Shown here: positions 1 to 64,000 of the stretch, piece after piece
Numbering within the stretch: the stretch's first letter is position 1
Layout of the letters: every line of letters begins with the position of its first letter
Assembly (NCBI GenBank): GCA_041497315.1
Contig: JBGQGH010000002.1
Location: forward strand, 4,270-68,269
Reading direction: 5' to 3'
Source: Terriglobia bacterium
Lineage (GTDB): Bacteria; Acidobacteriota; Terriglobia; Acidiferrales; UBA7541
DNA length: 64,000 nucleotides
Made by a program: the position numbers and the translations under genes
The notes under the pieces: model-generated
The model's input: only the letters and a program-made list of their open reading frames with translations
The model's database searches: none
Told to the model about the DNA's origin: nothing

Positions 1-464
1 GCATCGGCCGCGGCGATGAGATCTATCCCCTGCCGGACCTTCCCCGCCGCGCGATTCTGGTGGTTTCTCCGCGGGATATCGCCGTGCCAACCGCGGAAGC
101 CTACCGCTGGGTGAACCGCCAATTGAAATTGACAAAGCGCGCCAGAGCCTCTAAACTACGGAGTTTCTGCGCTCTGTGCTGGAGCCCGCAGGGGATGCCC
201 CTCGAGAATGACTTCGAGACGGTCGTCTTCCCGCGGCACCCCCGCCTGGCAGCTATCAAGCGGGCTTTGTTCCAGGGAGGAGCTGCGGAAGTCGCGCTGG
301 CGGGTAGCGGTTCGGCGGTGTTTGGAGTATTCCCCAGCCCAGCGCAGGCGCGCCGAGCCGCCCTGAGGTTCCCGAAGGACCAGGTTTTCGTGTGTTCCAC
401 CCTTTCACGGGCAGAATACCGCCGAGCCCGGCTCACGAAGCATCGGGAAAATTTCGGCGTCTAA
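1..464 (+). CDS. ispE: 4-diphosphocytidyl-2-C-methyl-D-erythritol kinase IspE, C-terminal part (5' end lies outside the window)
   Basis: Frame 3 is open from the window edge (IGRGDEIYPLPDLP...) and runs into listed ORF 60-464. It shows the GHMP-kinase C-terminal pattern AAEVALAGSGSAVFGVF. It lies directly upstream of prs, as in many bacteria. Confidence 0.75.
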   Translation, partial: IGRGDEIYPLPDLPRRAILVVSPRDIAVPTAEAYRWVNRQLKLTKRARASKLRSFCALCWSPQGMPLENDFETVVFPRHPRLAAIKRALFQGGAAEVALAGSGSAVFGVFPSPAQARRAALRFPKDQVFVCSTLSRAEYRRARLTKHRENFGV

Positions 465-474
465 GGGAAAGCCA

Positions 475-1419
475 TTGACGGACGATAAATTCAAGATTTT
501 CAGCGGGACCGCCAATCCGTCGCTGTGCGACGACATCTGCACCTATCTGGGCGCGCAGCGCGGCCGCGCGGTGCTGGGTAAGTTCAGCGACGGCGAGATT
601 TATTTCCAGATCCTGGAAAACGTGCGCGGCGCCGACGTGTTTGTCGTGCAACCCTGCAGCAATCCGGTGGACTTCCACCTGATGCAGTTGCTGATGATGA
701 TTGACGCCTTCAAACGCGCTTCGGCCTGGCGGATCACCGCGGTGATCCCGTACTACGGCTACGCGCGCCAGGACCGCAAGGACAAGCCGCGCGTGCCCAT
801 CTCCGCCAAGCTGGTGGCCGACCTGCTCGAGACCGCCGGCGCAAACCGCGCGCTGACGCTGGATCTGCACGCGCCGCAGATTCAGGGCTATTTCAACGTG
901 CCGGTGGACCACCTCTACGCTTCACCGGTGATGGTGGAGCATTTCAAGCACATGAGCCTGGGACCGCTGACCGTGGTTTCACCCGATGCGGGCGGCGTGG
1001 AACGCGCGCGCGCCTTTGCGAAAAAACTCGATGCGCCATTGGCCATCGTGGACAAGCGTCGCGTGGACGTGGACGTCAGCGAGGTGATGCACTTGATCGG
1101 CGATGTGAAGGGCCGCACGGCGCTGGTGATTGACGACATCATTGATACCGCCGGCACGCTGGTGAAAACGGCCGAGGCATTACTGAAGGAAGGCGCCACG
1201 CGCGTGCTGGCCGCGTGCACGCACGCCGTGCTCTCGGGGCCGGCAGTCGAAAGGATCTGCAGCTCTTCGATTGAGGAATTGATCGTCACCGATTCGGTAC
1301 CCCTGAGCGATGCGGCCAAGAAGGTGACAAAGATCAAGGTGCTGAGCGTGGCTGAACTGCTGGCGCGCGGCATTCGCTCGATTCACGAAGAGACTTCGAT
1401 CAGCGAACTCTTCAACTGA
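475..1419 (+). CDS. prs: ribose-phosphate pyrophosphokinase
   Basis: Motifs KIFSGTANPSLCDDIC, DGEIYFQILENVRGADVFVVQP, PYYGYARQDRK, VVSPDAGGVERARAF and LVIDDIIDTAGTL. TTG start preceded by AAGGGA. Confidence 0.95.
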   Translation: MTDDKFKIFSGTANPSLCDDICTYLGAQRGRAVLGKFSDGEIYFQILENVRGADVFVVQPCSNPVDFHLMQLLMMIDAFKRASAWRITAVIPYYGYARQDRKDKPRVPISAKLVADLLETAGANRALTLDLHAPQIQGYFNVPVDHLYASPVMVEHFKHMSLGPLTVVSPDAGGVERARAFAKKLDAPLAIVDKRRVDVDVSEVMHLIGDVKGRTALVIDDIIDTAGTLVKTAEALLKEGATRVLAACTHAVLSGPAVERICSSSIEELIVTDSVPLSDAAKKVTKIKVLSVAELLARGIRSIHEETSISELFN

Positions 1420-1465
1420 AGTTTTCGCCGCGCGGAAAGACCGCCGGTGAGCCAAGGAAGGACGT

Positions 1466-2179
1466 ATGGACCAGATTATCGTTGAAGCGACGCCCCGCGA
1501 AGACCGGGGAAAAAACGCAGCGCGGCGCATCCGCCTCACCGGCCAGGTTCCCGGAGTGCTCTACGGCGGCAAGGGAGAACCCGCGGCCGTGGCCGTCAAC
1601 GCCAAGCAGTTGGCGACCATTCTCCGCTCGGAAACGGGCCACAACACGATTTTCACCGTGAAACTGGGCAGCAGCGAGCACAAAGCCATGGTGAAAGACT
1701 GGCAAGTGGACCCGGTGAAGGGTTCGCTGCTGCACGTGGACCTGGTGCGCATCGCCATGGACGTGCGCATGCGCGTCAAAGTACCGGTACACACGTTTGG
1801 CGAGCCGCAGGGAGTGAAACTGCAAGGCGGCATCTTCGAGATGGTCACTCGCGAAGTCGAGATTGAATGTTTGCCGACGGACATCCCGGAAGAGTTCCGC
1901 ATGGACGTCACTGAGCTGATGATCGGAAAACAGCTTCGCGCCGGTGACCTGCCGTTCGATCCGCAGAAAATGAAACTCATCACCGATCCGCAGCGCGTAC
2001 TCGCACACGTCGTGGCCCTGCGCGCCGAAGAAGAAAAGCCTGCCGAAGCGGCCGTGGCGACCGAAGTGGCGCCGGCGGAGCCCGAAGTCATCAAAAAGGG
2101 CAAGAAGGAAGTGGAAGAGGGCGAGGAAGGCGAAGCAGCCCCGGCAGCCAAAGAAGAGAAAGAGTCGAAGAAGAAGTAG
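1466..2179 (+). CDS. rplY: 50S ribosomal protein L25 / general stress protein Ctc
   Basis: N-terminal REDRGKNAARRIRLTGQVPGVLYGG pattern and a long acidic/Lys-rich tail. Lies in the prs-ctc-pth synteny. Confidence 0.9.
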   Translation: MDQIIVEATPREDRGKNAARRIRLTGQVPGVLYGGKGEPAAVAVNAKQLATILRSETGHNTIFTVKLGSSEHKAMVKDWQVDPVKGSLLHVDLVRIAMDVRMRVKVPVHTFGEPQGVKLQGGIFEMVTREVEIECLPTDIPEEFRMDVTELMIGKQLRAGDLPFDPQKMKLITDPQRVLAHVVALRAEEEKPAEAAVATEVAPAEPEVIKKGKKEVEEGEEGEAAPAAKEEKESKKK

Positions 2180-2244
2180 TTACTGGCCGCGGCGAGGCTT
2201 CCGATGGATGCGGTGCAGAGTTCGTCCAATTCGGGGTCGCGCTG

Positions 2245-2838
2245 ATGCGGCTGATCGTGGGACTCGGCAATCCCGGTCCGGAATACGCCTGGACGCCGCA
2301 TAACATGGGTTTCCTGGCGGTGGACCGGCTGGCGGAAGATGCCGGCATCCGCGTTGTGAGGCCCGAAGCGAAATCATACACGGGCCTGGGACGCCTGGCC
2401 GGGCGGGACGTCGTTCTGGCCAAGCCGCAGACGATGATGAATTTGAGCGGCCTGGCGGTGCGCGAGCTGCTCGAACGGTTCGAGTGCGATCCTGCCGAGA
2501 TGATCGTGCTCTCCGACGAGGTGGCGCTGCCCTGGGGCATGATCCGCATCACGGAACGCGGCAGCGCCGGCGGGCACAACGGACTGAAGTCGTTGATCGG
2601 CGCGATTGGAACGGATGAGTTCATTCGCGTGCGGCTGGGCACCAAGCCGGATCACCCTATCGGCGACTTGGCGGAATACGACTTGCGGCCGATGCGCAAG
2701 AGCGATCTCGAAGCCGCCGCGGAGTCAATCGAGAAGGCTGCAGAAGCGGTAAAAGTGACCTTGACTGACGGCGTGGCGCGCGCGATGAATCAGTTCAACC
2801 AGCGCGTGCCGCCGCCGGAAGAAACTCCGAACGAGTGA
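2245..2838 (+). CDS. pth: peptidyl-tRNA hydrolase
   Basis: Motifs MRLIVGLGNPGPEYAWTPHNMGF and GGHNGLKS. Confidence 0.95.
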   Translation: MRLIVGLGNPGPEYAWTPHNMGFLAVDRLAEDAGIRVVRPEAKSYTGLGRLAGRDVVLAKPQTMMNLSGLAVRELLERFECDPAEMIVLSDEVALPWGMIRITERGSAGGHNGLKSLIGAIGTDEFIRVRLGTKPDHPIGDLAEYDLRPMRKSDLEAAAESIEKAAEAVKVTLTDGVARAMNQFNQRVPPPEETPNE

Positions 2839-2889
2839 TCGAGAAGCTCGAAGCAAGAGGCAGGATTCGCGACACGGAATCGAGGAAAC

Positions 2890-3303
2890 ATGGAAGAGCG
2901 GCTCTACGACCTGATCTTCATCTGCCGGCCGGATACACCGGAAGAGGAGATCAACAAGATTACCGCCACGCTGGAACATGAAGTCACCGAGCGAGGCGGC
3001 AAGATGGAAAAAACGGAGAAGTGGGGCACGCGCAAGCTGGCCTACCGCGTGGCCAAGCAGCGCGAAGGCTTCTACGTCTATCTCTCCCTGCGCAGCACGC
3101 AGGGCGAATTGATCAAAGAGCTCGAACGGCGCCTGAAAGTTTCCGATCCGGTGATCAAGTACCTCACCGTGCGTCTGGATGAAGAGATCAAGCGCCAGCA
3201 AAAATTGGTGAAGCGGCGCGAACGCAGGTCCGCGCGGCGTCCGCGGAAGTCCGCCCCGCCGGCCGCCGCCAGCGGTGGGCAGACCACCGCCGCTGCGAGC
3301 TGA
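2890..3303 (+). CDS. rpsF: 30S ribosomal protein S6
   Basis: Motifs YDLIFICRPD, WGTRKLAYRV and REGFYVYL, with a basic C-terminal tail. Confidence 0.95.
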   Translation: MEERLYDLIFICRPDTPEEEINKITATLEHEVTERGGKMEKTEKWGTRKLAYRVAKQREGFYVYLSLRSTQGELIKELERRLKVSDPVIKYLTVRLDEEIKRQQKLVKRRERRSARRPRKSAPPAAASGGQTTAAAS

Positions 3304-3326
3304 GATTGTAAAGGAAAGGGAAAACC

Positions 3327-3659
3327 ATGGCTGAAGAAGCAACGCAACATCCGCCGGCACCGCAGGCCCCTTCGGGGCCGCCGCGCCGCGACCGCCGCGA
3401 TGGACCGCCGGGCGGCGGACCTCCGCGCCGGGGGAAACGGCAGTTTTTCCGCAAGAAGAAAGTCTGCCGCTTTTGCACCGATAAAGTGGATTTTATCGAC
3501 TACAAGAAGGTCGAGATGCTGCAGCCGTTCGTCCAGGAGCGCGGCAAGATCCTGCCGCGGCGCATGACCGGCACCTGTTCGAAGCACCAGCGTTGGCTCG
3601 GCGTGGCCATCAAGCGCGCACGCAATATTGCGCTGCTCTCGTTCTCCGGCAACCGCTAG
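3327..3659 (+). CDS. rpsR: 30S ribosomal protein S18
   Basis: Motif [58 protein letters not shown]. There is no ssb between rpsF and rpsR here. Confidence 0.95.
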
Positions 3660-3739
3660 AGCCGTCACAATTTTACGTTTGCGGAGCGGGCCGGTCCGGC
3701 TGATGTCGGATTCGCCCGGCGCTTCGCGAAGGAAAACCA

Positions 3740-4186
3740 ATGCAGATCATCTTGCAAGAAGACGTCGAAAAACTGGGCAACCGCGGCGAAGTGGTGGACG
3801 TCGCCGAAGGCTACGCCCGCAATTACCTGTTGCCGCACAAGCTGGGCGTTCCCGCCAATACGGGGAACCTCAAGCGGCTGGAGCGAATCCGCGGCTCACT
3901 GGCCAAGCGCACGGCCACCGAGCATGAGAGCGCGCAGAAACTTGCTGAGATGCTTGCCGGTGTGACCGTCACTCTGAAGCGCAAGGCCGGCGAAAACGAC
4001 CAACTCTTCGGCTCCGTGAACGCCGCCGATATTTCCGAAGCTCTCGATAAACAGGGCTACACCGTGGACAAGCGCAAGATCACGCTCGACCCGCCCATCA
4101 AACTCGTCGGGGAATACCAGGTCCCGGCCAAGCTGCACCGCGAAGTCGCTGCTTCGATCAAGGTCATCGTCGAACGCGAAGGCTAA
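3740..4186 (+). CDS. rplI: 50S ribosomal protein L9
   Basis: N-terminus MQIILQEDVEKLGNRGEVVDVAEGYARNYLLP. Length is 148 aa. Confidence 0.95.
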   Translation: MQIILQEDVEKLGNRGEVVDVAEGYARNYLLPHKLGVPANTGNLKRLERIRGSLAKRTATEHESAQKLAEMLAGVTVTLKRKAGENDQLFGSVNAADISEALDKQGYTVDKRKITLDPPIKLVGEYQVPAKLHREVAASIKVIVEREG

Positions 4187-4214
4187 GCCGTCTTCAACAT
4201 CAGATTTCGTCCGC

Positions 4215-4252
4215 GGCGCTGGCCTTTCTCATCGAAGTGCCCAGCGCCGTTT
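4215..4252 (+). terminator. candidate stem-loop terminator after rplI
   Basis: GGCGCTGG (4215-4222) pairs with CCAGCGCC (4241-4248), followed by GTTTGACTTT. The loop is large (18 nt) and the T tract is weak. Confidence 0.3.
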
Positions 4253-4494
4253 GACTTTCTCGAAGCCTCTACATTCCCACAGGAAACTCACAGGATATCC
4301 GCCCCAAAGAGATTTGCACCGCCGGCTGTGAAATTCACAGGCGAATAGGGTTTACGCCAGCAGGCCAAAAGAGCAGACTGTCTTGCTCGCCCTGAAGCGA
4401 TCTAGCCGCGCGCAAACCTCGGTGACAGAGCGCCAAAGAAACCGGTTGAAAAACGCCTGAGCGTGAGCGAAGATAAGGCGAATTCGAAAACTCC

Positions 4495-5847
4495 ATGGCC
4501 ACTCAAGTCGCTCTCGAACGTCCCCTGCCGCAGAACCTCGAAGCCGAGCGCAGCGTCCTCGGCGCCATCCTGGTGGACAATCACGCGCTGAACGTGGCCA
4601 TCGAGAAACTGCGCGCCGAAGATTTTCTCCACTCGCATCACCAACGAATTTTCCAGACCATGATCGCGCTGGGCGAAACGCAGCAGCCCATCGACCTCAT
4701 CACGCTGACTGACCAGCTCCATCGGCAAGGCGAGCTCGAGGCCGCGGGCGGCGGTGCGTATCTCGCGCAACTCCTCGACGGTGTGCCCCACGTTTCGAAC
4801 GTGGAGCACTACGCGCGCATCGTCAAAGAAAAGGCGTTGCTGCGCAATTTGATCCACGCCACGCACGCCATCCAGCAGCAGGCGCTCGAGGGCGAAGACG
4901 ACGCTGACACGATCCTCGATCGCGCCGAGTCCAGCATCTTCCAGCTCGCCGAAGACCGCATTCGCGCCGGATTCATGGGCGTGCAGGAGTTGGTCAGCCA
5001 GAATTTCGAACGGCTCGAGAAAATGTTCACCGAGGGCAAGAGCATTTCGGGCTTGACCACTTACTACGGCCAACTCGACAACCTGACCTCGGGCCTGCAG
5101 CCTTCCGAACTGATCATTCTGGCCGCACGCCCCTCCATGGGCAAAACCGCGCTAGCGCTGAACATCGCCGAAAACGTGGCGCTGCGCAGCAACCTGCCGG
5201 TGGCGATCTTCAGTCTGGAAATGTCCAAGGAATCCCTGCTGCAGCGACTTCTTGCCGCGCACGCGCGCATTGACGCGCATAAATTCCGCACCGGCCATCT
5301 GGGCCGCGATGATTGGCGCAAGATGACGGAATCGCTGGCTCGCCTCGCGCAGGCGCCGCTTTGGATTGATGATTCCGGCGCTGCGACGATTGTCGAGCTC
5401 GGCGCCAAGGCGCGCCGCCTGAAACGCGACAAAGGCCTCTCGCTCGTGGTCATCGATTACCTCCAGTTGATTTCCGCGCGCGGCCGCTTCTCCAACCGCA
5501 ACGAAGAAGTCAGCAGCATCACCCGCGGCCTGAAGGGCCTCGCCAAGGAGTTGCGCGTTCCCGTTCTCGTACTCAGCCAATTGACGCGCGCGCCGGAGCG
5601 CGAAGAGCGCCGCCCGCAGCTCTCCGACTTGCGCGAATCCGGCGCCATCGAGCAGGACGCCGACGTGGTGATCTTCATCCACCGGCCCAACGCCTTCAAT
5701 CCCAACGAAACGCCGGAAGAGCGCGCCAAATCCGAAATCCTCATCGCCAAGCAGCGCAACGGCCCCACCGACCGCGTGAATTTCGTCTTTCTCAGCCAGT
5801 TCACGCGTTTCGAAGAAGCCGCGCCGGAGTCGTGGTCGCAAGAGTAG
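4495..5847 (+). CDS. dnaB: replicative DNA helicase DnaB
   Basis: N-terminal PQNLEAERSVLGAILVDN, Walker A ARPSMGKTALALN, VVIDYLQL and RPQLSDLRESGAIEQDADVV. Confidence 0.95.
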   Translation: MATQVALERPLPQNLEAERSVLGAILVDNHALNVAIEKLRAEDFLHSHHQRIFQTMIALGETQQPIDLITLTDQLHRQGELEAAGGGAYLAQLLDGVPHVSNVEHYARIVKEKALLRNLIHATHAIQQQALEGEDDADTILDRAESSIFQLAEDRIRAGFMGVQELVSQNFERLEKMFTEGKSISGLTTYYGQLDNLTSGLQPSELIILAARPSMGKTALALNIAENVALRSNLPVAIFSLEMSKESLLQRLLAAHARIDAHKFRTGHLGRDDWRKMTESLARLAQAPLWIDDSGAATIVELGAKARRLKRDKGLSLVVIDYLQLISARGRFSNRNEEVSSITRGLKGLAKELRVPVLVLSQLTRAPEREERRPQLSDLRESGAIEQDADVVIFIHRPNAFNPNETPEERAKSEILIAKQRNGPTDRVNFVFLSQFTRFEEAAPESWSQE

Positions 5848-6147
5848 GCTTCTCGACTCAATCCAGCCTCACGGTCTCCAGTGTCTCCGCCGCGCCACAC
5901 CTGTGGGCCGCCTTCCGCAAATTCGAGATCGAACTTGATGTGCAGGAGCATGCGAAACTCTGAAGACAAACAAGTTACCGCCCAGCCCGGACTGGGCACT
6001 GCGCTCCAAGCCGCGCCCCGCGAGTGGCCCTTCGCCTGCTTTCTTCCTCTTCGGAGTTCCAGGATCAGTGAGGTATTTACTAGACAGCGCGAAGCCGGTA
6101 TTTCCGTTCGCGCGGACGGTGAAACTACACTACTCTAAAAAATTCCG

Positions 6148-7371
6148 ATGCCTCGCACACCCAAAGCGGAAATCAAATTTGAGGGACGCCCCGTATGGGC
6201 GGAAATCAGCGTGAGCGCGCTGCAGAAGAACCTCAAAGCGATCGCGCGGCACGTGAATTCACCCTCGAAGTCACCCGGCAAGCGCAGCGGCGCAAGTCGC
6301 GTCAAGGTTCTCGCCGTCGTGAAAGGCAACGGCTATGGGCATGGCGCCACCAGCGTAGCTCGCGCGTTTGCCGCGGCCGGCGCAGACTGGTTTGGCGTGA
6401 CCGACTCGGCCGAGGGCGCGGAGCTGCGCGAGGCGGGCATCCGTCAGCCCATCCTGGTCCTCACCGGATTCTGGCCCGGCGAAGAAAAGCGCCTCATCGA
6501 GTGCAAGTTGACTCCCGCGGTGACCCGATGCGAGCAGCTTCGGCTGCTCGCGCGCGCCGCGGCGCGCGCGCATCGCGGGCTAGGCCGCGCTGGTCGGCTC
6601 GATTTCCATCTGAAGATCGATTCCGGAATGAACCGCCTTGGAATTTCGCCGGCAGACATCCCCTGCTTCGCCCGCACGCTGGCCGAATGCCCGCACCTGC
6701 GCCTGACCGGCACCTTCACGCACTTCGCGTCGTCGGAAAATTTTAATTCGCAGCAAAACGCGCAGCAGGAAGCAGGCTTCCGCGCGGCCCTCGATGCGCT
6801 ACGCAAGCTCGGTCTCGATCCCGGCATCGTGCACATGGCCAATAGCGCCGCGGTGGTTTCGCGCCCCGAGACCTGGGCGGATATGGTGCGGCCCGGTGCG
6901 ATCCTCTATGGCTATCACCAGGCTTACGATCCGCCGGAGCGCCGCGCCGAAGCCCTCGCCGCGATGCCGGTGACGCCGGCGCTCAGCCTTCGGACGCGCG
7001 TTGTCTCCCTGCGCGCGATCGGCCCGGGCCAGGGCGTCGGTTACAACGCGCGCTTCATGGCCGCGCGGCCGTCGCGCATCGCTGTCCTTGCGGCTGGCTA
7101 CGCGGATGGCGTGCGCCGCGAGCTGACCAACCGCGGCCGCGTCATGATCCGTGGCAAATTTGCGCCGCTGGTGGGCACGATTTCGATGGACCTGGCCATG
7201 GCAGACGTCACCGACATCGAAGGCGTTGAGGTCGGCGACGTCGCCACTCTCTACGGCGCGGATGGTTCCGCAACGCAATATGTCTCCGATGTGGCGCGCC
7301 TGCTCGGGACCGTCTCGTCCGATTTGCTCTGCTCGATCGGCAAACGCGTCCCTCGCTTCTACTTGAAGTGA
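6148..7371 (+). CDS. alr: alanine racemase
   Basis: PLP-lysine motif AVVKGNGYGHGA. C-terminal AAGYADGVRR and GTISMD patterns. Confidence 0.9.
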   Translation: MPRTPKAEIKFEGRPVWAEISVSALQKNLKAIARHVNSPSKSPGKRSGASRVKVLAVVKGNGYGHGATSVARAFAAAGADWFGVTDSAEGAELREAGIRQPILVLTGFWPGEEKRLIECKLTPAVTRCEQLRLLARAAARAHRGLGRAGRLDFHLKIDSGMNRLGISPADIPCFARTLAECPHLRLTGTFTHFASSENFNSQQNAQQEAGFRAALDALRKLGLDPGIVHMANSAAVVSRPETWADMVRPGAILYGYHQAYDPPERRAEALAAMPVTPALSLRTRVVSLRAIGPGQGVGYNARFMAARPSRIAVLAAGYADGVRRELTNRGRVMIRGKFAPLVGTISMDLAMADVTDIEGVEVGDVATLYGADGSATQYVSDVARLLGTVSSDLLCSIGKRVPRFYLK

Positions 7372-7502
7372 CCCGCTCTGGTTTCTCGTGCAACTCCGCT
7401 GGCAAAGCCCGGTAGAATTTGGTACCTTACGGCTTCGGCGCAGGTTCCGACTTCTTCAGGCTCCGAGGATTTTCCTCCGGAACCATTTCATAACTGTCAT
7501 AA

Positions 7503-8750
7503 ATGCTCTTGATTTGGGGGATCATGAACCGCACTCCTAGTCGTTCCGGTCAAACAGGCGGGACATCTCCGGGCCATTCCTTTTCGCGCCTGCACGAATC
7601 CAATGGCGCGAATGGCGACGGCATCGGTTCCTGGTGGGATCTCTTCCTGATCCGGGCCATCCTTGCAGCAGCCTGCGTCATCGCTGGCTACCATTTTCAT
7701 CCATTTAACTTGACGCCGCCCATGGCAGCGGTGGCAGGCCTAGGATTGGCACTCGCCGTATTCCTTTTCGAGCGGCGCTTGCGCCGGGCCAGCCTGCGGC
7801 GTTTGATTGGCGCGGCAATCGGCTCGATTTTGGGGATATTTGGCGCCTACCTGATGCACCTGGTCCTGGATCGCACCTCCATCCCCGATGGCTCGCGGTC
7901 GTTCCTGGGCGTGGCGGTTCTGCTGGTGATGACCTACATCGGCCTGGTCATCGGCGCGAACAAAGGCGACATGCTGAATCTTCAGGCGCTCGGCGGGCTT
8001 TTCGGCAGCGAGCACAGCACGCGGCGTTTCTACAAGATTTTCGATACCAGCGTGATTATCGACGGCCGCGTCGCAGACATCTGCGAAACGAATTTCCTGG
8101 ATGGCACCCTCTTGCTGCCCCAATTCGTGCTCCGCGAGCTCCAGTTGGTGGCCGATTCCTCGGACCCCCTCAAGAGGCAGCGCGGCCGGCGGGGCCTGGA
8201 AGTGCTGCAGCGCATCCAGAAGATGAGCCACCTGGACGTGCAGATTATCGAAGACGATTTCGCCAACGTCCAGGAAGTGGACCTCAAGCTGATCGAGCTG
8301 GCCAAGCGCTACGACGCGAAGATCGTCACCAACGACTACAACCTCAACAAGGTGGCCACCGTCCAGGGCATCGGCGTGCTCAACGTCAACCAGTTGGCCA
8401 ACGCGCTGAAGCCCGTGGTGTTTCCCGGTGAGTCCATGCGCGTTTTCATCCTGCGCGAGGGGAAGGAATACAACCAGGGCGTGGCCTATCTCGACGACGG
8501 CACGATGGTTGTCGTGGATGGCGCGCGCAGGATGATCAACAAGACCATCGATATCAGCGTCACCTCCGTCCATCAGACCACCGCCGGAAAAATGATTTTC
8601 GGCCGCTGGGATGATCGCGCCGAGCAGCAGAGCCGAGTACAGGCCCCCGCGACCGAAGGCGCGCGCGAAACGGTGACCCGCTCCGCCGAGGCCCAGCCCG
8701 GCGGCGAACACCCCCCGCGGCCTGTCTCCCCTGAATCCGGGCGCGAGTAG
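7503..8750 (+). CDS. membrane-anchored PIN + TRAM domain protein (YacL-like)
   Basis: N-terminal TM helices, a PIN-like FDTSVIIDGRVADI ... IVTNDYNLNKVA, and a TRAM-like C-terminus GVAYLDDGTMVVVDG. It lies upstream of ispD as yacL does in Bacillus. The true start may be an internal Met (for example 7524). Confidence 0.8.
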   Translation: MLLIWGIMNRTPSRSGQTGGTSPGHSFSRLHESNGANGDGIGSWWDLFLIRAILAAACVIAGYHFHPFNLTPPMAAVAGLGLALAVFLFERRLRRASLRRLIGAAIGSILGIFGAYLMHLVLDRTSIPDGSRSFLGVAVLLVMTYIGLVIGANKGDMLNLQALGGLFGSEHSTRRFYKIFDTSVIIDGRVADICETNFLDGTLLLPQFVLRELQLVADSSDPLKRQRGRRGLEVLQRIQKMSHLDVQIIEDDFANVQEVDLKLIELAKRYDAKIVTNDYNLNKVATVQGIGVLNVNQLANALKPVVFPGESMRVFILREGKEYNQGVAYLDDGTMVVVDGARRMINKTIDISVTSVHQTTAGKMIFGRWDDRAEQQSRVQAPATEGARETVTRSAEAQPGGEHPPRPVSPESGRE

Positions 8751-8885
8751 GCGGAGATTCCCTTCCCGATACAGGGCTGAGCCTGTTCGCTGTCCACCCT
8801 TTGTTTATCTACCCAGTGACTTGGAGTAAACTCCTCATCCCCCTGTGAGGGGCCCGCCTACCGTGGCGGACGTCGAGAGACTCCC

Positions 8886-9605
8886 ATGAGCCGCATCGCT
8901 GCAATCCTTCCCGCCGCCGGACTCGGCACCCGCATGGGCGGCGAGACGCCCAAGCAGTTCCTCGAACTGGGTGGCCTGCCGCTCGTGATTTTCACTTTGC
9001 GGCGCCTCGCGAAATGCGAGGAGATCACCGACTTCTTCATCGCTACCCGCGCCGACGAGGTGGCCGCTCTCAGCGAACGCGTCCGTCAGGAACCACTCGG
9101 AGGACGGCCGGTGCGCGTGGTGCGCGGCGGCGGCACGCGGCAGGAGTCTGTTGCGCTGGCACTCGCGGAAGTCCCCGCCGACACGGAAATCGTTCTGGTG
9201 CATGACGCGGTGCGGCCGTTCGTCACCCGCGAGCAGATCGCGCGTGTGATTGCCGAAGCGCGCGAGCGCCGCGCCGTCATCCTCGGCATCCCGGCGATGG
9301 ATACGGTGAAAGAAGTAAAGCGCGCCAGTCTGCCCGGCGACGTCGCGTTGATTACGGCCACCATCCCGCGCGAACGCGTCGTACTGGCGCAGACGCCGCA
9401 GGCATTTGCCTTTGCGCTGCTCAAAGAAGCCTTCGCGCGCGCCGCGGCAGATGGCGTCAACGCTTCGGATGAAGCCGGGCTGGTCGAGCGTCTGGGCGTG
9501 GACGTCCACGTCGTGCAAGGCTCCGATCGCAATCTGAAAATTACCAAGCCCGCCGATATGGAACTCGCCCAGTTCTACCTCGATCAGGAGCGCCGAGCGC
9601 GATGA
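8886..9605 (+). CDS. ispD: 2-C-methyl-D-erythritol 4-phosphate cytidylyltransferase
   Basis: Motifs AAILPAAGLGTRMG, KQFLELGG and VLVHDAVRPFV. There is a 4-nt overlap with ispF. Confidence 0.9.
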   Translation: MSRIAAILPAAGLGTRMGGETPKQFLELGGLPLVIFTLRRLAKCEEITDFFIATRADEVAALSERVRQEPLGGRPVRVVRGGGTRQESVALALAEVPADTEIVLVHDAVRPFVTREQIARVIAEARERRAVILGIPAMDTVKEVKRASLPGDVALITATIPRERVVLAQTPQAFAFALLKEAFARAAADGVNASDEAGLVERLGVDVHVVQGSDRNLKITKPADMELAQFYLDQERRAR

Positions 9606-10075
9606 CGCGCTGCGGCATCGGCTACGATCTTCACCGGCTCGCGCCGGGGCGTCCGCTCATCCTCGGCGGAATCGAAGTCCCGTTCGAAAAAGGCCCGGTG
9701 GGACATTCCGACGGCGACGCGCTGGCGCATGCCATCTGCGATGCTTTGCTGGGCGCCGCGGGACTCGGCGACATCGGCACGCATTTCCCGGACACCGATC
9801 CGAAATGGAAAGGCGCTTCCAGCCTGCTCTTTCTCGAAAGCGTCCGCGAACGTCTTGCCGGCATGAACCTGCGCATCATTCACATTGACGCCGTCGTGAT
9901 CACGGAAAAACCGAAGCTTGGCCCCCACTTCCCCGCCATGCGCAAAGCCCTGGCCAAAGCCCTCGCGATCGAACCCGAGCACATCAATCTGAAAGCGAAA
10001 ACGAACGAAGGCGTGGACGCCATCGGCCGCGGCGAAGCGATTGCCGCGCAGGCCATTGTTACGTTGGAAGGCTAA
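9602..10075 (+). CDS. ispF: 2-C-methyl-D-erythritol 2,4-cyclodiphosphate synthase
   Basis: Motifs GIGYDLHRL, GHSDGDALAHAICDALLGAAGLGDIGTHFPDTDPKWKG. Confidence 0.95.
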   Translation: MTRCGIGYDLHRLAPGRPLILGGIEVPFEKGPVGHSDGDALAHAICDALLGAAGLGDIGTHFPDTDPKWKGASSLLFLESVRERLAGMNLRIIHIDAVVITEKPKLGPHFPAMRKALAKALAIEPEHINLKAKTNEGVDAIGRGEAIAAQAIVTLEG

Positions 10076-10085
10076 TTCACCCGCC

Positions 10086-10637
10086 ATGTCTCCCGAGATT
10101 TCACCAGACCCGGCTGCCGTCATCGCCAATCCGTTCACCTCCGCCGATGTGGCCGCAATTCTGCGCGAGCGCGGCTGGCTGGATGACACTTCGACCGGCG
10201 CGCCACTAGAGGCATGGCTGGCGCTGGCAGCCGCGTTGCTCGGCCCGCAATCTGCGGCTCGCGCGGCGCTGGCGGAACTGCTGAGCCTGGTATTCGTTTA
10301 CGACGCTCGCGCCATCCTCGCAGCGAGCGGGAGCCATCTTGTCCTCGCCCGCGAAGGCGCCCGGGAAGTAATCCGCGAGTTGGCTCTGCTGATCCTCGAC
10401 GGAGCCGAGGTGGATTCGGACCACTTCAAAGAGATCATCAACGCGCTGAAAGAAAAACTCGCCCATCGCGGACGCGAGCTTTTTTATCCCATTCGCCTCG
10501 CGCTGGCCGGACGAGCGGGGGAAGGCGCCCTCGACCGCGTGATCCTGCTGCTCGACAGCGCGTCCCATCTTTCGTTTCGCGTGCCGGTGAAAGGAACGCG
10601 CCGGCGCATGCTCGAATTCTGCGCGGCCCTCGAATGA
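10086..10637 (+). CDS. stand-alone glutamyl-tRNA synthetase C-terminal (anticodon-binding) domain-like protein
   Basis: The C-terminal RGRELFYPIRLALAGRAGEGALDRVILLLD matches the GltX tail pattern (K..LF.P.RvAltG...gP.l..il.llG). ATG at 10086. The stop overlaps the rlmB start (ATGA at 10634-10637). Confidence 0.55.
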   Translation: MSPEISPDPAAVIANPFTSADVAAILRERGWLDDTSTGAPLEAWLALAAALLGPQSAARAALAELLSLVFVYDARAILAASGSHLVLAREGAREVIRELALLILDGAEVDSDHFKEIINALKEKLAHRGRELFYPIRLALAGRAGEGALDRVILLLDSASHLSFRVPVKGTRRRMLEFCAALE

Positions 10638-11389
10638 ATACTCCGGCGATGAACAAGCTGACCGGGATCCATGCCGTGCGCGAGGCGCTCGAAGCCGGGC
10701 GCGCGATTGAACGCATCGCCATTGCCAGCGGACGTCACGGCGACCGCATCGAGGAGCTGGTCCAGCTCGCGCGTAGCAAAGGCGTGCCGGTGCGCTTCGA
10801 GGATCGCGCAAACGTGGATCGTCTGGCGGGCACGCGTGACAACCAGGGCGTAGTCGCGCTGGCCGCGGCGCGAAGCGCGCTCTCGCTCGAAGATCTTCTC
10901 GCGCAAGTTTCGCGCAAGGAGTCAAGCCAGGGGCTCATCGTGCTGCTCGACGGCATCGAAGATCCGCACAACCTCGGTGCGGTTGTCCGTACCGCGCTCG
11001 CCGCCGGAGCCGACGGCGTGGTCATCCCGGAGCGGCGCGCCGCGGGCCTCACCGAAACCGTCGCACGCGCCTCCGCCGGAGCCCTCGCACATCTTCCGGT
11101 CGCGCGCGTCACCAATCTGGTGCGCGCCATGGAAGAATTGAAGGAAGCGGGCTACTGGCTGGTGGGGCTCGACGAGCGCGCGGACAAGAAGTACACGGAG
11201 CAGGACTTCACCGGGCGCATCGGAATGGTGCTGGGCAACGAAGGCGAAGGTTTGCACGAACTGGTGCGCAAGCGCTGCGATTTCCTGGTTTCAATTCCCA
11301 CGACAGGGCCGGTTCGCTCGCTCAATGTTTCCGTCGCGGCCGGCGTGGTCCTTTTCGAAGTCGTCCGTCAACGGTCCGTCTCAAGCTAG
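10634..11389 (+). CDS. rlmB: 23S rRNA (guanosine-2'-O)-methyltransferase RlmB / TrmH-family
   Basis: Motifs IHAVREALEAGR, LDGIEDPHNLGAVVRTA, MVLGNEGEGL and IPTTGPVRSLNVSVAAGV. The listed 391-aa ORF is over-extended and the real start is ATG 10634. Confidence 0.85.
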   Translation: MNTPAMNKLTGIHAVREALEAGRAIERIAIASGRHGDRIEELVQLARSKGVPVRFEDRANVDRLAGTRDNQGVVALAAARSALSLEDLLAQVSRKESSQGLIVLLDGIEDPHNLGAVVRTALAAGADGVVIPERRAAGLTETVARASAGALAHLPVARVTNLVRAMEELKEAGYWLVGLDERADKKYTEQDFTGRIGMVLGNEGEGLHELVRKRCDFLVSIPTTGPVRSLNVSVAAGVVLFEVVRQRSVSS

Positions 11390-11400
11390 CGACGAGGGAT

Positions 11401-11766
11401 CTAGGGCCGGTTTAGCATCAGCCAATGTACGTACCGCAAGGCAACCAGGGCGTGCTCACCCCAATGAGTCAGGAAATCGAAGCGCAATTGCCAGAGTACA
11501 TCTGCTTTGGATGAACCCCTCTCTATAAGAGCAAGTCCATCCTGGATGTCGTCATATGTTTCGGCCAAATCTAGGCCCAAACTGCTTGCCACAGGCTCTT
11601 CCTCAAGGCTCGGATCGAAGACATGCCAGTGGATGTCAAGTTTTCCCAGCTTTGTTTGAATCTGATTGCCAAGCTTTGTGATCGTCTCTTGAGGCACCCC
11701 CTCGAAGCGATTCGCCTCAGAAGTATCGGGTTCTACCTCGGGAAGTCGCGCCGCTCCGCCCAACAA
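11401..11766 (-). CDS. DUF5063-like protein; the conserved N-terminus continues upstream to an ATG at 11898 but is interrupted by an in-frame TGA
   Basis: LDLAETYDDIQDG and THWGEHALVALRYVH match the DUF5063 patterns (DLADIYqDv ... yWGq.l...LRALH). A 100-nt sample (11521-11620) is 51% GC. Confidence 0.55.
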   Translation of the reverse strand: MLGGAARLPEVEPDTSEANRFEGVPQETITKLGNQIQTKLGKLDIHWHVFDPSLEEEPVASSLGLDLAETYDDIQDGLALIERGSSKADVLWQLRFDFLTHWGEHALVALRYVHWLMLNRP

Positions 11767-11905
11767 TTCAGGCGGGATTTCATGAAGCTGTCGTAACCAC
11801 TGAGGCAGGTCCGTTGTTTCTGTTCTGTCGATGATCGCGCAATACGCGCGCGCGGCTTTGCAGAAGGCCTGAACCTCGATGGGTCACTCACTGATCATTT
11901 GCCGC

Positions 11906-12427
11906 TCACTTGTCGTACTGCATCAGCGAAAAAACGTCCACGCCAGGCAGTTTCGACCGTCCATTCAGGAAACTCAGCTCCACAGCAAAACCCGCGCCGG
12001 CCACTTCCCCGCCCAGCTTGCGCACCAATTCCGCGGCGGCGGCCGCCGTGCCTCCCGTGGCCAGCAAATCATCGCAGATCAGCACGCGCTGCCCCGGCAG
12101 GATGGCGTCCTCGTGTACCTCGAGCGAATCGGTGCCGTACTCAAGCTGGTACGTGACCGCCGCCGTCTTCGCCGGCAATTTCTTGGGCTTGCGTATGGGC
12201 ACGAATCCTGCGCCGAGACGATACGCCAGCGCCGGCGCGAAAATAAATCCTCGCGCCTCGATTCCCACGACGATGTCCACCGGCTTTTTCTCGTAGTGGC
12301 GGCAAAGCTCGTCGATCAGCTTGTGAAAACCCTTCTTGTCCTTCAGCAGCGTGGTTAGGTCGTAAAAAAGTATGCCCGGCTTGGGCCAGTCGGGTACTTC
12401 GCGAATCAGCTTCTTGAGATCGTTCAT
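11906..12427 (-). CDS. apt: adenine phosphoribosyltransferase
   Basis: Motifs [28 protein letters not shown] and [14 protein letters not shown]. Confidence 0.95.
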
Positions 12428-12454
12428 TCGCTCGCCCTTTCTTGTGCTTCGGGT

Positions 12455-12739
12455 TTACCAGCCGTCTTCAATGCGGAAGCCTCCGGCATATTCCTGCAGA
12501 ATCTCTTCATCCATTTCGCCCACTTCATCCACCGAAGCGGCGCGCGGGCCGCGCTTCAGCTCGCCGCGCATCGCGCGAAGCTGCTTCTCGGTCCCGATGG
12601 CGTAAACCTCCACGCGGCCGTCCGGCAAATTTTTAACGTAGCCCGCGATTCCCAGGCGTTCGGCCACGCGCTGGGCGAAAAAGCGAAAGCCCACTCCCTG
12701 TACCATGCCGGAGATGTAGAACCGTCTGGCTTGCAGCAT
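12455..12739 (-). CDS. acyP: acylphosphatase
   Basis: Motif ISGMVQGVGFRFFAQRVAERLGIAGYVKNLPDGRVEV. Length is 94 aa. Confidence 0.9.
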   Translation of the reverse strand: MLQARRFYISGMVQGVGFRFFAQRVAERLGIAGYVKNLPDGRVEVYAIGTEKQLRAMRGELKRGPRAASVDEVGEMDEEILQEYAGGFRIEDGW

Positions 12740-12846
12740 CGCTCGTCGGGCCGAGGCGGGATTCTACCAGAGCTTTCCGTCGCTCGCCGCTGCGAATCCC
12801 GCCCCCTGTCGAAATGTGCGTGTGCGTCGTGTAAGATTCTCGGACT

Positions 12847-15800
12847 GTGCTTGGGCCATGGGTACCAGGAAAAAACCTTCTCCAAATCTGCGCACTCAGT
12901 GTTCTTGTGTTCCTCGCCGCGAGCGGAATCAACCCTCGCGCAGCGGCGCGATCCGATGATCCCCCAGCGCCCGCCCCGGCCGGCGCGGTACAAATCGTCA
13001 CGCATGGCGGGTATCCCGAACTCCGCGTGGACGGCGCGCCCTTCTTCATCCACGGCGCCAAGTTCGATTACTTTCGCATCCCGCGCGATTTATGGGAAAG
13101 CTCGCTCGACCGCTACCGCGAACTGGGCATCAACACGATTGACTTGGCCATACCCTGGAACTGGCACCAGCCCCGCGAAAATGAATTTGATTTTGACGGC
13201 CACACCAACCCGCGGCGCGATCTTCGCGCCCTGCTGCGCCTGATTGCCGAGAAAAAACTCCACCTCATTGTGCGCGTGGCTCCGGTAATCCGTTCGCATT
13301 GGCGCCACGGCGGCTATCCGGAATGGCTCCTGGCGCGGCCCGAATTCAAAATGGACGCCGCCGCTCGCGCCGCGGGGCGCATGCCGCCGCTCGCCGAAAA
13401 AGAAGCGCGCGATGCGGACGCAGCCGCCCGCTCCTGGATGGACAATGCCGCGCACATGGCCGCTCTGCGCGCCTGGCTCACCGCTCTCGCGCGCGAACTT
13501 GCCCCCTACAGCGCCACGCGCAAGGTGCACATCACCGAGTCTGGCGAAAAGCCCGAAGACAAACGCGAAATCGAAATCAGCGGACCCCTCCTTTTCGTTC
13601 AACTGGACGAGAGTCCCGGCCTTGCCTCCCTCCCGGACTGCGCCCAGTTCTGGCGATACATCGAGTCGCTTCGCCAACTCCTCCAAACCGGTGGCGTTGA
13701 CTCAATCTATCTGGTAAATCCCGTGACTCCGGATGCCCCGGCGTTGCCTTGTGCTCCACCGGCCGATTCACATGTGTTTTTAAGTGGCCGGTGGAATCCC
13801 CTTTCGCAAACGCAATCGAGAGAACAGCAATCCCCCGGCCTACCCGCGCCGCGCAAACTCACTGGCGCAGATGCATCCTCGATTGATCTGCTGGCGCAGC
13901 TCCTCCAGCGGCAAGAGAGCGTTCCTTCTCTGGTGAGCGACTTCCAGCCCGGCACGTTTGCTCCCGGAGACGACGTGCGCCCGCCGGCGATCTCTCCGTT
14001 TAATACGCTGCTCAGCTCGCGCCTGCTTTTCGCCCAAGGCATCCAGGGACTCGAATACGCGCCGCTACAGGACACTCTCTCTCCAGCGGGCTACGAGGTA
14101 CCGGAAGCGAACCGCTACTACCGTTGGGATGCCGCGCTGAGCCTTTCCGGCCGGCACCAACCGCAATCCATCGGAGTCGCTCGCAACTCGGAGCTGGTTG
14201 AAGGTTGGGGTGCGTTCCTCGCGGCTTCGCACATGCGCGCTGATTTCGCGCTGGCCGATCCGCACAATGCGGCGCAGCCGCTCGCCCGGATCAAGCGCGT
14301 CGCCACGCTCGCCGGATTGAGCGCCGACCGCGTGGATCCGGATTCGCAGCCGCTCGACGTTCTGCTGCGCTATTCCGCCGTATTTCTGCCGGTGCAAGGC
14401 GCGACCGGCCAGAGGTTTGAGCTTCCCGCAGCCGCACAGTCGAAACTCGTGGAATACGTCCGCCGGGGCGGCACGCTGGTCAGCTTTCCGGGCCAGCCAG
14501 CCGGCGGCGCGCTGGAAGAACTCTGGCGCTCCGCTCCGCCAGCGGCCGCAAGTGAATCCGCGCCCCCCTTGTCTGCGTTTCGGTTTGGTGAAGGGCGCGT
14601 CATCATATGGCCGGAAAATTCTTTCTCCGGCGCTGCCCTCCAACAGGTCCTCGGAATCGCGGGCATAGAGCCGACCGTGAAGCGCAAGGATTCCGCGCTG
14701 CTTGTCATCCAGCGGATCAGCCACGCAGGCACCGGCTTGTTCGGCGCGCGTCCTCCGGCGTGCGCACCGGGAGATTCCGCGCGGGATTCGTTCGGGCCCA
14801 TCTGCAATCGCGGGCTATTGAGCGTCACCAATCTGAATTACGATGCCGCCGCCGAGGAGCATCTCGAGGTGCTTTCGCCCCGCGCGGGTGTGCGCGGATC
14901 GGCGGACGACTACCTCGCGCTCGACGTCCAAATCCCCGCCCACGAATCCCTACTGCTGCCGCTCCACGCCCCGCTTTGCGGCGACGACCAGGGCGAAAAA
15001 TGCGAGGATGAAGTCGTCATCGCCGGCGCCGAATTGCTCCGCGCCGAGCGCGATGGCAAAGCGCTCCTACTCATGTTTTATACGCCCGCGCGCGCCACCA
15101 TTCTGCTGCGTCTGGAGAGCCGCCCAACAAAAATCTCCATTGGCGACATCAATCTCGAGGGCCAATGGACGACGGACACGCATCTCCTCGAGGTCTCTCT
15201 CCCCCGCGGCGCTTCGCCGAGCTTCCTTCGGGAGCTGACGATCCACCTCAAGTACGTTCCTCACGTCCCCGTTCGGCCAGATCCGGAAAAGCGTCCTCGC
15301 AGTAACTTCGACGCCAGAGTCGTAAACGCCATCCCTTTGCCGCTAGGGGAAGACGCTTCGTTGCCCAGCTATCCGCCGCTCGTGCTCCTCGGCCTCGACC
15401 GCAAAGGAGCGCTGCTCTACCAGGCGGAAAATCACGACGTGATGGGACGCGATCTCAGTATGAAGATTGAAGGCGCGATCCGCGGCTCCGGCCGGATGGG
15501 ACTCGATGCGCACGAGGTGCGGCAGGAGCTCATCAACGTCAGCCCGCCCGCGAATTCCTCAGGCAACTCTTCCGGAGATGCCGGTGCTCCGCCGCCCAAT
15601 GCCGACGGCACCTATACTTCCGAATTGCTGGCGCATTCCGGCCGCTTCGAACGCAAGACCCCGGTCAGCTTCGTGGCGCTGGGCCCAGATTTGCCGGTGC
15701 TCTACAGATATGATTTCGACCGCGACTCCGCGAAGGAGTGGGTGCTCGAAAACTTCCACCTGCGCCTGATTGTTTCTCCGGAAGATGGTGGCCGCGCCTT

Positions 15801-16446
15801 GGCCCTGGTTGACAAGTTCACGGGAGCCAATCTCATCACGCCCATCGGCGCTCTGCGCGACCTTTTCGCCGTCCGCACTCCGCCGGGCAACCCCACCGCC
15901 GAGCGCGACATCACCTTCAACCGCGCTTACGCTGCCGAGCGAATCGAAGAACAGAAGAAACCCGGGCTCCGCCTGCATTATCGCGCCCCAGCGGTTGAAG
16001 CCGGCGACGCAGAGATCGAAAAGACCCTCCGGATTACGGACAAGGATACCGTCGAGGCCGAGTATCGCGTGTCTCTCTCCAGTTCGGCGGACGCCGCGCC
16101 ATCGCTGGTGGTGATGACTTCGGTTCCCGCGCAGGTGGGCGGCGATCGGGGCACGCGCTTCTGCTGGCAGCCGCCCGAAACTCCAACTGCGAAAGAGAAT
16201 GCACCTGTGGCGCATTGCGAAGCTTTCGTCCCTGGCGCCACTCCGCTCGCGCTGCCTGCCGGCGTCTATCGGATTGAGGTCCGCACTCCCGGCCAGCCGA
16301 CCCTGGCCATTTCCTGCGAGCAAGCCCGCCTGCGCATTGAGCCGAAAACGTTTTCGGCATTGCTGAAGCTCGAGTTCCCGGTGATTGCAACGGGAGGCGG
16401 GGCGAGCCGCTTCCTATTGCGCTACACTATTCTTTCGGCGGAGTGA
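12847..16446 (+). CDS. large secreted protein with an N-terminal glycoside hydrolase family 35/42-like (beta-galactosidase-like) domain
   Basis: Signal-like N-terminus. FDYFRIPRDLWESSLDRYRELGINTIDLAIPWNWHQPRENEFDFDG ... LIVRVAPVIRSHWRHGGYPEWLL resembles the GH35 N-terminal TIM-barrel pattern. I do not recognise the remaining ~900 aa. Confidence 0.6.
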   Translation: MLGPWVPGKNLLQICALSVLVFLAASGINPRAAARSDDPPAPAPAGAVQIVTHGGYPELRVDGAPFFIHGAKFDYFRIPRDLWESSLDRYRELGINTIDLAIPWNWHQPRENEFDFDGHTNPRRDLRALLRLIAEKKLHLIVRVAPVIRSHWRHGGYPEWLLARPEFKMDAAARAAGRMPPLAEKEARDADAAARSWMDNAAHMAALRAWLTALARELAPYSATRKVHITESGEKPEDKREIEISGPLLFVQLDESPGLASLPDCAQFWRYIESLRQLLQTGGVDSIYLVNPVTPDAPALPCAPPADSHVFLSGRWNPLSQTQSREQQSPGLPAPRKLTGADASSIDLLAQLLQRQESVPSLVSDFQPGTFAPGDDVRPPAISPFNTLLSSRLLFAQGIQGLEYAPLQDTLSPAGYEVPEANRYYRWDAALSLSGRHQPQSIGVARNSELVEGWGAFLAASHMRADFALADPHNAAQPLARIKRVATLAGLSADRVDPDSQPLDVLLRYSAVFLPVQGATGQRFELPAAAQSKLVEYVRRGGTLVSFPGQPAGGALEELWRSAPPAAASESAPPLSAFRFGEGRVIIWPENSFSGAALQQVLGIAGIEPTVKRKDSALLVIQRISHAGTGLFGARPPACAPGDSARDSFGPICNRGLLSVTNLNYDAAAEEHLEVLSPRAGVRGSADDYLALDVQIPAHESLLLPLHAPLCGDDQGEKCEDEVVIAGAELLRAERDGKALLLMFYTPARATILLRLESRPTKISIGDINLEGQWTTDTHLLEVSLPRGASPSFLRELTIHLKYVPHVPVRPDPEKRPRSNFDARVVNAIPLPLGEDASLPSYPPLVLLGLDRKGALLYQAENHDVMGRDLSMKIEGAIRGSGRMGLDAHEVRQELINVSPPANSSGNSSGDAGAPPPNADGTYTSELLAHSGRFERKTPVSFVALGPDLPVLYRYDFDRDSAKEWVLENFHLRLIVSPEDGGRALALVDKFTGANLITPIGALRDLFAVRTPPGNPTAERDITFNRAYAAERIEEQKKPGLRLHYRAPAVEAGDAEIEKTLRITDKDTVEAEYRVSLSSSADAAPSLVVMTSVPAQVGGDRGTRFCWQPPETPTAKENAPVAHCEAFVPGATPLALPAGVYRIEVRTPGQPTLAISCEQARLRIEPKTFSALLKLEFPVIATGGGASRFLLRYTILSAE

Positions 16447-16516
16447 GCGAGGCTGCGCGCGCCGGCCGCGGATGAAATCCGATGACCCTGGGTCGGTTCG
16501 GCGCATCTAACCCAGC

Positions 16517-17362
16517 GTGCAAAGAAACATGACTCTCAAAACGCGCATTGCCTTGACGGCAATTCTCATCTCGATCTCCCTGGGGATCGGCGCCGCCAGC
16601 CTCGCCGCGCAGGCCAAGCAGGGCCCGCTGCCGCCTCCCGCCGAAGGCAAAGTAATCAAGATTCCCGCCGGCCCCGGTAAGGTGGAGGCGCCGCCCGTCC
16701 CGCCCGAAGAAATCATTCGTGCGTTTACGCAGAAGGAAGAGGTTTTCCTGCAGGCGCGCGCCGGCTACTCCTTCCAAAAAACAGTCCGCATCGTCGAATA
16801 CGGCGAGGACGGCAAGTCCGTGGGAGAGTTTCAGTACACCACCGAAGGCAAGATCAATTCCGACGGCAACTACTACGAGCGCATCGTCAAACGCCCTGAT
16901 GGCGAACTGCCGGATCTGGTCCTCCAGCCCGAAGATTTGGAGATCCTGTGGCGCGCGCCGCTCTTCCCCTTCATCCCCACCCAGGCCGCGAAGTACGTCC
17001 TGACTTATAGCGGCAAACAGCAGGTGGACGAGCTGAACACTTACGTCTTTCAGGTGAAGCCGCGCCAGGTGGACCGCGCGCACGCCTATCTGGATGGCCT
17101 CGTCTGGGTGGACGATCGCGACCTCAGCATTGTGAAGGTGTACGGCAAGTGGATTACGGAGACCGGCGCCGTTTCCACGCCGGAGGTGCCCTTCACGTTT
17201 TTCGAAACGTATCGCGAGAACGTGGATGGCAAATACTGGTTCCCCGCCTACGTTCGCTCGGACGCCATGCTGAAATTGAGAAACCGCGAAGTGCCGCTGC
17301 GCCTCACCATCCGCTGGACGGATTACAAGCCCTTCACGGCGCCGCCCGCCAAGAATCCCTAG
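16517..17362 (+). CDS. LolA-fold outer-membrane lipoprotein-sorting-like protein
   Basis: Signal peptide, then YSGKQQVDELNTYVFQVKPRQ ... YLDGLVWVDDRDLSIVKVYGK ... DGKYWFPAY, typical of LolA_like family members. Confidence 0.5.
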   Translation: MQRNMTLKTRIALTAILISISLGIGAASLAAQAKQGPLPPPAEGKVIKIPAGPGKVEAPPVPPEEIIRAFTQKEEVFLQARAGYSFQKTVRIVEYGEDGKSVGEFQYTTEGKINSDGNYYERIVKRPDGELPDLVLQPEDLEILWRAPLFPFIPTQAAKYVLTYSGKQQVDELNTYVFQVKPRQVDRAHAYLDGLVWVDDRDLSIVKVYGKWITETGAVSTPEVPFTFFETYRENVDGKYWFPAYVRSDAMLKLRNREVPLRLTIRWTDYKPFTAPPAKNP

Positions 17363-18018
17363 AACCGCGCACCGCGCAAGAGTCCCGGCAATTCCCCGAT
17401 GGATCGAAGCAACGCGCAGGGCTGTGCCGCGCGCAGGCGTTGGTGCGTGGGGAAGGGTCCCAGCACGGCGATCGTGCGCACCCCGGCCCGCCGGGCCATC
17501 TGGATGTCTTCGGGCGCGTCGCCGACGTATACACTCTCCCGCGGAGAGAGCCGCATCCGCCGCAGCGCGAGTTGAATGGGAGCAGGATTGGGTTTGCGGC
17601 GTCGCGCGTCCTCGCTGCAGACGCAGGCTGCAAACATTTTCGTCAGGCGGAATCGCCGGACCTGTGCGTGCACCCGCGAGCGGTCACCGCTGGTGACGAC
17701 CCCGAGTTCGAAGCGGGGCTTCAGCGCGCTCAGGACCCGCCGCGCGCCGCGCATCAGATCGGGCTCGTGCCGCCCGTAAAAATCCCGCCAGAGGCGATCC
17801 GCTTCGTCCCACCGTGATTCGGGGATTCCCGCCGCGCGATACACGCGATACCAGTCCGGCGAGTAGTGCCGTGCCAACTCCTCTTCACCCCAGTCCACGC
17901 CCATTTCCTTGAATAGGGCCAGGTAGGCCTGCGCGTCGGCGTGATAGGAATCAACCAGCGTGCCGTCCCAGTCGAGAAGGACGGCACGGATCGTGACTGC
18001 AGAGGAACACAAACTCAT
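17359..18018 (-). CDS. HAD-superfamily hydrolase (phosphoglycolate phosphatase-like)
   Basis: Motif I VLLDWDGTLVDS, VVTSG, K...P..., and YVGDAPEDIQMARRAG. Confidence 0.8.
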   Translation of the reverse strand: MSLCSSAVTIRAVLLDWDGTLVDSYHADAQAYLALFKEMGVDWGEEELARHYSPDWYRVYRAAGIPESRWDEADRLWRDFYGRHEPDLMRGARRVLSALKPRFELGVVTSGDRSRVHAQVRRFRLTKMFAACVCSEDARRRKPNPAPIQLALRRMRLSPRESVYVGDAPEDIQMARRAGVRTIAVLGPFPTHQRLRAAQPCALLRSIGELPGLLRGARF

Positions 18019-18076
18019 CTTCGCGGATCGAGTGATCTCGGAGGAATGTTAGCAGATTTGTGGAGCGCGGGACGCC

Positions 18077-18607
18077 TCAGCGCTCTTGATAACGCAGGGG
18101 AACGGCATCGTCCCGGTGGAACGTGATTTCGTTGAACGACACTCCCAGGCCGTAGAAACCTTCCAGTTCCGCCGCCTCCACGCGCACCACTTCAGCCTGC
18201 GTGATCATGTGCACGGTGCCTCGGCCGCGCGGGCGCTCCACCAGGTTGATCTCCAACTCGATCGGAGTGCCCGGCTCGATGGCTCGCGGTGAAAGAAAAT
18301 AGACGCCGCTCGAGCTGATGTTCACCGTTGCCAGCACCGTGTCCGCGGGTTCGCGCTGGCCTGCCACACGCTTCACCCGCAGAGGCAAGGAGAGCTCCGC
18401 GCGAGGATAATCGCGGCGCTCATTCGGCACGCTCACCACATGGGTGGGCACATGCGCGAATTTTCTCGTCCTGGCCAGCTTGTAAGGCGTGGCGGAGCGT
18501 GGGTTTTCCGATCGCCGGGCGGGCGAAGCGGCAGGCGGCTCGAGGATTTCGAGCGCCCCCTTGGATGGCGCCAACTTTATCTGTCGTGGGTTTTTCGCAG
18601 CGGGCAT
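18077..18607 (-). CDS. PilZ domain protein
   Basis: RRDYPRAELSLPLRV ... NISSSGVYF, a PilZ-type RxxxR / D.S..G pattern. Confidence 0.7.
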   Translation of the reverse strand: MPAAKNPRQIKLAPSKGALEILEPPAASPARRSENPRSATPYKLARTRKFAHVPTHVVSVPNERRDYPRAELSLPLRVKRVAGQREPADTVLATVNISSSGVYFLSPRAIEPGTPIELEINLVERPRGRGTVHMITQAEVVRVEAAELEGFYGLGVSFNEITFHRDDAVPLRYQER

Positions 18608-18762
18608 GGCTCTCCCCTTGAATCGCGACCGCTCCTGCCGCTGCGACGCACACTATCGCCTGTGACTCAGGGGGGCGTCAATTGAGCTTCTGTGGCGCTT
18701 GTCCTAAGGGGTAACGATTGCAGGTGGCTGTGCAGGCTCTATTCAGTGGCGCAGGGAAAATT

Positions 18763-21396
18763 TCAGAAAAAGTCTCCGAGCGCCCAACCCAGCCCGGAGC
18801 GGCGACGGTATGGCAGCGCGACCGGAATGGCCACCCCGCCGTCCGAAATCAGCACCGAGCGCCGGATGTGGAACGGGTTGATGGAGTAATGGATCCGCAC
18901 GATTTGGCCGATCCCGGGGACCAACCACTTTAGCTCCAGGCCCGTCGCCGCCGTCAAGTTGTGGTCGCCGCCCGCGAGCGCCGGCTTGTCCGGGCCCAAC
19001 CAATTCGTCAGCAGCCAGCCTCCGCCGGCGTCGAAGAATGCCGCGGCCTGTGCGCGCGACGTGATCGGGACCCGATACTCCGTGCTGACGGCTCCGACCA
19101 GGTCCGCGCCCGCGGGGTCGGCCCGATAGGCGGTCGTCCCGTCGGCGTTTTGAGTCTTGGTCAGCGCGGAGGGTCCCAATTCACTTGTCCCCGCGCCACG
19201 CACCAGATCGTTTCCAGCGAAGAGGCGTGAACTCACCGGCATGTCTCCTCGAAAAGACGAGACACCGGAGAAGAACCCGCGAAACGCCCAAGCGTTGTGC
19301 CGCGCCGCCGCCGGGCCGGAGTTGGAACTGAAAACTCGCGAGTAATCGATTGTCGAGCGCACAAGGTTTTCGTTCCCGCCCAGCCAGCCGCCCGAAGCTC
19401 CCACGGAGGAAAGGATTCGGTCCTGGGGAGTTTCGTGGGTGTCGCTCAAGGTGATCATGCTGCTCGACGTGTTCACGCGCCGCGCGGAACCCGGCAGCCC
19501 GGCGAGCGCCGTCGGCACCAGCACTCCATACCGCGTACTGGTGCTCGAAAGCTGATAACTCGCGCCCAGCGTATCCGCGGGAGAGACCGGATAATTCCAA
19601 TTTGCTCCAAAGCCCGAATTGGCCGAGGTGAATAGCCTTTGGTGCCTGGCGATCGTCGGCTTCACGACATTCCGATAGAGGCTCAGCCCCAGCGATAATT
19701 TCGTGCCGAAAAAACCATCCTTTGCGATGCCCAGCAGGATCTGCAGGTTTTCCGGGCCGCCCTCGAGGTGCGAGGTGATCAACTCTTCACCGCCGAGAAG
19801 ATCGAAAACGTTGTAAACGAGTCCCAGGGTGCTGCCGAACGGGCTGTGTCCGCCAATCAGCGAAATCTTCTGCCGGCCGATTTCCTGGACGCGGATGGAG
19901 AGGTCCACGGCGCGTTGCGTCTCGTCAAACTGCGTGCGAATGTCTTCGCGCTTCACCGGCCGGATAAAACCCGTGCGCGCAAGTTGCGCGAGTCCGCGCT
20001 CCAATCTTTCCGGATCGAAGGGTTCGCCTTCGGCCACCAGTACTCGCCTCCGGTAGTAGCGGTCGCTGAACCGTTGCTCGCCGTGGAATTCGATTCGCCG
20101 GATGGTGTAGGGCTGCGCTTCGCGCACGTCGAACGCCACCTTCACTCTGCCATCCGCCGGATCAAAACGCGGAGTCACGGCCACGTCGGGCGCGAGCGAC
20201 GGCGCGTCGGGCGGGCGCAGTTCCCGCAATTGCGCCAGCACTTCCCGCGCATGCTCCAGTTTCGCCTGCGAGTAGGGCTGATCCGTGCGCAGGCCGAGCC
20301 GCGCCACCAGACGCTCCGCTTCCGCCGCCTCACCCCTGTCCCCACGGGATTCACTCTGCGCCGGATTTGCGCGGTGAACCTCCACCGCCGTCAGCCGGTA
20401 GAAATGACCCTCCTGCACGGGGATGGCGATGCGAAAACGAGGCTCGGCGCGCCGGTGCGGCCATGGCAACCAGTGTCGGACATTTTCGCTGGCAATGGCG
20501 GTGACCGGCTTCCCGATGCGCGCTTCGGGATACCCATTGTTGCGGTAGAACTCCGCCAGGCGCTGCAGATCCGCTTCCAGCCGCGGAGAAGAATAGACAT
20601 CTTTGCGGCGCAGCCCAGCGAGGAGCGCATCCGGGGCCACGCGCTTCATCTGCCGCTGCAGCTTGGCCTGTGAGAATGCCTGATTGCCAGTGAACGTCAC
20701 CGCGCTGACCGTGACTTCTGGGCCGTCGCGGATTTCAAGCGTCGCGCGCACAGACGCGCTGGACGGGAGTTCGTCCAGGCGCACGCTCACCTTCGCGAGC
20801 GGATGGCGCTCGTCGGTGAGTTCCGTTTCGATCGCCCGCGCCGCGCGCCACAAATCGTTTCGGTTGACGGGCGCGGCAAGCTTCAGCGCGATTCCCTTCT
20901 CGGCGAGCAGCCTGCTCACGCGGTCGCGCGAAAGCACCCGCGAGCCTTTGTATTCGATGCCCGCAAGAAACGGTCGTTCCTCCACCACGAAAACAAGCCG
21001 AAGCATGGGGTCCACCGGCGCGGCTGTCGGCTCGGACGTCGCCAACAAAACCGGGATTTCCTCCACCTCCGCGCTTACCGTGTCGAACCAGCCCAGACGG
21101 TCCAGCGCGCGAACGTCCTCTTCGATTCGCGTAGCGTCCAGCGGCTCGCCTTCTTTCGAAATGAGCCTGGGACGCAGCGTGGCCGCCGGAATCCGCCGCA
21201 GCCCGCGGAATTCGATCCGATGAATTATGCCCGTGGTGTTGGAAGCTCGCTTATCTTGAATGGCGGAGGAATTGGAGGGGAAATCCGAAGGGCGCACATC
21301 GGCTGCGCGGGAAAAGACCGTCGGCCCGGCGCACATTTCGAGAGCCAGCAGGAATGCCGCCCCCGGAACGCGCCGGATGAGGTAGCGCACGATCAT
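18763..21396 (-). CDS. bamA: outer membrane protein assembly factor BamA (POTRA repeats + Omp85 barrel)
   Basis: Signal peptide, POTRA-like IHRIEFRGLRRIPAATLRPRLISKEGEPLD..DVRALDRLGWFD repeats, and a C-terminal barrel ending ...GWALGDFF. Confidence 0.85.
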   Translation of the reverse strand: MIVRYLIRRVPGAAFLLALEMCAGPTVFSRAADVRPSDFPSNSSAIQDKRASNTTGIIHRIEFRGLRRIPAATLRPRLISKEGEPLDATRIEEDVRALDRLGWFDTVSAEVEEIPVLLATSEPTAAPVDPMLRLVFVVEERPFLAGIEYKGSRVLSRDRVSRLLAEKGIALKLAAPVNRNDLWRAARAIETELTDERHPLAKVSVRLDELPSSASVRATLEIRDGPEVTVSAVTFTGNQAFSQAKLQRQMKRVAPDALLAGLRRKDVYSSPRLEADLQRLAEFYRNNGYPEARIGKPVTAIASENVRHWLPWPHRRAEPRFRIAIPVQEGHFYRLTAVEVHRANPAQSESRGDRGEAAEAERLVARLGLRTDQPYSQAKLEHAREVLAQLRELRPPDAPSLAPDVAVTPRFDPADGRVKVAFDVREAQPYTIRRIEFHGEQRFSDRYYRRRVLVAEGEPFDPERLERGLAQLARTGFIRPVKREDIRTQFDETQRAVDLSIRVQEIGRQKISLIGGHSPFGSTLGLVYNVFDLLGGEELITSHLEGGPENLQILLGIAKDGFFGTKLSLGLSLYRNVVKPTIARHQRLFTSANSGFGANWNYPVSPADTLGASYQLSSTSTRYGVLVPTALAGLPGSARRVNTSSSMITLSDTHETPQDRILSSVGASGGWLGGNENLVRSTIDYSRVFSSNSGPAAARHNAWAFRGFFSGVSSFRGDMPVSSRLFAGNDLVRGAGTSELGPSALTKTQNADGTTAYRADPAGADLVGAVSTEYRVPITSRAQAAAFFDAGGGWLLTNWLGPDKPALAGGDHNLTAATGLELKWLVPGIGQIVRIHYSINPFHIRRSVLISDGGVAIPVALPYRRRSGLGWALGDFF

Positions 21397-21485
21397 TCCT
21401 CAGCCTCATTCCTCAGCTTGATGGCGTAAGGCCAGATGGCCTAAAGGATGTGCGGCCAAAGGGATAGGTTGCCCGCGAGACCGGC

Positions 21486-23522
21486 TCAGGTGCCGCTCGG
21501 ATCACTCCCGCTCCCCACGCGAGTTTCCGGTGCAGCCGGCGGTTGTTGCAGAAGTTCGTAAGCCGCCGCAAGTTGCTCGCGCGAACCCACCAGCACCACC
21601 TGATCGCCCGCGGCGAAACGGAAGCTGGCATCCGGATTGTGCACCACGTCCGTGCCTTCGATCGAAGCGCGCACCACGGCCAGTACCGCCGCACCGGTCC
21701 GCGCGCGCAGGTCCAGTTCGCGCAATTCCCTGCCTTCGATCCGCGCGCCCGGCAACACCACGAAATGCTCCAGGTCCACCTGCGGCAGCAGGTGCTGCAA
21801 ATGTCTTAAGGGCTGGCCCGGAATCGGAAGGATGCGCAGCATCTCGTAATCTTCTTCGCGCAGGCCGGCCATCTGCTTTGCCACTGCCTCGCGCGGCATT
21901 CCGTAAAGCCGCAGTATGCGCACGGCAATCTCCATCCACGCTTCCAGCTCCTCCGCGATCACGTCGGTGGCCCCCGCCAGGCGCAATTCGCGCGCGTCGG
22001 CCATGCGTTTGATGCGCGCCACGATGTGTAAGTCCGGATTCAGCAGCCGCGCGTGGGAGATCGCCCGCGGCAGGATGGCCGGGTCGGAAATCGCGAAAAC
22101 GACGGCGCGCGCGTGGGCCGCGCCGGCCCGCCGCAGAATCTCCGGGTTGCTGACGTCGCCAAAATAAATCGGCTCCCCTTTCGCCCGCGCCGCGCGCACC
22201 GCGCGAGGATTCATCTCTACCACCACGTACGGCAGGTCATTGCTGCGCAAGAGATGCGCCAGCCGCTGCCCGCTCAGGCCGTAGCCGCAGATGATCACGT
22301 GGTCTTCGAGTTTCTCCGTGCCGCGGTCCAGCTCCAGGCGGCTGCGCCGCGGTTCGCCCTTCGCTCCCAGCCATTGCGAGACGCGAGGTCCCGCGGCAAT
22401 CAGCGCCGGCGTCACCATCATCGTCAGTACCGCCGCGGCCAGAAACATCTGGTAGCGGTCGTGTGGGATCATCTTCAGCCGCGCGCCTTCCCGCAGCATC
22501 ACGAACGAAAACTCACCCACTTGCGCCAGCGCCAGCGCGACCAGAACCGCCATGCGCAGCGGATACCCGAGCGCCACCACCGAGCCCCCCGCCGCGATGA
22601 ATTTCCCGGCCAGAATCGCGGCGACGATCAGGCTGAGCAGCCCCAGGTGGTGGCGCGCAAACTGCAGATCGATCAACATCCCCACCGAAATGAAAAATAG
22701 GCTGTTAAAGCTGTCGCGGATGGGCAAAATCTCGGCCATCACCTGATGGCCGTATTCCGATTCCGAAAGCACAATGCCTGCCAGGAACGCGCCCAGCGCC
22801 AGCGACAATCCGAGCTGCGAAGCCCCCCAGGCCGTGCCCATGGCGAAGAAAATTGTGGCGATGACGAAAAGTTCACGGCTGCGCACCAGCACGATGGCCC
22901 GTAACACGCGCGGAAACAAGTAGCGAGCGCCGAGCAGAATTCCGCCGACCACGGCCAGCGATTTCCCCAGCGCTAGCAGGATGCCCAGCGTCTGCGCGGC
23001 CCCCGGCGCGGATAACGCCGGCGTCAGAGCCATCATCGGCACCACGCACAAGTCTTGGAAAAGCAGGATGCCGAGCACCGCGCGGCCGTGCACCGTATCG
23101 AGCTCGCCGCGCTCCTGCAGCATCTTCAACACAATCGCGGTGCTGCTGGCCGCGATCAGAAATCCCCAGAAAATACTCTCGCGCAGCGTCACGCCCCACC
23201 ACACCAGCGCCCCGCAGGTCATCAGAATTGTCGCTGCTACCTGCAAACTTCCGCCGCCTAGGACGAGCTGTTTCATCTTGGCGAGTTTGCCGAGTGAAAA
23301 CTCGAGTCCGATGGTGAAGAGCAGCAGCGCTACGCCCACCTCGGCCATCACTTCCACCGCCGTGGTGTCCGAAATCAGCCCCAGGCCGAACGGCCCCACG
23401 ATCACGCCGGTCAGGAGATAGCCAATCAGGGCGGGCTGCTTGACCTTGCGCATCAAGTACGCAATGGCCATGGCCATCCCGAAAAGGACGATCAGGTCGC
23501 GAAGGAGGTCGAGGTGTGGCAT
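21486..23522 (-). CDS. CPA2-family cation:proton antiporter with C-terminal RCK (TrkA-N/TrkA-C) domains (KefB/C-like)
   Basis: MPHLDLLRDLIVLFGMAMAIAYLMRKVKQPALIGYLLTGVIVGPFGLG, about 12 TM helices, then a VIICGYGLSGQRLA Rossmann motif. The true ATG is at 23522, and the listed ORF has a non-coding-looking 86-aa extension. Confidence 0.85.
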   Translation of the reverse strand: MPHLDLLRDLIVLFGMAMAIAYLMRKVKQPALIGYLLTGVIVGPFGLGLISDTTAVEVMAEVGVALLLFTIGLEFSLGKLAKMKQLVLGGGSLQVAATILMTCGALVWWGVTLRESIFWGFLIAASSTAIVLKMLQERGELDTVHGRAVLGILLFQDLCVVPMMALTPALSAPGAAQTLGILLALGKSLAVVGGILLGARYLFPRVLRAIVLVRSRELFVIATIFFAMGTAWGASQLGLSLALGAFLAGIVLSESEYGHQVMAEILPIRDSFNSLFFISVGMLIDLQFARHHLGLLSLIVAAILAGKFIAAGGSVVALGYPLRMAVLVALALAQVGEFSFVMLREGARLKMIPHDRYQMFLAAAVLTMMVTPALIAAGPRVSQWLGAKGEPRRSRLELDRGTEKLEDHVIICGYGLSGQRLAHLLRSNDLPYVVVEMNPRAVRAARAKGEPIYFGDVSNPEILRRAGAAHARAVVFAISDPAILPRAISHARLLNPDLHIVARIKRMADARELRLAGATDVIAEELEAWMEIAVRILRLYGMPREAVAKQMAGLREEDYEMLRILPIPGQPLRHLQHLLPQVDLEHFVVLPGARIEGRELRELDLRARTGAAVLAVVRASIEGTDVVHNPDASFRFAAGDQVVLVGSREQLAAAYELLQQPPAAPETRVGSGSDPSGT

Positions 23523-23768
23523 CAGCGTCCGCTTGTGTCTCCGGCAGCATAACGGAGCGTTTCGCGAGTGACAATCCGCGGTTTTCCGCGTGGCCGTGTA
23601 TCTCCGGTGAATCGCGGGCCATCCAATATGGTGCTTGTGAACTCGCGAACCGTAACTTAATCTGCGGTTGCACTCGACAAATGAGAAAATTATCAGCCGG
23701 CGGGCTTTCCAAGTTTGACTGCAAGAATCGGATGGTCTCTCCGGCGCGCTTCCAACGATCCTTCTCCG

Positions 23769-24782
23769 ATGCACTCTCAAAGTTCATCTTCGGCTCCTGG
23801 CCACGCCGCCCCATCCCGCGCGAAAATGATCACCGCGTTCGCCGCGGTCTATCTTCTCTGGGGCTCCACGTTCCTTTTCATTCGCTACGCCGTGGCCACC
23901 ATTCCGCCGTTCTTCATGGCCGGTACGCGCCACTTCGTCGCCGGCGCTCTGCTCTACCCGCTGGCCCGCTGGCGCAGCGGCGAGAAACCATCACGTGTGA
24001 ATTGGTACGCCGCAATCCTCATGGGTGGATTGCTCCTGCTGGCCGGCAATGGCGCCGTCTCCTGGGCCGAGCAAACCGTTCCCTCGGGCATTGCGGCGCT
24101 GCTCGTGGCCAAGGTTTCTCTCTGGATGGTGATCATTGATTGGCTGCGTCCCGGCGGGCGTCGCCCCACCGCCGGCGTGTTTGCGGGCCTCGCGCTCGGC
24201 TTCACGGGAATGGTTTTCCTTGTCGGCCCCGGCAGTCTCCTGAGCGGCATCGGCGCGGGCTCGCGCGTGAATACGGTCGGCGCGGGCGTGCTGCTCGTCG
24301 GAGCGCTTTGTTGGGCCGCGGGATCGGTTTTCTCCCGCCAGTTGCATCTGCCGCACAATCCGCTTCTCGGCACGGCGATGCAAAGCCTCTCCGGAGGCGT
24401 GCTGCTTTACGCCTTCGGTTTTCTGACCGGCGAATCCTCGCAGGTCCACTGGTCGCAAATCTCGATGGGCTCGCTGCTTTCCGTGGCTTACCTGGTCGTC
24501 TTCGGCTCGCTGCTCGGCTTCACCGCCTACACTTGGCTCCTGCGCGCTGCTCCGCCTTCGCGCGTGTCCACCTACGCCTACATCAATCCCGTCGTCGCCA
24601 TGTTCCTCGGCTGGGCGTTTGCCGGCGAACGCGTCACCGCGCGCACTCTGATTGCCGCCGCGGTCATCATCGCCGGCGTCGTGCTCGTCATCACCGCCCG
24701 CCAGCACGCTCCCAGCCTCCCCCGAGCCGAAGAAGCCGTTCCCGCCGCGACTCCGGTGGAGACGGAAGACGTAAAGGTTTAG
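23769..24782 (+). CDS. EamA/DMT-family transporter
   Basis: Ten predicted TM helices and AAVYLLWGSTFLFIRYAV, a typical EamA repeat architecture. Confidence 0.8.
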   Translation: MHSQSSSSAPGHAAPSRAKMITAFAAVYLLWGSTFLFIRYAVATIPPFFMAGTRHFVAGALLYPLARWRSGEKPSRVNWYAAILMGGLLLLAGNGAVSWAEQTVPSGIAALLVAKVSLWMVIIDWLRPGGRRPTAGVFAGLALGFTGMVFLVGPGSLLSGIGAGSRVNTVGAGVLLVGALCWAAGSVFSRQLHLPHNPLLGTAMQSLSGGVLLYAFGFLTGESSQVHWSQISMGSLLSVAYLVVFGSLLGFTAYTWLLRAAPPSRVSTYAYINPVVAMFLGWAFAGERVTARTLIAAAVIIAGVVLVITARQHAPSLPRAEEAVPAATPVETEDVKV

Positions 24783-24863
24783 ACTCTCCTCAAGCGCTCA
24801 AATGCTTTGCGCCGAGTTTGATCGCAAGAACCGGATAGCGGCCCCGGCGCGGTTTCATTTATT

Positions 24864-26057
24864 GTGTCCCTCGAACAGGCCATGAAAACAGGCAACAGCC
24901 AAAACGGTGATCCTCGAAAGGCAATCCAGCTCGCGCCCGCGCAGTGCTGGCGGGCCGTGCTCGGGCGCGACTCGCGCTGGGATGGCGTCTTCGTTTACGC
25001 CGTGCGCTCGACGGGAATTTTTTGCCGGCCCTCCTGCGCCTCACGGCGTCCGGGACGAGCGCAGGTTCTTTTTTTCGCGCAGCCCGAGCGCGCCGAGCAG
25101 GTCGGCTTCCGCGCGTGCCGTCGGTGCCACCCGCATTCGATTGCGCGTGCAGATGCCGTGCCACCGGAGCAGTCCGCGCTCGTCGCCGCCACCTGCTTCC
25201 GGATCGAAGCGCAACTCGAAGGCGCGGTGCGCTTGAGCGATCTCGCCGCCGCGGCCGGCGTCGGAGCGCACCAACTGCACCGCGCGTTTCGCCGTGTGAT
25301 GGGCATCACGCCGCGTCAGTACGCCGAAGCGCTGCGCATGGGCCTGCTCAAAAAAAGTTTACGGGAGGGACGTGACGTGACGACTGCACTCTATGAAGCA
25401 GGCTACAGCTCTTCGAGCCGCCTCTACGAACGCTCCGACGCGCAACTCGGCATGACTCCGGCGACGTATCGCCGCGGCGGCGCGGGCATGCAGATCGGCT
25501 ATACCATCGCCGATTCTCCGTTGGGCCGCATCCTCGTCGCCGCGACGAACCGCGGCATTTCCGCGGTTTACCTGGGCGATTCGGATCGCCCCCTTGAAAC
25601 CGCTCTGCGCCACGAATACCCCGCCGCGGCCATTCGCCGCGATCCACACAGCGTCGCCACGTTTGTCCGCACCCTCGTGCGCCATCTCGGCGGCGCGGAA
25701 CAGCAACTCGATCTCCCCACCGACGTCGCGGCCACCGCGTTCCAGAAGCGCGTCTGGGAAGCGCTGCGAAAAATTCCCTACGGCGCCACTCGCACGTATA
25801 GCCAGATTGCTCGCGCTCTCGGACGCCCCTCGGCCACGCGCGCGGTTGCGCGCGCCTGCGCCACGAACCCCGTCTCGATTGTGGTCCCATGCCACCGCGT
25901 GGTCCGCGAAGACGGCAACCTGGCCGGCTACCGATGGGGACTCAAGCGTAAGCGCGCGCTGATCCAGCACGAACGCGAAAATGCCTCGCGCCTTTCTGCC
26001 AAGGGAAATTCGAATCGGGGGAGTGCGGGAAGAGTTTTGGCTGCGGCTGCGCGCTAG
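24864..26057 (+). CDS. ada: bifunctional Ada: methylphosphotriester-DNA methyltransferase / AraC-type regulator / O6-methylguanine-DNA methyltransferase
   Basis: Ada zinc motif STGIFCRPSCASRRP...FRACRRCHP, an AraC HTH region, and the MGMT active site IVVPCHRVV. Confidence 0.85.
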   Translation: MSLEQAMKTGNSQNGDPRKAIQLAPAQCWRAVLGRDSRWDGVFVYAVRSTGIFCRPSCASRRPGRAQVLFFAQPERAEQVGFRACRRCHPHSIARADAVPPEQSALVAATCFRIEAQLEGAVRLSDLAAAAGVGAHQLHRAFRRVMGITPRQYAEALRMGLLKKSLREGRDVTTALYEAGYSSSSRLYERSDAQLGMTPATYRRGGAGMQIGYTIADSPLGRILVAATNRGISAVYLGDSDRPLETALRHEYPAAAIRRDPHSVATFVRTLVRHLGGAEQQLDLPTDVAATAFQKRVWEALRKIPYGATRTYSQIARALGRPSATRAVARACATNPVSIVVPCHRVVREDGNLAGYRWGLKRKRALIQHERENASRLSAKGNSNRGSAGRVLAAAAR

Positions 26058-26872
26058 CCCTGCGGCCCTTTGACCTTGGTGGTGCCGTGCGGCCAATGCG
26101 CCTTGAAATGGGAATCGGCCAGGCGGACATTCCTCACGATGTTGGTGTAGTGAACGATTAAATAGTCGCCCGAGCCGGTCTCAAAGAATTTCTGCTGGAT
26201 GGGCATCCAGGTGGCCTGATCCACCCAGAGATGGATCTTCGAAACCTGGTTCCGCACATCGTCTGATTTCGGAGTCAGCTCCAGTAGCAGCACTTTTTTC
26301 TTGTCCAGCGTTTCTTCGCCTTGCACGGTCACCAGAAAACTCTTGTTCAGTTCTTTTCCGGAAGTGCCGAACCCCAGCAGCAGGAACTGGTCCACCAGCG
26401 CGCGATGCTTGCCCAGGTTGAATTCCTCCACCTGCTTGGCCATGGGGTTGTAGATGGAAAGTTGATCGCCGTCGCGCAGGATCGTGCGCGGATTGGGCTG
26501 CACCAGTTCGATGCGCATCTTGTCGTCCCGGCGCACCATGATCTGGCCGGTCTCCGTGGACTTGTCATTCACCACCACGGTCACCTTCGTGCGCTCGAGG
26601 TCCGCGGTCAGGCTGTGGAATTCCTTCGACGCCGCGTCGAGCTGCTTCAGTACAGCGTCCACGCTCCATTGGGTCGCAGATTGGCCCGAGGTTCGCGGCG
26701 CCGCCAGGCCAAAAAAGATTAGCGCGCCCATCAAAAGCGCGGCCTCAATTCCCGCCCCCCGCGTCCGAATTTGTTTGCCGGCCTTCAAACCGCCTCTTTC
26801 ATCTGCGAATCCAACGAATCTTCCGCGCACAGCGCCGCCGCGGGACACTTCTGGGTTCGCGCATCCTATCAC
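26054..26872 (-). CDS. LolA-like outer-membrane lipoprotein carrier protein
   Basis: Signal-like LMGALIFFGLAAP, then LKQLDAASKEFHSLTADLERTKVTVVVNDKSTETGQIMVRRDDKMRIEL. The start is probably internal (around 26731 or a nearby alternative start). Confidence 0.55.
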   Translation of the reverse strand: MIGCANPEVSRGGAVRGRFVGFADERGGLKAGKQIRTRGAGIEAALLMGALIFFGLAAPRTSGQSATQWSVDAVLKQLDAASKEFHSLTADLERTKVTVVVNDKSTETGQIMVRRDDKMRIELVQPNPRTILRDGDQLSIYNPMAKQVEEFNLGKHRALVDQFLLLGFGTSGKELNKSFLVTVQGEETLDKKKVLLLELTPKSDDVRNQVSKIHLWVDQATWMPIQQKFFETGSGDYLIVHYTNIVRNVRLADSHFKAHWPHGTTKVKGPQG

Positions 26873-26984
26873 ACCAACTAAGATGCCCCTAGCAAACCGG
26901 GCGTTTCATTTGATGAAGAACTAACCGGCTGGGAGTACACGCCGCGCGGCAGGCCAGGCGAGAAGACTGCGCCAGGATCTCAGT

Positions 26985-27380
26985 TCACGGCTTGATCGAA
27001 ACGTCGTAAGAAACAATCCTGCCGTCGCCAACGCGAACGGCTTCGTACTGCTTCACTTCAAACCTCCGGCCGCGCAATTCGGGCACGTTCTTTCGAAGGA
27101 GGTCGTGGATATCTTTATCGAATTGCGGAGTGTGCACCGGCGAAGCGATCAAACGCGCGTCCACGCGATACGTCTTGATTCCGGTGGCCGCGTCTTCGCT
27201 GTACAACTGCACTTCCGCGGGAGTCAGCGCCGGGCCCACCTGCGGCTGATCGTGGTACCACCCGCGCGGCGTCAGCAGCACGAACAGCACGATGCCCACG
27301 ACGGCCAGATCGTACGGCCACGTGCCGCGGTCGTACGACCAGAAAATCGTGCGGACCAGTATCCGCCAGAGCGTGTGCAT
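26985..27380 (-). CDS. hypothetical single-pass membrane protein
   Basis: One TM (LAVVGIVLFVLLTP). There is a 1-nt gap to the upstream ABC ATPase gene, so they are probably co-transcribed. I recognise no family. Confidence 0.5.
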   Translation of the reverse strand: MHTLWRILVRTIFWSYDRGTWPYDLAVVGIVLFVLLTPRGWYHDQPQVGPALTPAEVQLYSEDAATGIKTYRVDARLIASPVHTPQFDKDIHDLLRKNVPELRGRRFEVKQYEAVRVGDGRIVSYDVSIKP

Positions 27381-27381
27381 A

Positions 27382-28128
27382 TCAGTCGGCGGGAACGCCG
27401 TCCACGATCACGCCGTCGCGCATGTGCACGGTCACGTCGGCGTACGCCGCCGCCTCCGGATTGTGCGTGATCATGACGATCGTCTGGCCAAGCTCCTTGT
27501 TCAACTGACGCAGCATGGCCAGCACGGTTTCAGAATTCTTTGTGTCCAGGTTGCCGGTGGGCTCGTCCGCCAGCACGATTTTCGGCTCGTTGATAATCGC
27601 CCGCGCAATCGCCACGCGCTGCTGTTCCCCGCCGGACATCTCCGCCGGCTTGTGGTGCAGCCGGTCGCCCAGCCCAAGCATCTTGGTCACCACATCAAAC
27701 CGGTGCGGATCGAACCCATCGCCGTGGATGTGCTGCGCGATGGCGATATTTCCGTAAGCGTCCAGCGTCGGCAGCAAATTGAACCGCTGGAAAACAAAAC
27801 CCACTTTGTGGCGCCGCAGCTTGGTGCGCCCCGCGTCCGACATCGTCACCAGGTCGTTCCCGTCCACCAGCACGTGCCCCCGAGTGGCCCGCGCCAGCCC
27901 GCCAATCACGTACAGCAGCGTGGATTTCCCGCACCCCGACGGCCCCATCACCGCCACGAATTCCCCGGGCAGCACGCGGAAGTTCACCCCGCGCAAGGCC
28001 GCCACATCCACCTTGCCCTGGCGATACACCTTCCACAAATCTTCGGTCTTGAGTATGGGCTCCACGAACAATTCCCCTGCGGGGACTTGCACCTCGGAGG
28101 GCCAAAATATTGTAGTCGCGTTTGACAT
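27382..28128 (-). CDS. ABC transporter ATP-binding protein (LolD/MacB-type)
   Basis: Walker [10 protein letters not shown], signature [14 protein letters not shown], Walker [10 protein letters not shown] and [10 protein letters not shown]. Confidence 0.9.
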
Positions 28129-28167
28129 TTCTGCCTAGCCGATTCCCCTGACCATCCGACAAGGATG

Positions 28168-28215
28168 GTCATCCCGAGTGAGGTCGGTTTCGAGACCGAC
28201 GAGGGATCTCTCTTC
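28168..28215. repeat. REP-like palindromic intergenic element, copy 3 (inverted relative to copies at 48.3/48.7 kb)
   Basis: GTCATCCCGAG + hairpin GTCGGT-ttcgag-ACCGAC + GAGGGATCTCTCTTC. A perfect 8-bp hairpin GACCATCC-gacaa-GGATGGTC at 28150-28170 lies immediately before it. Confidence 0.6.
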
Positions 28216-28488
28216 CATCCGGCCCTGCCGGAAGGGCTTTCTCTTCCATTCCACGTTGGTGAACTGCACGCACCCCTCCGCCCCGCCGCCAAATCGACGC
28301 CGCGCAACCCGCCTTGTATCAATCGCTTCCGTCGCGAATGGATTAGGGGGAAACCCCGCCCTGCCGCGCAGCCCCGCCACTGTCCGCTTTTCCCGCCGGG
28401 TAGCGAGGCGTCTCCGAGACGTACCACTATTGAAGCCCTCCTTCATGATTTGCCTTTCTCCCAGTTTAAGAATGACTCGTTGGAATCG

Positions 28489-31400
28489 CTACAAGTCCGA
28501 CTGCGGCGCTCCTGGCTGCAAAGTTCCACGGCGTAGCGCGCGCTCTTTCATCAAAGCGAAAAACACAGGTACCAGAATCAAAACGTGAATCGTTGATGTG
28601 ATCATGCCTCCCACGATGGGAGCGGCGATTGGTTTCATCACGTCTGAGCCGATACCGGTTGACCAGAGGATGGGAATCAGACTCGCGAGGACTGCGGAGA
28701 CGGTCATCAACTTGGGCCGCAGACGCTGGACTGCTCCTTCGATCACCGCAGCTTCGATGTCCTCGTGCTTGAGTGGCGCGCCTTTTGCGAGCCGGTGATC
28801 GAGAGCTTCGTGCAAATAGACGACCATAACCACGCCGGTCTCCACGGCGATGCCGAACAGTGCGATGTAGCCGACCCAAACGGCCACGCTAAAGTTGTAC
28901 TTGAAGAGCCACTGGAGAATGAGGCCGCCAGTCATCGCGTAGAAGGTGGGAAAAATCAGCACGATGGATTCCGTCACCGAATGGAAGACGATGTAAAGCA
29001 GCATGAAAATGACAAAGAACACGATCGGGAGAATGATTTTCAGAGTTGCCTTGGCGCGCAACTGGAATTCATATTCTCCGGACCATTTGTATGTGTAACC
29101 TGTCGGCAGCCGCAGTTTTTGTTGCAGCAGACTTGAGGCTTGCTGGACGAATCCGCCGTAATCCGTTGTGTTCAGGTCAATGTACACGTAGCCGGTGAGC
29201 TGAGCTTCCTCGTCCCGAATCATGGCAGGTCCGCGGGAGAACGATAGGGTCGCCACTTGTTCGATGGGGATCTGGGCGCCCGAAGGAGTTGCGATGAGTA
29301 CCCGGCGAAGCTCGTCTACGTTGTCGCGGAAATCGCGCTGGTAACGCACATTGATGGGGTAACGTTCGCGGCCCTCGACGTTCTGCGCGACATTCATGCC
29401 GCCGATTCCCGAAGCCACCGCTTGTTGCACATCAGCGATCGTGAGACCGTACTTGGCCGCTTCCGGCCGGTTCACCTCTACGTTCACATAAAAACCCTGG
29501 GAAACGCGCTCGGCAAACACGGAACGAACCTGCGGCACACCTGACAGGATTTGCTGTATTTGAGCGCCGATCTGCTGAATATCTTCGAGCTTGGGGCCTT
29601 GAATTTTCATTCCCAGCGGCGTTTTGATTCCTGTCAACGCCATGTCGAGACGGTTCTGGACCGGCATCGTCCACGTGTTGCTTAATCCGGGGAACTTGAG
29701 TTTCTCGTCCATCTCGAGGATGAGCTTTTCGTAGGTCATGCCGGGCCGCCATTTGTCGCGCGGCTTGAGCATGACTGTCGTGTCGTACATGTCGAGCGGG
29801 GCGTTGTCTGTTGCGCTATCCGAACGCCCAACGGCACCGAAGACCGTGTCCACTTCGGGGAACGAGCGGAGAATTCGATCTTGCTCCTGCAACAATTTGG
29901 AAGCCTCAACGATGGAAAGGCCCGGCAGAGATGTGGGCATGTACAACGACGAGCCCTCATAGAGCGACGGCATGAATTGGCTGCCGAGCTTGAACATCAA
30001 TGGAAAGGTAACGATCAGAAAAATGAGGTTAACCAGCAGCGTGGTTTTCCGGTACTTCAAGCAGAGCCGCAGCACAGGGAGATACATCGCCCGTGTCACT
30101 CGCGAAACGGGATTCTCTGACTCGGGGCGCAATTTTCCTTTGATGAACATGACCATCAGAACGGGAACGAGCGTGATCGCCAGTAATGAAGAGAACCCCA
30201 CAGCGAGCGTCTTCGTCCAAGCCAGTGGCTTGAACATCCGTCCTTCCTGGGCTTCGAGCAGGAACACCGGAAGAAATGAAACGACGATGATCACGAGCGA
30301 GAAGAACAGCGCCGGGCCAACTTGCTTGGCGGCGTCACTGAGTATGCGCCGACGCTCGGGGTCCGTTACCGTTCCAACCGTTGTTGGCGGCGCTACTCTA
30401 GGTGGCTCGGGCGCGATCAGCCCATTGGCAGTATCCATTTCGTGCGAAGCATTCGAACCCACTGACGCTTGCCGCTCGGCGAGGTGCCGGTATCCGTTCT
30501 CCACCATCACGATCGCGGCATCAACGAGAACTCCAATCGCCAGCGCCAAGCCGCCAAGTGACATAATGTTGGAACTCACATGCAGGTAATACATCGGGAT
30601 GAAGGATGCAACCACGGCAATAGGCAGAGTCAGGATCGGAATCAGCGCCGAACGGAAGTGGAATAAGAAGATGACGATCACGAGGCTTACGATGATCGAT
30701 TCTTCGAGCAGGGCGCGCTGCAGGGTCTTGATCGATTCTTGAATCAAGCCAGCGCGGTCGTATCCGGCGACTATCTCCACGCCCGGCGGCAGCGAGCCTT
30801 TGATCTCCGCTAGTTTCTTCTTGACCCCATCGATCACGTTCAGCGCGTTCAGCCCATAGCGCATCACCACGATACCGCCTACGGTTTCACCTTCACCCTG
30901 CCACTCAGCAACGCCGTCTCGAATGTCGGGGCCGAACGACACGGTTCCCAGGTCCTTGATCAGGACCGCCGTGCCATTCTTGGCCATGACAGGGACATTT
31001 TGCAGGTCCGCAAGAGACCGGAGGTAGCCAAGACCGCGAATCATGTAACGTGTTCCGCTCAACTCCAGAACGCGTCCGCCGACTTCATTGGTGCTCGACT
31101 TCACCCGATCGATGACAGTCGAAAGGGGGATGCCGTACGCGCGCAACTTGTTCGGGTCCAGATTTACTTGATACTGGCGGACGAAACCACCGATGCTCGC
31201 AACTTCCGCTACTCCAGGAACGGTTGCCAATGCATAGCGTAGGTGCCAATCCTGCAAAGTGCGAAGGTCGGCGAGGCTGTGTTTATGGCTGCGGTCCACG
31301 AGTGCGTATTCGTAGACCCACCCGGCCCCGGTGGCGTCGGGACCGATTACCGGATGTATATCCGGCGGCAACCGGCCCGCGATGGTCTGCATATACTCCA

Positions 31401-31731
31401 GCACCCGCGAACGTGCCCAGTAGATGTCGGTTCCGTCTTCAAACACGACGAAAACATAGCTGTCATTGAACATTGTTTGGGCGCGGACGGCTTTCACACG
31501 CGGCGCGGCTAGCAGCGCTGTCACGATGGGGTAGGTGACCTGATCCTCGATAATGTTGGGAGGCTCGCCTTCCCAGTTGGTATGAATAATGACCTGGACA
31601 TCGGAAATGTCCGGCAGGGCGTCAAGCGGAATCTGGCCCATGCTCCAGATCCCCGCCAGAGTCAGGAGAAGAACTCCTGTGAAAACAAGAAAACGATTGC
31701 GGGCGCACCATTCAATGACACGAGCAATCAT
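28489..31731 (-). CDS. cusA: CusA/CzcA-family heavy-metal efflux RND transporter
   Basis: MIARVIEWCARNRFLVFTGVLLL...DALPDISDVQVIIHTNWEGEPP and about 1080 aa with the RND 12-TM architecture. The ATG at 31731 lies 2 nt after the cusB stop. A 100-nt sample (30001-30100) is 51% GC. Confidence 0.9.
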   Translation of the reverse strand: MIARVIEWCARNRFLVFTGVLLLTLAGIWSMGQIPLDALPDISDVQVIIHTNWEGEPPNIIEDQVTYPIVTALLAAPRVKAVRAQTMFNDSYVFVVFEDGTDIYWARSRVLEYMQTIAGRLPPDIHPVIGPDATGAGWVYEYALVDRSHKHSLADLRTLQDWHLRYALATVPGVAEVASIGGFVRQYQVNLDPNKLRAYGIPLSTVIDRVKSSTNEVGGRVLELSGTRYMIRGLGYLRSLADLQNVPVMAKNGTAVLIKDLGTVSFGPDIRDGVAEWQGEGETVGGIVVMRYGLNALNVIDGVKKKLAEIKGSLPPGVEIVAGYDRAGLIQESIKTLQRALLEESIIVSLVIVIFLFHFRSALIPILTLPIAVVASFIPMYYLHVSSNIMSLGGLALAIGVLVDAAIVMVENGYRHLAERQASVGSNASHEMDTANGLIAPEPPRVAPPTTVGTVTDPERRRILSDAAKQVGPALFFSLVIIVVSFLPVFLLEAQEGRMFKPLAWTKTLAVGFSSLLAITLVPVLMVMFIKGKLRPESENPVSRVTRAMYLPVLRLCLKYRKTTLLVNLIFLIVTFPLMFKLGSQFMPSLYEGSSLYMPTSLPGLSIVEASKLLQEQDRILRSFPEVDTVFGAVGRSDSATDNAPLDMYDTTVMLKPRDKWRPGMTYEKLILEMDEKLKFPGLSNTWTMPVQNRLDMALTGIKTPLGMKIQGPKLEDIQQIGAQIQQILSGVPQVRSVFAERVSQGFYVNVEVNRPEAAKYGLTIADVQQAVASGIGGMNVAQNVEGRERYPINVRYQRDFRDNVDELRRVLIATPSGAQIPIEQVATLSFSRGPAMIRDEEAQLTGYVYIDLNTTDYGGFVQQASSLLQQKLRLPTGYTYKWSGEYEFQLRAKATLKIILPIVFFVIFMLLYIVFHSVTESIVLIFPTFYAMTGGLILQWLFKYNFSVAVWVGYIALFGIAVETGVVMVVYLHEALDHRLAKGAPLKHEDIEAAVIEGAVQRLRPKLMTVSAVLASLIPILWSTGIGSDVMKPIAAPIVGGMITSTIHVLILVPVFFALMKERALRRGTLQPGAPQSDL

Positions 31732-31733
31732 GA

Positions 31734-33305
31734 CTACATCCCTCCCGTGGTGTTGACGGAGAGCTGCTTGTTCGCAATGGTCTGCCCGTTCTGGCGCGCC
31801 GTGATAGTGACCTGCCAAGTGCCCCCGGAACCCAAGTCGCCTTTGCCTTCGTACATCCCGCCTCCTTTATCGGTGAGCTTAATGGCCGTTTTCATCGCTG
31901 CCATCCCCATGCTCGGCATCGCCGGCATGAAGAACGTGACAGTGACTTCCGCTCCCGCGATGGGCTTGCCGGCCTTGTCGGTCAATTTGACTCGAACTGT
32001 GTTGCTCCCCTTCTGCGGAGGCGACGGATCGGTGGTCAACTCCACGCTCGCTTGCGCCTGTGCCGGGGCGTTCATCGCTGCAGCCTGGCCCGCGCCGGGT
32101 GGAGGTGGAACGAACGAACCGAGCGCGGCCTGAAGCTGGCTCTCGGAGTCAATCAGAAAGTTTGCGGAGGTGACAATTCGCTCGCCGGCTTTCAACCCCT
32201 TCAGCACGATAAAATCGTCACCCACGCGGGAGCCCAACTGCACCTCGCGCGGCTCGATGTAACCGTCACTACGCTCCACAAATGTAATCTCGCGGGTGCC
32301 GGACTGTAGGACGCCGGTTGCGGGGATAACAAGTTGGCTCCCCATTGAGACCTTCAGACCCACATTGACGAACATGCCTGGTTTGAGCTGCAGTCCAGGG
32401 TTGGAAAAAACAACGCGCACTTTGGCCGTCCGCGTATCCATATCCACCTGCGGGTAGATAAAGTCCACACGGCCAGTAAACGTCCGTCCCGGATAGGTAT
32501 TCACGGTGAGCGTTGCGGGGGCGCCGACCTTTACACGTCCGAGATCGTTCTGGAAGACCTGCGCCTGAACCCAAACGGTCGAGAGATCAGCGATGGTGTA
32601 GAGGCGCATTTCCGGTTGAACGGCAACACTGGGCAGAGCATTGCGTTCGGTGATGTAACCGGAGACCGGCGAATCGACTTCAAGGTCTTGCCGCACCTGG
32701 CCGCTGGATTCCAGCCTGGCGAGTTCTTCTTGGGGAACATTCCACTGCCTGAGACGCTCCAAAGCTGCATCGAGAAGTGATGCCGCGCCAGTGGCGACAC
32801 CAGGCACTGTGCTCTGCGCCACCTGCTGCTGATTCTGTTTTGCCACTAGGTACTCGCGTTCGGTAGCCACTAAATCCGGGCTGTAAATTGTGAACAGCGG
32901 CTGCCCTTTGCGAACGTATTGATACGTGGCATCGGCAAAGACCTTCTGGATATAGCCGGAGAACCTCACCTGGACGTAGGCCATTCGTCTTTCGTCTACA
33001 GCGACATTGCCGGTGGTGCGAATCTCGTCCGCAACCAATTTTCGTTCGACCTCGCCGGTCTTTACGCCGATGCTCTGCAACCGTTGCGAAGAGATTTGCA
33101 CCGGAACCAAGGGAGCTTCTGTCGATGGAGGAGGTGTGGCCATCGACACGGCCATAGAATCCTGCGCTGACGAATTCACCTGTTTGGTTTGAGCATCTGC
33201 CATCGGAGTCGCTGCGCGATAGCGGAGCCACAACCCAACGAGGACGAGGGCCAGAACGATGTTTCCAATCAATGCCAGCAAGAACCCCGTGCGATAGGTT
33301 TTCAT
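31734..33305 (-). CDS. cusB: efflux RND periplasmic adaptor (CusB-like) with an extra C-terminal YtkA/FixH-like Met-rich domain
   Basis: A membrane-fusion-protein core (barrel-sandwich/beta-barrel patterns) plus a C-terminal 105 aa containing FFMPAMPSMGMAAM. Confidence 0.85.
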   Translation of the reverse strand: MKTYRTGFLLALIGNIVLALVLVGLWLRYRAATPMADAQTKQVNSSAQDSMAVSMATPPPSTEAPLVPVQISSQRLQSIGVKTGEVERKLVADEIRTTGNVAVDERRMAYVQVRFSGYIQKVFADATYQYVRKGQPLFTIYSPDLVATEREYLVAKQNQQQVAQSTVPGVATGAASLLDAALERLRQWNVPQEELARLESSGQVRQDLEVDSPVSGYITERNALPSVAVQPEMRLYTIADLSTVWVQAQVFQNDLGRVKVGAPATLTVNTYPGRTFTGRVDFIYPQVDMDTRTAKVRVVFSNPGLQLKPGMFVNVGLKVSMGSQLVIPATGVLQSGTREITFVERSDGYIEPREVQLGSRVGDDFIVLKGLKAGERIVTSANFLIDSESQLQAALGSFVPPPPGAGQAAAMNAPAQAQASVELTTDPSPPQKGSNTVRVKLTDKAGKPIAGAEVTVTFFMPAMPSMGMAAMKTAIKLTDKGGGMYEGKGDLGSGGTWQVTITARQNGQTIANKQLSVNTTGGM

Positions 33306-34690
33306 CTCTTCGCTCCTTCCCCGCGCAATGACAGTCCAGTGAGTTGTTCGAGCCGAGCCAATGCGGTCTCACGTTCAGCGATGCTTTTCCAGTACTCTTC
33401 GTCTAAATGGAGGACATCGAGAAACGAAGCCAGCAGGGCTTGAAAGTCCTGACGATTGTTTTGGTAGGCTGCAATGCCCGCCTGGAATCCTGCGCGTGCC
33501 TGTGGCAGAAGCCCTTCCCGATAAATTTTCAGCAACTCGGCGGTTTTCTGAGCGATTTCGTATTCGCTTCGAACTTCAAAGGCGACCTGTTGCGATTGAA
33601 CTTCGGATTCACTGCGGGAGCGGTTCAGCTCAGCTTCCGCCTGCGCCAGTTCGGGGCGCTGTTTACGGCCTCGATAAATTGGAACGCGAACGCCAAAGCT
33701 GAGCATGTAGTAGGCGCGGAATTGACTGGGGTCAGTGCGTTGCCACATGTATTGGACATTGAAGTCTGGGTAGAAGTCCTTGTGTGCAAGATCGACTTGC
33801 AGTTTCTGTCTCTCAACCATCTTCTCCGCGCCAGATATTTCTGGGTTCTGAGTTCTTGTGGCGGACAGTAGTTCCTCGAAGGCATAGGGAAGAGGTGTCT
33901 CGGGAAGGTCGGAGGGTTCTATCTCCGGCGAAGACTGTGCGCGATTGAGGAGTTGCTTGATCTGTGCCTGCAACTTAGCCACCTCCAGATGATGCAGATT
34001 GATTTCGCGGAGTAACTTGGTTCGCTCAACCTGCGCTTGTAACAGGTCATGTTGATTCCCCATCCCCGAGCGGTAGCGTGCTTCCGCTGCTTTCTCAACC
34101 TGCTGAAGCAGTTCTCCGTCGCTCTCAAGAATTCCTAGCTTCCTGGACAGATAGGCAAGTTGGAAGTATGCCGACTTAACTCCGGCGAGGATCGAGCGGC
34201 GCACAGACTCGTACCGCTGCTGCACAACGTCAGCATCTCGCTTCGCTATCTCGCCCTTTAGCCGCAGTTTTCCGGGATACGGAAAGTCCTGAGAGATCCC
34301 GAGGCCAATATAGGCGAAGTCGCTGTTTGTATATCCGGCGAAGGGTCTTGGGCTTCCGACATTAACCTGTTGCAGATTGAATTGCGGATCGGGGAGTGTT
34401 GAGACTTGTGAAGGGATCTGCTTCGCGGCCTGCCAGCCTTGGCGCGCGGCCCGGACCTGCGGATTGTTCTGCTCCGCCTCCGTCAGCAAATCCCTTAGCG
34501 AAGTGACCGTTCCAGGCCGCGAATGTACTTGGGGCGGCGAGGCAATTTGAACCGAACCCGCAGTTTGCTCTTGGCCGAAAGCACTGGCTGTGTGCCCCAA
34601 AAAAACGAGAGGTACGGTGAAGCAAAAAATGCGGACTAGAAACAATTGAATTTGTGGTTTTTCACCGCGTAATGCCGACATTTTATTCAC
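33302..34690 (-). CDS. TolC-family outer membrane efflux protein (CusC-like)
   Basis: Signal peptide and two TolC-type repeat halves with coiled-coil regions. There is a 4-nt overlap with cusB. Confidence 0.85.
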   Translation of the reverse strand: MNKMSALRGEKPQIQLFLVRIFCFTVPLVFLGHTASAFGQEQTAGSVQIASPPQVHSRPGTVTSLRDLLTEAEQNNPQVRAARQGWQAAKQIPSQVSTLPDPQFNLQQVNVGSPRPFAGYTNSDFAYIGLGISQDFPYPGKLRLKGEIAKRDADVVQQRYESVRRSILAGVKSAYFQLAYLSRKLGILESDGELLQQVEKAAEARYRSGMGNQHDLLQAQVERTKLLREINLHHLEVAKLQAQIKQLLNRAQSSPEIEPSDLPETPLPYAFEELLSATRTQNPEISGAEKMVERQKLQVDLAHKDFYPDFNVQYMWQRTDPSQFRAYYMLSFGVRVPIYRGRKQRPELAQAEAELNRSRSESEVQSQQVAFEVRSEYEIAQKTAELLKIYREGLLPQARAGFQAGIAAYQNNRQDFQALLASFLDVLHLDEEYWKSIAERETALARLEQLTGLSLRGEGAKR

Positions 34691-34807
34691 CTCCTGAGAA
34701 GGCTTGTGATTGCCAGTGATCGAAAGAGTGGAAGTTTGGGCTGCGCTGCGAGTGAGAGCTCAGCAGCACACAGCCTAACTAGGGACACAAATAGAGATTA
34801 GGTGGGT

Positions 34808-35161
34808 CTAAATAAGAAGAGAGGCGTGAAGTTTATAAAGCTCTGGAGGAGAATGTTGGGGAGCTTCGACGGCACCAAGTGGTAACGAAACCAATCGGAT
34901 TCCCCCAACCGACTCGACGGGTGCAACGAGCGTGATAGCGGGCGCATTCAATGAAACGCGAGCCGTCGGGAGCATATTCGGGCTTTGCGCGGAAACCATG
35001 GCCTTACAGCAATCGTGGCTCTGATTTGCCGGCGTGCATGGCATTGAGCCGCAGCATTTCATGTTGTCCTGATCCGGCGTCACGGCAGACATACAGTCTG
35101 CGAATTGCAGGAGCAACAGAGCACCTGCTGCCAGCACGAGCAATAGTCTCTTGCCAGTCAT
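34808..35161 (-). CDS. small secreted Cys/Met/His-rich protein, first gene of the efflux operon
   Basis: Signal peptide MTGKRLLLVLAAGALLLLQ, then DCMSAVTPDQDNMKCCGSMPCTPANQSHDCCKAM (6 Cys). I recognise no family. Confidence 0.55.
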   Translation of the reverse strand: MTGKRLLLVLAAGALLLLQFADCMSAVTPDQDNMKCCGSMPCTPANQSHDCCKAMVSAQSPNMLPTARVSLNAPAITLVAPVESVGGIRLVSLPLGAVEAPQHSPPELYKLHASLLI

Positions 35162-35524
35162 TCTGTTTTGACTCTAGGGGTATTAGACGCCGGAGTCAAG
35201 GATTGGATGCTTAAAGTGGCCCTACTCTTCTCACTCGGCTCAATCCGTCAGGATGGGTGGGCGACACTTGGCCTGAATGGGTCGTATTCGGGTGCTGCAC
35301 TCTTTCGCAACCTTCCAGAGGGTCCGGATTTTTCTTGTTCGCGAACCTACCCAAAGTTTCCACCGAACTTGCCTCCATCCCCTTGAATCCCTTCCACTTC
35401 TCGCCACTTCAGCGCTTCCTACCCCTATTGACGCCCATGCTAAGATAAAACTGTAGCCATTCGTGTGCTGAAAGACCATTCGATGGAAGCACGCACGAAC
35501 CTACGGCTGGATCCCATGCTCACT

Positions 35525-35552
35525 AATCACGAATCACGGATCACCGCTCACG
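35525..35552. repeat. four tandem heptamers (AATCACG AATCACG GATCACC GCTCACG)
   Basis: Read directly from the sequence. Intergenic. Confidence 0.8.
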
Positions 35553-35606
35553 ACGTAAGTCGAGTCCCATCCACACGTTCCGAACTCTTTTGCACGCCGC
35601 TGCAAG

Positions 35607-35702
35607 CTAAGTCCTTACCCTGCCACTCTTACGAATACATGGGGGGGTGGGGGGGTACACCAAGAGTTCACATTTCACTCATTCTTCGGCACTTAGCTTT
35701 TC
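35607..35702. repeat. ~96-bp direct repeat, copy 1 (contains G7TG7)
   Basis: CTAAGTCCTTACCCTGCCACTCTTACGAATACATGGGGGGGTGGGGGGGTACACCAAGAGTTCACATTTCACTCATTCTTCGGCACTTAGCTTTTC. The imperfect second copy is at 35835-35930. Confidence 0.8.
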
Positions 35703-35834
35703 CGCTTGGCCAGCACTTGAACACTTCAACCCTTCAACTCTTCAACCGTCCTACTAAATCCTTACCCGCCATCACATACGAGATCTCGTTCCCGCAAGCC
35801 CTTTCGCGCCTTCACATACGTTTTTCACCCAAAC

Positions 35835-35930
35835 CTAAGTCCTTGTGCGCCTTCACATACGAAAACACGGGGGGTAGGGGGTCCGCGCCAAGAGTTCACA
35901 AATCACTAAATTTTAAGCACTTAGCCTTTC
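35835..35930. repeat. ~96-bp direct repeat, copy 2
   Basis: CTAAGTCCTTGTGCGCCTTCACATACGAAAACACGGGGGGTAGGGGGTCCGCGCCAAGAGTTCACAAATCACTAAATTTTAAGCACTTAGCCTTTC. Partial core copies (CCTTACCCGCCATCACATACGAG, CGCGCCTTCACATACG) lie at 35760-35820. Confidence 0.8.
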
Positions 35931-35940
35931 GGAGGGAGTC

Positions 35941-37041
35941 CTACTCGTACGCCAACGCCTCAAGGGCGTCCTTGCGGCTGGCCAGCCACGCCGGATACGA
36001 AGCGCCGATCAGCCCGCCCACCAGCGCGATGGCCGCGGCGTTCACCATCCAGCCGAACGTCAGCAGGATCGAAAGCGTGGGAAACGTGTGCAGGAAAAAT
36101 GCGCGCAGCGCGAACGTCATCCCGATTCCCAGGACGATCCCCGCCGCGCAAATCACCGCCGTCTCGTACAGCAGCGCCTTGATGATGTACCCCTTCGACG
36201 CGCCCAGCGATTTCAGCACGCCGATGTCCCGCGTCCGCTCGATTACGGTGGTGTACATGGAAAGAAAAATCACCAGGAAGCCGATGGCCACCGCCAGCGT
36301 AATCATGGAATTCACGAACGGTTTCAACCCGGGCAGGCTCGACGACGTCATCAGCGAGAGAAAATCTTTCAGCGGCCTCACTTCGTATTTCGGCAGGAGC
36401 TGCCGGATCTGCTCCATCACGTCCGGCGTGTGGTCCGGCCTGGTGCACTTCACGAAAAATACCGACGCTTTGTCGCGCGCCCCAGCCAAATTCTGCAGCG
36501 TGGACATCTGCACGAAAAGCCGCGCGCCCTTGCCGTGCTCGACCATTCCCGCTACGTGGAACTCGTGGTCCAGCAGCTTGAACGTGCCGCCCACCTGGAT
36601 GTGTTTCGCTTTCGCGGCCCAGTCGTCCACCAGTATGTCGTCCGGGCCTTCCATGTCGTGCCCCTCGCGGAACACAAACCCACCGCTGACCGCGCGAAAC
36701 GTTTCCGGATCGATTCCGTAAATCACGTCCACGCCGCCCGATGAGCTGAACTGCAGCAGAACCGGCGCCACCGCCTGAACGTATTTCAATTGTTCCAATC
36801 GGTCACGAATTTTGATCGGCATCGGCGCTCCGCTGAACGCCAGAAACACCGACGACGACGGCGGCTGCACCATGATGTCCGCTCCGATGCCTTCGATCCG
36901 CCGCGCCACGTCCTGCAGCAGACCGCTCGTCAGCCCCACGATGATCAGCACCAGCGTCACTTCGACGCCCACCGCCACCACGCTGATTATCGTCCGCATC
37001 GGCCGGTGCACCACGTTGCGCACCACCATCTCCCCGATCAT
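35941..37041 (-). CDS. ABC transporter permease, FtsX/MacB/LolC-E type
   Basis: N-terminal MIGEMVVRNVVHRPMRTIISVVAVGVEV, a large periplasmic loop, and a C-terminal FtsX 3-TM bundle ending SRKDALEALAYE. Confidence 0.85.
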   Translation of the reverse strand: MIGEMVVRNVVHRPMRTIISVVAVGVEVTLVLIIVGLTSGLLQDVARRIEGIGADIMVQPPSSSVFLAFSGAPMPIKIRDRLEQLKYVQAVAPVLLQFSSSGGVDVIYGIDPETFRAVSGGFVFREGHDMEGPDDILVDDWAAKAKHIQVGGTFKLLDHEFHVAGMVEHGKGARLFVQMSTLQNLAGARDKASVFFVKCTRPDHTPDVMEQIRQLLPKYEVRPLKDFLSLMTSSSLPGLKPFVNSMITLAVAIGFLVIFLSMYTTVIERTRDIGVLKSLGASKGYIIKALLYETAVICAAGIVLGIGMTFALRAFFLHTFPTLSILLTFGWMVNAAAIALVGGLIGASYPAWLASRKDALEALAYE

Positions 37042-37051
37042 GCTTTCCTCA

Positions 37052-37930
37052 TCATGGCTGCTTCGTCTCGCCGCCTTCGCCCACTTTCACCAGCTCGGTC
37101 CCCGGCGGCTGCTCCAGCTTGAAGCGCTCCACGCCAATATCTTCGTTCAGCGCCAACTGCGTGATGTGAATCTCCAGCTTGTAATCGTCCTGCGGCCTTT
37201 GCAGCACCACTTGCCGCGGATAGCGCACGTCCGCGAACGGCTGCCAATCCGAATACCGAATGTCCGAAGCCAGCTTTCCCCCCGCTGCATAGATTTGGAC
37301 GCGCGCCACGCTCAAATCGGCGCGGTCGAACCAAATCTTGCGCGCGACTTCGATCGGCAGCCGCGCGTTGTCTCCCGTTCGAATCGTGCGCAGCACTGTC
37401 AGGACGTAATAGCGTTCCGGCTCGGCGTTGAACTCTTCGAAGAGCACGCTCTGGTCCGTCGCAATCTCCGGCCAAAACATCGCGTCCAAGACGTGCTGCG
37501 GCCGCAAATTCTCGATGGCTTTGTTCGAAGGGCGCTCCAGCGCCGCGGGGCCGGTGATGAATTTGTTCTTCGAAGGAATGAAAATGTGAAACGTTTCTCC
37601 GTCGCTCACCATGTCGAAAATATTCTTGGCCAGCACCGGCGCTTGCCCGATCACGCGGATGTGCGAAGGCTTCTGCGCCAGGATGAATCCGTTCACCTCG
37701 TGATATTTCTCCTCGACCATCACGCCGTTGTAAGTCGCGCCGGCCGTGGTCTTCAGCGTCACCGTCGCTCGCAACGACTTCACCGCGCGCGACTGCTCGT
37801 TATATTTGGCGATCAGCTCGTCCGCCGTGGCCTCCATCGCCGGCCGCGTCTGACTCTCGGGGCGCGGGGTCTTGGTGCTGATCGGCGCGCAGCCGCCAGC
37901 CAAAACCGGCGCCACCGCCGCCAAAACCAT
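37052..37930 (-). CDS. lipoprotein, LolB/DUF4292-like fold
   Basis: Lipobox-like VLAGGC followed by LolA/LolB-fold-like sequence (SLRATVTLKT...FHIFIPSKNKF...). There is a 10-nt gap to the permease gene. Confidence 0.5.
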   Translation of the reverse strand: MVLAAVAPVLAGGCAPISTKTPRPESQTRPAMEATADELIAKYNEQSRAVKSLRATVTLKTTAGATYNGVMVEEKYHEVNGFILAQKPSHIRVIGQAPVLAKNIFDMVSDGETFHIFIPSKNKFITGPAALERPSNKAIENLRPQHVLDAMFWPEIATDQSVLFEEFNAEPERYYVLTVLRTIRTGDNARLPIEVARKIWFDRADLSVARVQIYAAGGKLASDIRYSDWQPFADVRYPRQVVLQRPQDDYKLEIHITQLALNEDIGVERFKLEQPPGTELVKVGEGGETKQP

Positions 37931-38119
37931 CCAGATTAGCCGCCGTTTCCTCAGTGTTTTTCTCCTCCCCAGAGGTAAACGAGCAATCTAGCAACCACTC
38001 TATGCAGTGTCAAAGGCCATCTGCGCCGCGTTTCGCGAAGCGGTGGCCATGCCAATGAACAGAACGCTCAGAACGCCCCCCAAACGCCTGTCGCCCGATT
38101 CGCGGTATAATTAAGGGCT

Positions 38120-39745
38120 TTGCTCACGGTCAATAACATCTCTATGCGCTTCGGCGCCAGGCGTCTCTTCGAAGACGTCACGTGTTCCTTTCTCCCCGGG
38201 CGGCGTTACGCGATCTCCGGCCCGAATGGCGCGGGCAAGTCCACCCTCATGAAGATTCTGAGCGGCGAGATTGAACCTTCCCAAGGCTCGGTTACCCGGC
38301 CCAAAAAACTCGGTGTTTTGCGACAGGATCAGTTCGCCTTCGACGAATTCCGCGTCATTGACACCGTCATCATGGGAAATGCCCCGCTGTGGAGGGCTCT
38401 GGAAGAGCGGCACGCGCTCTACGCCAAGCCTCACGACGCGTTGACCGACAAGGACGGCATGCGTCTCGGCGAGTTGGAAGGAATCGTCGGCGAAGAAGGC
38501 GGCTACACCGCGGAGGCCGATGCCGCGGTGCTCCTGGACGGGCTGGACGTGGAAGACGCCCTGCACGAACGCAAGATGAGCGAATTGCAAGGCGGCCAGA
38601 AGGTGCGCGTGCTGCTGGCGCAGGCGCTCTTCGGCAGCGCGCCGGCCTTGCTGCTGGACGAGCCCACGAACCATTTGGACCTCGAATCCGTGCACTGGCT
38701 GCAGGTTTATTTGTGCAACTACGAAGGCGTTCTGGTCGTGATCTCACACGACCGGCACTTCCTGAACAGCGTCTGCACGCACACCGCCGATATCGACTAC
38801 GAAACGGTGATCGTTTACAACGGCGGATACGACGAAATGGTTTTGGCCAAGACGCAGATCCGCTCGCGCATCGAAGCGGAGAATTCAGTGCGCGAAAAGA
38901 AAATCGCGCAATTGAACGAGTTCATCGCGCGGTTTTCGGCCGGCACGAGATCCTCACAGGTAATGTCCCGCAAGAAAGAAGTCGAGCGGATTCAGACTTC
39001 GGAGCTGGCCAAGTCCAATATCCAGCGGCCGTACATCCAATTCCAGATGAAGCGGCCCTCGGGACGCCATCCCCTGGAGTTCAAGGGGCTCGCCAAGTCC
39101 TACGGCGATCTCAAAGTGATTCGACACTTCACGGCGAATGTTTCTCGCGGGGAAAAGATCGCGCTCACGGGGCGCAACGGTGCGGGCAAGACCACTCTAT
39201 TGAAATCGTTGCTGCGCAACGCGGCAGGGTTCATCGAGGATACGGAGCGCAAGTTTGCGGTGGATGGCGGCACGGTGGTCTGGGGCCACGAAGTGTCCTT
39301 GGGCTACTTTGCGCAAGATCACACGGATTCCATCGTTGCGGGTACAACGGTGATCGAGTGGCTGCACCAGTTCGATCCGCAAGCGACGCAGTCCGAGCTG
39401 CGCGGCCTGCTGGGGCAGATGCTGTTCAGCGGCGAAGATGCTTTGAAGCCCACCGGGGCTCTTTCCGGAGGCGAGGCGGCGCGGCTGATTTTCTGCCGGC
39501 TGATGCTGCAGAAACCGAATTTCCTGATTCTCGACGAGCCCACCAACCACCTGGACCTGGAATCGATCAACGCGCTCAACATCGCCTTGCAGAAATATCA
39601 CGGAACGGTTTTGCTGGTGACGCACGATCACGACGTCATCGATGAAGTCGCCACGCGCATCTGGCATTTCAAAGACGGGCACATCGAAGACTTCAAAGGG
39701 CCGTACGAGGAATATCTGGTTTACGCGCAGGAAAAAGCTTCGTAG
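38120..39745 (+). CDS. ABC-F family ATPase (two ABC domains, no TM; YbiT/EttA-like)
   Basis: Two Walker A motifs (GPNGAGKST, GRNGAGKTT), two signatures (LQGGQKVRVLLA, LSGGEAARLIF), and an inter-domain linker. Confidence 0.9.
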   Translation: MLTVNNISMRFGARRLFEDVTCSFLPGRRYAISGPNGAGKSTLMKILSGEIEPSQGSVTRPKKLGVLRQDQFAFDEFRVIDTVIMGNAPLWRALEERHALYAKPHDALTDKDGMRLGELEGIVGEEGGYTAEADAAVLLDGLDVEDALHERKMSELQGGQKVRVLLAQALFGSAPALLLDEPTNHLDLESVHWLQVYLCNYEGVLVVISHDRHFLNSVCTHTADIDYETVIVYNGGYDEMVLAKTQIRSRIEAENSVREKKIAQLNEFIARFSAGTRSSQVMSRKKEVERIQTSELAKSNIQRPYIQFQMKRPSGRHPLEFKGLAKSYGDLKVIRHFTANVSRGEKIALTGRNGAGKTTLLKSLLRNAAGFIEDTERKFAVDGGTVVWGHEVSLGYFAQDHTDSIVAGTTVIEWLHQFDPQATQSELRGLLGQMLFSGEDALKPTGALSGGEAARLIFCRLMLQKPNFLILDEPTNHLDLESINALNIALQKYHGTVLLVTHDHDVIDEVATRIWHFKDGHIEDFKGPYEEYLVYAQEKAS

Positions 39746-39800
39746 GGCCGCGTTTGCTCCTCCCAGAAAACTTCTCTTCGAATTTCACCTCTCGACGAGC

Positions 39801-40094
39801 TTACTGAGACCGCGCGACTTCCACAGAAAACGATTGAAGGACGGGCCGCAGACGGCGGACCACTTCGCTGGTCCAGAGTTTCGAGGTGAGGAGCGTGAGG
39901 AGGCCATTGTCGAAATCGCAGACGGCGCAGAAGTGATAGTTCGCGAACGCGCGATGGTAGGCGTCCACGCCGCGGCGAGAGAGTTCGCCCTCCACCAGCT
40001 CCAGACCCACGGCCTTCAGATCGGCGCCAAGGTCGAGCGCCTCAACCTGCAAGAGGTACGTGGCAGGGCCGGGCATGATGCGAGGTGAACTCAA
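39801..40094 (-). CDS. hypothetical protein
   Basis: High third-position GC that looks coding-like, while the opposite-strand ORF looks like nonsense. I recognise no family. Confidence 0.4.
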   Translation of the reverse strand: MSSPRIMPGPATYLLQVEALDLGADLKAVGLELVEGELSRRGVDAYHRAFANYHFCAVCDFDNGLLTLLTSKLWTSEVVRRLRPVLQSFSVEVARSQ

Positions 40095-40166
40095 GGTGAG
40101 GTTCCGTGCAAAGAAGTCGGCCGCCCGGAAGGTCGCCCTTACAAGAGTTTATGCAATCGCAGCGCG

Positions 40167-40733
40167 TTAGGTTCCTGCCGTGGCCGCGCTCTCGCCGAAA
40201 CGCTTCTGGTAATCGGGCGATTGCTTGCGCAATTCCAGCCAGTCAAAAAATGTTTCCGGCGTGTCCAGCCAGATTTTGAACCACTGCATGATCTCTTCTT
40301 TTTCCGCGCGCTTTTCCGGCTCTACCTTGTGGTTGCGCGCGATCATTTCCGCGCGGCGCCGGCCGAGCCGCGCCACTTCGAGCACGCGTTCCGTCGCGGC
40401 CTTTTCGCCTTCCGCGCGGAATTTACGCAGCAGCTCGTCCAGACGCATCAGGCACATCTCCGCGTCTTCCAGCGTGGCGAAGTGCAGCAGGTCGTGGAAC
40501 TCCTCTTCGTAGCGCCCGTCGGTATCGGCCTTCGTGGACCACACCACGCGCAGTCCCGCCGTCTCCAGCACTCCGGCGATGTAGTCCGCCGAAGTCTTGC
40601 CGGACGCGCCCATCTGGGCCACCAGTTGCCGACGGATCTGTTCCACTTCCGCGGGCGTGAAGCGCGGCACGCGCAGCGCGCGAGCAATCTCCAGAATCAT
40701 GGCTTTTTTCGTGGGATGTTCAGCGCGAGCCAT
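40167..40733 (-). CDS. hypothetical protein (helical, charged), co-oriented downstream of mltG
   Basis: Start at MARAEHPTKK (ATG 40733), overlapping the mltG stop by 14 nt. The listed 259-aa ORF is over-extended into mltG. Confidence 0.55.
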   Translation of the reverse strand: MARAEHPTKKAMILEIARALRVPRFTPAEVEQIRRQLVAQMGASGKTSADYIAGVLETAGLRVVWSTKADTDGRYEEEFHDLLHFATLEDAEMCLMRLDELLRKFRAEGEKAATERVLEVARLGRRRAEMIARNHKVEPEKRAEKEEIMQWFKIWLDTPETFFDWLELRKQSPDYQKRFGESAATAGT

Positions 40734-41778
40734 TTGTTCCCTTTGCGGCTGACTTCTTGTTCCCCGATTTCTTCGCCGGCGGGTCGGGCCGCCCCAGTAA
40801 CTGATGATACCGCGATACGTTGCGATTGTGCTCGGCCAGAGTTTTGGCAAAGAAGTGGCCGCCCTGCGTATTGGCCACGAAATACAAGTATTCAGTTTCC
40901 GCTGGAGCGAGCGCCGCGCGCAGGGAGCGCTCGCCGGGACTCGCAATCGGTCCCGGCGGCAGACCCGCGTGCCTGTAGGTATTGTACGGCGAATCGATGC
41001 TCAGGTCGCGCGCATCGAGGTGCCCGGTGTAGCGCCCCGCGGCTTCGAGCGCATACGCCACCGTGGGATCGCACTGCAAAGCGATGTTCAGACGCAGCCG
41101 TTTGGTGAACACGCCTGCGACCAGCGGGCGTTCCTCGGGAACAGGAGTCTCCCGCTCGACGAGAGAAGCCAGCGTCACCACAGATTGCATCGAACGTGTC
41201 TCACCTGACGCCGGCAGCGTGCTCCAAACTTCGCGGAAGTGGCGAATCATCGAGGTGGTGATGTCCTGCGCGGTGGGGTGTCGCGGGAATTGATACGTCG
41301 CGGGAAAAAGAAAACCCTCGAGCGTGCGCGCATGGGGAGCGAGATCGCTAATCGAGGAGGGATCGCGCGCCGCTTCGAGGAATGCAGCGCGGGTGACGAG
41401 CCCCGTCTTGTCGAACAGGTCGGCGGCTTCAAAGATGGTCAGGCCTTCGGGTACCGTGACGCTGATCGTGAAGACGCGGCCTTCCGCAAGCTGCCAGAAA
41501 ACCTGCGACGGCGTCTGCGCGTGATCAAAAAAATACTCGCCGGCCTGCAAAGTGCGCCGCGGATGATTCCGCGAAATGGCTTCGAAGACGATGCGGCTGC
41601 GGATTACGCCATTCTCGGCCAGCAGGCGTGCGATGGATCGCCGCGAAGCGCCGTGCGGCACCATCACGTAAACTCCCTCGCCGGAGGATCCCTGGTAAGG
41701 CAGGTAGAACGCTGCGGCGAACCATGCAGCGGCACCGAGAACCAAAAGAATTACGAGGACCCAGAGGAAGCGCCGCAT
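40720..41778 (-). CDS. mltG: endolytic murein transglycosylase MltG (YceG-like)
   Basis: N-terminal TM, LEGFLFPATYQF, LASLVERETPVPEERPLVAGVFTKRL, YNTYRHAGLPPGPIASPG and YLYFVA. Confidence 0.9.
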   Translation of the reverse strand: MRRFLWVLVILLVLGAAAWFAAAFYLPYQGSSGEGVYVMVPHGASRRSIARLLAENGVIRSRIVFEAISRNHPRRTLQAGEYFFDHAQTPSQVFWQLAEGRVFTISVTVPEGLTIFEAADLFDKTGLVTRAAFLEAARDPSSISDLAPHARTLEGFLFPATYQFPRHPTAQDITTSMIRHFREVWSTLPASGETRSMQSVVTLASLVERETPVPEERPLVAGVFTKRLRLNIALQCDPTVAYALEAAGRYTGHLDARDLSIDSPYNTYRHAGLPPGPIASPGERSLRAALAPAETEYLYFVANTQGGHFFAKTLAEHNRNVSRYHQLLGRPDPPAKKSGNKKSAAKGTNGSR

Positions 41779-41779
41779 G

Positions 41780-42358
41780 CTAGTCCTTGGCTCGCAGGGG
41801 CTCGCGATCTTTCGCTCGGGCGCGATCGCTCTGCGCCGCAGCGGTCAAGGCGTGCTCGCGTTCCAGATAGTCGCGAAGGATCACCGCCGCGGCCACGGCG
41901 TCAAGCGTATGCTGAACTTTCTTGCGGCGCGTTCCCGCGGGCGCGGCTTTTTGGGTGCGCGAGGAACGCGATTTGCCCTGCGAAGCGAGGACTTCGCCCG
42001 CTTCCCAACTGCTCAGGCGCTCGTCCACCAGTTCGACGGGCAAGCGAAACTCTTTTTCCACGCGGCGCGCGAAGCGCTCCGCTTCCGCGGCCATTTCGCT
42101 CGGCCTGCCGTCGAGGTGCACGGGATGGCCGACGAGGATGCGGCGCACGCCGTGCTCGCGAACGACTTCGCGCAGGCGGCGCGTGTCGTCGCGGCGGTTC
42201 TTGCGTTCGAGCGTGGCCAGCGGCCGCGCCGTCACCCGCGCGGGATCGGAAATAGCCAGGCCGATGCGCCGTCGCCCGTAGTCAATGGCGAGGATGCGTT
42301 CGGCGGGGAGATCCGCCGCAGGCGGGGAAACGTGTTGGGATGGCTTCATTCGTAGCAA
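41780..42358 (-). CDS. ruvX: Holliday junction resolvase-like / pre-16S rRNA nuclease RuvX (YqgF)
   Basis: ILAIDYGRRRIGLAISD and ILVGHPVHLDGRPSE...VELVDERLSS, with a longer than usual C-terminus. Confidence 0.9.
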   Translation of the reverse strand: MLRMKPSQHVSPPAADLPAERILAIDYGRRRIGLAISDPARVTARPLATLERKNRRDDTRRLREVVREHGVRRILVGHPVHLDGRPSEMAAEAERFARRVEKEFRLPVELVDERLSSWEAGEVLASQGKSRSSRTQKAAPAGTRRKKVQHTLDAVAAAVILRDYLEREHALTAAAQSDRARAKDREPLRAKD

Positions 42359-42560
42359 TTATACCGTGAATGCCAAGTGGCCCGCGCGCCGCTGTAACCA
42401 TCGGGCGAGCTTGCTACCCCGGCGGTGAGCAAGGTAACATATGGAAAGAGGCTATCGTCCAGGAGGCTCGCAACAAGAAGTGTGTTTGTCCCCAACGAGC
42501 ACCAAATGGCATGATGGGGGCTTGCCAGCCAATCCCTACATGGACCGCAAGGAGTGACAA

Positions 42561-42896
42561 ATGTCCGACCAAACGGCTGTCAATCCTGGCACACAGATTC
42601 AGATCGACGTGCGGAAGGCAAGCCAAGCCTGCAAGCTGCCCTACGTTTATTCCAATGTCGTTCTCGCTTCCCGAGTGGGGCAGGAAACCACGATTGAATT
42701 TGGGTTCTTGAACCACAACGACGTTGCCGTCGCTGTAGTTGAGAAGCGAGGTACCGCTGAGATCGAGGCGACAATGCATACGAGGATCTTTCTTACCCCA
42801 GCTGCAACTCTCACGCTTCAGAAGCAGCTAAACGCGGTAACTGAAGCACTTCTCAAGGAGTTTCCGCAGATTGCTGGGACGGTCGCAACGGAGTAA
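42561..42896 (+). CDS. DUF3467-like small protein (ORF A of the low-GC cassette)
   Basis: YVYSNVVLASRVGQETTIEFGF ... HTRIFLTPAATLTLQKQLNAVTEALLKEF fits the DUF3467 pattern (YaN...hS..EF..DF ... RI.LTP..ak.L..aL). A strong SD AAGGAG lies 6 nt upstream. Confidence 0.6.
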   Translation: MSDQTAVNPGTQIQIDVRKASQACKLPYVYSNVVLASRVGQETTIEFGFLNHNDVAVAVVEKRGTAEIEATMHTRIFLTPAATLTLQKQLNAVTEALLKEFPQIAGTVATE

Positions 42897-42906
42897 GGAA
42901 TCTGAG

Positions 42907-43413
42907 ATGAGAATGCTAGTCCGAGAGCGAGAAGCCACACAAGCAGCGGACCCGCGGCTGTCAGCAATGGCAGCGACCACCTGTGGGATGATGCTGTTCA
43001 CGGCTGCTCTCACTTCGACTGGCTGGAGTGCGGAAAGAAGAGCACACCTCCTACAGCCTGATGTAGTAATGGCCAGGGCGGCTGACCAGCTCAACCTCCC
43101 TGGACTGGCAAACCTGAGGGCAGGCGGGCTCCATGTAACGGCGCTGGATATGTTCAATCTTAGCGACGCTGTGACCGCGACGGTTTCGTTTCCCAACCTT
43201 GCCTACATCGAAGATTTCGACTCCGAACTCTCACCATTAGATGTTGGTGAAATCTATTGGGCCGCCTCTCTTACGGGCCAGAGACCTCTTCCAGGCCGTA
43301 GGGTTCTTGTGAATAGCGATGCTCAACGGGATATGCTGTCCGAGCGCATCTTGGGAAGCGCGACCGGCCTCACCCTGGGTGAAGATGACTTGGTAATCGA
43401 AGACTTAGACTAA
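42907..43413 (+). CDS. hypothetical protein (ORF B of the low-GC cassette)
   Basis: ATG 42907 has the SD AAGGAA 6 nt upstream and lies 10 nt after the ORF A stop. There is a possible single hydrophobic segment (LSAMAATTCGMMLFTAALTSTGW) and an acidic C-terminus. I recognise no family. Confidence 0.5.
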   Translation: MRMLVREREATQAADPRLSAMAATTCGMMLFTAALTSTGWSAERRAHLLQPDVVMARAADQLNLPGLANLRAGGLHVTALDMFNLSDAVTATVSFPNLAYIEDFDSELSPLDVGEIYWAASLTGQRPLPGRRVLVNSDAQRDMLSERILGSATGLTLGEDDLVIEDLD

Positions 43414-43432
43414 AAAAGTAGCCAGCCAACGA

Positions 43433-44203
43433 ATGTATCTGCGAAATCCAGCCCTTCCTCTTTCGCAGGGCGATATTTTCCCGGAGTTCCCTTCGATATA
43501 TTTACCGAACCGCGAAGTTCTGGTCGTTAGCGAAGTGGAAGGCAACGAACGGGCTTACCAGGTTGAGGCTCCTCAGCCAGGGCCGTGGAGAGACGCTGCG
43601 GGGAGAACCATCACCAAGAATGTTATTGTCCGCGCCGCTGAAAGCAACATTATCGTGATCTCCCAAACCTGCGACGTGGAGAGAGCCGAGACTCGCGTGA
43701 TTGACGGAATGTTGCGACCCGGATTGCGGTCATGGGTGACCTACTGCCCCATGATTCCTATGCGCGACATAGAGGGTGACCAAAACAGGCTCGACAATAT
43801 CAGGAAAAATGAACTTGTCTATCTTCACTGGTTGCCGGAGTACGGTTCCGCGGGGATTGACCTGGCCGAATCTGTTGTCTGTTTCCCCCAGGTTTCGAGT
43901 ATTCTGAAAGCAGAAGTCCCTTCTCAGACGTCTGATCTTGCCTCACGTATCGCCTCTTTAGAATCCCCGTTCAGGGAGCAGGTCGCGGCGAGATTCGCCT
44001 ACTTCTTCTCTCGGGTCGCCCTCCCAATGCAATATCCTGTTGGTACGACGCATGCGCCCGGCTCTCTTGTTCGCGAGACTGGAAACTACGTCTGCAGCGC
44101 GTGCGGCGGAGAGAACACGCTCTTGGAAGCCCGCGACAGAAGAAGATTTCCAAACGCCCACTGCGCGGGAGCAAGATGGCGCTTCGGCGGTAGACCGCAG
44201 TAG
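43433..44203 (+). CDS. hypothetical protein with a C-terminal CxxC...HC zinc-ribbon-like motif (ORF C of the low-GC cassette)
   Basis: 256 aa. Motifs LSQGDIF, IIVISQTCDVER, WVTYCPMIP and YVCSACGGEN...FPNAHC. It starts 19 nt after ORF B. I recognise no family. Confidence 0.6.
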   Translation: MYLRNPALPLSQGDIFPEFPSIYLPNREVLVVSEVEGNERAYQVEAPQPGPWRDAAGRTITKNVIVRAAESNIIVISQTCDVERAETRVIDGMLRPGLRSWVTYCPMIPMRDIEGDQNRLDNIRKNELVYLHWLPEYGSAGIDLAESVVCFPQVSSILKAEVPSQTSDLASRIASLESPFREQVAARFAYFFSRVALPMQYPVGTTHAPGSLVRETGNYVCSACGGENTLLEARDRRRFPNAHCAGARWRFGGRPQ

Positions 44204-44229
44204 GCCCGCGCCCGGGTGTCCCCGATGCG

Positions 44230-45798
44230 CTACGGTTGCCGGCCGCGCTTGCCGTTTTCCCACAAGTCCCACACGCCAAAGCCGTGCATCTGCTGGTCGA
44301 GGCCGGTTTCCTTCATCAGCGTTTCGATTTCGGCGCGCGATTGGCGTTTGCCCAGGCGCTCGGCGCGCTCGGCAATGCCGTAAACGGTGACGGCGGCGAG
44401 CGCGGCGTGGAGTTTCAACTCGCGGATGTCCACTTTGTCAAACGTGTCGGAAGCGGCGTGGTAGTTCACGATGTAGTTTGCCTCTTCCTGATTGGCGATG
44501 AGCGTGGGCACGCCTTCGACGAGGAAATCGAAATTGTCGGTGCCCAGCGGCGCGTCATAGGTATGTTGCGCGACGCCCCTGTCCTCGACCGGCTTCAGAA
44601 CCTCGCGCAGGCCCGCTTCGATATCGCGCCGCCCGCCCAGCGAATAGCCGGTGACGCGGCCGATGCCTTCATCGAAGATCACGACGGCAATGGCGCGGTC
44701 GAGTTCGGCGCGATGCGCCCGCGCGTAAGCCCAGGAGCCGAGCATGCCCTGCTCTTCTCCCGTGAAAAGGATGAAGCGGATGCTGCGCCGCGGCTTCACG
44801 CCCGATGCGGCGATGGCGCGCGCCGCTTCGATCACCAACGCGGCGTTGCAGCCGTTATCGAGCGCCCCGGTGCCCAGTTCCCAGGAATCGAGATGCGCGC
44901 CGAGGATCACGAACTCATCGGGCTTCTCGCGGCCGCGAATTTCGGCGACCACGTTTTCCTGTTCCGTCGGCCCGCCGATGCGGTTGGGCATGGCCAGGCG
45001 CACGCGCACCTTTTCCCCCGCGGCGGCGAAGCGCGCCAGGCGTTCGGCGTCTTCGCGCGCCACGATGGCTTGCGGCAAGCGATCGATTTCTCCTGTGAGC
45101 GAATTCTGGTGGCGATAGAGCAGGCCGTGCTCGCGCGTGGACATCCACAGGATGGCCGCAGCGCCCGATTTGACGGCTCGTTCGATGGTGCCCGGCGCGC
45201 GCAGGTATTCGTTGAAGAGGTCGTCCCAAGTGCGCAGCACGCCCGAATGAATCAGCACGATGGCGCCCTTCGCCGCGGCGCCCGCGCGCGCGAAGTCGGC
45301 TTCGGTGCCTTCGCCCAAATCCACGAGATCGGCTTCGATTCCAGCGGCGGGAGTAGCGGGCGACCAGCCCACTGAAACCAGATGCACCGGGAAACGCGCG
45401 AGCGAAAGAATGTCGAGGCGCGTGGCGCCTTCGCTCCAAGAGACCGGGATCGAATACTTCTCCGTGTGCACGTCGTCCACGCCCGAGCGGCGGAACGCTT
45501 CGACGCCCCAGGCCACCGCGCGGGCCATCGCCGGAGAACCGGTGACGCGCCCGCCGACGTGATCGGTCAACTGCCGAAGATTTTCTTCCATCGGAGATGG
45601 GCCCAGCGCATTGGCGATGATCTTCGGCGCGACGTCCGCGCACGACGTGGGTGAACTTGCCGAGCAGGCCGCCCCACTGGGAATTTGCTTCTGCATCGGC
45701 GCGGATTGCATGGGTGGGAGTTGCGCAAGAGCAGGAAGCAGGGAGACAAGGACGCAAAGAGGTACGGAAAGCGCGAAGAGAATCCGGCGATGCAGCAT
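44230..45798 (-). CDS. M28-family aminopeptidase with a PA domain
   Basis: Signal peptide, metal-ligand patterns ILGAHLDSW, FTGEEQGMLGS and NYHAASD, and a PA-like insert. Confidence 0.85.
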   Translation of the reverse strand: MLHRRILFALSVPLCVLVSLLPALAQLPPMQSAPMQKQIPSGAACSASSPTSCADVAPKIIANALGPSPMEENLRQLTDHVGGRVTGSPAMARAVAWGVEAFRRSGVDDVHTEKYSIPVSWSEGATRLDILSLARFPVHLVSVGWSPATPAAGIEADLVDLGEGTEADFARAGAAAKGAIVLIHSGVLRTWDDLFNEYLRAPGTIERAVKSGAAAILWMSTREHGLLYRHQNSLTGEIDRLPQAIVAREDAERLARFAAAGEKVRVRLAMPNRIGGPTEQENVVAEIRGREKPDEFVILGAHLDSWELGTGALDNGCNAALVIEAARAIAASGVKPRRSIRFILFTGEEQGMLGSWAYARAHRAELDRAIAVVIFDEGIGRVTGYSLGGRRDIEAGLREVLKPVEDRGVAQHTYDAPLGTDNFDFLVEGVPTLIANQEEANYIVNYHAASDTFDKVDIRELKLHAALAAVTVYGIAERAERLGKRQSRAEIETLMKETGLDQQMHGFGVWDLWENGKRGRQP

Positions 45799-45879
45799 GG
45801 GTGACGCTCCTTGAGAAACGGCAATCCGACTTCGGCAAGTGAGTGCGTGGCGGATTATAGCTCAGGAATGAAAAGCGGT

Positions 45880-46752
45880 TCACCGACCGCCACGCAGAAT
45901 CTGATCGGTGACGCGGGCGACCTGAACCATCTCGGCGACGTCGTGGACGCGGACAATATGCGCTCCGCCGAGAATCGCCGCGGCAACCGTGGAGGCTGTG
46001 CCCCACACGCGTTCTTCGGGCGGAGCGGGCTTGCCGTCATGAGCCAGCGTCGCGCCGAGAAACGCTTTGCGGGAAGTGCCGACAAGGAGCGGAAAACCGA
46101 GGCGCGCAAGTTCCGGCAAACGTGCGAGGAGTTCGTAGTTCTGCGAGTAACGCTTGCCGAAACCAATGCCGGGATCGAGCACGATCTGCGATTTCGTGAG
46201 GCCTGCTTTGCGCGCGCGAGCGACGGCGGCGCGCAAGCCGCTCGTGACGTCGCGCAAGACATCACGCGCGAACGGGCCCTGCTGCATCGTGCGCGGTTCG
46301 CCTCGCATGTGCATCAGGATGATCGGAAGGCGATGCCGGCGCGCGATTGCGGCCAGCGCGGGATCCGAGCGCAGCGCCGAAACGTCATTCAGTATTTCCG
46401 CGCCCGCGGCGATGGCGGCTTCGGCAACCGCAGACCTCCGCGTGTCCACGGAAATGGGAATTTTCAGGCGGCCGCGCAGTCCTTCGAGCACCGGCAGGAT
46501 GCGGCGCAGCTCTTCCTCCACAGTGACCCGCGCCGAACCCGGGCGCGTGGATTCGCCGCCAATGTCGAGCAAATCGGCGCCGGCGCGCTCCATCTCGTAG
46601 GCGCGCTCGACGGCCGCCCGCGGATCGAGAAACTTGCCGCCGTCGGAAAAACTGTCCGGCGTAACGTTGAGGACTCCCATGACCAGCGTGCGCTCGCCAA
46701 GGACGAGCGTGCGCGAAGGCAGCCGCAGGCGGAATCGATTACGCCAGAACAC
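45880..46752 (-). CDS. folP: dihydropteroate synthase
   Basis: Motifs VMGVLNVTPDSFSDGG, DIGGESTRPG, ISVDT and LVGTSRK. GTG start. Confidence 0.95.
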   Translation of the reverse strand: MFWRNRFRLRLPSRTLVLGERTLVMGVLNVTPDSFSDGGKFLDPRAAVERAYEMERAGADLLDIGGESTRPGSARVTVEEELRRILPVLEGLRGRLKIPISVDTRRSAVAEAAIAAGAEILNDVSALRSDPALAAIARRHRLPIILMHMRGEPRTMQQGPFARDVLRDVTSGLRAAVARARKAGLTKSQIVLDPGIGFGKRYSQNYELLARLPELARLGFPLLVGTSRKAFLGATLAHDGKPAPPEERVWGTASTVAAAILGGAHIVRVHDVAEMVQVARVTDQILRGGR

Positions 46753-47061
46753 GGGAAGAGATTAAACCACTGTTGGGAGAAAGGAGGTAGAGGAGGTAAA
46801 GGAAATAAAGGACTTGGGGGAGCGGGAAAACCTGAGACATGGTTCTACTGGGCAAGACCGGCAGGAGCCGGGTCTGGGCGCGACGAGGGACTCGCTAATG
46901 GCCCGGTGTTCCGCGAGACACCGGGGCAAGATTCGACGCGCGCTTCGGGCATGTGGGAGGGTAGCTGGACCTGCTGCCCGGCCCGGAGAATGGCTCCTAT
47001 TGCGAAGGAGCGGCACACACGCGGCGGGACTGCCGCTGATACCAAAGGATTTAGGCTTCGC

Positions 47062-48240
47062 CTACCGGCCAGCGGGGATGTAATACGATCCGCGATGGAT
47101 GGCGCGGACTCCGGCGCGATCGGCGATCTCGACGCGCAGCGCGTGCCAGCCGGGGCGGGCCACGGGCGCCGATGAATAGAAACCGAGCGTGTACTGCGCG
47201 GAGAGAGTTTCGGCGATGCGGCGATAGACCTCGCTGAGCGTGCCGATCTCGCGCAAGAAATAGAGCCGCCCACCAGCGCGCCGCACGAGTTCCGCGAGAT
47301 ACGCGGTGTAGGCGGGAATGCCCAACTCGCGCGTTTTGTCCGAAACGAGCATGGCCTCGGCGTGCCCCGCGAGCCAGTCTTCCGTCATGGCTTTCGGGCG
47401 CGTCGCGGTGGAGACGGCGTAGAGTTCGATCCCCGCCGCGGCCAGCGCGCGCGCCACGTCTTCAAACGTCAGCCGGTCGGCGTCCTTCCCCGTTTTCGGC
47501 GCGGCGGTATAGGGATCCCAAGTGAGGCCGAGTCCGCTGTCTTCGCCGTCGGTCAACAGGACGATGGCCTTGCGGCCGGTGCGCCCGCGAAAAAGCTCCG
47601 CAGCCGCGAGATAGACCGCCTGATAGATATTCGACTTCGACGAATCCTCGACGCGCGCGAGGGCATTCGAATCGAGCGCCTTTTCGAGGGCCGCGCGGTC
47701 GCGCGAAAACGGCAGCAGGAGATGCGCTTGGGCGGAAAACGAAACCACGGCGACTTCGTCCAATGGAGAAAGTTTTTCCGCCAGGGCGCGCGCCGCGGTT
47801 TTCATCTGCGCGAGTTCGCGGAAGATGCTGGGGCTGGCGTCGAGAACCAGCACGATGCTGGCGGCCTCGGTCGAAGCGTCGAAATGCGCGATGGATTGCG
47901 CGGCGCCGTCTTCGTAAAGGCGGAAATCGCGCTCGGTGAGGCCGCGAATGCTCAAGCCGTCCGGCGCGAGGACGTTGCAGCCGACTTCGACAAGATCCAC
48001 CTGGCGGCGAATCGTCCCGGGGCCGGGCGCATTTTCATCCGGCGCGCCGGGCGTCGCGGCAGATTTCACCGGCACGCGGCGGAGTTCGGCGGTGGCCGGA
48101 TCGCGCTTGAAAACGTAGCCGCTGCCAAGTTCTCCGGAGCGTGGTGGCCGCTGTTTCGCTGGTTTGTTCTGCGCGCGAACAAGACCCGGCGTGAGGATCA
48201 GCGCGGCAGCGGCGATGGCAAGTGCGGCAATGGTGCGCAT
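47062..48240 (-). CDS. VWA-domain protein of the VWFA-related acidobacterial type
   Basis: Signal peptide MRTIAALAIAAAALILTPGLVRAQ and a MIDAS-like IVLVLDASPS ... VAVVSFS ... VLLTDGEDS. The listed ORF start (48354) is over-extended. Confidence 0.8.
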   Translation of the reverse strand: MRTIAALAIAAAALILTPGLVRAQNKPAKQRPPRSGELGSGYVFKRDPATAELRRVPVKSAATPGAPDENAPGPGTIRRQVDLVEVGCNVLAPDGLSIRGLTERDFRLYEDGAAQSIAHFDASTEAASIVLVLDASPSIFRELAQMKTAARALAEKLSPLDEVAVVSFSAQAHLLLPFSRDRAALEKALDSNALARVEDSSKSNIYQAVYLAAAELFRGRTGRKAIVLLTDGEDSGLGLTWDPYTAAPKTGKDADRLTFEDVARALAAAGIELYAVSTATRPKAMTEDWLAGHAEAMLVSDKTRELGIPAYTAYLAELVRRAGGRLYFLREIGTLSEVYRRIAETLSAQYTLGFYSSAPVARPGWHALRVEIADRAGVRAIHRGSYYIPAGR

Positions 48241-48281
48241 GAGTGCGAGAACGGATGGTTCGTCCCCGGATTCAGTATGCC

Positions 48282-48326
48282 AGAAGAGGGACTGCTCGGC
48301 CGCTGCACGGCCTCGAAATGACAAAC
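48282..48326. repeat. REP-like palindromic intergenic element, copy 1
   Basis: AGAAGAGGGACTGCTCG-GCCGctgcaCGGC-CTCGAAATGACAAAC. It shares the conserved flanks and variable central hairpin of copies 2 and 3. Confidence 0.6.
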
Positions 48327-48346
48327 GGAAAGATTCTACGCGGCCT

Positions 48347-48655
48347 TCAATCAATATCGAAATCGCGGATGGGCTTTTCGATGGGCTGGTCTTTGGCTTT
48401 CTTCAGGGCTTCTTCGAACTTGCGGTTGAGCACGTCTTCTTTTTTCTTTTCCGCTTCCCACGAATCGCGGAATTTGTCTTCGCGCCGCTGAGCTTGTTCC
48501 TGAAGGATGCGCGCGGTATCGGAGAGGTCCACATCCGGCGCGACGCGCCGCGGAGCTTCATGCGAAAGCACGACGGCGAGCTGCGGGTCCACCGTCAGTT
48601 TGGACTTGCAGCAGGGGCAGAGAACTTCGATCGGCGCAGCGAGTTTCTTGGCCAT
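48347..48655 (-). CDS. small zinc-ribbon-like protein with a charged helical tail
   Basis: MAKKLAAPIEVLCPCCKSKLTV followed by a Lys/Glu-rich region. Length is 102 aa. Confidence 0.6.
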   Translation of the reverse strand: MAKKLAAPIEVLCPCCKSKLTVDPQLAVVLSHEAPRRVAPDVDLSDTARILQEQAQRREDKFRDSWEAEKKKEDVLNRKFEEALKKAKDQPIEKPIRDFDID

Positions 48656-48702
48656 GTGCGTATTCTACGTCAGATAGAGGCCAACGGAGGAGGTCAGAGG
48701 AA

Positions 48703-48754
48703 GAAGAGGGATTCCTCGGGCCGACCCGGAAGATCGGCCCTCGGAATGACAAAC
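48703..48754. repeat. REP-like palindromic intergenic element, copy 2
   Basis: AGAAGAGGGATTCCTCG-GGCCGAcccggaagaTCGGCC-CTCGGAATGACAAAC. Confidence 0.6.
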
Positions 48755-48773
48755 CTGACTAAATGAATGCCGA

Positions 48774-50705
<1,932 letters not shown>

Positions 50706-50737
50706 GATTCCCTCACCTTACGGGTCCCATCCCGCTC

Positions 50738-51316
50738 CTACTTTTTTCTCCGGCCGCCGGCGCGTTTGCGGCCGGAGGCGCGCCGGGCGGCGGGGAGCAC
50801 GCCAACGAACGGCAGATTTCGATAAAGACCGCGGCTCTCGGAGAGGCCGTAGCCCACCAAGTAATTAGATGCAGCAGCGAAGCCTGAGTAATGCGGCTCC
50901 AAGGCCACTCTTCGCGCTTCCGGGCGATCCAAGAGGACCGCGAGGCGCAGCGAGCGCGGGCGGCTCTCCTCGATACGCTTCACCAGAAAATCGTGAGTGA
51001 TGCCCGAGTGCAAGAGGGCATCCACGAGCAAAACGTCGCGCCCCTTCAGATTCGGCTGCCGCGAGAAAACGACCTCGCGGCGTTCATGCCCGCCCTGCTT
51101 GAAATCGCGAATCTCGGAACGCACAAAATGGCAGACCACCGGACGGTTGATGCGCCGCACCAGGTCCGCACCGAAAACGAAAGCGTTCTCGAGGATGATG
51201 ACCACATCCACGGTCCGCCCGGCATAGTCACGGGAAATGGCGCGACCCAAACTCGCGACGCGGGCAGCCACCCGGGACGCGGAATAGGCTGTCTTCACGC
51301 CGCCACCCACCGTCAC
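50738..51316 (-). CDS. hpt: hypoxanthine phosphoribosyltransferase
   Basis: PRPP motif VLLVDALLHSGIT and YLVGYGLS. The likely GTG start at 51316 overlaps the tilS stop (GTGA). The listed 265-aa ORF is over-extended. Confidence 0.85.
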   Translation of the reverse strand: MTVGGGVKTAYSASRVAARVASLGRAISRDYAGRTVDVVIILENAFVFGADLVRRINRPVVCHFVRSEIRDFKQGGHERREVVFSRQPNLKGRDVLLVDALLHSGITHDFLVKRIEESRPRSLRLAVLLDRPEARRVALEPHYSGFAAASNYLVGYGLSESRGLYRNLPFVGVLPAARRASGRKRAGGRRKK

Positions 51317-52788
51317 AGCTCTTCCTCTGCGACCACCAGGCCGGACTTCGTTCCCGGGCGCGCGGCGAATTCCTCCGCCACCGGCAATTCGCGGGCCCAG
51401 ACCAAAGACCCGGCGCTGGTCAAGACCGGCCACCCGGCCCTCTCGCGCACCGCCACCCGGTTCGCCAGCAGCAGGCGCTTCAGCTTGTGCGGGTGCCGGC
51501 GGCCGCGCGGCCGATAGGAATCCCCCGGGCGCCAATTGCGCAAGACCAGAGGCGGACGGAGCAAGTCCCGATCGAGGGCTTCGGCCAGACTTCTAGTGTC
51601 GCTCCGCGCCGCAGGCCAGTCAATGACTTTCAGGCAGAAGCGCCTGCCGATTTCCGGGACTGAAACAGAGGCGGGCTGAGCGCCGGACAGCTCCACCGAA
51701 TACTCATACGTCTTGGAGGCCAAATCGGATTCCGGCTCACCAGTAGTGCCGGAAGGCCGATTTGCGAGTGAGAAAACGATGCGGTCGAAGTCTCTCTGCG
51801 CAATGACGCCTCCGGGAAGCTCGACGCGGTTGCCGCTCCTGCATTCCGTGGCGAGATGCAGCACCTGATCAACGTGCTGCGCCGCGAGTTGCGCCGAGCC
51901 TCCGCGAACCTCGGCGACGATGCGCCGCACCAGGCGCTTGCTGAGGGCTTCGAGGGAGCCGCGGGAACCTGCGTCGGCAAGATCCGGCGGAAACGGCGAC
52001 AGGAGGTCGTCCACGCGGATAGCGACGCCCGCAGGAAGCTTCTCGGTGAGCGCGCGGCAGCGGTCGGCGATGAGAAGATTCCAGAATTCGGCGTCCTCAC
52101 GCGCAAGGGCGGCAAGCTGGCCGAGGCGAGCAACGATTTCGGGCTGGAAGTCGCGCTCCAACTCTGGCAGGAGGTGATGGCGGATCCTGGCGCGAAGGCG
52201 CGAAGTGTCCTGATTCGAAGAATCCTCGCGCCAGGGCTGGCCGAGGGAATTGAGGTACTCACGAAGCTCGGCGCGGCGCACAGAAAGTAGCGGACGAACG
52301 ACATGCCCGGCGATCGGATAGATGGCCGCGAGGCCCGTGGGGCCCGTGCCGCGGAGCAGATGCGCGAGTACGGTCTCGGCCTGATCGTCCGCGGTGTGCG
52401 CGACCGCGACGCGGGTGGCGCGGCCGGACTCCACGACGGATTCGAAGAATCTCAAGCGAAGCCGGCGAGCGGCGTCTTCCAGATTCCAGCCGTTTGCGCG
52501 CGCGGCCGCGGCGACATCTTCCCGCGCGGAAATCAAGGCGAGGCCGTGTTTCGCGGCGAGTTGTGCCACGAACTGTTCATCCGCATCCGCTTCCGCTCCG
52601 CGCAATTGATGATTGAAGTGCAAGACCACAAGCCGGACACCTAACTCCTCGCGGAGTTCTGCGAGCAAGAGCAGAAGCGCTACCGAATCCGCGCCGCCGG
52701 AAACGGCCACACCCACGGTGTCGCCGGGCGCCAGCATGTGATGCCGGGAGATGGCGGCCTTTACGCTCTCGTGAAGCTTGGATTTCAT
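51313..52788 (-). CDS. tilS: tRNA(Ile)-lysidine synthase
   Basis: PP-loop VGVAVSGGADSVALLLLL and HFNHQLRG...D. Lies in the tilS-hpt-ftsH synteny. Confidence 0.9.
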   Translation of the reverse strand: MKSKLHESVKAAISRHHMLAPGDTVGVAVSGGADSVALLLLLAELREELGVRLVVLHFNHQLRGAEADADEQFVAQLAAKHGLALISAREDVAAAARANGWNLEDAARRLRLRFFESVVESGRATRVAVAHTADDQAETVLAHLLRGTGPTGLAAIYPIAGHVVRPLLSVRRAELREYLNSLGQPWREDSSNQDTSRLRARIRHHLLPELERDFQPEIVARLGQLAALAREDAEFWNLLIADRCRALTEKLPAGVAIRVDDLLSPFPPDLADAGSRGSLEALSKRLVRRIVAEVRGGSAQLAAQHVDQVLHLATECRSGNRVELPGGVIAQRDFDRIVFSLANRPSGTTGEPESDLASKTYEYSVELSGAQPASVSVPEIGRRFCLKVIDWPAARSDTRSLAEALDRDLLRPPLVLRNWRPGDSYRPRGRRHPHKLKRLLLANRVAVRERAGWPVLTSAGSLVWARELPVAEEFAARPGTKSGLVVAEEEL

Positions 52789-52883
52789 TGCAGCCTGCGC
52801 AGCGATGCCTTTCCTCGAAGGGTATGTTAACAGCCCGGAAGCGGAAGGAACAATGCGAGCGGCTGGAAACGCGTGTCAGTCAA

Positions 52884-53294
52884 TCAGAAGTTGGTTGAGG
52901 ATTGCTCGGCCAGGAGGTCGCGGCTGTGGGCGATGCGGTGATCCAGCGCGACGGCTGCGAAATACGCGCAGGCCTGCCGCTCTGCTTCGGCCCAGTCGGC
53001 CACCGTTGGCGCCAGCCGCCGCCCCGTGTCCCGAAGTAGGTTCATCATGCGGAAATAGAGCCCCACGGCGCGCAGGCGATTGCCGTCCGCGCCCGCTTCG
53101 GGGCAAAGCTGGATCAACTGCACAAGCCTGCCGAATTCATCGCCCGCGACCGAACGGCCGTTGATGCCGGTGACTTCCCGCGCGTCCAAAGAGAGCTCCT
53201 CCCCCGCACAAGCCGCGATCAGGGACCGGCAGTAGGAGACGAAGAACTGCAGCAAGACAGCAAAGGAGACCGCGAGAATAAGAGCCGCGATCAT
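52884..53294 (-). CDS. hypothetical N-terminally anchored protein
   Basis: ATG 53294 overlaps the stop of the upstream 7-TM gene (ATGA). It has one TM (MIAALILAVSFAVLLQFFV) and a helical domain. I recognise no family. Confidence 0.5.
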   Translation of the reverse strand: MIAALILAVSFAVLLQFFVSYCRSLIAACAGEELSLDAREVTGINGRSVAGDEFGRLVQLIQLCPEAGADGNRLRAVGLYFRMMNLLRDTGRRLAPTVADWAEAERQACAYFAAVALDHRIAHSRDLLAEQSSTNF

Positions 53295-53986
53295 CGGTTC
53301 TGCGCGGTCAGGCGAGCAGGAGCCAGACGCGCGTCCTCCGAAACTCTCCAAAACGTGTAAGCCCAAGCCAGCGGCAAAAATGTGCCTGCCAGCGGAGGGA
53401 TGAATTTCGTGATGGGGAGGCCGGGATACATGTTGCGCAGGGCATACGCGCCGGCTGAAGCGCTGAAGTAAATCCCCAATGCCAGAACGAGTTGGACGAG
53501 CCGCGTGCGCGTCTCGCGCAACTTGATCACCGCGGCCCAGAGCAAGTACGTTAGAACCACGCCGACAAAATACAGATTCTGGGAAAGCTCCACAACGAAG
53601 TGATTGGTGAGCTGCGTCCGGTGCTCCCGGACCACCAGGTAGGAAAACACGACCGTCGCGCCGAGCAGCACAATCGAACCAGCGCGGATTTGCCGGCTGA
53701 CACCCATCTCCTTGAAGACGAGCTGGTAGAGGGCAAGCACTGAGATGTAGAGAAAGATGGTCCAGAGCGCGTCTGAGTAGTAGTAAAAATACTTGTACTC
53801 GATGGAGGAGAAGCCGAACCGTTGAAAGACAAAAAACCTGGCGATGTTGATGCCGAAAGCGCCCAACATGCTGAGAATTAAGGCGAAATACCAGTCGAGG
53901 GAGCGGCTGCGGAATGAATACACCACCACGGCCGCCTCGAGAAGAGCACTTCCGAACCAGAGGACGTAATCAATCGGACCTAGCAC
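53291..53986 (-). CDS. hypothetical polytopic (about 7 TM) membrane protein
   Basis: Seven hydrophobic segments, rich in aromatic residues (YKYFYYYSDALW). GC looks lower than the core genes by eye (not counted). I recognise no family. Confidence 0.6.
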   Translation of the reverse strand: MLGPIDYVLWFGSALLEAAVVVYSFRSRSLDWYFALILSMLGAFGINIARFFVFQRFGFSSIEYKYFYYYSDALWTIFLYISVLALYQLVFKEMGVSRQIRAGSIVLLGATVVFSYLVVREHRTQLTNHFVVELSQNLYFVGVVLTYLLWAAVIKLRETRTRLVQLVLALGIYFSASAGAYALRNMYPGLPITKFIPPLAGTFLPLAWAYTFWRVSEDARLAPARLTAQNR

Positions 53987-54048
53987 GCGAGCCCATTCTG
54001 CCCGCCCGCGGCTTATCCCAAGTAAGTTGTCAGGTCAACTTCGACCTG

Positions 54049-54414
54049 TTACTTGACGCGCCACGGGTCAGGCGGAACTGGTGCCCCGCCGACTTTCCAC
54101 GGATCCGGGGGTACCGGCGCTCCGCCAACTTTCCATGGATCGGGCGGAACTGGTGCTCCACCCACTTTCCACGGATCTGGCGGAACCGGGGCCCCACCGA
54201 CTTTCCATGGGTCCGGCGGAACCGGCGCCCCGCCAACCTTCCATGGATCGGGCGGTACAGGTGCTCCACCCACTCTCCATGGATCTGGCGGAACTGGTGC
54301 TCCACCTACGGCCACTTCGATCGTCCCAGCCTTGCTGACTGTCAGGGCGCGAATCCCAACTGCGCCTGCCAGCACAAACAAGGCAAGTGCGACCACCACA
54401 GTTACCTTCTGCAT
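54049..54414 (-). CDS. exported/anchored protein consisting of a signal/anchor plus 7 x GGAPVPPDPW(K/R)V repeats
   Basis: SD GGAGGG 7 nt upstream of the ATG. N-terminal hydrophobic segment VTVVVALALFVLAGAVGI. The rest is seven perfect 12-aa units. Confidence 0.65.
   Translation of the reverse strand: MQKVTVVVALALFVLAGAVGIRALTVSKAGTIEVAVGGAPVPPDPWRVGGAPVPPDPWKVGGAPVPPDPWKVGGAPVPPDPWKVGGAPVPPDPWKVGGAPVPPDPWKVGGAPVPPDPWRVK
54055..54306 (-). repeat. tandem 36-bp x 7 coding repeat
   Basis: Unit boundaries are 54055, 54091, 54127, 54163, 54199, 54235 and 54271. The units differ at third-codon positions only, apart from K/R. Confidence 0.9.
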
Positions 54415-54783
54415 TCAGGTCCCTCCGAGCGAGACAGCATTGCTCGGGCGGGACTATATGGTGGTCAAGGCCTATTTCATAGGACCATTAGGACGATTTT
54501 GTGTCCAAAGGGTAAACACCTCCGGCTTTTGACCCGCCGGGAGGGGTATTCCCCACCCGGGCGGGCCAGCCAGTTCCTAGTTTCCCGCCAAGATGGTAGG
54601 GGATGCGGTAGGAGGATAGCTACAGTACGCTGGTACCAGCGGAATGGGACTTTCGTACTACAAGGGCGCTCCTGACAGCGGATTACCACACTGACGGGTA
54701 TCGCATCAGGGCGGGGATCCCAAGGGGGGGAACCCCTCCGTCCGGGTGGGGAAGACTGAGTGAACTGTATCCCCCCGTTCGGC

Positions 54784-54813
54784 TTGACTTGTCCCTGAGG
54801 GGGTCCTTAACAT
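54784..54813 (+). promoter_or_regulatory. candidate sigma70-type promoter for the tRNA
   Basis: TTGACT (54784-54789), an 18-nt spacer, then TAACAT (54808-54813), which ends 17 nt before the tRNA 5' end. Confidence 0.3.
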
Positions 54814-54830
54814 GAGAACCCTACTGCTGT

Positions 54831-54905
54831 GCCGGTGTAGCTCAGGGGTAGAGCGAGGGTCTCATAATCCCTAGGTCGTGGGTTCGAGTCCCACCGCCGG
54901 CACCA
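54831..54905 (+). tRNA. tRNA with anticodon CAT (elongator Met, or Ile2 if lysidine-modified)
   Basis: Hand-folded cloverleaf. Acceptor GCCGGTG/CGCCGGC, D arm GCTC-AGGGGTA-GAGC, anticodon loop CTCATAA, T arm GTGGG-TTCGAGT-CCCAC, discriminator A and encoded CCA. The G1-C72 pair argues against an initiator. Confidence 0.9.
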
Positions 54906-55090
54906 GATTCCCCCCATTATCCCCGTGGAATCTCTCGACCGTCCAACTGGAAAGGAATTTCGAGGAAACCTAGAAGGTCATGGTTCTTTGCGTGCGGAGT
55001 TGCAGTCGACTCAGAACGGGCAAAGCCGGCGAAGCTGTCATCTGGCCGCCGATTCCCCGCCGGCTCAAACCACCCGGCTGTTCAACACAC

Positions 55091-55309
55091 CTAAGGCATT
55101 TGGAACGCGAGAAAGCGCAGTTTGGAGTCGTGCTCGACCTGCAGGACGACGGCACTGCCCGGTTTCATGGCATCGAGGGCGGCTCGCAGGCTTTGGTGGC
55201 TTGATATCGAAACGCCGTTGACCGCGTGGATGACGTCGCCGGTGACGAGAGAATTGTCCGCGGCGCTGGGCTCGAGGGCGCGAGCAACGACGATGACTCC
55301 GGAGGGCAT
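55091..55309 (-). CDS. second PDZ domain fragment of the HtrA/DegQ protease (separated from the main ORF by an in-frame TAG)
   Basis: GVIVVARALEPSAADNSLVTGDVIHAVNGVSISS...VVLQVE is a canonical PDZ. It lies in the same frame as 55388-56515, and the open frame runs from 55387. Confidence 0.6.
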   Translation of the reverse strand: MPSGVIVVARALEPSAADNSLVTGDVIHAVNGVSISSHQSLRAALDAMKPGSAVVLQVEHDSKLRFLAFQMP

Positions 55310-55387
55310 GCGAAGATCGGAGAGAACTCTGGCGATCCTTTCGTCAATTTCGATGCCGAGGATGCCCAGTTTGCGGACGAGGTTTTT

Positions 55388-56515
55388 CTACGGATTGGCG
55401 AAATTGAGCAAACTATCCATCTCGTGACGGTGCTCGATGACGGGGACGTCGAGCGTCAATTTCCTGGAGCCGCGCAAGACTTCCATCTTTACGTGGTCGC
55501 CCGCCTGGCGCATGAATAACGTGTAGTAGAGAAGCGGGACGCTCTCCACCGGCTTTCCGTCCAGTGAGAGCAGGACATCCTGAATCTTCAGGCCGGCGGA
55601 TTCGGCGGGGCCCTCGGGCAAGACGTCGGTGACCACCACTCCGGAATCGCGCGAAAGGCCGAGGCCAGTGGCAATCGTGGGCGTGATGGTCTGGACGGCA
55701 GCGCCGATTTCGGGGCGATGGAGATGACCGAACTTGCGGAGTTGTGGGTAAGCCACCGAGACCACGCCGCTGGGAATCGCGAAGCCGAGGCCTTCGTTGC
55801 CGCCGGACTGCGAGAGAATCATGGTGTTGATGCCGACGAGTTCGCCGTTGACGTTGACCAGCGGCCCGCCGCTGTTGCCGGGATTGATGGAGGCATCGGT
55901 CTGGATGAAGACGAGAAAGCTATCGGGATCCAGTTGGCGCGCGACGGCGCTGACCACGCCCATGGTGACGGAGTTGCGCAGGCCCTCCGGGCTGCCGAAG
56001 GCGAAGACCACCTCTCCCTGGCGAAGATCGATGTATTTAGCGAAGGGAAGAGCAGGCAAGCCTTTAGCCTCGATCTTGATTACCGAGAGATCCAATTCGG
56101 TGTCTGTGCCGATGACGCGGCCTTCGACGACGCGTCCCTGGGCCGTGGCGAGCACGCTAACGGCAGTGTGATCCGTCATCGCCCCGGGGATGACGACTTC
56201 CAGGCGCTGCGCGTTATTCACGACGTGCGCGTTGGTGATGATGTAGCCGTCCGGGTCCACGATGACGCCGGAGCCGATAGCGCGCTGGCGTCCGATAACC
56301 ACGCCGGCTTCGCCGCGGCCACGTCCTTCAAGCGGCGCGTAGGCGGTGACGAGGATTTGCACGACGCTCGGAGAAACTTTCTGGACGAGGGCTTGCATCG
56401 AGCGGTTCAGTTCGCGCAAGGGATCATTGGCGGTGCGCTGCGCGGGGGCCTGGGCGAGGAGAGGAGAGAGTGCGCCACAGAGACACAGAGGCAAAGAGCA
56501 ACCTGGCTGAGGCAA
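55388..56515 (-). CDS. HtrA/DegP/DegQ-family serine protease (protease domain + PDZ1)
   Basis: Catalytic triad contexts ITNAHVV, D in TELDLSVIKI, and INPGNSGGPLVN, with PDZ1 following. TTG start. It terminates at TAG 55388-55390. Confidence 0.85.
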   Translation of the reverse strand: MPQPGCSLPLCLCGALSPLLAQAPAQRTANDPLRELNRSMQALVQKVSPSVVQILVTAYAPLEGRGRGEAGVVIGRQRAIGSGVIVDPDGYIITNAHVVNNAQRLEVVIPGAMTDHTAVSVLATAQGRVVEGRVIGTDTELDLSVIKIEAKGLPALPFAKYIDLRQGEVVFAFGSPEGLRNSVTMGVVSAVARQLDPDSFLVFIQTDASINPGNSGGPLVNVNGELVGINTMILSQSGGNEGLGFAIPSGVVSVAYPQLRKFGHLHRPEIGAAVQTITPTIATGLGLSRDSGVVVTDVLPEGPAESAGLKIQDVLLSLDGKPVESVPLLYYTLFMRQAGDHVKMEVLRGSRKLTLDVPVIEHRHEMDSLLNFANP

Positions 56516-56715
56516 ACAATGAAATTCGTTTGAAACTGTGAAGCGTCAGCACGATGGATCTCCTCTCGAGGCCCGGCTTATCGAGTCGCACGAAAGGCTA
56601 CCACAGAGGGGAGCGGGCGCACACCGGAGCGGCATGATGAGAGTGGAAGGAAAAAACCACACAGGCGGAAAGCCCTCCTGCGGCGGGCAGGCCTGTGCCA
56701 CTGAGAGAGCCCGGC

Positions 56716-59148
56716 CTATTCGTAGCGGAGAGCGATCATGGGATCCACGCGAGCGGCGCGGCGCGCGGGGATGTACGTGGCGAGCATGGCGACCAGAGCG
56801 AGAGCGCCAGCCATGACGAAAAAGACGACAGGATCGAACGCGCCGACTTCGAAGAGTTGACTCGAAAGCAGGCGCGCGAGAATCCACGCGCCGAGCAAGC
56901 CGAGGGCGGCGCCAAGACCCGCGAGACGCATTCCCTGCCCCAACACCATGCCCAAAACCTGCGAGGTCTGTGCGCCGAGCGCCACGCGGATGCCGATTTC
57001 CTGCGTGCGCACGGAAACGGAATAGCTGATGACTCCGTAAAGGCCGAGCGCGGCCATCAGCAACGCGACTCCGGCGAAAAATCCGAGGAGCGTGACGGCG
57101 AAGCGGCGCGGAGCGAGCGAGCAAGCGAGGAGTTCGTCCATGGTTTTCAGATCGTGGACGGGCTGCGCGGGATCAATGGAGCGGAGAGCTTCGCGGATGG
57201 GCCCGGCGAGGCTCGCGAGATTGCCGGAGGTTTTCAGAACGAGGAAGGTATTGGGGACGGGCTGCTGAAAGGTCGGATAGTAGCAAACGCCCTTTCCGGA
57301 ATCGCCCGTAAGCGCGGAGTGCATGACGTGGCCGACGACGCCGACGATGGTGGCCCACTTCGCGTTCGGGCCGCGGCGCACGCGCTGGCCGAGGGGATCC
57401 TGGTTGGGCCAATACTGCTTGGCAAGATTTTCATCGATGACGATGACGGGCTGTCCGCCGCGGCGATCCTGATCATTGAAGAAGCGCCCCTTCAGTAAGG
57501 GGATTTTCATGGCCGTGAAGTAGCCGGGCGAAATCCAGCGCAAATCGCTGTGCGGGCCGGGATCGCCGGGGCCCTCGGGACGGCCGTCAATCGAAAACGA
57601 AGCAGACGCGCCGGAGCCGGTGAATGGCAGAGGCGCGGCCTCGGCGGCGGCGGAAACGCCGGGAATAGCGGACATGCGTTCGACAAGCGCCTGGTAGAAC
57701 GCAAGGCGCTTTTCCGGTTCTTTGTATTGCGATTCGGGCAGCGCCAGCGCAGCCGTCATCACGCCGCGAGGGTCGAAACCGGGGCCGACGCGCTGAAGGT
57801 GGGCGAGACTCCGAAGAAAGAGACCGGCGCCGACGAGAAGGACCAGGGCGAGCGCGACTTCGCTGATAACGAGCGCGGAACGCGTGCGCTGGCGGCCGCG
57901 GCCGGCGGTGCCGGAGCGGCTGCCTTCCTTGAGCAGTTCGAACTGCTGGCTGCGGGAAACCTGCCAGGCGGGAATGAGGCCGAAGAAAACTCCGGCGACA
58001 ATGCCGATGAGAGCGGTAAAGAGCAGGACGTAACCGTCCGGATGAATCACAAGGCCCTGCGCGATGCTTTCCGGCGCGAGCCAGAGAAGCGCGCGAATCC
58101 CGGCGGCCGCAAACAACAGACCGAGGAGTGTGCCGGCGCCGGCGAGGAGAAAACTTTCGGCCAGCGTCTGGCGAATCAGATGCCAGCGCGACGCGCCGAG
58201 AGCAGAGCGCACAGCGAGTTCGCGGGCGCGGGCGGAGCCTTTGGCGAGCATTAGGCCGGCGATATTGGAGCAGGCGATGAGGAGAACGAAAGCGACCGCA
58301 CCAAGAAGAATGTAGAGCGGCGTCTTGAGGTCGCCGTAGGCGAATTCGGTGAGCGGCAGGATAAACATGCCCCAGGCGGATTCGCGGGAGTATGTGCCGA
58401 CACGGGGGTCGCTTTCTGCGGCGCGGCGGTTCAGCACCGGGAGGAAGGCTTGGGCCTGCCCGAGGGTCACATCCGGGCGGATGCGAGCGACCGCGAAATA
58501 ACTTTCGTTGAAACGGTTATCGGCTGCGTAGTCGGCCGCGGGCAGACCGAGGGGAACCCAAAGCTGAGCTTGTGGTGGCCAGTTGAATTCCGGGCCCATC
58601 ACGCCGATGACTTTGTAAACGAGCTGATTGAGCTGAATCGTTTTTCCAAGAATGGCGGGGTCGGCACCGAACAGGCGTTTCCAGGTTGGGTCGGAGAGGA
58701 TCGCGATGCGATTCGCGCCGGGCTGATCCTCTTCGGGCTGGAAGGCGCGGCCGAGGCGCGGCTTCGCGCCGAAAACTTCGAACCACTGCCAGGTGACGGG
58801 GGCGCCGAGAAGTCTTTCGGGCAGATCGCTGCCGGTGTAATTGAAGTCCGCTTCGTCGGCCATCGCCGCGGCCGAGAAAATCTGCTTGCTCTCGCGGACG
58901 TTCACGAAATCCGGCGCGGAGACGACGATGCTCTTCAGATTCAGCTTGTCGTATTTGACGCGCAGGGCGACGACGCGAATGGGGTCCGGGAGGCCGGGAG
59001 GATGAAGCACGAGCGCGTTCATCACGCTGAAGATGGCGGTGTTTGCGCCGATGCCGAGGGCGAGCGTGAGCACGGCCACGGCGGTGAAACTCGGACTCCG
59101 GGCCAGCAGGCGCAAGCCGTAGCGAAAATCCTGGCGAAGCATGCTCAT
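56716..59148 (-). CDS. duplicated FtsX/MacB-type permease of the acidobacterial duplicated orphan permease (ADOP) type
   Basis: MSMLRQDFRYGLRLLARSPSFTAVAVLTLALGIGANTAIFSV, two MacB_PCD + FtsX halves, and a C-terminal RAARVDPMIALRYE. Confidence 0.85.
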   Translation of the reverse strand: MSMLRQDFRYGLRLLARSPSFTAVAVLTLALGIGANTAIFSVMNALVLHPPGLPDPIRVVALRVKYDKLNLKSIVVSAPDFVNVRESKQIFSAAAMADEADFNYTGSDLPERLLGAPVTWQWFEVFGAKPRLGRAFQPEEDQPGANRIAILSDPTWKRLFGADPAILGKTIQLNQLVYKVIGVMGPEFNWPPQAQLWVPLGLPAADYAADNRFNESYFAVARIRPDVTLGQAQAFLPVLNRRAAESDPRVGTYSRESAWGMFILPLTEFAYGDLKTPLYILLGAVAFVLLIACSNIAGLMLAKGSARARELAVRSALGASRWHLIRQTLAESFLLAGAGTLLGLLFAAAGIRALLWLAPESIAQGLVIHPDGYVLLFTALIGIVAGVFFGLIPAWQVSRSQQFELLKEGSRSGTAGRGRQRTRSALVISEVALALVLLVGAGLFLRSLAHLQRVGPGFDPRGVMTAALALPESQYKEPEKRLAFYQALVERMSAIPGVSAAAEAAPLPFTGSGASASFSIDGRPEGPGDPGPHSDLRWISPGYFTAMKIPLLKGRFFNDQDRRGGQPVIVIDENLAKQYWPNQDPLGQRVRRGPNAKWATIVGVVGHVMHSALTGDSGKGVCYYPTFQQPVPNTFLVLKTSGNLASLAGPIREALRSIDPAQPVHDLKTMDELLACSLAPRRFAVTLLGFFAGVALLMAALGLYGVISYSVSVRTQEIGIRVALGAQTSQVLGMVLGQGMRLAGLGAALGLLGAWILARLLSSQLFEVGAFDPVVFFVMAGALALVAMLATYIPARRAARVDPMIALRYE

Positions 59149-59334
59149 GGCGGATCCCCCCCGCTCGATTGCAAGAGACTATACCTGTGCGCTCAAAAAT
59201 GGTTACGCGAGAACGCTGAGAATTGTTCCCCAGACGGGAATTGACAGAGCGCGAGCGCGTGAGACACGATGCGCGCCGATGGAGATTGCGGCAGGAGCGC
59301 GGACGACGGCATCCTGCGAAGCCTGAGCGTAGAG

Positions 59335-60237
59335 ATGAAGGCACTCATCCTGGTGAATCCAGTGGCGGGAGGCGGGCGCGCGCGGCGCGTGATGCCGGAC
59401 GTCGCGGCTTACCTGCGCGAGCAAGGATACGCCGCGGAGTTCGCGGAATCGCGCGATGGGGCGGACCTGGAACGGCGCGCGGGAAACGCAGCGCGAGCAG
59501 GTTACAACCCGATTGTGATGGCGGGCGGCGACGGCGCGGTGCAACACGTCGCGCGGGCGACGCTGGGAATGGGCGCGACGCTGGGAATCATTCCGCTGGG
59601 CGGAGGGAACGACGTCGCCGCGGCGCTGGGCATCCCGAGCGATCCGATCGACGCGGCGCATCTGTTGATTCGTGGGAAGGCGCGACCGATGGACGTGGTG
59701 CGCGTGCGGCTGGCCAGCAGAAAAGAAACGATCTACCTCGGCGGTGGAGGGATGGGGCTGGACGCGGAGTCCGCGAAGCTCGCGAATACTCGCTTCCGGA
59801 ATCTGCCGGGGCCGGCGCGGTACGTTGCGGGAGCGCTCTGGACGCTGAAACGGTTTCGGGCGTTCCGCGCCGAGATTACGCTCGATGGCGCGGCAGCGTT
59901 TCGAAGCGAGCCACTGCTTCTCGCCGCGGTGACGAACACGCCGTACTATGGCGGAGGGATCACCATCGCACCGGAAGCGCGCGTGGACGATGGCGTGCTC
60001 GACCTCGTGCTGGTCCACGCGATGCCGTGGCGGCGCCTGGTGGAATTGATTCCCGTGGCGCTCGCCACAGGACGCCTCGGCCCGCCGGAAATCCTGCGCT
60101 ACCGCGCGCGGCGGATCCGATTGAGCGCGGACCGGCCGGTTCTTTTTCACGGGGACGGCGAAGTTTTTGGGGAATCGCCCGTGGAACTGGAATGCCTGCC
60201 AGGAGCGATTCGCGTGCTCGCGCCACCAGCGCAGTGA
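59335..60237 (+). CDS. diacylglycerol/lipid kinase family protein (YegS/BmrU-like)
   Basis: MKALILVNPVAGGG, VMAGGDGAVQHV, and GIIPLGGGNDVA. The true start is the internal Met of the listed ORF. Confidence 0.85.
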   Translation: MKALILVNPVAGGGRARRVMPDVAAYLREQGYAAEFAESRDGADLERRAGNAARAGYNPIVMAGGDGAVQHVARATLGMGATLGIIPLGGGNDVAAALGIPSDPIDAAHLLIRGKARPMDVVRVRLASRKETIYLGGGGMGLDAESAKLANTRFRNLPGPARYVAGALWTLKRFRAFRAEITLDGAAAFRSEPLLLAAVTNTPYYGGGITIAPEARVDDGVLDLVLVHAMPWRRLVELIPVALATGRLGPPEILRYRARRIRLSADRPVLFHGDGEVFGESPVELECLPGAIRVLAPPAQ

Positions 60238-60249
60238 AGCGGCAGCGTG

Positions 60250-60612
60250 CTACTTGTCAGTCTTCTTCTTGTCCACTTTCAGGGTGATATCGATTTCCTT
60301 GCGGGTGTCGAAGCTGGATAGGGTGCGTTTGGAAGAGGTAAGGTCCTCGTGCTCGGCGTGGATTTGATAGTCCACGTTGGGATCGAGGCCGCTGAAACGG
60401 TAGCGGCCGGCGTCGTCCGCAATGCGGGTTTGCACAGCCTGCGTACGCGTATTCTTTAGAAAAACCAGGGCGGAGACGATGGGGTTTTCGTCCTTGTTCA
60501 CCACCGTGCCGTGCACCGTGCGCAATTTCGACTCGCCCTTCTGGGCGGAGACGGCGCCCGCACTCAGAAGAACGACGACGAGAAGTACGGCAACCCATTT
60601 GAGGGTCTTCAC
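60250..60612 (-). CDS. small secreted carboxypeptidase-regulatory-like (CarboxypepD_reg) domain protein
   Basis: Signal peptide, then VHGTVVNKDENPIVSALVFLKN...TRIADDAGRYRFSGL. Confidence 0.7.
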   Translation of the reverse strand: MKTLKWVAVLLVVVLLSAGAVSAQKGESKLRTVHGTVVNKDENPIVSALVFLKNTRTQAVQTRIADDAGRYRFSGLDPNVDYQIHAEHEDLTSSKRTLSSFDTRKEIDITLKVDKKKTDK

Positions 60613-61031
60613 TTTTTCTTACCTCCCGAGACCGACTTCATCCGAAAGACCAGATCGTGGCGGTCACCGGAGTCGGCCTGGATCTTCAGTTTCTGATCTT
60701 CAAAACCCTTGGCCTTGACGGTCAATTCGTACTCCACACCACGGGGTGCGTTCAAGGCGAATTCGCCGGCGCGATTGGTGGCGTTCTCCGCTTGAACTTT
60801 CTTTCCCCCGGCGCGACGAAGCTGAAGCAGCGCTCCCGGCAGTGTGAAGCCCTGCTCGGTAAAGACCGTGCCGAACAAGAACAGGTCGTTGGCGTGCTTG
60901 CCTTGCTTCGCCGGGTGACTCTGCGATTCTCCGGGAGGCGCCTGCGCGGGCGGAGGCGGCTGTTGAGCTCCTCCGAACGAGGGAACTCCCAGGCAGACCA
61001 CGAGGATAGCGGCGCTGAGGTTGATGCTCAT
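60609..61031 (-). CDS. small secreted carboxypeptidase-regulatory-like domain protein
   Basis: Signal peptide, then FGTVFTEQGFTLPGALLQLR...TNRAGEFAL...YELTVKAKGF. There is a 4-nt overlap with the downstream paralogue. Confidence 0.65.
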   Translation of the reverse strand: MSINLSAAILVVCLGVPSFGGAQQPPPPAQAPPGESQSHPAKQGKHANDLFLFGTVFTEQGFTLPGALLQLRRAGGKKVQAENATNRAGEFALNAPRGVEYELTVKAKGFEDQKLKIQADSGDRHDLVFRMKSVSGGKKK

Positions 61032-61088
61032 CCTGAAGGTAAGATGGCTCGGGGCGGGCTGGGGATGCCGGACAGAAAAAGAGGGGAG

Positions 61089-61325
61089 TTACTCGGCCTC
61101 CTCTTCTTCTTCCTCCTCCTCATCCAGCACATCCTTCTTCTCGTCCACTTTTTTCTCTTCGTCGTCTTCTTCGTCCTCGTCTTCGGAAATGACGTTGAGG
61201 TGAACGGGGTGGATTTGCACCACCTCGAGTTCGACTTCGCACTCCGGGCAACTCAGGATTTCGCCTTCTTCTACTTCGTCTTCGTCGACGTCAATTTCGG
61301 TAGCGCACTCCGGGCAGCGAACCAC
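61089..61325 (-). CDS. LysW-like zinc-ribbon protein with a long poly-acidic C-terminal tail
   Basis: GTG start at 61325 with GAGGAGG 8 nt upstream. VRCPECATEIDVDEDEVEEGEILSCPECEVELEVV resembles the LysW/ArgW CPxC...CxxC...LEVV core. The tail is ...EEEEEEEEAE. The listed 225-aa ORF is over-extended. Confidence 0.55.
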   Translation of the reverse strand: MVRCPECATEIDVDEDEVEEGEILSCPECEVELEVVQIHPVHLNVISEDEDEEDDEEKKVDEKKDVLDEEEEEEEEAE

Positions 61326-61487
61326 GGCGAAGACCTCCTCACGATGGGATCGAACCCGCTCGGGACAGGCGGTATTATATACCGCTGCCGCTGTCCATCG
61401 TGTACTGACTCGGGGAAGAAAACAAGCACTAGGTTTAATTGGTGATTCAATGGCGCGGACAGGGCGGCGCGAATCCCGGTTCCACTG

Positions 61488-61949
61488 ATGAGAAGCAAAC
61501 GCGAATATCCGGAGCGGCCCCTGGTGGGAGTGGGCGGCGTGGTCATCGCCAACGAGCGGGCGCTGTTGATCCGGCGAGGGAGCGAGCCGCTGAAGGGCGA
61601 ATGGTCCATCCCCGGCGGGATGCTGGAACTGGGGGAGAAGATTGCGGACGGGATCGCGCGGGAACTGAAGGAAGAGACCGGACTCACCGTTCTCGTGCTC
61701 GAATTCATCGAAGTGTTCGAACGGATCTTCCCGGATAGCAAAGAAGGCGGGCCGCCGCGCTATCATTTCGTGATTGTGGACTACCTCTGCGAGAAATTGG
61801 AGGGCGAGGCGCGGCCGGGGAGTGACGTCACCGACGTCGCCTGGGTACGAGAAGAGGAGCTTGGGCGGTATGGCGTGAGCCCGTCAGCAACCCGAGTGCT
61901 CAAAAAAGCTTTCGCGATGGCCCGCGAGCGAGGCACTTGCGCAAGTTAG
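61488..61949 (+). CDS. NUDIX hydrolase
   Basis: Nudix box GGMLELGEKIADGIARELKEETGL. Confidence 0.85.
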   Translation: MRSKREYPERPLVGVGGVVIANERALLIRRGSEPLKGEWSIPGGMLELGEKIADGIARELKEETGLTVLVLEFIEVFERIFPDSKEGGPPRYHFVIVDYLCEKLEGEARPGSDVTDVAWVREEELGRYGVSPSATRVLKKAFAMARERGTCAS

Positions 61950-62001
61950 TCTCGAGCCGGGACGCTTGGCGAAGAAAGACTCTGCCGGGAACCACCCGAG
62001 C

Positions 62002-63768
62002 TCAGCGCAGCCGCGCCCCCTTCAGGATTTCGATGTTCCCGCTGCTGTTGGTGAGGCGAAGTTCGCAGCCGCCACTGCCGAGCTTTCCGCTGAGCGCATC
62101 GCTCCCGATGCTTCCCGTCACAATGAGCGGCAATTCGCTGGTTACCTTGCCGAAAGAGGTGCGCGCGGCGACGTCGTAATTCGCGCCATCGGGGAGGTAG
62201 AGCCGGATGGGCGAGAACGAGGTTCGAATCGCGATGGCATTGCAGCCCGACCCGCCGGCAGATTTCGGCGCAACGCTGGAGACGGCCACGGCGCCATTCT
62301 GATTGTCCACGTCCACGGCGCCGGCGATGTCATCGAGTGTGACCGAGCTAAACGAGGTGCGCACGGTCGCGGAGCCTTTCACCGTGGAAACGTTCACGCC
62401 GCCGTTTGAGTTTTCCACCGTGAGCGCGCCGCCGATGCGCGTAGCGCGGACCAGTCCGAAGCTCGTTTTCACGTAGGCCTCCCCCTCCACGTCAGTGAGA
62501 GTGACGCCGGCGTTCCCGGAGACGACGCGCGCGCCGCGGCGAATGTCCGTCAACTCAATCGAGCCGAACGATCCGCGTACTTCCGCGGAGCCGGTGACTT
62601 TGCTGAGGCGGATCGCGCCGTTGGAATTGGTGGCGATGACGTTGCCTTCGATTCCGGCGGCGTCAATTTCGCCGAAGCTGGTTTTCAATTGCGCGGGGCC
62701 GTGAGCGTCGCGCACGTAAATCTTTCCGTTGGAATTATCCACTTCGACGGAGCCGGCGACGTCGCGCAGGTCTACCGCGCCAAACGTGGTGCGCACCGAA
62801 GCGGATTCCCCCACCTTGGTGCCGGTAATCCGCGCGTTGGATCCGGAGCAGAGGAGGCGCTTGCGCACATCGTAGAAGGTGATCGAGGCAAAGGACGTGG
62901 TGAGGTCTGCAATACCCTGAATATTGCGGGCGTCCACAGCTCCGTTGCCGTTGCGCACCGTCAGGTCGCCGCGAATATCGCTCGCGGTTACGGAGCCGAA
63001 GGAATTCGTGATGGTGGATGGGCCGCCGGCGTTCGTCAGGGTAACGTTGCCGTTGCTGTTCACGATTCCGGCGCGGCCGGATGCCTGGCTGGCGGCAACT
63101 TCGCCGAAACGATTGCGGAGATCGAGCGCGCCCTCGAGCTGCGTCACGTGGATGAAGCCGTTGCTGTTGGTGGCCGTAAGGTCGCCTGCGTTGCGCGTGA
63201 CCTCGATCCCGCCGAAGGAATTCTCCAGTCGTTGCCGCCCACGGCCGTCACCAAACGTCAGCGTACCGTGACTGTTGCGGATGTCCGATTCGGCTTTGAG
63301 TCCGGTGACGTTCACGCTGCCGAAACTGTTCTGGATGCGCAGCGGGGCGTTCTCCGGCATTTGAATGTCGTAATCCACGGCGAAGGATACGTGACCGCCC
63401 CGGCCGGAGAAACTGAAATTGCGCTCCGGGTATTCGGTGCGAACGAAGATCCCTGCGGCAGTCTGCTCCACCTTGATATTGATCTGGTTTCCGAACTCGG
63501 TGGCATCGTAGGGCGCCGAGATGGAGACGTGGATATTGGCCACAATGTTGACTTCGCGTTGGGGATGCGTGTGGATGGTGACGTCGCCCATGCGGTGGTT
63601 GATCTCGAGCGCTTGCCCGGCGGGCAGAGTGAGCGTCTTCTCGAATTTGCGCGTGTATTCCTGCTGTGGATCGCTGGCGGCGGACACGGCGCCGAAGAGG
63701 AGCCCGAGCAGCATTGCGCCTCGAATCAAATCAGAATATCGGGTGCGTCTCAACGAACTGGCTCGCAT
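62002..63768 (-). CDS. DUF4097-type repeat (putative adhesin/beta-helix) protein
   Basis: Signal peptide and more than 15 degenerate repeats of the form NSFGSVxVT...D(I/L)RN(S/G)(N/H)G. Confidence 0.7.
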   Translation of the reverse strand: MRASSLRRTRYSDLIRGAMLLGLLFGAVSAASDPQQEYTRKFEKTLTLPAGQALEINHRMGDVTIHTHPQREVNIVANIHVSISAPYDATEFGNQINIKVEQTAAGIFVRTEYPERNFSFSGRGGHVSFAVDYDIQMPENAPLRIQNSFGSVNVTGLKAESDIRNSHGTLTFGDGRGRQRLENSFGGIEVTRNAGDLTATNSNGFIHVTQLEGALDLRNRFGEVAASQASGRAGIVNSNGNVTLTNAGGPSTITNSFGSVTASDIRGDLTVRNGNGAVDARNIQGIADLTTSFASITFYDVRKRLLCSGSNARITGTKVGESASVRTTFGAVDLRDVAGSVEVDNSNGKIYVRDAHGPAQLKTSFGEIDAAGIEGNVIATNSNGAIRLSKVTGSAEVRGSFGSIELTDIRRGARVVSGNAGVTLTDVEGEAYVKTSFGLVRATRIGGALTVENSNGGVNVSTVKGSATVRTSFSSVTLDDIAGAVDVDNQNGAVAVSSVAPKSAGGSGCNAIAIRTSFSPIRLYLPDGANYDVAARTSFGKVTSELPLIVTGSIGSDALSGKLGSGGCELRLTNSSGNIEILKGARLR

Positions 63769-63769
63769 T

Positions 63770-64000
63770 TCAATCCTCCCGGATCACGGCTTCAAGCGTG
63801 CGCTGCTTCTCCTGATACATGGAGAGCAATTCCTGGCGCAGATGAGCATTCAAGGGATTCGATTGCTGGCCGCCTTTGCATTCAGCGATGGCGGCATCGA
63901 GGACGAGGATTTTCTCGCGATAGCTGGAGAGCAGCGGAGTCGAGGGGTGCTCGAGCTTCGGACCGGCCAGGGCGGCGAGTTTCTCGATCGATTTCTCGTA
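63770..64000 (-). CDS. hypothetical helical protein, C-terminal part (5' end lies outside the window)
   Basis: The minus-strand frame is open from the window edge (YEKSIEKLAALAGPKLEH...LRQELLSMYQEKQRTLEAVIRED*). Its stop lies 1 nt before the DUF4097 start, so the two look translationally coupled. Confidence 0.5.
   Translation of the reverse strand, partial: YEKSIEKLAALAGPKLEHPSTPLLSSYREKILVLDAAIAECKGGQQSNPLNAHLRQELLSMYQEKQRTLEAVIRED

Follow-up and report, generated by a model that had tools for sequence, protein, structure and literature searches.

A low-GC cassette of three co-directional genes, set between the core genes ruvX and an M28 peptidase gene in a bacterium of the class Terriglobia, is a lineage-specific insertion of foreign composition and is best read as a divergent representative of a family of three-gene modules that is widespread yet unnamed. 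We analysed the cassette within a 64,000-nucleotide stretch of DNA, referred to here as the window. Because its last gene, ORF C, has a MazF/PemK-like predicted fold and the module is widespread and also found in prophages, it is a good candidate for a new toxin–antitoxin or anti-phage system. The reading that we favour, at slightly better than even odds, is that of a horizontally acquired, mobile module of the toxin–antitoxin or abortive-infection type, in which ORF C would be the effector, ORF B its neutralizer and ORF A an accessory component.

A foreign cassette in a conserved core-gene block

The cassette lies on the plus strand, in the opposite orientation to its two minus-strand neighbours, which are themselves outside the module: ruvX on the left (positions 41780–42349/42358; Pfam RuvX, E = 1.7e-39) and a gene for an M28 peptidase with a PA domain on the right (44230–45798; Pfam Peptidase_M28, E = 3e-34). 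These Pfam matches confirm the flanking core genes named in the preliminary description, and its coordinates, lengths, strands, gaps and two Shine–Dalgarno sites for the three ORFs were likewise all reproduced. ORF A (42561–42896, 111 amino acids), ORF B (42907–43413, 168 amino acids from its ATG) and ORF C (43433–44203, 256 amino acids) occupy the first, second and third slots of the module and are separated by 10 and 19 nucleotides. The plus-strand Shine–Dalgarno sequences AAGGAG (42549–42554) and AAGGAA (42895–42900) each end 6 nucleotides ahead of an ATG, that of ORF A and that of ORF B, respectively; none is recognizable upstream of ORF C. Scanning for promoters and terminators yielded no clear terminator in the cassette and no sigma-70-like promoter upstream of ORF A, the promoter scan being confined to the sigma-70 consensus, a poor guide in Acidobacteriota. 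An Rfam scan of the cassette was uninformative.

The base composition of the cassette departs from that of its surroundings. Its GC content of about 55.6–55.7%, compared with a window mean of 61.7% (s.d. 2.8% for windows of the same size), places the interval in the lowest 5% of equal-size windows, and GC at third codon positions (GC3) is 57–61% in the cassette as against 72–78% in ruvX, the M28 peptidase gene, mltG and folP. The hand counts given earlier (51% at 43441–43540 and 64% at 27401–27500) are exact, and the foreign composition deduced from them is borne out, with both GC and GC3 below those of the flanking genes. Low GC and GC3 are common to all three ORFs, which points to their acquisition as one unit.

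Across about 26 related Acidiferrales and Terriglobia MAGs, the order folP–M28–ruvX–mltG is kept with only 100–200 bp between the M28 and ruvX genes, and none of these MAGs carries ORF A, B or C. Genomes contain 293 relatives of the M28 peptidase, in synteny with folP and ruvX, and ruvX is in turn syntenic with mltG. The nearest relative, L007, also has an empty site, flanked by an M28 peptidase and a RuvX that are 88% and 73% identical to those of the window. The comparison of this junction in related Acidobacteriota, which the preliminary description had proposed, thus shows that the cassette is a lineage-specific insertion. A housekeeping function was rejected because the genes are absent from all relatives; in Pfam, NCBIfam and PADLOC, moreover, ORFs B and C match neither a housekeeping family nor any other. 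When RuvX and the M28 peptidase were looked up by exact sequence, no strain variant of this population lacking the insert came to light. In other lineages, the M28–ruvX site holds unrelated single genes, encoding a Rieske-motif protein or prohibitin/SPFH proteins.

Homology to the empty site of L007 stops at about 44214–44228, beside the M28 stop codon, and restarts at about 42385–42395, before the ruvX promoter block. Together with the low GC, these breakpoints delimit an inserted segment of about 1.82 kb with approximate borders at 42388 and 44211. No flanking direct repeat had been seen previously; we found an exact 9-nucleotide direct repeat, GGCCCGCGC, at both borders on the plus strand. 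The left copy (42379–42387) extends to 17 nucleotides at 82% identity (42379–42395), and the right copy (44203–44211) overlaps ORF C by one base, the final one of its stop codon. This repeat may have arisen as a target-site duplication or be left over from an att site; a comparable match arises by chance at about 1.6% of window positions, and the empty site of L007 likewise contains the left copy. The reported absence of an integrase from the neighbourhood holds. The surroundings consist of housekeeping genes only, with neither an integrase nor a defence island, and the sole tRNA gene lies 10 kb from the cassette. A prophage at the window locus was rejected because there are no phage genes nearby.

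ORF C belongs to a large family with a predicted MazF-like fold

A phmmer search with ORF C identified 46 relatives in a representative library of 1.84 billion proteins (E = 1e-76 to 1e-4), and JGI metagenome contigs contain at least 530 copies of the family. Family models are silent about it: ORF C and 42 relatives have no match in Pfam or PADLOC, ORF C has nothing above threshold in NCBIfam or PHROGs (the weak match being PHROG 4575, of unknown function, at E = 7.6e-4), and the ORF C profile has no match among PDB sequences. Neither GenBank phages nor PLSDB plasmids gave a tblastn match to ORF C or to two family members, and IMG/VR gave none to an alignment of close relatives (A2); the full alignment of all 42 sequences proved too divergent to be used in locus scans. 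ORF C had been described as unrecognizable; it proves instead to be part of a large unnamed family with a MazF/PemK-like predicted fold.

The family is defined by three motifs, QGD, SQxCD and SPYRE..RF..R, all of which are present in ORF C, as QGD (residues 12–14), SQTCD (77–81) and SPFRE..RF..R (178–194). In alignment A1, R194 is invariant, and conservation reaches 90% or more at Q12, G13, Q78, C80, D81, P179 and E182; these nearly invariant polar residues (Q, C, D, E and R) suggest an active site. The motifs fall within a MazF/PemK-like domain (residues 1–200; 43433–44032, plus strand) that is common to the whole family. It is followed in ORF C by a Cys/His-rich, zinc-ribbon-like extension (residues 205–253; 44045–44191, plus strand) that is shared with the closest relatives only, being conserved in P0002, matched also by P0006 and P0012, and missing from the family majority of 170–230 amino acids. 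This extension contains H207, C221-x2-C224 and H243-C244, is modelled as three short strands (pLDDT 87–92) and may bind metal.

The AlphaFold model of ORF C (pLDDT 89.1, pTM 0.76) is predicted to adopt the MazF/CcdB fold, an SH3-like barrel with a C-terminal helix. In a Foldseek search of the PDB, ranks 1–28 were all MazF, PemK or EndoA structures, followed by CcdB, with probabilities of 0.97–1.0, target-normalized TM scores of 0.57–0.69 and E values of 2e-3 to 0.2. The query-normalized TM score against MazF/PemK is 0.3, because of large insertions in ORF C. PemK-like proteins also lead the Foldseek matches of the model in BFVD.

The link to MazF is one of predicted fold only. The Pfam PemK model (PF02452) matches neither ORF C nor the 42 family members, and an hhalign comparison of A1 with four MazF/PemK sequences (of which EndoA alone was checked, against PDB 4me7) was not significant, at a probability of 0.8%. 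In the only stretch aligned by hhalign, Arg25, which with Thr48 makes up the catalytic residues of the MazF endoribonuclease (Bacillus subtilis numbering), faces a variable column (S71 in ORF C). The family conserves Q-x-C-D together with a Glu and an Arg and, as far as that stretch shows, not the catalytic Arg of MazF; the chemistry of ORF C is probably not canonical MazF RNA cleavage.

Solitary family copies without an upstream partner also exist, such as the N-terminally truncated P0005 (L097–L100) from another Acidiferrales MAG. One might accordingly regard the cassette of the window as the inactive or decaying remnant of a once-mobile module, carried passively and without current function here. 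This seems improbable. In keeping with such a remnant, there is no promoter-like site before ORF A, no clear terminator and no recognizable Shine–Dalgarno sequence before ORF C, ORF A has no relatives and the other Acidiferrales MAG holds a truncated solitary copy. However, none of the three reading frames is disrupted, and two have good ribosome-binding sites; ORF C retains every family motif; and contigs from three independent samples encode identical (100%) proteins A, B and C. The missing promoter, moreover, is judged against a consensus that is ill-suited to Acidobacteriota.

ORFs A and B occupy the upstream slots of a recurrent module

ORF B is a net acidic protein with a hydrophobic, Ala/Thr-rich segment at about residues 18–40 and an acidic C-terminal tail (GEDDLVIEDLD). 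In agreement with the preliminary description, it is not recognizable by sequence: no family in Pfam, NCBIfam, PADLOC or PHROGs scores above threshold, its best weak match is DUF6405 (E = 0.13), and a word-indexed homologue search returned only ORF B itself. We found no AbrB, RHH or other DNA-binding or antitoxin domain in it. Relatives emerged from gene neighbourhoods: on an unrelated contig (L001), the gene upstream of the ORF C homologue encodes a protein that is 40% identical to ORF B over 108 amino acids, and a C-terminal motif of ORF B recurs in the genes lying upstream in L101 and L102. With hhalign, ORF B-type proteins showed no relation to the second gene of modules whose first gene is of the TIGR04255 type.

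ORF A had been assigned to the DUF3467 pattern. It does match Pfam DUF3467 (PF11950), over residues 11–95 of the protein and positions 15–81 of the 92-position model, but weakly (16.8 bits, E = 0.007) and below the gathering threshold of 25 bits. A word-indexed search of 5.8 billion proteins returned only ORF A itself; NCBIfam gave no match, PHROGs gave nothing above threshold, PDB sequences gave no match at E up to 10, and no match to SecB appeared in Pfam or PDB sequences. Its single-sequence AlphaFold model (pLDDT 42) was too poor for fold testing, and Foldseek with this low-confidence model gave only non-significant, generic sheet-plus-helix matches. ORF A is assigned to the system by its position and ribosome-binding site only, and from its position it could be an accessory protein, sensor, chaperone or regulator.

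Together, the three genes reproduce a layout that recurs across distant taxa. In L001, the homologues of ORF B (40% identity) and ORF C (51%) are direct neighbours, and the same order of a small gene, a medium gene and an ORF C family gene is found in L101, L102 and the P0009 contig. Counts drawn from a set of 92 loci show a co-directional gene upstream of the ORF C family gene in 68 of 71 loci and two such genes in 49 of 56. Median gaps are −1 nucleotide between genes 1 and 2 and +6 nucleotides between genes 2 and 3, with many overlaps; the window trio, with two co-directional upstream genes and gaps of 10 and 19 nucleotides, fits this layout. The constant part of the module is its last gene, which encodes a protein of about 180 amino acids with a predicted MazF/PemK/CcdB-type fold, and the second gene is small and variable, its product matching no antitoxin or DNA-binding family. 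In 37 of 64 loci, the first gene matches a profile made from proteins positive for TIGR04255; four gene-1 proteins match NCBIfam TIGR04255 itself (E = 1e-21 to 1e-39) and three others match DUF6941 (E about 1e-10). TIGR04255 genes also precede unrelated downstream genes, an indication of modularity.

In hhalign comparisons, no relation emerged among the TIGR04255 set, the DUF6941 set, gene 1 of L101 and ORF A. Given that ORF A falls outside the TIGR04255 and DUF6941 types, the window locus is a variant with a different first gene. PADLOC-DB v2.0.0 matches none of ORFs A, B and C and neither gene 1 nor gene 2 of the other loci, and a literature search on DUF3467, TIGR04255 and DUF6941 returned nothing relevant. 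The question raised previously, whether the three genes co-occur elsewhere, thus has a divided answer: the B–C pair recurs in L001 and the trio layout in dozens of loci, but no relative of ORF A was found. Spurious ORFs were rejected because B and C have diverged homologues.

These neighbourhoods bear on whether the three genes form a joint system at all. They could be unrelated, lineage-specific neighbours brought together by chance, ORF A perhaps being no gene; its lack of homologues and its sub-threshold Pfam match would be in keeping with this, as would the unrelated single genes at the same site in other lineages. We consider chance assembly highly improbable, because the adjacency of B and C is kept in L001 at 40% and 51% identity, the trio layout with overlapping or nearly abutting genes appears in most of the 92 loci from distant taxa, and low GC and GC3 mark all three ORFs of the window.

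Modules are found on phage contigs and beside restriction–modification genes

The trio occurs on ten IMG/VR contigs in positions typical of accessory genes. One is between the gene for the small terminase and a 520-amino-acid ORF that was read by eye as the large terminase; another is after genes for an endolysin (lysin-like by reading) and HTH proteins. The trio of Metallumcola ferriviriculae has rlmH on one side and a type I restriction–modification operon on the other. Neighbours in 24 long loci, tallied with no control set, match RmrA, PsyrA, PDC-M41A, PDC-S70, and type I and type IIG restriction–modification systems. Copies outside phage surroundings occur too, among them the window locus and L184.

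The phage copies also invite a reading without toxicity, in which the module is cargo of mobile elements, such as a phage-encoded regulator or a superinfection-exclusion or host-takeover factor, with the barrel serving as a binding scaffold and genes 1 and 2 encoding partners in a stable complex. We regard this as unlikely, if well short of negligible. Many copies do sit inside phage contigs at accessory-gene positions, the column of the MazF catalytic Arg is not conserved, PemK is not matched at the sequence level, gene 2 lacks the hallmarks of an antitoxin, and some copies (for example, P0005) stand without an upstream partner. By contrast, every solved structure matched by the ORF C model is a toxin, the nearly invariant Q, C, D, E and R residues suggest an active site, and a small gene tightly coupled upstream is what toxin–antitoxin loci usually show. 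The solitary P0005 is truncated at its N terminus, consistent with the decay of a toxin gene, and some copies (the window locus and L184) lie away from phage genes.

Proposed mechanism and significance

For the toxin–antitoxin reading, which we prefer, fold, layout and context suggest toxicity of ORF C, neutralization by ORF B, a role for ORF A and a function in defence. ORF C would act as a growth-arresting effector. ORF B, translated just upstream and co-varying with ORF C, would bind and neutralize it much as MazE does MazF, with the conserved C-terminal segment and the acidic tail of ORF B as the probable contacts. ORF A could be an accessory that controls the B–C complex, either as a sensor of phage or stress signals or, by analogy with toxin–antitoxin–chaperone (TAC) systems, as a chaperone or stabilizer of ORF B. 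Loss or titration of ORF A or ORF B would then free ORF C, leading to post-segregational killing, abortive infection or growth arrest.

A bolder proposal, which we put forward tentatively as a possibility, is that these modules form an undescribed family of tripartite conflict systems for phage defence or addiction. In such a family, the effector would have a MazF fold and a new active site containing Cys (Q-x-C-D, together with Glu and Arg), a fast-evolving adaptor would restrain it, and an interchangeable first component (TIGR04255, DUF6941, DUF3467-like or others) would sense the trigger; the acidobacterial version would have added a zinc ribbon. Several uncharacterized families would thereby acquire a role in one stroke.

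If correct, our interpretation would add an abundant, multi-phylum, prophage-borne three-gene module that the annotation and defence resources searched here do not recognize. The MazF/CcdB toxin superfamily would gain a larger branch, unrecognizable by sequence and probably of different chemistry, and TIGR04255, DUF6941 and possibly DUF3467 would acquire a first functional context. The insertion in the window is clean and datable, within a conserved core-gene block that has an empty site in relatives, and it therefore offers a good case in which to follow the spread of such modules among uncultured soil Acidobacteriota.

Comparison with known systems

The closest parallels are MazEF, PemIK (Kid–Kis) and CcdAB. 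As in those systems, the predicted fold of ORF C matches MazF, EndoA and PemK and then CcdB, a small protein with an acidic tail is encoded directly upstream with short or overlapping gaps, and the distribution is mobile and patchy. ORF C nevertheless lacks membership at the sequence level (no PemK match; 0.8% probability by hhalign), has large insertions and roughly double the size of MazF, and belongs to a family that conserves Q-x-C-D, E and R rather than the catalytic Arg and Thr of MazF; its own branch further carries the zinc-ribbon-like tail. The upstream protein differs in having no AbrB, RHH or other DNA-binding domain, and the module here nearly always includes a third gene.

With TAC systems, the module shares a co-directional tripartite operon. 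TAC toxins are of the HigB, MqsR, HicA or ADP-ribosyltransferase types, and their fold differs from that predicted for ORF C. Gene order differs as well, with the proposed accessory gene first and the proposed toxin gene last in the module described here. TAC systems such as HigBA–SecB(TA) of Mycobacterium tuberculosis and CmdTAC combine a toxin, a labile partner and an accessory; the accessory is a SecB homologue, the antitoxin bears a C-terminal chaperone-addiction element, and the systems act in phage defence with the chaperone as the sensor (PMC5105189, PMC6377645, PMC11618068). ORF A, by comparison, has no SecB match in Pfam or PDB sequences. It shares the first slot of the module with TIGR04255 (NCBIfam) and DUF6941 (Pfam), both of them uncharacterized families, yet matches neither.

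A further parallel is type II Gabija, a multi-gene anti-phage system in which GajC, with a MazF-like domain split by an insertion, is the presumed effector (PMC13069673). The partner there is the UvrD-type helicase GajB, whereas the cassette encodes no helicase; what the two have in common is a MazF-like domain interrupted by insertions as the presumed effector.

A three-gene insertion between ruvX and an M28 peptidase gene

Three plus-strand genes, ORF A (42561–42896, 111 aa), ORF B (42907–43413, 168 aa) and ORF C (43433–44203, 256 aa), lie between ruvX (Pfam E = 1.7e-39) and a gene for an M28 peptidase (Pfam E = 3e-34), both on the minus strand. They are separated by 10 nt (A–B) and 19 nt (B–C), and Shine–Dalgarno-like sequences, AAGGAG and AAGGAA, are located 6 nt 5′ of the starts of ORF A and ORF B, respectively. 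All the coordinates, sizes, gaps and ribosome-binding sites of the preliminary description were reproduced, and its two hand-counted GC samples (51% and 64%) proved exact. The insert has a GC content of 55.6%, within the lowest 5% of same-size windows across the 64-kb window (mean 61.7%, s.d. 2.8%), and GC3 is 57–61% for the cassette genes versus 72–78% for ruvX, M28, mltG and folP. Scans of the cassette for a promoter, terminator or RNA family detected none. Elsewhere in the window, a further low-GC stretch (27700–33300, down to 53–56%) contains, on the minus strand, a gene for a CusA-type heavy-metal RND efflux pump (28489–31818; 1066 bits to Escherichia coli CusA), followed by a 523-aa ORF encoding a putative membrane-fusion partner (31734–33305), and may be another acquired region.

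Scanning the M28 protein against one genome per GTDB species yielded 293 relatives, from which 80 loci were fetched and searched by tblastn with the folP, M28, ORF A, ORF B, ORF C, RuvX and MltG products of the window. The order folP–M28–ruvX–mltG is preserved in about 30 Acidiferrales/Terriglobia metagenome-assembled genomes (MAGs), all of which lack ORFs A, B and C by tblastn; in about 26 of them the site is empty, with M28 and ruvX just 100–200 bp apart. In the nearest relative (L007, CAVTZX010000012.1; M28 88% and RuvX 73% identical), nucleotide homology with the window ends right past the M28 stop codon and restarts at the block CACGGTATAATTG, just 5′ of ruvX. The cassette is an insertion in the M28–ruvX intergenic region. 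The shared block itself (window 42350–42372, minus strand; L007 5186–5208) includes a TATAAT only about 8 nt 5′ of the ruvX ATG, which suggests that the ruvX transcript is leaderless or has a very short leader.

Contrary to the preliminary description, which saw no flanking repeat, a 9-nt exact direct repeat, GGCCCGCGC, brackets the insert (42379–42387 and 44203–44211; 17 nt at 82% identity). Because comparable matches occur by chance at about 1.6% of window positions, this repeat suggests, but does not prove, a duplicated target or the remnant of an att site. The neighbourhood otherwise consists of housekeeping genes, with no nearby tRNA and, as originally noted, no integrase. The cassette proteins are 100% identical across contigs from three independent samples. 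A few relatives carry other single genes at the same site, encoding a protein of 365 aa that has the Rieske motif CxH...CxxH (L008 9649–10746), prohibitin/SPFH proteins of ~310 aa (L041 9531–10475 and L042 9647–10561; PDB prohibitin, E = 2e-23) or a further product (L011, about 9500–10840). The site therefore tolerates insertions and is a recurrent place of gene gain. Two of the MAGs (L016 and L041) are labelled Verrucomicrobiia yet have the acidobacterial M28–ruvX–mltG synteny, with M28 65–68% identical to that of the window; these bins may reflect taxonomic mislabelling or contamination.

ORF C belongs to a large unnamed family with a predicted MazF fold

Apart from ORF C, a word-indexed search recovered only P0002, a relative with 51% identity. 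Exhaustive phmmer against 1.84 billion representatives returned 46 proteins (E below 1e-3), mostly of 170–230 aa and aligning to ORF C residues 10–200. Their alignment, A1, is defined by an N-terminal QGD, SQ(S/T)CD and SPYREhL..RF..FF.RVgLP; Q12, G13, Q78, C80, D81, P179 and E182 (ORF C numbering) are at least 90% conserved, and R194 is invariant. The preliminary description recognised nothing in ORF C. None of 42 family members gave a consistent match in Pfam, NCBIfam or PADLOC; the family profile matched no PDB sequence, and depositors annotate its members as 'hypothetical protein'. Searches of GenBank phages and PLSDB plasmids by tblastn, with ORF C and two family members as queries, gave no matches. 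The next-closest relative after P0002, P0005 (46% identical; L097 6001–6558, also L098–L100), is an N-terminally truncated solitary copy without upstream partner genes in another Acidiferrales MAG, with a Ku gene about 2 kb away, and may be a decayed module.

An AlphaFold model of ORF C, built from A1, was confident (pLDDT 89.1, pTM 0.76). Foldseek against the PDB placed MazF, PemK and EndoA chains at ranks 1–28 (probability 0.97–1.0, target-normalized TM 0.57–0.69, E = 2e-3 to 0.2), with CcdB next, and the top BFVD entries were 'PemK-like protein'. The modelled link to MazF/PemK is at the level of the fold only: hhalign of A1 against four MazF/PemK sequences (EndoA checked against the PDB) was not significant (probability 0.8%), and in the sole aligned stretch the MazF catalytic Arg stands opposite a variable column. 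The apparent absence of this Arg, together with the conserved Q-x-C-D, Glu and Arg, argues for a chemistry that would differ from that of canonical MazF. At residues 205–253 there is a Cys/His-rich tail that resembles a ribbon (H207, C221-x2-C224, H243-C244) and is confined to the closest relatives. The earlier view can be refined: ORF C, a member of a large family that has no name, probably adopts a MazF fold, and its tail is a predicted zinc ribbon on a putative effector.

A recurrent three-gene module with apparently exchangeable components

The layout of the window is repeated in the contigs of four ORF C relatives, P0007, P0008, P0009 and P0011 (gene sizes 94-218-213, 235-214-211, 269-142-214 and at least 118-233 aa, respectively). 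When a sub-alignment of the general ORF C family was used for pattern scans, it retrieved 10 contigs from IMG/VR and at least 530 copies from JGI metagenomes. ORFs were called in 92 loci: a co-directional gene precedes the ORF C homologue in 68 of the 71 with enough upstream sequence, and two such genes do so in 49 of 56. Median gaps are +6 nt between genes 2 and 3 and −1 nt between genes 1 and 2, with frequent overlaps.

Gene 2 encodes a fast-evolving, usually acidic protein of about 100–220 aa, frequently with an Ala/Gly-rich hydrophobic segment. Co-occurrence of ORF B and ORF C homologues outside the window is borne out by L001, the contig of P0002, in which the gene immediately 5′ of this ORF C homologue encodes a protein that matches the last 108 residues of ORF B at 40% identity. 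Such B-like proteins have in common a C-terminal motif, LxLPxL..DAv..LFP..GEEIy/f..dPlP, and then an acidic tail; no relation to gene 2 of TIGR04255-type modules was detectable.

Gene 1 differs in type between loci. In 37 of 64 loci it matches a profile made from TIGR04255-positive proteins, four of which match NCBIfam TIGR04255 itself (E = 1e-21 to 1e-39); in three Firmicute prophage loci it is DUF6941 (E about 1e-10), and there are at least two further sequence groups. In other IMG/VR contigs, TIGR04255 genes precede genes that have no relationship with the ORF C family (L191 4001–5462, L193 4001–5835 and L195 4001–6026), so both the first and the last slots look exchangeable, and TIGR04255 appears to be a first component common to several different modules. 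The literature searched contained no mention of TIGR04255 or DUF6941 and nothing relevant on DUF3467. In the window this slot is filled by ORF A, which is unique. Its proposed fit to DUF3467 survives as a weak likeness, at 16.8 bits below the threshold of 25; we found no homologues, no match among PDB sequences and no link to the gene-1 families of other loci, and its structure model was unusable (pLDDT 42). Its role and its membership in the system are proposed from position, ribosome-binding site and shared composition. Overall, the cassette is a variant of the recurrent module, differing in its first gene and in the predicted zinc-ribbon tail of the putative effector.

The trio occurs in phage and defence-gene contexts

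In phage contigs, the trio occupies typical accessory-gene positions, in one case between the small terminase gene (Pfam Terminase_2) and a 520-aa ORF encoding a putative large terminase, and in another near a prophage end, past a putative endolysin (lysin-like) gene and a small HTH gene. Metallumcola ferriviriculae, whose genome is complete (CP121694.1; L186 6903–16414), has a trio of this family (236, 120 and 176 aa) directly between rlmH and an IS-interrupted type I restriction–modification operon (hsdM, hsdS, IS transposase, hsdR), a defence-island-like setting; because this organism is cultured, its trio would be a convenient experimental model. Among 147 neighbour ORFs from 24 long loci, matches to PADLOC models included RmrA (3), PDC-M41A (2), PDC-S70 (2) and PsyrA (2), as well as type I methyltransferases and type IIG enzymes. 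As uncontrolled counts, these matches are only suggestive of a defence-gene neighbourhood. In the window and in other loci, such as L184, the trio is found among metabolic or housekeeping genes.

A model for the cassette

Fold, layout and context together best support a mobile module of the toxin–antitoxin or abortive-infection type. In this model, ORF C would be the MazF-fold effector, and ORF B, encoded immediately 5′, co-varying with ORF C and ending in an acidic tail as in MazE–MazF, would neutralize it. ORF A would have an accessory role, in the position that TIGR04255 or DUF6941 takes elsewhere. Within the reach of computation, the evidence supports the original proposal that the cassette is a horizontally acquired, undescribed accessory system with a toxin- or defence-type function, and the wider ORF C family has a fair chance of representing a new tripartite defence system. 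In toxin–antitoxin–chaperone systems, the chaperone senses a phage capsid protein (PMC5105189, PMC6377645, PMC11618068); by analogy, ORF A may act as a trigger sensor or as a stabilizer of ORF B. Type II Gabija, which has a split MazF-like effector (PMC13069673), provides a precedent for recruitment of the MazF fold into defence.

What the first reader, a model, noticed from the sequence alone, without database searches (positions are those of the whole stretch)
54055..54306. Seven perfect 12-aa repeats (GGAPVPPDPWKV) whose 36-bp DNA units differ only at synonymous sites
ORF 54049-54414 (minus strand) encodes an N-terminal signal/anchor followed only by 7 tandem copies of GGAPVPPDPW(K/R)V. The DNA units are clearly non-identical. 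Val is GTC/GTT/GTG/GTA, Asp is GAC/GAT, Pro is CCG/CCC/CCA/CCT, Gly is GGC/GGT/GGA/GGG, and Lys is AAA/AAG. Yet the peptide is invariant apart from K/R in the first and last units. Recent slippage would give identical DNA, so this pattern points to strong purifying selection on the peptide unit itself. It may also reflect selection against recombination between units. Each unit ends in W-K/R-V, so cleavage after the basic residue would release identical dodecapeptides. That is the logic of multi-core precursor peptides, such as some RiPP precursors and repeat pro-peptides. A rigid polyproline spacer is an alternative, but there is no C-terminal functional domain. I know of no family with this repeat.
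Basis: seen in the sequence. Interest (0 to 1): 0.66.

Follow-up and report, generated by a model that had tools for sequence, protein, structure and literature searches.

The report
Repeated exported peptide beside 7TM protein
A small exported protein of soil Acidobacteria is little more than one to seven identical copies of an 11-residue proline-rich peptide; it always sits in front of an uncharacterised seven-helix membrane protein, and all copies change together as the peptide evolves, which points to an unknown peptide and membrane-partner system.

Summary
ORF 54049-54414 (-) encodes a signal peptide, a short spacer and seven 12-residue units. The units differ at all 11 degenerate third positions but only at K/R in protein.

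It is not an isolated oddity. It is the first gene of a three-gene cassette found in every complete locus examined in Terriglobia (Acidobacteriota). The cassette is a repeat protein (1-7 units), a 231-aa 7TM protein and a 136-aa one-helix protein. None has a Pfam, NCBIfam or PDB relative.

Across 79-82 arrays (the count differs by analysis), units within a protein are essentially identical in peptide: 6 replacements against 941 synonymous codon differences. There are 49 different peptides among 70 species. Synonymous signatures show the arrays predate species splits, so replacements were fixed in every unit in parallel rather than spread by gene conversion.

Peptide positions co-vary preferentially with the periplasmic half of the 7TM protein.

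My best reading, at moderate confidence, is a Sec-exported, copy-amplified peptide module that acts on the adjacent 7TM/1TM membrane complex.

Linkers are variable and often not basic, and no maturation enzymes are conserved nearby.

The parts
54453..54458 (-). Promoter -10 box (TATAGT). A sigma-70-like TTGAC..TATAG(A/T) promoter is conserved at this position upstream of the small ORF in most related loci.
   Evidence: upstream regions of 84 loci printed; CTTGACGGCA...TATAGACTC recurs.
54421..54448 (-). 5'-UTR hairpin (arms CCCGAGC 54448-54442 and GCTCGG 54430-54425) whose 3' arm overlaps the Shine-Dalgarno GGAGGG (54426-54421), 6 nt before the ATG.
   Evidence: In 69 distinct UTRs of the family the mean MFE is -16.1 kcal/mol, the mean z is -3.2 against shuffles, and the first two SD bases are paired in 93%. 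Different arm sequences keep the pairing. No Rfam match.
54355..54414 (-). Predicted Sec signal peptide MQKVTVVVALALFVLAGAVG: n-region with K, an h-region of about 13 residues, and an A-V-G box at -3..-1.
   Evidence: Sequence inspection plus a family alignment. Column 21 is Ala in 69/70 and column 23 is G/S/A in 68/70, followed by [LVI][KR]. SignalP was not available, so cleavage is inferred.
54310..54354 (-). [quoted passage not shown] Its last residue is Ala, as in 82/82 family members.
54055..54309 (-). Array of seven units. K121 and the stop follow at 54049-54054.
54049..54414 (-). Whole small ORF (121 aa), first gene of the cassette.
54031..54048 (-). Hairpin CAGGTC-gaagtt-GACCTG starting directly after the stop codon, with no U-tract. 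A hairpin at this place is present in most related loci within the 26-76 nt gap before the 7TM gene.
   Evidence: A role as partial attenuator or mRNA stabiliser is inference.
53291..53986 (-). 231-aa seven-helix membrane protein (GTG start), predicted N-terminus out and C-terminus in. It has a Tyr cluster SIEYKYFYYYSD at the periplasmic start of helix 3 and an invariant KLRETRTR-type cytoplasmic loop. This is the proposed partner of the repeat peptide.
   Evidence: AF2 model: pLDDT 81.7, 7 helices. Foldseek vs PDB gave only generic rhodopsin/GPCR bundles, TM about 0.5, E >= 0.037. No PDB sequence match. Family size. No Pfam hits. Positive-inside rule: 11.8 vs 3.8 K/R, 56/56 sequences. Co-variation.
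52884..53294 (-). 136-aa protein with an N-terminal transmembrane helix and a helical bundle placed in the cytoplasm only by my reading of the sequence (basic residues YCRS directly after the helix; not computed). Invariant C64-P65, W101, E105, C109. Its ATG overlaps the 7TM stop (ATGA), which implies translational coupling.
   Evidence: AF2 model: pLDDT 86.9. Foldseek vs PDB: nothing, E > 2. Also.

Best explanation
The gene encodes a Sec-exported protein whose mature part is essentially nothing but tandem copies of one 11-residue module: three or four small residues followed by P-x-P-x-x-P-W/Y/D, here VGGAPVPPDPW. Each module works on its own and equivalently, so the array is a way of multiplying dose or valency. 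Its target is the membrane complex encoded immediately downstream and always co-inherited with it: a 7TM protein with a Tyr-rich periplasmic mouth, plus a translationally coupled one-helix protein with a helical domain that I place in the cytoplasm. Peptide and 7TM protein form a matched, co-evolving pair. When specificity drifts in a lineage, selection drives the same replacement into every unit separately.

What is shown:
- the cassette and its conservation;
- the identity of units within a protein despite old, synonymously diverged DNA;
- array-wide parallel replacements;
- preferential co-variation with the periplasmic half of the 7TM protein.

What is inferred:
- export and signal-peptide cleavage;
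- physical binding of peptide to the 7TM protein;
- whether units are released as 11-12-mers or act as an intact multivalent chain;
- what the complex does downstream (signalling versus transport or assembly).
For: 1. Cassette. In six metagenomic or MAG contexts and 80 GTDB genomes the small ORF lies 26-76 nt upstream of the 231-aa gene, which overlaps the 136-aa gene, while the flanks differ. Every locus with enough upstream DNA has the small ORF. 477 stretches in the one-genome-per-species collection encode a relative of the 7TM protein (genomes not counted separately).

2. Independent modules. Copy number is 1-7. A ~93%-identical strain has 4 units, equal to window units 1, 2, 6 and 7. Cores are identical while linkers are not.

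3. Selection. Between 18 independent sister-species pairs there are 31 replacements against 111 synonymous codon differences. Within arrays there are 6 against 941 (odds ratio 44, Fisher p = 2e-23). There are 49 distinct peptides in 70 species.

4. Parallel replacement, not conversion.
- Unit-specific synonymous signatures are shared across species that carry different peptides. For example, ACA TCT TCA CCT GTT CCT marks unit 2 in L030, L035 and L072, and in part in L027 and L077.
- Changed codons keep their own third base: GCT to ATT, GCA to ATA, GCG to GTG.
- In 9 independent sister pairs with different peptides, 38 of 50 units have a closer synonymous neighbour in the other species than in their own array (sign test p = 1.5e-4).

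5. Partner.
- 7TM residue 59 sits in the periplasmic H2-H3 loop between invariant G58 and S61. It tracks unit position 8: F with P, L with A, V with V, P with I in one close group.
- Across 70 loci residue 59 is F/Y in 35 of 50 when position 8 is Pro and never aromatic (0 of 21) when it is not.
- In an unbiased scan, the maximum APC-corrected mutual information (APC = average-product correction) is higher for periplasmic-half columns than for cytoplasmic-half columns (p = 1.3e-4, entropy-adjusted 7e-4). None of 500 entropy-matched pseudo-ligand sets drawn from the third protein reaches this.
- Topology is supported by the positive-inside rule in 56 of 56 sequences.

6. Expression signals. A conserved promoter, a strong SD and an SD-sequestering hairpin precede the ORF.
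Against: - No experiment of any kind: no expression, export, cleavage or binding data.
- The co-variation signal depends on the statistic. Entropy-corrected summed MI shows no periplasmic enrichment (p about 0.3). The effective number of sequences is only about 44, and the topology comes from helix limits plus the positive-inside rule, not from a solved structure.
- The association between residue 59 and position 8 rests on about four independent lineages.
- The 7TM protein resembles receptors only in generic bundle shape (Foldseek E >= 0.037). No output domain such as a kinase or DNA-binding domain is present in the cassette, so 'receptor' is not demonstrated. An enzyme, chaperone or transporter for the peptide would give the same co-variation.
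- Signal-peptide cleavage was judged by eye.
- Some arrays contain recently duplicated, DNA-identical blocks, so birth and death of units contributes to uniformity as well.
Confidence: 0.4

Rival explanations
1. The protein is an envelope structural or adaptor element. It stays intact, free in the periplasm or anchored by an uncleaved N-terminal helix, as a chain of polyproline-II-type modules. These bind something abundant and repetitive such as peptidoglycan, outer-membrane components or exopolysaccharide. The 7TM and one-helix proteins would serve in its insertion, anchoring or turnover.
For: - The N-terminal 26 residues are as conserved as the neighbouring proteins, which is unusual for a mere signal peptide.
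- There is no conserved processing site between units.
- About 61 of 82 proteins end in K or R, my own tally of the tail list printed, which is reminiscent of C-terminal anchoring residues.
- The cassette is chromosomal and was found in many species of the class, which suits a housekeeping role.
Against: - A generic structural ligand would not be expected to force lineage-specific, array-wide replacements at several positions: 49 peptides in 70 species with units kept identical.
- One-unit versions exist, so no fixed length or ruler function applies.
- Co-variation points to the periplasmic face of the 7TM protein.
Confidence: 0.2
2. The protein is a multi-core precursor of a modified peptide natural product (RiPP-like). 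The units are excised and chemically modified, with the 7TM and 136-aa proteins acting as novel membrane-bound maturation or export factors.
For: - Identical short units, each under individual selection.
- A hairpin after the small ORF, as often seen after precursor genes (the comparison is from general knowledge).
- Conserved Trp/Tyr, Pro and small residues could be modification sites.
- Enzyme-substrate co-evolution would also produce the co-variation.
Against: - No recognisable modifying enzyme, protease or ABC/C39 exporter lies in the conserved cassette.
- The 7TM protein has no invariant His, Asp pair or Cys that would suggest catalysis.
- There are no conserved recognition sequences, and linkers vary.
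- Cores are identical, not hypervariable, within a precursor, the opposite of cyanobactin or PRMP-type precursors.
- The N-terminus is Sec-type rather than a leader peptide.
Confidence: 0.12
3. The ORF is a regulatory leader: a translation-arrest or EF-P/proline-sensing peptide with an N-terminal membrane-targeting segment, in the manner of SecM, MifM or VemP. Ribosome stalling on PPxP motifs would control expression of the downstream membrane proteins.
For: - N-terminal hydrophobic segment, proline-rich C-terminal part, and a position directly upstream of membrane-protein genes.
- PPD and PPxP are known strong EF-P-dependent stalling contexts (general knowledge).
- Rare codons are enriched: GC3 is 0.50 against 0.74-0.80 in neighbouring genes.
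Against: - Consecutive prolines are not conserved. Whole clades have PVPILPD, PVPATPW, PVPITPW or PMPQTPW.
- All 11 core positions, including the non-proline ones, are held identical among units.
- The downstream genes are not Sec, YidC or SecDF components.
- Co-variation is with periplasmic residues of the 7TM protein, which a leader that acts only as a nascent chain would not produce.
Confidence: 0.05
4. The region is a low-complexity proline-rich linker with no specific function, or an assembly or annotation artefact.
For: Short repetitive ORF with no database family.
Against: - The ORF is present with conserved promoter, SD, signal peptide and synteny in every one of more than 80 examined loci that has enough upstream DNA, including Mb-scale contigs and one record titled as a chromosome.
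- There are 6 replacements against 941 synonymous differences within arrays.
- Only the sense frame is conserved.
Confidence: 0.01

Closest known systems
Secreted peptide polyproteins with a 7TM receptor, e.g. yeast alpha-factor precursor MFalpha1 and Ste2 (also neuropeptide and apidaecin-type polyproteins)
   Same: - Signal peptide followed by tandem copies of one short mature peptide.
- Copy number varies between close relatives.
- Repeats encode the same peptide with different synonymous codons (PMC5850478).
- The peptide acts on a seven-helix membrane protein (Ste2 as the receptor is my own knowledge, not taken from the paper).
- The peptide sequence differs between species.
   Different: - Bacterial, and exported to the periplasm by Sec.
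- No dibasic (Kex2-type) sites or spacer peptides. Linkers are 0-6 variable residues.
- The partner gene is adjacent in an operon.
- The 7TM protein has no detectable homology to GPCRs (Foldseek TM about 0.5, E >= 0.037), and no G-protein-like output is known.
- Release of free peptides is not shown.
Multi-core RiPP precursors (cyanobactins, fungal KEX2-processed repeat peptides, sponge proline-rich macrocyclic peptide precursors)
   Same: Short, proline-rich core peptides repeated in one precursor. In sponge and fungal cases a signal peptide comes first (PMC10945851).
   Different: - In those precursors the recognition sequences are conserved and the cores are hypervariable within a precursor. 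Here the cores are identical and the linkers variable.
- No maturation enzymes are conserved nearby.
Polyubiquitin genes
   Same: Head-to-tail units with identical protein sequence but synonymously diverged DNA, and variable copy number (general knowledge; PMC10457151 appeared in the list but I did not read it).
   Different: - Ubiquitin is a folded 76-residue domain that hardly changes between species.
- Here the 11-residue unit changes often between species, and all units change together without DNA homogenisation.
TonB-ExbB-ExbD / TolA-TolQ-TolR gene trios
   Same: The gene order is superficially alike: an N-terminally anchored proline-rich periplasmic protein, then a multi-helix membrane protein, then a one-helix protein.
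   Different: - No TonB or TolA C-terminal domain follows the repeats.
- The 231-aa protein is a compact 7TM bundle with no MotA/ExbB Pfam hit.
- The 136-aa protein has no ExbD hit and no acidic residue in its helix. Its C-terminal domain appears to be cytoplasmic, judged by eye from the basic residues after the helix.
Sec/YidC-monitoring arrest peptides (SecM, MifM, VemP, ApdA-type)
   Same: Small ORF with an N-terminal export or anchor segment, located directly upstream of membrane-protein genes.
   Different: - The downstream genes are not secretion-machinery components.
- There is no single C-terminal arrest motif, and polyproline is not conserved.
- Selection acts on every residue of every unit.

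Membership tests
Multi-core RiPP precursor (cyanobactin / PRMP / dikaritin logic) | Conserved recognition or cleavage sequences flanking each core | tested here: not met
   Linkers are A, K, T, S, R, LAA, M, LLA, GKLFA or none. In 45 of 64 arrays the linkers are not identical, and K/R is present in every linker in only 25 of 79 arrays.
Multi-core RiPP precursor (cyanobactin / PRMP / dikaritin logic) | Maturation enzymes (protease, cyclase, rSAM, YcaO, P450 and similar) or a dedicated exporter encoded with the precursor | tested here: not met
   The only conserved neighbours are the 231-aa and 136-aa proteins, which have no Pfam, NCBIfam or PDB match. Flanking genes differ between loci.
Multi-core RiPP precursor (cyanobactin / PRMP / dikaritin logic) | Post-translationally modified, excised product | not testable with these tools
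   Needs LC-MS of cultures or heterologous expression.
Secreted peptide polyprotein (alpha-factor / neuropeptide type) | N-terminal signal peptide | tested here: inconclusive
   n-, h- and c-regions and an A-x-[GSA] box are conserved in about 69 of 70 sequences. No SignalP run and no experimental cleavage data.
Secreted peptide polyprotein (alpha-factor / neuropeptide type) | Tandem copies of an identical mature peptide, copy number polymorphic, synonymous differences among copies | tested here: met
   Compare with MFalpha1 in PMC5850478.
Secreted peptide polyprotein (alpha-factor / neuropeptide type) | Dibasic or other fixed processing sites that release the peptides | tested here: not met
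   No dibasic sites; single K/R in only a subset.
Secreted peptide polyprotein (alpha-factor / neuropeptide type) | Cognate receptor that recognises the peptide | tested here: inconclusive
   The adjacent 7TM protein co-varies with the peptide on its periplasmic half, but the result depends on the statistic. Binding was not tested.
GPCR / microbial rhodopsin superfamilies (for the 231-aa protein) | Significant sequence or structural similarity; retinal Lys or GPCR motifs | tested here: not met
   Foldseek best E = 0.037, TM about 0.5. No PDB sequence hit. No Pfam hit. The invariant and nearly invariant residues include only one Lys (K155, nearly invariant), which lies at the cytoplasmic end of helix 5 rather than in helix 7.
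TonB/ExbB/ExbD-type trio | TonB C-terminal domain; MotA/ExbB channel protein; ExbD/TolR with a conserved acidic transmembrane residue and a periplasmic domain | tested here: not met
   No domain follows the repeats. No MotA_ExbB or ExbD Pfam hits. The AF2 models are a 7TM bundle and a one-helix protein with a helical bundle placed in the cytoplasm by eye.
Translation-arrest leader peptides (SecM/MifM/VemP/Apd) | Conserved C-terminal arrest motif, with a Sec, YidC or SecDF gene downstream | tested here: not met
   Downstream genes are unrelated to secretion machinery. Proline doublets are not conserved across the family.

The most novel reading that the evidence does not exclude
Terriglobia carry a widespread, previously undescribed peptide and receptor module. 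The ligand is a Sec-exported polyprotein of identical 11-residue proline-rich peptides. It is recognised by its own operon-encoded seven-helix membrane receptor together with a one-helix transducer. Ligand and receptor co-evolve into lineage-specific 'pherotypes'. Selection, not gene conversion, keeps all ligand copies identical by fixing the same replacement in each unit in parallel. This would be a prokaryotic counterpart of alpha-factor/Ste2-type signalling built from unrelated proteins.
Probability: 0.25. Interest if true: 0.88.

Novelty: categorically new. Interest (0 to 1): 0.72.

Why it matters
Acidobacteria are among the most abundant soil bacteria, yet very little is known about how they sense or signal. 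Here a three-gene module found in many species of the class (477 matching stretches in a one-genome-per-species collection) has no annotated part.

Its evolutionary signature is unusually informative. Units that have been separate long enough to diverge at about half of their synonymous sites remain identical in protein, while the protein sequence itself changes between species in all units at once. That is direct sequence evidence that each 11-residue unit is a functional entity with lineage-specific specificity. It also gives a testable partner: the adjacent 7TM protein, with candidate contact pairs such as unit position 8 and residue 59.

If the ligand and receptor reading holds, it would be a new class of bacterial peptide sensing built on a seven-helix receptor. 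If it does not hold, the cassette still defines three new protein families, a conserved SD-sequestering 5' hairpin, and a clean natural example of parallel, selection-driven 'concerted' evolution without DNA homogenisation.

Tried and rejected
- Pfam and NCBIfam scans of all three proteins and of several homologues found nothing real. DUF5708 and FH1 fell below cut-off. A census of weak Pfam hits over 56 and 52 family members showed no recurrent family.
- PDB sequence profiles found nothing.
- Foldseek of both AF2 models against PDB gave only generic 7TM bundles for the 231-aa protein (E >= 0.037) and nothing for the 136-aa protein.
- Rfam on 52500-56000 found only a tRNA.
Per-sequence folding was used instead.
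- Literature searches for the peptide strings and for Acidobacteria repeat peptides returned nothing relevant.
- The idea that codons are actively diversified to avoid recombination was rejected. Same-codon frequency among units is 0.405 against 0.418 expected from genomic usage (p = 0.42).
- Polyproline or EF-P stalling as the conserved feature was rejected, because whole clades lack consecutive prolines.
- A link to the neighbouring HtrA-like protease, MacB-type permease, TilS or FtsH was rejected, because the flanks are not conserved and a tRNA gene on the other strand separates the cassette from the protease.
- Summed-MI co-variation with entropy correction gave no significant periplasmic enrichment. 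I report this as a weakness.
- A second cassette in the window: none found.
Full report
**1. The observation**

The minus-strand ORF 54049-54414 encodes 121 residues: MQKVTVVVALALFVLAGAVG, then IRALTVSKAGTIEVAV, then seven copies of GGAPVPPDPW(K/R)V, then K. The 36-nt units occupy exactly 54055-54306.

Thirteen of 36 alignment columns vary. Eleven are all the degenerate third positions, and the other two are the first two bases of the Lys/Arg codon. Of 152 pairwise differences, 136 are at third positions, and K/R in units 1 and 7 is the only protein difference.

Tandem Repeats Finder scores a 108-nt period (86% matches) above the 36-nt period (80%). The array therefore contains an old three-unit duplication: unit 1 resembles 4, 2 resembles 5 and 3 resembles 6.

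The + strand ORFs across the array share third codon positions with the minus frame, so in this window they look conserved too. In 79 related arrays, however, adjacent units differ at 6 of 2057 codons in the sense frame against 280 of 2244 in the best antisense frame, which also has stops in 8 arrays. The minus-strand gene is the real one.

**2. What surrounds it**

A search of the protein collection found 40 small proteins of 66-177 aa, all but two of them 66-93 aa, with the same build. Each has an M-x-K/R-x hydrophobic N-terminus, then 1-4 copies of x-GGAPVPP-x-P-W/Y-type units. One of them, P0001, shares the window protein's N-terminus exactly.

Their contigs show a fixed trio. The small ORF comes first. 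After a 26-76 nt gap comes a 231-232-aa membrane protein. A ~134-136-aa protein follows, with its start overlapping the preceding stop. In the window these are 53291-53986 and 52884-53294, with an ATGA overlap. Flanking genes differ between loci: TilS/FtsH here and in L003/L004, and RDD or ABC genes elsewhere.

Scanning one genome per GTDB species with the 231-aa protein gave 477 confirmed relatives. Nearly all of the best 80 record titles name Acidobacteriota taxa (Terriglobia, 'Candidatus Acidiferrales', Acidoferrum, Sulfotelmatobacter, Acidipila); two are labelled Candidatus Binatus and Candidatus Dormiibacterota. Every locus with enough upstream DNA has a signal-peptide-plus-repeat ORF in front.

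The unit consensus is three or four small residues followed by P-φ-P-x-x-P-(W/Y/D). Examples are NGGAPVPPTPW, NTGSPMPPTPW, STTAPVPPTPW and STGNPVPILPD. Copy number among the 82 arrays is:

| Units | Arrays |
|---|---|
| 1 | 3 |
| 2 | 15 |
| 3 | 34 |
| 4 | 22 |
| 5 | 5 |
| 7 | 3 |

The three proteins have no Pfam, NCBIfam or PDB-sequence relatives.
- The 231-aa protein models with AlphaFold2 as a compact seven-helix bundle (pLDDT 81.7). The positive-inside rule puts its N-terminus outside and its C-terminus inside, with 11.8 against 3.8 K/R residues in 56 of 56 sequences.
- Foldseek against PDB returns only generic rhodopsin/GPCR bundles (TM about 0.5, E >= 0.037).
- The 136-aa protein is one transmembrane helix plus a helical bundle (pLDDT 86.9), which I place in the cytoplasm only because basic residues directly follow the helix. 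It has no structural match.
- The 7TM family is small and stand-alone: 443 clusters at 50% identity among 1.84 billion representatives, with the full-length members about 215-250 aa and the many shorter ones apparently fragments.

**3. The evolutionary signature**

In 81 arrays with at least two units, the 11-residue cores of one protein differ on average at 0.056 residues but at 5.1 of 33 nucleotides, nearly all synonymous. Yet the peptide is not conserved between species: 70 species carry 49 different cores.

A McDonald-Kreitman-style table makes the contrast explicit:

| Comparison | Replacements | Synonymous codon differences |
|---|---|---|
| Matched units, 18 mutually nearest species pairs | 31 | 111 |
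| Adjacent units within arrays | 6 | 941 |

The odds ratio is 44 and Fisher p = 2e-23. Concerted changes are counted once per unit, so the p-value is optimistic, but the effect is very large.

Homogenisation by gene conversion or unit turnover cannot be the whole explanation, because unit-specific synonymous signatures are shared across species that carry different peptides.
- In the group L030/L035/L072 (…PVPATPW), L039 (…PVPVTPW), L077 (…PVPITPW) and L027 (…PVPPTPW), 'unit 2' keeps ACA TCT TCA CCT GTT CCT across species.
- The replaced codon keeps each unit's own third base: GCT/GCT/GCA against ATT/ATT/ATA, and GCG against GTG. A second group behaves the same way.
- In nine independent sister pairs with different peptides, 38 of 50 units have a closer synonymous neighbour in the other species than in their own array (sign test p = 1.5e-4, Wilcoxon p = 3e-5).

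So the arrays are older than the species, and the same amino-acid replacement was fixed separately in every unit.

Birth and death of units also occurs.
- L024 and L010 contain DNA-identical two-unit blocks.
- The window's closest relative (L087, about 93% identical flanks) has four units corresponding to window units 1, 2, 6 and 7.
- A few arrays are mixed (L033, L040, L044, L069, L076) and look like intermediates.

Linkers are not held uniform: 45 of 64 arrays have non-identical linkers. This delimits the selected entity to the 11-residue core. In the window the only variable residue, K/R, is the linker.

**4. What this implies**

Each core is an independently functional, equivalent module. 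One copy suffices in some species. All copies see the same selective optimum, and that optimum shifts between lineages. This is the behaviour expected of a ligand or substrate matched to a co-evolving partner. It is not expected of a folded repeat domain, a ruler or a low-complexity linker.

**5. The partner**

In the close group above, residue 59 of the 7TM protein lies in the periplasmic H2-H3 loop between invariant G58 and S61. It follows unit position 8 exactly: F with P, L with A, V with V, P with I.

Over 70 loci, residue 59 is aromatic in 35 of 50 cases when position 8 is Pro, and never (0 of 21, at least four lineages) when it is not.

An unbiased scan of all unit positions against all columns of both downstream proteins puts mostly periplasmic-half residues at the top: 13, 65, 50, 187, 197, 131 and 59.
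- The maximum APC-corrected mutual information (APC = average-product correction) is higher for periplasmic-half than for cytoplasmic-half columns (p = 1.3e-4, entropy-adjusted 7e-4).
- None of 500 entropy-matched pseudo-ligand sets drawn from the third protein reaches this.
- A cruder statistic, entropy-corrected summed MI, shows no enrichment (p about 0.3).

I therefore treat the co-variation as supportive, not conclusive. The Tyr cluster (SIEYKYFYYYSD) at the periplasmic start of helix 3 fits recognition of proline-rich peptides by aromatic residues. That point rests on general knowledge of SH3, WW and EVH1 domains and is an inference.

**6. Export and expression signals**

The N-terminus has n-, h- and c-regions and an A-x-[G/S/A] box. 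Ala is present in 69 of 70 sequences, about 20 residues from the start. The residue before the first unit is Ala in 82 of 82. No SignalP run was possible, so cleavage is inferred. The N-terminal segment is as conserved as the neighbouring proteins, so a retained anchor cannot be excluded.

Upstream lie a conserved sigma-70-like promoter and a strong SD. In 93% of 69 distinct UTRs the SD is sequestered in a stable 5' hairpin (mean -16.1 kcal/mol, z -3.2). Different sequences keep the pairing. In the window this hairpin is at 54448-54421.

A hairpin without a U-tract follows the stop codon in most loci. In the window it is at 54048-54031.

The array uses rare A/T-ending codons. Its GC3 is 0.50 against 0.74-0.80 in neighbouring genes.

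**7. Comparison with known systems**

The logic is closest to eukaryotic secreted peptide polyproteins such as yeast MFalpha1. These have a signal peptide, tandem identical peptides with synonymous differences, and copy-number polymorphism (PMC5850478). The alpha-factor receptor Ste2 being a seven-helix protein is my own knowledge.
- There are no dibasic processing sites here, the proteins are unrelated, and release of peptides is unproven.
- The cassette does not meet the defining features of multi-core RiPP precursors. Recognition sequences and co-encoded maturation enzymes are absent, and cores are identical rather than hypervariable.
- TonB/ExbB/ExbD-like and arrest-peptide readings fail their membership tests.

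**8. Verdict**

The specific RiPP reading and the K/R-cleavage reading are not supported.

My best explanation, at confidence about 0.4, is an exported, copy-amplified proline-rich peptide module that acts on the adjacent 7TM/one-helix membrane complex and co-evolves with it. Whether it signals, is processed or is structural remains open.

Noticed in passing
window 54421-54448 (-), and the equivalent position in L001-L087: A conserved 5'-UTR hairpin starts just after the -10 box and base-pairs with the Shine-Dalgarno sequence of the small ORF (anti-SD CCUCC-type arm). The SD is paired in 93% of 69 distinct UTRs, with mean z -3.2 and compensatory arm changes. There is no Rfam family, so this may be an undescribed translational control element.
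   Followed up: partly
window 54031-54048 (-), and most related loci: A hairpin without a U-tract lies directly after the stop codon of the small ORF, in the 26-76 nt gap before the 7TM gene. It may act as a partial attenuator or mRNA stabiliser that sets the ratio of peptide to downstream proteins.
   Followed up: partly
window 54055-54306 (-): The array is rich in codons that are rare for this genome (GGT/GGA/GGG, GCA, CCA, GTT/GTA). Its GC3 is 0.50 against 0.74-0.80 in five neighbouring genes. Repeat GC3 is also lowish in many homologues (0.42-0.86, mean 0.63). The cause is unknown (translation speed, mRNA structure or mutation bias).
   Followed up: partly
window 54831-54905 (+): A tRNA-Met gene (anticodon CAT) on the opposite strand lies between the cassette and the HtrA-like protease gene. 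It marks the upstream end of the cassette's transcription unit.
   Followed up: yes
window 53914-54675 (+) and 54053-54532 (+): Long antisense ORFs run across the array. One encodes an equally 'perfect' repeat, HGSGGTGAPPTF, because its third codon positions coincide with those of the real gene. Family data show it is a by-product. This is a trap for anyone judging strand from synonymous patterns in a single sequence.
   Followed up: yes
L087 661-918 compared with window 54055-54306: A relative with about 93% identical DNA carries four units corresponding to window units 1, 2, 6 and 7. This is a 108-bp (three-unit) insertion or deletion, matching the 108-nt super-period seen by TRF.
   Followed up: yes
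L076, L040, L033, L069, L044 (small ORFs just upstream of the 7TM match): A few arrays are mixed, for example HTGSPAPPTPW x2 with NTGSPVPPTPW x2 in L076, or one PVPATPW unit among PVPPTPW units in L040. They may be intermediates of array-wide replacement.
   Followed up: no
L030, L035, L072, L077 small ORFs (C-terminal tails): One clade has an extra conserved, degenerate tail after the last unit ((K/M)T(S/A/T)SPIQ(S/A)PLK). It looks like a decayed or specialised terminal unit.
   Followed up: no
intergenic regions before the 7TM gene in many loci (e.g. L005, L019, L025, L044): A short conserved motif, CCAGG(G/C)C, recurs about 20-25 nt upstream of the 7TM start codon. It is not obvious in the window. 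Its function is unknown.
   Followed up: no
window 48774-52788 (-) and 55388-59148 (-): Neighbouring genes are ordinary: tilS (PP-loop and TilS_C), an HPRT-like ORF and ftsH downstream; an HtrA/DegP-type protease (Trypsin_2 and PDZ) and an 810-aa MacB/FtsX-type permease upstream. None of these is conserved next to the cassette in other genomes.
   Followed up: partly
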